DNA of 23,464 bases, from assembly GCA_024626585.2 (NCBI GenBank), contig JANKJI020000004.1, positions 27,832,988 to 27,856,451 of the forward strand. Direction: 5' to 3'. Shown here one piece after another: positions 1 through 23,464 of the stretch. The notes below the pieces were generated by a model. That model was not told the DNA's origin. It saw only the letters and a program-made list of their open reading frames with translations, and did no database searches. Position 1 is the first letter of the stretch. Each line of letters begins with the position of its first letter. The position numbers and the translations under genes are program-made. The DNA comes from Ginkgo biloba. Lineage: Eukaryota > Plantae > Ginkgophyta.

Positions 1-115
1 ATAGATTCTAGAGTTGGTTGATCTTTTGTCCAATATTGAGCTATGGTATTGCCCCTTAAAAGTTAGTTTTTTAGGTGGATTTCTTGTGGCCTTTTTGTTG
101 TTGTTTCATCTCTAG

Positions 116-610
116 TGTTAGGAAACTGGACCAAAAGTGAGATTGCAGAGCTATTCCACCCACAAGATAGATCACACCAAGCAATAATTCATCAAGAGCC
201 GGAAAGAAAAAAGNNNNNNNNNNNNNNNNNNNNNNNNNNNNNNNNNNNNNNNNNNNNNNNNACAAGGGGATCATCTAAGAATCAAAATAATGCACATAAT
301 GGTTATCATCCAATGTTGCCAATCCAAAAATATGGGGGGCCCTTAGGTGAAGAGAAACATCGCAAGAGGTGGTGGGTGATCGTTGATGATAGTTGACATA
401 TTAAACCCAAATAATTGCCCCTAATAATAAACACAAGTTATGTGAATAATCCCATCCATAATCCTTTAGATAATCGTCAAGGATGTTTGGGCATCGTTTA
501 GTGGTTTCCCTTTGATGTCCAATTACTCCCACAACATCCTATGTTGGTTAAGATTACTCCCAACTTATACAAAATATTGGAGCTAACCACGACACAAAAG
601 AGCCTTTAAC
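116..610 (-). repeat. 3' LTR of the 116-2006 element (contains a 48-N gap)
   Basis: Shares blocks with 1670-2006, e.g. aagaatcaaaa, cccctaataa, tatgtgaataat, ataatcgtca, ctcccaacttata.aaaat.ttgg, accac.acacaaaa. Confidence 0.75.
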
Positions 611-625
611 CTCTACCCCCTCCCC
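611..625 (-). other. Polypurine tract (PPT)
   Basis: Minus strand GGGGAGGGGGTAGAG immediately upstream of the 3' LTR. Confidence 0.7.
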
Positions 626-659
626 TGAACTTGACCATCCTAGCAAAGCCAAGAATTTA

Positions 660-1519
660 GGAGGAATGGAATTTGTAGGGAAAATCTTAGTAGCTATATA
701 TAGCCATTTCGCTATTTTTTTCCAAAATTTCCAAAAAGGAGATTCACCAATGGGTAAAATTCCTCTATAATATTTGGCAATTTTTTAAAATTTTAATGAA
801 AAATCTTAGCTTGTCTAACCATTCGACTGCTATACCATCCAAAGTTCCTACTACCAACTTGTGGTCATGCATAGCCACTTTTGCCAACTTGCAATTCCAT
901 GCATGTGATCTCAACGTACCGTGTGAAAGTGTTATCTGCATACGAAGGAATGTCATCCAAAGCCTTCTCTCTCTACATTGTGCAACCATGTTGTAAGTAA
1001 ATCGTGCATGGGCCTCCTTCCCTCCTGTGTCTGACATCTAAGTGGGTCCATTATTTGGTTACTTCTCATCTAGATCGACTAGGGTTGTTGTCTAGTGCCC
1101 AACCATCCCAAACTTGACCATCCAAATCAAGTTGCTATCCAAATCAGCTCAGGTTGTCGTCCAATGGATTGTCATCTAGCAACCAATCGTTCGACACCCA
1201 AGTGTTTAGTAGATTATCTTTTGGTACTGAGCATTCGATGGGTGCAACACCTAGTTGCTTTCCCCCTATTCCTTTACGATCTGATGTGCCTTCTAGTAGT
1301 CTTTGATGGATTTTCATTCTTGTTCTGAGTAGATTGCTAGTCTCGCAAAGGCAAATTCTTGGTTCTAGATTTGTTCTAAAAAAGAGGTCTAGAAGAAGGC
1401 CTCTCAGATTGTGAAATCATTGGGAACTGGAATGAATGGTTAATTCTTTCTGGTCTGACCCCTCACGTATCCCATTCTCCTGCTGAGGAGGAGGAGGAGG
1501 ATCCCCTTCCGGATGGCAT
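660..1519 (-). pseudogene. Degenerate retrotransposon gag N-terminal fragment
   Basis: Frameshifted minus-strand peptides ...LDDIPSY...EITC... and KLVVGTLDGIAVEWLDKL...PTNSI resemble the Retrotrans_gag 'L.G.A..W...LP.NSI' motif. Upstream is an S/R-rich frame with multiple stops. Confidence 0.5.
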
Positions 1520-1669
1520 ATCTCCAGAAGACTTAGAAGAAGACCTTAGGGCCCGGCGTGGCATCCCGANNNNNNNNNNNNNNNNNNNNNNNNNNNNNNN
1601 NNNNNNNNNNNNNNNNNNNNNNNNNNNNNNNNNNNNNNNNNNNNNNNNNNNNNNNNNNNNNNNNNNNNN

Positions 1670-2006
1670 GGACAATCCAAGAATCAAAACAATGTGTACA
1701 CTGGTGATCATCAAATGCTGCCAATTTGAAGTAATGACAGGAAACCCTGTACAAGGCTATGGGTAGCCATTGGCGACAACTAGCATACCAAACCCCAATG
1801 ACCACCCCTAATAACAAATTCAAGCTATGTGAATAATTCAATAATCCCATCTATAAATTGTCAAATAATCGTCAGGTAATTATCATATGTCCAAGTGCCA
1901 TCCAATAGTGGCTTGCCAACATCCAACTATGCCTTGTGTTAGCTAAGGTTGCTCCCAACTTATATAAAATGTTGGGGATCACCACAACACAAAATAGTTT
2001 CTAACA
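1670..2006 (-). repeat. 5' LTR of the 116-2006 element (inner end hidden in the 100-N gap)
   Basis: Direct repeat of 262-610, ending in ...CTAACA followed by the TSD. Confidence 0.75.
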
Positions 2007-2011
2007 TCGAG

Positions 2012-2760
2012 GTACTCTTTGAAATGTGGCGTCACTACATCTGAGTCTATGTTTTGTCTCACAATGTTCTCTTCAATTTGTCAATATGCAACTTAATTCT
2101 TGTGTTGTTGGCATTCAACCTCCTTCACCTCCTTAAAGTGTACCTTTTATTTGGTGGGATTGGGTAAGTTTGATTCATCTTTAATAAGAGTGTTAATAAT
2201 TTTTCTGATTCTTGTTTGCAAATTCATGGATTCGACATGTCATGAAACTTCCATCGTTCTTTCCAAGTAGACAATCTTGCTTGTTGTGCCCCAGGTTAGC
2301 ATAAATGAGAGAGTATTGCCTTCTTGTTTCCCTCGTAGGTCTTATATGTTTAGGTTTTGAGTTGGTCGTCTTTAAGTATACATATTATAATTTTTTCCAT
2401 TGTTATGACCTCCCTAACCTCCATCTGGAGCTCCCTAGTGACATTTGTTGAAAGAAAAAAAAATTGTATTGAGTGTTGACTTTGTACATGTTGTGCCATT
2501 GCTTCAATACTTGGGTGGCTTCTTTGATGTGTTTGTTCCAAGCAAACGACACCAAGCATATGGCTTCCTGACATTCGTTAGCTCTTTTCATAATTTGGAT
2601 ACCTCTGCTTTTAAACAATCTATGACTAACTCTTTGTTGTTCTTGAAGACGCAATGCTGGCAGCACATGCCATTGTTATTCAACCTCCAGATTTGGGGTT
2701 GGTGGGATATAACTACTAGTATGGACATGATGGTCATTGGTCAACTAATTCTTATGGGTC
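2012..2760 (-). pseudogene. Older decayed gag remnant with degenerate CCHC zinc knuckle (target into which the 116-2006 element inserted)
   Basis: Minus-strand translation near 2270-2350 reads ETRRQYSLIYANLGHNKQDCLL (GH...DC knuckle spacing). Broken ORFs lie at 2350-2666. Confidence 0.4.
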
Positions 2761-2762
2761 CT

Positions 2763-3143
2763 TGTAAGGGGATTTTGTAATGAAGAATCATACCATGCGT
2801 ATGGCATGTGCTAGAATATTCTAGCATGATGAGACACATCCTTAACTAGAACAACTTGTAATTGTATCATGATTTGATAGTTAAGGATTGATGATAGGAA
2901 TGTTTCCTCTGCTAAGTTTTTGTAAAAAGGCTATTAGCCTATACGTAGAGATTGGAAAGAACCCTGAGGGGGTGAGAGCCGAGTGAAATTTCATGTATTG
3001 ATCACTTTGAATGAATGAAATGTTGCTATTTTTTTGAACTAGTCTATGTGTATGTGATTGATTGATGTGTTTTTTATCTTGATTTATATGTGAATGTTGT
3101 GATTTCTTGAAGGAAGGAGTCTAGAGAGAACTCCAATTTGACA
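2763..3143 (+). mobile_element. Possible LTR (solo or remnant)
   Basis: Begins TGTAA (2763 or 2776), ends TTGACA (3143), with a TG-rich U5-like 3' half. No partner or TSD confirmed. Confidence 0.3.
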
Positions 3144-4302
3144 ACTAGAATGTAAGAAAGATTGGAAGGATCAATTTCAGAGTGAGGTAGATAGATCATC
3201 TATCTATAAATAGATAAAACATTTGGTCACTAGAATGCATAGAAATATGTACTAAATATATTAGTAAGGAAAATATTAATGAATTTAGCTAGAAAATATT
3301 TAAGCATGGTTTTCCAGTTAAACATTGGTTTTGTTGCCAAACTCGAGAAGTTTTGAACAACATCAAGGAAGAAATGTTTTCTAAGGGAAGATAGTCCAAA
3401 TATAAAAAGAGGACCCTTGAGACAACTAGAAAGAGTGCTCAGGCAGTTAGTATTCTGAATCATTAAGCCAAATAGGCCAAGACACAAATCTTAATAAGGG
3501 ATACATAGAGAGAGAGAGAAAACTCTTATGTATTTACCATATGCTCAGGTAGGGCATATATTTTCACCAAAAAAACTAAGAGAAATATGTGTTATGTATC
3601 ATTTTCATATACCATCTCATTTTAGAAAATTTATGGACATCAAGCCATTATAATCCACTAAGTGATGATAGGACATAATACTCTTGTAGTATGGTACTAT
3701 GTGGATCGTCGCATGGTGCTTCATGTATTACCCCAATAATCTAGTGATATAGTCTAAAATAATTTTTTTCTCTAATTATCTAGTCCAAAAGAATGAGAAT
3801 TAATTTGAGTAATTTCTAAGGGTGAGGATAAGGAAGGCCTTTAGAGTTTAGAAAGAGAATATTTTATTATAATTCACCATATGAGTTATTTAAATACATA
3901 AGGAAGAAGATGGATGTGTTAAAAAAATATGTAACTGCACCCTATTTCAAAGGTCAGGGAGGTTGTTAAAATCTCCTCCATTTAGAAGGGAACCCTAGAA
4001 CTTAGATAGAAACTAGCACTACTGGTAGAGCTACCATCCTACCAACATTAGAAGTAGATCAATGATTGCCTAAACTACACCTAAGATAAAAATAACACTA
4101 CCCTACTAGAAATAACACTTCCTTATAAACGATCAAGGAAGCTCAACAAGTTTCTAGATAATGTCAAGGATATCAAATCAACAAATAAGAGTGGTGAAGC
4201 CATCTAGATTCTAGTCTCACTAGATAATAAATAGAGTCTAGAAATGAAAGATATTATAGGTCATTGAATCATGAAAGATACTTATAGTTATAGAATGCAA
4301 TC

Positions 4303-4975
4303 ATGTCAACCTCCATAGGAAGCAATACACCCACACCAATATTGGACATATCCTTGGGCCTCTCTATTTTTTATGGGAGTAGGGATACAAAAAGTCACCT
4401 CTTTACCTACAAAAGCATTTGGGATGATAGAAGCATTACATATACCAATATTAAATGGAGATATTTTGTGACTACTCATCATGAACTAGCCTAGGAATGG
4501 TACCAAAAAATAAACTCTACTTTTCCCTAAACCAATTGGGCCAAGGTGGAAACCTCCTTTAAGGACACCTATGCATATTCAAAATCAAAACATACATCAC
4601 TCATAAAACTGAACAACTTACAAAAAAAATGGAAAGAGTCCATTAAGGATTTTGATGGATGATTCAAGACCCTGGTTGTAAATATTTCATACACCCTACC
4701 AAAGGAGTAGAAGCTTGATTGGTTTATTTCCAATCTCACATATAGTGTTTGCACCCAAGTTAAGAAAATAAATATACAAAACTATTATGAATCCCAACTC
4801 AAAGAAATTTAGATGGAAGCCAAAGTTGACTAGACGAGGATGGTCTCATTGGAAAAAAATAATGAATTATCCTAAATAGTGAAAGAGTTGAAAGATTCCA
4901 TTAAAAAAATGAGTTGTAATTCAGACGTAGAAAAGGATCTTGTATGGTGTAAATCATGAACAACCAAACATATAA
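4303..4975 (+). pseudogene. Ty3/gypsy gag pseudogene
   Basis: LSIFYGSRDTKSHLFTYKSIW...IKWRYFVTT...A*EWY, then after a frameshift NWAKVETSFK...QKKWKESIKDFDG*FKTL...LDWFISNL: the typical Retrotrans_gag pattern (Q...ES..DF..RF..L) with stops. Confidence 0.8.
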
Positions 4976-6514
4976 NNNNNNNNNNNNNNNNNNNNNNNNN
5001 NNNNNNNNNNNNNNNNNNNNNNNNNNNNNNNNNNNNNNNNNNNNNNNNNNNNNNNNNNNNNNNNNNNNNNNNNNNAGCCATATTTATTTTCTTGGTGAGT
5101 TACAAAACCTAAACAAAGGTCCCTAAAGTATTGCCTATCTTTTTTAACTAAGAGGAACCTTAGAACTCCAAAGGGAGGAAAGGAAGTCTAACCCAGATCA
5201 TGATTACTAAAACCTCCTCCATTATGGGGTTAAAACCAAGGGACCGCGATTTCATGAAATACCTGCCTAGTTTAAAAACTAGGGACCCCCTTCGAATACC
5301 TTCTTTTTGTCACTTTCTTGCTTGAAAATCACAATAAAAAAAAACATGATAATCAACAATTTTTATCACAAAGGCCTAACAATGATTATCTCCATCACTT
5401 ATCCAACTCATGAAAAGTTAAACCAACTAATAAATGCATGACACAGATCCAACAACCAACAAAATATGGCTTTACTTCTGGGATAGGACATTACCAAGGC
5501 CTATTGGAGAAGGTAATGCGAGTTGTAGGCATTTTCCAAGGAATCCTTGTTTATTAAGAACATTAATGGTCAAGATTCACATTAATGCAAGTCAAACCAA
5601 CAGTGTCGAGACTTACTTGACAAGATGCAACCAAAAAGGACAACTAATAGCACGCATAAGGTGCAACCTATAGCTTCAAATAAGATACAACCAATTGTCT
5701 ACTAATTTTTTCCCATCTTAGATAGCAAAACTAGGTCACACGCTACTATGAGTTTAAGCATGCATAGACACCTTCACCATGCTCAAAGAATAAAATAATA
5801 AATCATGCATTCATAAGCCTCATAAGAGTTAGTAAGAATACATCAGTATAATGCTCTCACTATTATACCAATTATTCTCTTGGAATGTCACAATAGTAGT
5901 CTAGATGGTTAGGATAATATTCAAACCTTTATTCCCCCTCATTACCCCAAATGGAAGGGTATAAATACAAATGGAGGAGAAGATTTTCCAAATGATGCCA
6001 CCTTCCATCCACAAAAATAATTTCATTTCATTATTACAATTATGTTTCTTAATTCTGATTAGCAGAATAACAAATGAGAGTACAACAACATAATCTTTAT
6101 TGTGGCTGATTATATCCAGGTAGTGATTGTCATACCTAGACTTGCAACCGGCAGTGTGCAATGCTCTGACCGGTTTCCTATCCATCATTAGTTGTGATCG
6201 GCCTTTAATTTCCTATGAGCAACATTTTCAGTGCCCTACGACTGACTGTATACTTTGGTGGGATTGTATAAGCATTATGACTGATTATATTACCTGCAAC
6301 CAATTATATATTTTGTCACAACCATGTATATTCTGTTGCAACTGACCATAAAGGAGATGGCCAAACTACATTCTACTTCTTATACTATAATGTTATTTAC
6401 CAAGCATACAGTGTCCAGCCTAATGCTCAAATCATTCAAATACATTTTGAAAATTTCCCCCTATGGTAGAAGAATCGGTACCTGAAGATTCATACCACTA
6501 AAGCTACGATCAAA

Positions 6515-6526
6515 GCTCTGATACCA
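6515..6526 (-). other. Primer-binding site (tRNA-iMet) of an LTR retrotransposon
   Basis: Minus strand TGGTATCAGAGC, perfect 12/12, preceded by ...ATATCA-AG (LTR-terminal CA at 6529-6530). This implies an LTR remnant to the right of 6529. Confidence 0.8.
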
Positions 6527-6944
6527 CTTGATATGAAACAAATGGGGTTCGTTGTGTGCACACCTTGTCTAAAAGTCAAAAGAGAAAAAATTAAAAGGAT
6601 ATTTGATGATGTAAGGAAGTCTCAAGATATGGTTATATCTTGATTCTTGAGTNNNNNNNCATTATTTTGCACATAAGATATGTGAATTCAAAGATTAAGT
6701 TAGTATCATTTTCTTTTCTCTTTTTTCTTATTTTTTATGCATATAAAAATCTCTCTTCTTCTAAATCATTATTGGCTTTCATAGATTAAGTGGAGGATTT
6801 GGTCCTCAACAATTATCTATATGACCAAAGTCTTTAATCGCATGTGCAAAGAATATTCTCTTCATTGCACTCGTAACTTTTATTTTTCAAGTTTTTACAA
6901 ATTTAAGAAATCCATTACACTAATTCATAAAAATTAAGCACACA

Positions 6945-7088
6945 AGAAAAACCACTACAATAAAAAAACGTCATTGTGCAAACAAAAAAGCCATTGCAAA
7001 GATCAAGAAAGCCACCACATAGGTCAAAAAAGTCATCGCCTAATAANNNNNNNNNNNNNNNNNCACCATAAGGAAAAGCACCACATAT
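6945..7088. repeat. Degenerate ~21-bp minisatellite
   Basis: Successive units such as aaaaaagccattgcaaagatc / aagaaagccaccacataggtc / aaaaaagtcatcgcctaataa, interrupted by a short N gap. Confidence 0.5.
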
Positions 7089-8070
7089 CTATAATTTTTA
7101 TTTGAAAAATATTTTTTTCAATTTTCTCTACATGGACAAATCCAATCTTAAGTATTATGGCTATGCATTATACACATCATCTATTGTACATTCAAATCTA
7201 ATTCCAAATTTCTTTTCTAACTATACTTTGAAAATTTTCTAAATCTTTCACTTACATCTTCTGAGTTGTTATTCAATGACCCATCAATCTGCAATAAATC
7301 AAAATATATTTTCTTTTAATCCTTCTAATAACACTCATTCAAAATAAAAGAGTAAAAAATCAATCAATTTCTTTTTAAAAATGGGATGCCTTGAATCATC
7401 AAAATAACAACAAAGACCTGTTCTCTTTTAGAGGATTGATTTATGATCTCTTCAAGCATATGGTCTAACTTTTTACATTTGAATTCAATGACAATCTTGA
7501 TTCCCAAAACATCCATTATTTATTTTTATTTTATTTTTATTTTTGAATCAATGGCATGTGTGCTTAAAAAAAAACCATACAACCCTCAAATTGTACTTTA
7601 TTTCTAATAGTATAAAATTGCTTGGAAAAATGTGCCTTAGAAAGCCATAATCCTTTTTTCACTTTATCCTCTTCACTTTTAGTAATGTAATCCAAATTTC
7701 ACTCCAACACCTAACCTCTTCACTTTTGATAATTCAAAATCAATTCCCAAGCATTATCTCTTTTATTTTAGCTTATTTTGATTTCAACTTCATTTCCAAA
7801 CAACTAATTAAATTAATAAGAGTATACTTGAATCATATTGTCAAATTTNNNNNNNNNNNNNNNNNNNNNNNNNNNNNNNNNNNNNNNNNNNNNNNNNNNN
7901 NNNNNNNNNNNNNTTCAAGCGACAAATGCCTATGCATTACTTACAAATTATTAGCTTATATTTATTTAATTATAATTTAACTCAATACTAACTACTTTTA
8001 TAATATTTTATTATTAAAATAATGCTAAAAAAAAATCCCAAAATGCTATCATCACATAAACCACTATATA

Positions 8071-8201
8071 TTACTCTTTTCTGCCAAAAAAATCATACAA
8101 CAGTGAAAACGACATACAGCACTGTTGTATCTGTTCACTGGCCATATTGTTAGAGGTGTCGTCAATAGGAATTTCATCTGCTTCCATCCTCTTATTCTTC
8201 T
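8071..8201 (-). CDS. Last identifiable coding exon of the uncharacterised plant protein (EKNKRMEADEIPIDDTSNNMA...)
   Basis: Acceptor ttggctacAG at 8202-8203. The phase-1 join G|AG gives LYE-KNK. The frame is open to TAA at 8071-8073, but the true 3' end is uncertain (alternative donor at 8138). Confidence 0.65.
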
Positions 8202-8293
8202 CTGTAGCCAAGGCAAGAATACAAGATGGTGAAATCCTTTGCACAAAAGCTCAGTTGGACTAAGACTAATAATGAAACAAAGCATTGCATTAC

Positions 8294-8604
8294 CATATAA
8301 AGAGTGCAAGGGATGTTGTGACATATATGTTGAGAAATCCCTTGTATTTTCAACTTTCTTCTTCGGCTTGCGATGTAAGATGCGCTGTCTTTGAGAATCG
8401 CATATAAGAGGAGCAACTCGTGCTGTAGAAGCTTTTGCAAAATGTTGATTGTTCGCCGACTTTTTAGCTCGAATTCCTTCTAGTAAATGGTCATACTTGG
8501 AAGCCTGTGATTGAAGCTCCTTAATCCGTAATTCAAGCCATCGACATCGCCATTCAATGCCACATCTATAAGCTTTCCACTCAAGTGACAACGGATTTTT
8601 CCTC
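8294..8604 (-). CDS. Core exon of uncharacterised plant protein (Arabidopsis AT4G37440/AT3G59670/AT3G50040-like family; KANSL1-like helix)
   Basis: Acceptor tcttgttctctcacAG (8605-8606) and donor G|GTAATG (8293). Translation RKNPLSLEWKAYRCGIEWRCRWLELRIKELQSQASKYD...RKPKKKVENTRDFSTYMSQHPLHSLY matches the recalled family pattern W..F..P..WRC.W.EL..KELQSQA.KYD...YMS.H.LFSYYE. Confidence 0.9.
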
Positions 8605-11600
8605 CTGTGAGAGAACAAGAAGACTCATCATATTGTAAGAACTACAGCACCAATGCATCCTCACAAATGTCAGGACAAAACAAAAAACCATAAGATCATT
8701 TAGTGTTGCAAGCCTGGAGAACAGAAAGTACAACTTTTACATTCAGATTAATAGGGAAGTAGTTCCATTTCGTTTGACGGTGACAGTAAGCTTACATACA
8801 AGGTAGATTGAAATTCTATACTAATTTGATTATTGACAAACATCCTGAAAGCAGTTCTCTGTGCAAGTTCTGGAAAGAAATTAGTACGTTTTTGAAGGAC
8901 AGAAGGCCTTGCTTTTCCTTTTCAAGATAGGTGATACATTGGTTATAACTAAAGCCATAACAGTTCATAGCCAAATTATGCAATCCTCTACGAAGCAACC
9001 CAAACATTTTGTACCTTTCAATATTTGGAGATACAATTGATATGTACACTTCTATTGAGGGGGAGGAGGGGGCGGCCTCAATTGTAGTTCATTTCTCCTA
9101 CATTTAGAAGTCATGTCTTTGGGTTTGAGTGCTTTGGCACCATCAATTATAGTAGGTAAGCAAATTTTATTTCAGAAGTTAGTTTTGCATAGACCTTGGA
9201 GGCAGTACCTTCACCAATACGGCTTCCATTTTGCATTCCCATTTGCAAATTGAAAAATAGAGAAAGTGTTCAACATTCCTCTCCTATTCCCATTGTCTCA
9301 ATTCTTGTAGGAGGTGCAAGAGCTCAAGATGGCCACAAGGCACAAAAGGAAATTTTTTCCCAAGTACACAATGAGGCAAGATTCTTCTAACAATGCTCCC
9401 AAATGTCCAAAACAGTACAAACGAATTATATCATTTTTGGTTGTCGCAGACGGCACAAAGGCCATGGATGAGTAGGAGGCATTCATTTTTCAGTCAAGAG
9501 ATGGATCTCTGTTAGAGAAGACAATGTACTTTTGCTGCTGCCCAGTTTGGGTCTGGGCTTACTAAACTTTCAATGCCCTTAGGTGCATTGTCTGCAATGA
9601 AGTACATATAACCTTTTGTCATATGCCCAATCAATGAGCCTAGATGAAAGTCAATATCTCTTAGTATATTAAAAACATGATTGAGATTTGAAGTAGCTCA
9701 AAAACTTTCAAGCAAAAGGAGGTTTACAATGTCCATAATGCTTGTTTCAAGTATCATGAAGCCAAACATAAGATCAAAGATTGCCCCTTCTTAGCTCCAG
9801 AGGCTGGGCCTAAATCAACCCAAGGCCCAGAGGAAGTTGTCAATGCTCAACCTTCTAGTGAAGATAAAGAGAGCCCCCACACCACTGTTACAAAAGAAAA
9901 ATTCAGGGAATAAGGTAATTCCAATAAATTGTATCAACATGGCAAAACTACCACGGGTTCAGCTCATAGCTTGCCACCTTCAAAATCTACACTCTTAGAA
10001 GTTAGGATAACTGACACAAATGCTAATCCTAAGAAGTGGGAATCAATCTCCTCCCCTGATTTATTAGTAATCGTATATAGACTGTTAGTGGTTAGTCATT
10101 AGACATATTAATGATGGAATTTTCACATGTCTTGGAGAAATAAATGGGGTCAATTAATTCTTTATGGGGAAGGAATTGATGTGTCATCTNNNNNNNNNNG
10201 TCACTAGCTGTTCAACCGATTTTCTGTATAAATAATTTCTTGTTGATATATAATATGTGAGAGTCGATTGGGAATTCAGATTATGCGAGAGGTAATCTGG
10301 GTTCTTACGCGTAATATCAATGAATACAATAGAGTTATCTTGCCTTGATGGAAGTCTATCTTGTGCATGCCTGTGTATTGATGGACAAATGTATTCTATG
10401 TAGGAGTGAGAATGATTAGAGACTATAGTGTGATCTATTAATGTATTGACAGTTGAAATCATAGGCAAGATTTGGTATCTATTGTGATAATAACTGCCAG
10501 CAGGGCAGTAACTGCTAACATTGGTTTGGTTGCCCTAAAAGATCTTTTGACTGCACATTCTAGATGGACATTGTAACTTAAAGGAATGTGGTTGTGACGA
10601 ATCTGTTAAATCTGATGAATATGCAGGAAACCTACCGTGTTGGTGATTGCTGTTTGCCTGGTGATTGCCATTTGGAAACTATAAGGGCAATGATGGGTTT
10701 TTGTTAAGATCACAATAGTTTAATAAGTGGTATCTGGAGCATAAGGCAGGTATGGAAGGTCACAACCTCATTATTAGGTGGAGTACCTTTTTGTTGGAAT
10801 GATTAGGTGTGTAAATAAATAAGGCATTCCTGGCTGCCTTTAATGGCGTGCTAGAAACCAGGTAGGCAGGGGATCTTCTGATGCCATNNNNNNNNNNNNN
10901 NNNNNNNNNNNNNNNNNNNNNNNNNNNNNNNNNNNNNNNNNNNNNNNNNNNNNNNNNNNNNNNNNNNNNNNNNNNNNNNNNNNNNNNGCTCCTTGTGCTA
11001 ACTGTCTCCCCATCTAACCCCATTAGAATTTCAAGTTGCTAGGTTTGGCGCCAAGCTACCGTCCTCCCAAGTGTTCAATTGGTGACTCCATAAATGCGTT
11101 GTCCAGTCCTTAGCCAATCATAGCTTACCATGGGGTACTAGCCCATACTTTCTCCATTCTCTTCTGTCACTGGTAATTGCAAAATTTAATGGTGCCACCT
11201 TCCACAATAGTTGCTCACACGTGCTTTAATAACTACCCTCAATATCTGTGCCCCAAACTCCATTTCATTATCTGTTGGGTTCGTGAAGTCGGACTTCTTG
11301 AAAGGTGTAGGCGCGGCTCACAACCAACGACCCTGATTCTCTGATCCCTGATTAAACTCAGATTTATAACTTCGTCAAGCCTGTAGGGTTATGTGAGGCG
11401 CGGCCTAGCTGGAAGAGCTCCAAACCTCCGATCCTTCGAAGGTGTGATGACCCGATGTCCCATACTCCCGGCGTGAACTTCAGAGACTCCTCGGAGCAAG
11501 ATTTCATAAAGATTTTGGGTCTGTGGGAGTTACAATAGGCGCACTTGCTCTTCCATGGCAAGAAGCCCGAACCCCCGATAGCCCGATGCTCTGAGGTCTC

Positions 11601-14239
11601 CCTCCTTTAACCTTCTCACGGAACCCAAATCATTCCGACACCTTATTGAATAAACCTTCGGGTCTGTCGAGTCGGACATTTGATAAAGGTCTCGGGCACA
11701 GCCTCCCCGACGTCCCGAGCGCTAACCTCCCAGTCTTCCGATTAGATTCCATTTTATAACTTCGTCGGGTCCGCGGGATTTATTTGAAGTGTGGCCTTGC
11801 TTGAGTTACAAGAGGCTCAATTAGCTCGATGGTCCGACAACCTGATGACCCGACATCCACTTCTTCACCCAAGGATCCCAATGACCCGATGATCTTCACA
11901 TAAAAGGGATCTCGATCAACAAAATACCCCGACCGCNNNNNNNNNNTTACACTGGCCCGCTGCGCTGCCAAAACTACTATGTTACGCTTGATGCACCCAA
12001 GCCAAACTGCCAAAAAATATAAGTCGTCATGTCAACGCCGATTCTTAGACCAAAACTATGCACGTTATCGGAGTGCGACTGTGATGCTCCTGCATCATGC
12101 TGTAACAATCCCGCCTCTTAAACCTATATGCTAAAGATCATAAAGTAATATAAAACATAAANNNNNNNNNNNNNNNNNNNNNNNNNNNNNNNNNNNNNNN
12201 NNNNNNNNNNNNNNNNNNNNNNNNNNNNNNNNNNNNNNNNNNNNNNNNNNNNNNNNNNNNNCATTCAGTTTTTTTTAATATATAAATACCTTTAATCGTT
12301 CCTATTAAAAAAAAATGTTATGCCAAAAGTAGGTATATGCAAAGTTTTAGAAGTGGGATTGTCAGTACTTAGGTCGACTTGCAACAAATGACTCCTATCT
12401 CTGTTGTTGGTTGTGTAGACCACCTATCTGGGTTTACTATGTTGATAGCCAAACCTCTGGGCACAAGTTGTGCTTACTGTTAGTGCCTAGCAACTATGAA
12501 CAATCTGTTAGACTCCACTCCTCAATTCCGATACTAGTAAGGGTGCTAGGCACTAGCTCTATATCAGCCTCTCTTTGGCACAAGGATTATGGTAGAAGTT
12601 ACGAATAACCACCCCATTAGCAATTATTTATTTAGATTCATTTTTGGTACGGTCACCAAACCCTAAAGCTACAAAATAGCCTTGAAACTAAAAATACATT
12701 GGCATGGTTAACAAACCCTATGACTATAGCAATAGCCATAGAGTTAATTCCCATTAGGTTAAACCCTTGAGCAACAANNNNNNNNNNNNNNNNNNNNNNN
12801 NNNNNNNNNNNNNNNNNNNNNNNNNNNNNNNNNNNNNNNNNNNNNNNNNNNNNNNNNCCTCTCACCTACACCAAACTGCAAGCCAAATAAACCCAATGTT
12901 TCTACAATTCCAAGCTGTCTCCTCAAACAGGACAGATAACTGCTTTGAACAAGCAGATTAATTTGCATGTTTAAGGAAGCAGGGGAAACATAATCTGATC
13001 TGAATGTCCGCACTAGACAGTATAGTTATGTCATCATGGAGATCAGGCAAGAGAAAATCCGAGACAATTGGCACTCTCTATGACAAATAAAAATGCTGAA
13101 TCTGATTTAAAATTATGTAATTTCATCCTTGCAAGCTTAACCACTTTCTAACTATCGAACAGAGCCAATTTTTGGTCCCTTCAAAGTGCCATCGCTTTGT
13201 AGTCCTTATTATGTTTCCTTGAAATTCATACTAATTCCCATTTTCTTCAACTCCACAGATATGTGACAAAATACCACTGATTCAACCGCCATCAATGGTC
13301 TAATTGACAGGAACAAGATAGAATCTCTATATAGTTGCAGTCACGCCTGTCAAACATTATTGCACATTTCAACAAACTAAATTTCTACTTCTTGCTGGTG
13401 ATGCTCTGGGGTGATGCGCTGGGTTTAAAGCAAGTTTTGTATTTCTACTGCAAAGCAGACAGAATGCATAATCCAGAGGTTTGAGTCTGTTTTCTCTAGG
13501 TGACCACAGAAGATAAGAACCTGCTAGGTGTAAGCTAAAATTTCTGTTTACAATGTTGGCTGTGGTTACCGAAAGTAAGTAAAAACATTATGCTCAGAAC
13601 ACTGGCTGCAGTCGATTACAAGACTAAAACCTACTGGGTTGCAATATTCATAGTTCTAAACAAGACAGCAATTGGAGCGATATTGAAGTCCAAGACAACA
13701 ATATATCTTCTCTTAACGTATACTCCCCAGCTTTAACTGTTGTCAGAGGCAATAAGTTACCATGCGTATGTACTAGGATCACTAAATAACAGTATGCCAA
13801 TCCAAACATTAACAAGTGCAAGGTCCCCACTTCGGATGGATTCTGAATCATTCCCCTTTTCTGATGTTCCTCGGCACCAACATAACATAACAGTCTATAT
13901 AATGAATTTCATGTTGGTACAATTCAGGCTTGTGATTGATTCACTTCTTATTTTAGGCCAACTGAGGCCCATGACTGTATACTGTAGGTTTGGCCCTCTT
14001 ATGAAGTCTAGACTAAGGCAGGATGATCAAGAGTATATCAATTTCTATCTTTGTTTTCAATTCCAAATACATATAAAGTCAGTGCATTGATAAAATCATT
14101 CAATAAACTTGGGATTGCATATCTACAATTTTTACTGCACTGAAAAGAATCCTGATATTAGTAAAACAATCAAAGAAAGTTCACAAAACAAAAATAACTG
14201 CAACAAAATTCGAAAGAATGCTTGAGAATGGATCCATAC
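8605..14239 (-). other. Long GT-AG intron (5635 bp including gaps) containing repeat or TE insertions
   Basis: Phase-compatible splice sites at both ends; no convincing coding exons within. Confidence 0.7.
11273..11936. repeat. CpG-rich diverged tandem duplication (~385-390 bp period), probably TE/LTR-derived
   Basis: Starts TGTTGG at an abrupt GC shift. Paired blocks: agtcggac...aaaggt (~11287 / ~11670), tttataacttcgtc (11363 / 11753), tgatgacccga (11445 / 11843). Confidence 0.65.
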
Positions 14240-14424
14240 CTCTTTATAGATGCAGGAGTTGCAGCTTTATTTGCATTGAGCAACTGAGACTCTACTTCAG
14301 CAGCATCAAATGTTTCCTTATTTCCTATCTCAACACACCCGGTCCTTCCATTACAAAGCAATAATGCTGAAGCTGGGGCCTTAAAATGCCTTGATGCCTC
14401 GGCAGGGTTTTCAGAAACAGGCAT
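14240..14424 (-). CDS. Upstream coding exon of the same gene (MPVSENP...DAAEVESQLL...SIK)
   Basis: Contains the family EVES motif. Donor AG|GTATGG at 14239 is phase 2 and joins G|AGG of the core exon to read SIKRRKNPL. Exon lengths 185+311+131=627 nt, i.e. 208 aa plus stop. The 5' boundary (ATG at 14424 versus an upstream acceptor) is uncertain. Confidence 0.75.
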
Positions 14425-15253
14425 GTGATCTGTATCTCTCACTTTTAATCTATTTTATCTTGAATGTTTTCAAATAATAACAATGGATTGGTTTTTTTAG
14501 CGTGAATAGATTTTAAATATTTTGTCAGAGTAACATTAGTAGATTGCAGTACATTTACGCATAAACTCTGAGAGAGAGGTTAACATTCTGTGGCTTTTGC
14601 CATTAGGTTTGCAAAGACTTTCACCATCTTTTAAAAGAAGAGCTCTAGAGCATCAACATAGGAAAGAATGCTTAATTGCTGTCGAGAAAATATTGGAGAA
14701 AGGCCCAATGCAGGGGGATTTTATAGCCATCAACTTTTTTGCTCTGGTTTGTCCTCATTCTGTACAGACACAGGCATTTTGCCAACTTGTCATTTCTTTG
14801 TAATAAATACTTGTGGATTGGAAAGGCATTGACATTCCATTAAAATATGTAGTCCTAAGAGCATCTGAAGTTTTAACTCACATATTTAAGGTTCCAGTTC
14901 ATCTATGATATTTTAAATGCTTGTTATTTTTATGTGGTTTTATAGGAAGGATGGCATCTTGCAGAGCTTTTTCAAGTCTCTTGTGTTGTTACAGCCCCTT
15001 ATGTTGTTCCTTACAGGTGTGTGTTTGAATTCTCATTTGAACTTACTAAAAGTTGTTTATAGATGTGATCTTTGTCACAGTGTTTCAAACTATGTTCTGT
15101 AAACTGGGTTATATTTGTGTGACAAAGAGTTGTAGTGGGTTTTATCAATGATCAATTTTCATCCCCCTGCCCACAAAAGTTTGTGTTTTTAACTTTGTAC
15201 ATGTTATGGTTTCTCATTGTGCACACATCCATCTGTAATTTCCACAAACTCAC

Positions 15254-15551
15254 TTCAGTCAGAAAATGAGTATTAGGCAAGTAACTGGTGCTTCTTTATT
15301 TGAATGTATTCATGTGGAACTACTATTACTATACGTGAGGTATGGATGAAATCTGACCAAGAATTTGATCTTTGCATTGAAAGAAGTCCAAGGAAATTTT
15401 TTCTTTTGCTGTCCCTGCATCGGGCCTTTGAGAGGGTCTTTGTTAAACCTACATGCTTTGCAGTTCAGAACATGAGATATACTGTCTATCAGACAATTTG
15501 AATGCCATTCCAATAAGACATTAGAGAAGCCATGTTCCAAGCACGGAATTG
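15254..15551 (-). other. Candidate non-coding (5' UTR) exon of the minus-strand gene
   Basis: Strong polypyrimidine acceptor ttcttccttctttcttcgttttAG (15552-15553) and consensus donor GAA|GTGAGT (15253). No transcript evidence. Confidence 0.3.
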
Positions 15552-16536
15552 CTAAAACGAAGAAAGAAGGAAGAAAGCATGATTAGACATAAAGAGAAGA
15601 ANNNNNNNNNNNNNNNNNNNNNNNNNNNNNNNNNNNNNNNNNNNNNNNNNNNNNNNNNNNNNNNNNNNNNNNNNNNNNNNNNNNNNNNNNNNNNNNNNNN
15701 NNNNNNNNNNNNNNNNNNNNNNNNNNNNNNNNNNNNNNNNNNNNNNNNNNNNNNNNNNNNNNNNNNNNNNNNNNNNNNNNNNNNNNNNNNNNNNNNNNNN
15801 NNNNNNNNNNNNNNNNNNNNNNNNNNNNNNNNNNNNNNNNNNNNNNNNNNNNNNNNNNNNNNNNNNNNNNNNNNNNNNNNNNNNNNNNNNNNNNNNNNNN
15901 NNNNNNNNNNNNNNNNNNNNNNNNNNNNNNNNNNNNNNNNNNNNNNNNNNNNNNNNNNNNNNNNNNNNNNNNNNNNNNNNNNNNNNNNNNNNNNNNNNNN
16001 NNNNNNNNNNNNNNNNNNNNNNNNNNNNNNNNNNNNNNNNTATATACATATTTAAGTAACATAACCATCAATATATGTGTAAAGTTATTGATGGCTATGT
16101 TATATGTGTGTGAGTTCTTTATCATAATCCACTATCCTCAAATGTATTAGGCTTATATATTCAAGATGGAGTTGACTGGCTCCATTTTTTTACAGTAATT
16201 TCTTTCCACTCTTAAGCATAGAGGTCTAGAATATCTTCAACTCCTTTACTTACCCAAAATGATCAAGTTTCCATGACTTGGAAGAAAAAAAATAAATCAC
16301 TAAAGATGAGGATTCAAGAACAACATTTCTTCTGGGAACAAACATACTCCTTCAATTTTTATAAGTAGACTATGAATGTTCTTCTTTAAGGAAGAAATTA
16401 ATCCCCAAATTGCCAAATCCAAACTCATTATAATTATGTTGTGATTCACCTTATGTGGGATTCCAAGAATTTAAATAAATAGAGGTGGAAGAGGATGAGA
16501 GTGAAAAAAATTAAAATCATTAACCCTCCTTACTCC

Positions 16537-16552
16537 TTGAGGGGAATGTCAA
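16537..16552 (+). mobile_element. PPT-LTR junction of a decayed LTR element
   Basis: TTGAGGGGAA followed by TGTCAA, similar to the common copia PPT/LTR junction TTGAGGGGGAG-TGT. Confidence 0.4.
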
Positions 16553-16949
16553 TAACTCTCTACCATATGTGTAAGGATTGATTGCCCAAAGGCTTCTCTA
16601 TCATCATTTTGATGAGACACCATGCATGCCACTAGGATATTTCTCAAAATTGATCATTAATTCTCACCTTAGGATTCCATAAATGCACCACCATCCCTAA
16701 TCATATTGGCCTTTATTATATTTCTAGGAAACTTATAGCTTCCTAGTACCCACAAGATCTTCCTCAATAAGTCAAGTAGAGAATACCTTCTAGGAAACTC
16801 ATGACTTATTGGCAATCCCTTTCCTTTCCTTCTTTTATTATCTTGGCACACATTATTTAAATATTATTAAATCATATTATAGATCCCTTTGAGGGATGTG
16901 CACTCTCCTGGATCTTTTAGAGTATCCTTGATCACACCTAGACTATAAA

Positions 16950-17850
16950 AAAGATATTAGGAAATAAGACAAAGATCTCTCCACTGTTCAAAACCAAGAA
17001 TTAGAGCATTTTATAATGCTGAGTGATCAAAGGGTCCAACCTTTAAGGGCGCTGAGCAAGGAGGTATCCAGAAAGAATGGAGATAGAAGAATCTCAATTG
17101 CTTTGAACAGTAAAATAATCCATGCAGATCAACACAAGTAGACAATCTATGGAAAACGATAAGAGGCAATATGAGCCAGTTTGAAGTTAATATGCTCCTG
17201 TGGCACATGGCAAATAAAGCTATCCTTAAAGTAGAACACATGAAAAAAGGCAGAACTTGTGACATGTCTACCATATAAGGATCCACTGGAACACACATTT
17301 TAAGAATGTATAGAAGTGAAGCCCCTGATACAACTTTAAAGTGGCAAAGTTTCACCTCGTATCAAGCGTCTTGCAAACCTCCAAATAAACTTCACCATAG
17401 GGGTTGTTAGGACCTTTCTTGCCTTTGGCTGGAATTAAACACTTCTTGTGCACATTGACTTAGTTAATCTGTTTCTAGAGTCTTTTGTTTTCAAGCCTCT
17501 GCATAGTTCTTATTGGACAGCACCTTGATTATAATTGTGTATCGAAATACTAGAGTCGAAGTAGTATAATTTGAGAGGAACATNNNNNNNNNNNNNNNNN
17601 NNNNNNNNNNNCTCAAAGCCATAGACAATCTTAAAATAGCTGACTTCTATAATAACTTGGGAAAAGCAAGGCATCACCATACAAGGGATACTTGGAAAAA
17701 GGGATGAAGATACCTCCAATGTACAAAACCAAGAATTGTAACATTTCATAAGGCCAAGTGATCAATGGATCCAACTTGACTAATACTCAGGAAAAACAAG
17801 GCATCACTATACAAGGCATACTAGCAAAGAAGGATTAGAATCTCTCCATC
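16950..17850. repeat. ~130-bp diverged repeat: tandem copies at 17651-17780 and 17781-17850, plus a third partial copy at ~16950-17040
   Basis: gaaaa.caaggcatcac.atacaagg at 17661 and 17791; caaaaccaagaatt...agtgatcaa.gg.tccaac at ~16989-17040 and ~17724-17775. Confidence 0.65.
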
Positions 17851-17968
17851 GGTTAATATCTACCTACGNNNNNNNNNNNNNNNNNNNNNNNNNNNNNNNN
17901 NNNNNNNNNNNNNNNNNNNNNNNNNNNNNNNNNNNNNNNNNNNNNNNNNNNNNNNNNNNNNNNNNNNN

Positions 17969-20450
17969 TTATCAATAAAAAAGATATTGGCAATGATTAA
18001 GCAAATAAACAATCAAGTATTATAAGAGAAGAGATTACTAGTAACCCAAGTTAGCTGAATCACCAACATCCATATAGGAGTCACAGCAATCATGCAGGAG
18101 TCACAAGAAGTTTAACTTTTCAATAACTAGACTCTTGATAGAATTAATTAAAAAGATTATTGTGACCTGATAGATTTAGAAGAAATTGACGAACTAAACA
18201 TGAATTGGCATCGAATGACATCTCATCCAAAGGAGTCAAACACCCAAATACTGTGATGACAAGACCTTAATGACATGACAAAATCAAGGATGACATGGCA
18301 AGACTATAAGGATTAGACCTTGACGACATGGAAAAGTCAATGTGATGAGCACCATAGTCCTTAGGTATTAGTTACTAGATGTTTTTTGTATGTACTTAAG
18401 AATAAATCCTTAAATGCTCATCATAAGTTAGTGAACTTGTATTTTTATGTGTATTTTAAAGTTCACTTATGTGAATTGTTAGTTAGAGACAAGACCATCT
18501 CCTTATAGGAAGGATAAGTTAGAGAAGATAGGAATCAATTCCTAGAAGCTAGGTAACAATCTTGAGGTGAGCAATTTTCTATTTAAAAGCCACCCTACTC
18601 TTTATACAAACAGGTGGAGTTTGAATAGATTTTCTACATTATCTAAAAATCTATAAGCAAGTTTTATTTTTCCTTCATTTTACAGTTTCAAGAATTTATC
18701 TTCTCGTCTTGCTCATATCATACCAAGAGGTAGAGGTGGTAGACCTCAAAACATTTATTATCAAAACTCTATCTAATCCTTGGCCTCGTCAATATAAAAC
18801 TTACTAGGGGAAGACAAAAGCTATCCATTATCACCTTTGTTTGCATTGGGGGCACAATCGTCAAGATTGTACTTTAGGAAAGAATAGTGGTCATTTCAAC
18901 TATGATGACTGCGAACCAAGAGACTGTGAATGGGAAATTGCAAAAACAATCCATCCAATAAATTGAAAATATCTAATCTCACTATGATAATTCGTAATCT
19001 TGTCATTTCTTTAAATCTCCAAACATGAAGTGGTAAAATTGTGACTACCCCTAAGAAGGATGAATCTGACTTCCCCAATTCTGTCAAAGAAAAAAATGCA
19101 TCTTCAAGAAGTCGTTCAGACCATCCAAGGCGTAGTGAAAGAAGCAAAGCAACAATGACTTGCAACCTAGTTAACACAGATATCAAAATTGAAGAAATTG
19201 CCCAATAAGAAAGGCAAGTAGGTTTCTAGCGTAAATGAGCTACTACCCCTTGCGAAGAAGCATCACAAGCTAAAACAAACAATTCATCAACTCACACTCC
19301 ACCACCAAAGGCCAATCCAAAACTCAGCCATGAACAAAAAAATCAACTTGCTTCAAAACTTCCGTAAAGATTTAAGAATCAACATTCCCCTCACCACTAC
19401 CATTGATGGTGCATTAAAGACCATAAACTTAGTAGACCATTTGAATGAAGATCCAAAAGTAACAATCCAAATTTATGAGAAAGTGATCATGAAAACCACT
19501 ATGGATATTGGACATAGTGTTAAGGTATTACCAAAATCAACATGGATTCAACTTGGGGAATCAAAATACATTTCTCCTAATTACTCTATCCATCCTGCCA
19601 ACTACTCAGAAATTTGGCCTCTTGGCACACTACCTAATGTATTGGTAACCATCAAGGAAGTAATTGTTAAACAAAACTTTGTCGTTGTACGTATGGAAAT
19701 TAATGCTACTTCGTCGCCAAGCAAGCAATGGTTATATGACACAAAAGCAATTCAAAACTAGGGGAAGCATGCATTCCCACTCAATGGCAATGGGAAGCAC
19801 GTAGTTCTACCATTGGTTCATATGGTCCTCGTGCAATAAATGTTTATGATTGTGATAGTGCTTCAAGCACCACATGATTGCTACTAAGGCTATTACTAAC
19901 TCCTATTTTGAAACAACATACCAAGCAACCATAGATCCTCACAATATAACTGAGGATTACCCAGAGGAATCAAATATCAATGGAGAAATTGTGGTGGACA
20001 ATGATGATTCGACATTTGAGCACATGTACTGGTTATAAGGAGCATATGAAGATATTGAATCTCACAATTGATTTTGACAAATCATTGTTCATAATAATGA
20101 ATTCATCTCTAGAAGAAGAGAATGACAAAGAATATGTCAGTGTACCGAGTGATTTCTATTCATCCACATCTGACTATTCTTCCTAAGATGAATTTGTGGA
20201 AGAAGATGTTGAAATCACCAAAAGTTTGGAAGATCCTCAAATCGCTATCTCTAAAACAATGCCTAAATTCAAAAATAGTGTTCTATCCCATAATGGGATG
20301 CAGGACATTTAGCATTGCATAAAAGTTTGGATGGATGATCACTAATGGAAGAGATAGTCTTGGATGAAAATGCTTCCACTCACATTGTAAGGCCAAGAAT
20401 TTAAATGGTATGTTGCTTCTATCGAAGAATTCATAGATTGGTTGAAGATG
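17969..20450 (+). mobile_element. Decayed Ty3/gypsy element carrying the protease; LTR-like region upstream
   Basis: Short internal repeats (gacatg... at 18255-18340) and a TATA-like ctatttaaaag at ~18579 precede the protease remnant. Boundaries are approximate. Confidence 0.4.
19330..19830 (+). pseudogene. Ty3/gypsy aspartic protease (retropepsin) pseudogene
   Basis: PKVTIQI...MDIGHSVKVLPKSTWIQLG...YSIHPAN...PLGTLPNVLVTI...FVVVRM...KQWL..TKAIQN*G follows the retropepsin pattern D.G.SV..LP..W..LG...AN...PLG...V.V.I...FVV...LLGRPWL...W. The catalytic motif is degenerate and W has become a stop at 19759-19761. Confidence 0.8.
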
Positions 20451-22382
20451 CATTATTGTTTCGAGATTTGTTTTGTAGGAGTAGGAGTGCTACAATTACC
20501 TTCTTATTAAACAAACAATAAAATAAAAAAACCACTTCAAGCATTGTTAACTTGTTTAGCAGAAGCATAGCATTCCATGTCGCTGATGGGCTTATCATTC
20601 GACTCATTCTTATCTAGGTGATAGAGGAAGTTGGTAGGAACAACAAGAGATTGTNNNNNNNNNNNNNNNNNNNNNNNNNNNNNNNNNNNNNNNNNNNNNN
20701 NNNNNNNNNNNNNNNNNNNNNNNNNNNNNNNNNNNNNNNNNNNNNNNNNNNNNNNNNNNNNNNNNNNNNNNNNNNNNNNNNNNNNNNNNNNNNNNNNNNN
20801 NNNNNNNNNNNNNNNNNNNNNNNNNNNNNNNNNNNNNNNNNNNNNNNNNNNNNNNNNNNNNNNNNNNNNNNNNNNNNNNNNNNNNNNNNNNNNNNNNNNN
20901 NNNNNNNNNNNNNNNNNNNNNNNNNNNNNNNNNNNNNNNNNNNNNNNNNNNNNNNNNNNNNNNNNNNNNNNNNNNNNNNNNNNNNNNNNNNNNNNNNNNN
21001 NNNNNNNNNNNNNNNNNNNNNNNNNNNNNNNNNNNNNNNNNNNNNNNNNNNNNNNNNNNNNNNNNNNNNNNNNNNNNNNNNNNNNNNNNNNNNNNNNNNN
21101 NNNNNNNNNNNNNNNNNNNNNNNNNNNNNNNNNNNNNNNNNNNNNNNNNNNNNNNNNNNNNNNNNNNNNNNNNNNNNNNNNNNNNNNNNNNNNNNNNNNN
21201 NNNNNNNNNNNNNNNNNNNNNNNNNNNNNNNNNNNNNNNNNNNNNNNNNNNNNNNNNNNNNNNNNNNNNNNNNNNNNNNNNNNNNNNNNNNNAATTAGAC
21301 ATATTTACAATGAATAGACTCCATAAACATTTATATTGCATTTCAACCAAGGTTATCTTTTGAAAGCTAGGAAGGAATAATTCCAAGTGCATGCATGAGG
21401 GAAAGTATTTAACTCTTCAACTTCTCTAAGACTATATTCATTGTTAACCAAATAAGTGAACATTTTTTTAGTTTCTTGGTAGACATTGGGTAGTTAAGGT
21501 GAGTAGGGTTATTATATATTGATTTGAGTATTTATGTGTTGATTTTATTACAAAAGATAACAAAAATATCAACCTACCAAAGAGGCATGGTGTTTGTGAG
21601 ATGCCCCAAGTTACCAGGTGTTAATACAATATCATCTGGTCAACTTGACTAGTTGTAAATTTAAGTGTAATATAAATATTTGACTTTAATTTGATTATAG
21701 AAATATAAAATATTTTTCTAAAATCCTAATTCTTCTTATAATTATTTCCTTTAAAAGAGATACTAAGAATGCATAATATTTTCTTTTAAACATACATTTA
21801 CTTAATGTGTTGTTTAGCTAAATCATGTGTTTATTTTCTCTAAATTATATGACTAAATATAATGAAATTTTAAGCATTATAAGTTACAATAAACTTGACA
21901 AAGAGATAATGCACCTTATTTTCCCCCTACCTAATTCCTTAATACATGAATGCAATTTCACTCATAGAAAGATAAGAAACAAGAAAGAGTAAGAAATCCA
22001 AATTATAATCCATCATATGAAATGTTCAAGTTTGATCGCCGATGGTAGATGTTTGGAGGTGGATGAAAAAAGGATCTAGAAGGCTATGAGAGATCACTAG
22101 GCTTCAAAGAGTCTATGGAAAATTATGGGAGCAAGTTAGTCGATGGTTGCAATAATATTGGTCGCAGCAAGATCATCGCCTGTTACAACAAGTATTTGTT
22201 GATCATCAACACCAAGCAAACGACTAATGAAACTTCTCTAGTAATGAAGCAATGATTGGTAATTGTTAATGGCAACCAACCAATTAAGGAATGATGTTGT
22301 CATGAAGAGTTACATTGTAATTATGACGTAATATGTCTCTATGAAAGGTTGCATCTCTTAAGGCATATCTATCTCTTGTAAT

Positions 22383-22402
22383 TGTGTGTGTGTGTGTGTG
22401 TG
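22383..22402. repeat. (TG)10 microsatellite followed by (TA)3
   Basis: Directly visible. Confidence 0.95.
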
Positions 22403-23464
22403 TATATATCCATCGAAGGCTATTTACAAGTCAATCATTCATATTCGATTAATATATTAAGTATTTCTATCTAGACTACAACCTTGACATTTGTCAAGGA
22501 TACTCGATATAATGGTGAGAGCATTATACCTAAAATTCTCACTATCTCTTAAGAGTCTTGATCACATGATATCCATTATATTTTGTGTATGCATCATGCA
22601 TCTTACTCTTTGAACATTCACCATAATTTGCTAGTACTTGCACCATTTATTAGCAAACATATAGGTTACCAAGCATCACCTTGTGTGTTAAGAAGTGATA
22701 GACTCTTATTTAAATTACCTTAATCCACATAGTTATCTAAGAAGTTTACCTTGATAGATTGGAGTCCCATAAGAAGTTTTTGATTGGATTGTTGCCTTGA
22801 TCCACACAACTAACATTAATTAACCTTTCGAAGTGATTACCTTATTCAAATTAACTCAAGGCACAAAGAGTAGAGGCAACAAATCCATTGTTCTCTAAGA
22901 ATATGGTGGTCAATCTCAACTCTCAACTAACATAAGCCAACTCTGATTAGGCCAATGGGAAATCTCAAGTCATGCGAGCAATATCATTTAAGGTAGCCCA
23001 AAAGTACAATGACACCATAAAAAAATTGCATTTAATGCTAACAATAAAATCTCAACTTGGAACTGTGTTCTGGGAGTTGAATCCATGTGGCCTTGTTGTA
23101 GAGCATATAGATATCTCTACAAGGAGACTTATTAATCTCCTTGAAAAAAATGAGATTAGGAGCATTCAATCAAAACCCATACCGTGATAACCAATCTATA
23201 GAAATGCCATTGGATTAGAAGAATATGGAAGCCTCAAGGTATTAGTAATGATTTTGAATTGATTGGTCCAACATGGATAATATTTGAGATGAACAAAGAA
23301 CAAGATAGGGATACATGTCTCTCCCATCATTTCCTATGCAAGAAAGAAAAGAGTCTAAACATGGCCTTGAGACAAAGTGTGATGAACTATCACGATGAAA
23401 TACATGTATATTAATGTATTCTTACTTTAGAAGTCTTTTCTTTAGTTTAGTTCATCAAATTGTA

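Follow-up and report, generated by a model that had tools for sequence, protein, structure and literature searches.

A Ginkgo biloba gene from a streptophyte family homologous to the animal NSL-complex scaffold KANSL1/NSL1

We analysed a stretch of 23,464 nucleotides from Ginkgo biloba (contig JANKJI020000004.1, positions 27,832,988 to 27,856,451; hereafter the window), and the gene on its minus strand appears to be a gymnosperm member of a streptophyte family of KANSL1/NSL1 orthologues acting as an NSL-like scaffold, a reading to which we give a probability of roughly 0.7. That the plant family as a whole is remotely homologous to KANSL1 we regard as highly probable. A published comparison lists Arabidopsis orthologues for KANSL2, KANSL3, MCRS1, WDR5, OGT, HCF1 and MOF, and none for KANSL1 or PHF20 (PMC6607013, Table 1, 2019). 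Because the family carries the same ordered docking motifs as KANSL1/NSL1, it is probably the missing plant KANSL1, that is, the NSL subunit that published comparisons list as absent from plants. In the literature, of which most subscription papers were not searchable, we found no paper that connects plants with PEHE or KANSL1, and weak PEHE flags on a few plant proteins exist in the precomputed Pfam tables, so the relationship may have been noticed before.

Results

Gene model and transcript

The core exon of the gene (311 nt) is bounded by an AG acceptor and a GT donor, and it was found spliced in RNA-type contigs from three studies; the RNA nature of these sequencing runs is a guess, which the spliced joints support. 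The parts of the gene in the window are, in order of transcription:

14240 to 14424, minus strand: upstream coding exon, from a plausible ATG, ending in the EVES block of the family and a phase-2 donor
8605 to 14239, minus strand: 5.6-kb GT..AG intron, containing N gaps as well as a GC-rich, repeat-like insert near 11000-12100
8294 to 8604, minus strand: core exon of 103 codons, with helix, WIN-like motif, basic patch and HP block
8202 to 8293, minus strand: 92-nt intron, with the joint 8201/8294 in runs X1, X2 and X4
8118 to 8201, minus strand: third exon of 84 nt, a linker, ending at a GT donor (8117)

The upstream exon was identified by an RNA loose end at 8606 that matches 14240-14270 in three runs, and its junction is the same as in locus L003. 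Its homology to the Cryptomeria exon (nhmmer E=2e-10, identical donor) is limited to 14321-14240, the last 80 nt, and the borders of the core exon match Cryptomeria residues 431-534. A spliced product of 208 aa had been proposed in the preliminary description, and this is wrong because exon 3 closes with a GT donor and the mRNA is joined from 8118 to further exons that lie beyond the window. Loose ends of at least 255 nt were present at 8118 in three runs, with contigs reaching about 0.5-1 kb further; the transcript continues in frame past 8118, its first codons resemble the next exon (GELKS) of the conifer paralogues, and the letters spliced on after 8118 are absent from the window. The Cryptomeria gene, which spans 60 kb, shares these junctions; at the site of the 8118 donor it has an intron of 20 kb, and the exons that come after it encode a second coiled coil and PEHE. 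The Ginkgo gene has long introns, and the surrounding DNA is AT-rich with gaps. Searches of the window by tblastn, HMM and nhmmer found no downstream exons and none for the bromodomain or the acidic SSSF block. Since its PEHE exons would fall outside the window, we infer the PEHE of this copy, which very likely lies in the downstream exons beyond the window.

Two irregular transcript patterns were seen. In run X1, two contigs diverged after exon 3 at 8118 with a mixed consensus (agreement 0.6), unlike X2 and X4, which may come from alternative splicing, from an allele or from a close paralogue. In run X2 (record 5), one contig kept the 92-nt intron (window 8173-8323), from unspliced RNA or DNA carry-over.

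Several other stretches of the window looked like repeats or mobile elements. At 6192-6652, inside the downstream intron, contigs of run X4 occurred at a depth of about 6, one with a long loose end, and TGGTATCAGAGC near 6527-6516 (minus strand) resembles an LTR-retrotransposon primer-binding site. The insert at 11000-12100 in the long intron is GC-rich (48-49%), carries a 27-nt direct repeat 390 nt apart and had no Pfam match; it is probably a transposon remnant. Imperfect direct repeats of 84 nt and 64 nt (76-78% alike) at 16957-17850 are repeat-element-like. On the plus strand, 19029-20200 contains two open frames (59 and 179 codons) and, after them, an acidic stretch; Pfam offered no credible match, and the region is probably the decayed gene of a mobile element.

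Plant family and position of the window copy

The exons of the gene were searched one at a time; a word search with the core exon returned one match, and the large search returned 266 relatives at E up to 1e-3. Named relatives came from Spirogloea, Mesotaenium, liverworts, mosses, lycophytes, ferns, Welwitschia, Cryptomeria and angiosperms, and the database names of the members are only “uncharacterized” or “Bromo domain-containing”. The window gene is placed in a streptophyte family with Marchantia MpBromo7, Cryptomeria LOC131053417 and Selaginella LOC9640435. We also take Arabidopsis AT3G59670, AT4G37440 and AT3G50040, filed in PANTHER as PTHR34057 “elongation factor”, to be members. The sole find of a metagenome scan was a moss-like locus, L002, whose architecture is the same.

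The core exon of the window has 58-63% identity to conifer proteins and shares their intron positions, and the tree of the core region put the window copy as sister to Cryptomeria plus four conifer-like transcripts (98/92), on a branch of ordinary length (0.28, median 0.27). Most long members from Zygnematophyceae to gymnosperms have an N-terminal bromodomain, and compared with other members of the family the window copy seems to have neither this bromodomain nor the acidic block. The Asn of the bromodomain is the acetyl-lysine-binding residue; the alga, liverworts, moss, lycophyte and ferns retain it, whereas the conifer clade that is sister to the window copy has Tyr at this position. Fusion of a bromodomain to a KANSL1-like scaffold was observed in the non-flowering proteins P0174, P0220, P0016, P0226, P0009, P0033 and P0178, and the Marchantia protein is named MpBromo7.

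The Cryptomeria-exon homology stops at 14321 and the remaining 9 kb of the window have no acidic block or bromodomain, so this copy may be N-terminally shortened. Together with the Asn-to-Tyr change in the sister clade and the two different continuations after exon 3 in one RNA run, this raises the alternative that the window copy is a shortened paralogue, either a partial subunit or competitor that would bind WDR5 and perhaps MYST without a bromodomain, or a decaying gene. We consider this unlikely but worth keeping in view: the frames are intact, the splice sites are conserved, expression was seen in several studies and the branch length is ordinary, and the missing upstream exons could sit beyond the window or inside its N gaps, the Cryptomeria gene being 60 kb long. 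A shortened paralogue would be compatible with the KANSL1 relationship of the family.

Relationship to animal NSL1

The animal side of the NSL1 comparisons was a single sequence, P0237, a 522-aa protein encoded by an intronless gene (10001-11569 of contig L004) with PEHE above the cut-off, a WIN motif with Ser at -1 and a Cys/His stretch after the WIN motif. L004 is a gene-dense, intron-poor contig of invertebrate type, on which presenilin, DOT1 and ORC5 are neighbours. We take P0237 to be NSL1 from its WIN, Cys/His and PEHE features, in line with what is known of the family. As a compact NSL1-like protein of half the length of human KANSL1 with all conserved blocks kept, P0237 is a useful minimal scaffold for comparison. 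The features described for NSL1 by Dias et al. are the WIN motif (Ser at -1 in fly), the Cys/His stretch and PEHE (PMC4018492).

The plant-only profile A4 retrieved one non-plant protein, which was P0237 (E=1e-9), and profile A1 matched it with E=5.5e-7 at full database size in two collinear domains; used as a single query, P0237 matched plant proteins at 40-44 bits. The block order was alike in plants and P0237: acidic block, helix, WIN, basic patch, HP, DIxN and PEHE. When PEHE was left out, the non-angiosperm core still scored 14.7 bits against P0237 (P=2e-6) in the correct region, the acidic block plus core scored 18.1 bits and the angiosperm acidic block plus core scored 14.6 bits, and for these three profiles the scores were equalled in 0 of 250 shuffles and 0 of 250 local shuffles. 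In hhalign the core without PEHE reached a probability of only 40% (E=3e-4), and one local shuffle came near this value. The ESM features of the core exon, again without PEHE, had a KANSL1 cluster as best named match (0.79), which we use as a lead only. Searches with the core exon alone gave no match in Pfam, generic coiled coils only in the PDB, and only the family itself and generic helices in the Atlas fold search. The proposal that this plant protein is a KANSL1 homologue holds at the level of the family, mainly on evidence other than the helix from which it was made: PEHE, the plant-only profile, the reciprocal matches and the collinear blocks.

The helix

The proposal was based on a 40-residue peptide of the core exon, within the following feature:

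8430 to 8585, minus strand: long amphipathic helix with two invariant tryptophans, including 8460-8579 and aligning with P0237 residues 107-146

AlphaFold predicted one long helix at residues 7-58 of the core exon (pLDDT above 90 over most of it), then disorder. Translation of window 8579-8460 (minus strand) gave exactly the peptide quoted in the preliminary description, and the 12 of 40 identities claimed there with a human KANSL1 string were found again in a count by eye. The human string looks sound, because P0237 matches it at 21 of 40 residues (by eye).

Against P0237, the window peptide aligned ungapped in the same register with 9 of 40 identities and a BLOSUM62 score of 35, the next best position having 3. 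Of 5000 shuffles, 1 scored as high as this pairwise alignment, and of 5000 local shuffles 17 did, which puts p at about 2e-4 to 3e-3. A helix-only profile reached 1.1 bits against P0237, which 7-15 of 250 shuffles matched, so it was not significant; helix-only hhalign gave a probability of 0.3%, and helix-only language-model features had no usable named match in the Atlas. A profile of the helix with the WIN/basic stretch gave 14.7 bits (P=2e-6, 0 of 250 shuffles). The homology conclusion is right, but the 40 helix residues alone are insufficient to carry it.

The window copy had also been suggested as a bridge between KANSL1 and the plant family. The residues behind this idea did show the expected distribution, R5, I8 and L15 being present in 97%, 100% and 93% of non-angiosperm members versus 4%, 15% and 30% of angiosperm members, but they are not special to the window copy. 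A3 is peculiar to it (3%), and the tree puts the copy inside the conifer clade. The bridge residues are mostly general to non-angiosperm members, and the window copy is a conifer-clade paralogue and no special bridge; the moss, lycophyte and fern members are a better one.

WIN-like motif, basic patch and HP block

Three further blocks follow the helix in the core exon:

8406 to 8429, minus strand: WIN-like motif STARVAPL, its Arg at 8420-8418 preceded by Ala (-1) and followed by Pro (+3) and Leu (+4); putative ligand of the WDR5 pore
8355 to 8390, minus strand: basic patch, a candidate nuclear localisation signal or nucleic-acid contact, placed after WIN as in NSL1
8295 to 8327, minus strand: YMSxHPL block, compared through the spacing of HP from Trp

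The WIN assignment in the window is a sequence match, to the pattern [A/S]-R-x-x-P, and KANSL1 has a WIN peptide with conserved Arg592 and Pro595 (PMC4018492). The Arg aligns with R161 of P0237 and is invariant in alignment A5, and it follows the second helix Trp by 40 residues in the window and 41 in P0237. The moss motif is near-identical to the animal one (SCSRTVP in Physcomitrium, SCSRTIP in P0237). Arg at +2, conserved in animals, is not kept, and P0237 also lacks it. Among non-angiosperm members, 25 of 30 had Ala-Arg or Ser-Arg in the WIN motif; among angiosperm members, 19 of 71 did. In the Zygnematophyceae proteins P0039, P0147 and P0174, long low-complexity insertions were observed between helix and basic patch, and at the usual spacing no WIN motif was clear.

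YMSxHPL probably corresponds to the HPVL block at the end of the NSL1 zinc-binding region; HP comes 73-78 residues after Trp in plants and 120 in P0237, and MAFFT positioned YMSxHPL and HPVL otherwise.

PEHE domain

Pfam PF15275 (PEHE) was found in 9 of 10 non-angiosperm members, the best scoring 34.1 bits (E=4e-8) where the cut-off is 34, with Selaginella at E=5e-8 and Cryptomeria of the sister clade at E=2e-6. The matches cover positions 1-48 (at most 72) of the 127 in the Pfam model, and the P, E, H and E residues are invariant or nearly so in the plant members. Hhalign of the PEHE region with P0237 gave 95.9%. In KANSL1, the PEHE domain is the part that binds MOF (PMC4018492). The plant PEHE profile had the MSL1-MOF structures 4dnc (E=8e-4) and 2y0m (E=1e-3) as top matches in the PDB, and the PDB set has no matching KANSL1 chain of at least 20 residues, so MSL1 is on top by default.

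Changes in flowering plants

The angiosperm members have lost the bromodomain, and their WIN and PEHE are degraded. In 76 angiosperm members PEHE was undetectable and only a worn DIxN block was left (hhalign 80% over 32 columns), and a rough regular-expression census found Lys instead of the WIN Arg in 44 of 71 members.

In the C-terminal third of angiosperm proteins (e.g., P0015, P0017 and P0053), a D-x-L-I-x-N-Q...E-E-L block was noticed at the place expected for the PEHE helix, and in Aristolochia a His stands at the spacing of the PEHE His. The block is possibly a degenerate PEHE helix; hhalign on the angiosperm C-terminal third aligned only the DIxN block that precedes it.

Discussion

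Comparison with KANSL1/NSL1

KANSL1/NSL1 (MSL1v1), the scaffold of the animal NSL complex, shares with the plant family a disordered scaffold and the ordered blocks from the acidic block to the C-terminal PEHE, among which the likeness of the Trp-rich helix is significant only together with WIN and the basic patch. However, the plant members are shorter than human KANSL1 (1105 aa), they have a second coiled coil before PEHE, and those of non-flowering plants have the added N-terminal bromodomain. A putative zinc-binding Cys/His stretch follows WIN in NSL1 (PMC4018492), whereas the putative zinc-finger cysteines and about 45 residues between WIN and HP are absent in all plant members and the HP block remains. 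Because the zinc-finger cysteines are absent, we file the plant family as a variant or orthologue and not as a canonical KANSL1.

Proposed mechanism

In our proposal, the protein would be a nuclear scaffold, largely disordered and carrying short motifs for docking. By analogy with the animal structures, the PEHE helix would bind and stimulate a MYST acetyltransferase (in plants, one of the HAM1/2 type), the WIN Arg would enter the pore of the WDR5 propeller with a KANSL2-like protein on the opposite WDR5 face, and the N-terminal acidic block and helix may contact other subunits such as an MCRS1-like FHA protein and a KANSL3-like hydrolase. Active promoters would be where the resulting NSL-like complex acetylates histone H4. 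In animals, KANSL1 is a partner of MOF/MYST, WDR5, MCRS1 and PHF20 and stimulates H4 acetylation. The proposal follows the animal complex for PEHE-MOF, WIN-WDR5, KANSL2 on WDR5 and H4 acetylation (PMC4018492, PMC6607013). More speculatively, the fused bromodomain from algae to gymnosperms would read acetyl-lysine and substitute for the reader subunit PHF20. One functional hint agrees with the proposed role: AT3G59670, grouped in a family with AT4G37440 and AT3G50040, acts as a transcriptional activator in planta when it is tethered (PMC5485742).

Reasoning from the animal complex, we think it likely that the family serves as an NSL-like scaffold in non-flowering plants. The window copy retains the helix, WIN, basic patch and HP block and very likely PEHE, and has seemingly lost the bromodomain and acidic block; that it is fully functional as such a scaffold is an even bet.

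Alternative explanations

A true KANSL1 homologue could also exist without a separate plant NSL complex, as an accessory of INO80-COMPASS or NuA4/PEAT, with an angiosperm form that no longer binds MYST. Arabidopsis WDR5a occurs with INO80 (PMC9824250), INO80-COMPASS holds WDR5a and accessory subunits, NuA4/PEAT hold HAM1/2, the KANSL2 orthologue is annotated as INO80 subunit D-like, and angiosperms lose a recognisable PEHE and often the WIN Arg. All this fits such a re-use, but PEHE and WIN are retained together from Zygnematophyceae to conifers, which indicates selection on both contacts in one protein, and we rate re-use as rather improbable. We infer that a plant NSL complex exists, and for the fuller scenario, in which streptophytes have a real NSL complex on a KANSL1 orthologue, an ancestral bromodomain fusion replaced PHF20, and flowering plants lost the bromodomain and eroded the MYST and WDR5 motifs, rewiring the scaffold, we see slightly better than even odds.

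It is very improbable that the family is instead an MSL1-type protein with a coiled coil and PEHE. The PDB matches were to MSL1, plants have a second coiled coil before PEHE, and the PEHE helix pattern (P-W, E, DD, aromatic, RH, E) of MSL1 (2y0m, 4dnc) is common to plants. But MSL1 wins in the PDB by default, as stated above, the acidic block, Trp helix, WIN and DIxN all match NSL1-type P0237, and the Atlas lead is KANSL1. MSL1 is not known to have a WIN motif. MSL1 has an MSL2-binding N-terminal coiled coil and an MSL3-binding C-terminal half of PEHE, and plants do not fit this arrangement: there is no evidence in plants of the MSL1-specific parts, and the plant WIN and DIxN blocks are of KANSL1 type, in comparisons that covered MSL1 through its PDB chains.

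A chance likeness of generic coiled coils, with PEHE as a separate, shuffled or convergent module, could account for the non-significant helix and for the generic helices in the PDB and fold searches with the exon, but it is largely refuted, and hardly probable, in view of five collinear blocks, a WIN spacing equal within one residue and PEHE-free profiles that find the right region with P about 1e-6 to 1e-7.

Significance

KANSL1 is the core scaffold that the published comparison could not find in plants, where the other listed subunits and the MYST enzyme are present (PMC6607013). Naming a KANSL1 orthologue makes the question of whether plants have an NSL complex testable by single residues, namely the WIN Arg and the Glu and His of PEHE, and it offers a function for a family that ranges from streptophyte algae to crop plants and is listed in databases as uncharacterised. 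The KANSL1 scaffold would then date to before the plant-animal split, and its history in plants would be one of lineage-specific redesign, with a bromodomain fusion, its later loss, and the decay of PEHE and WIN in angiosperms.
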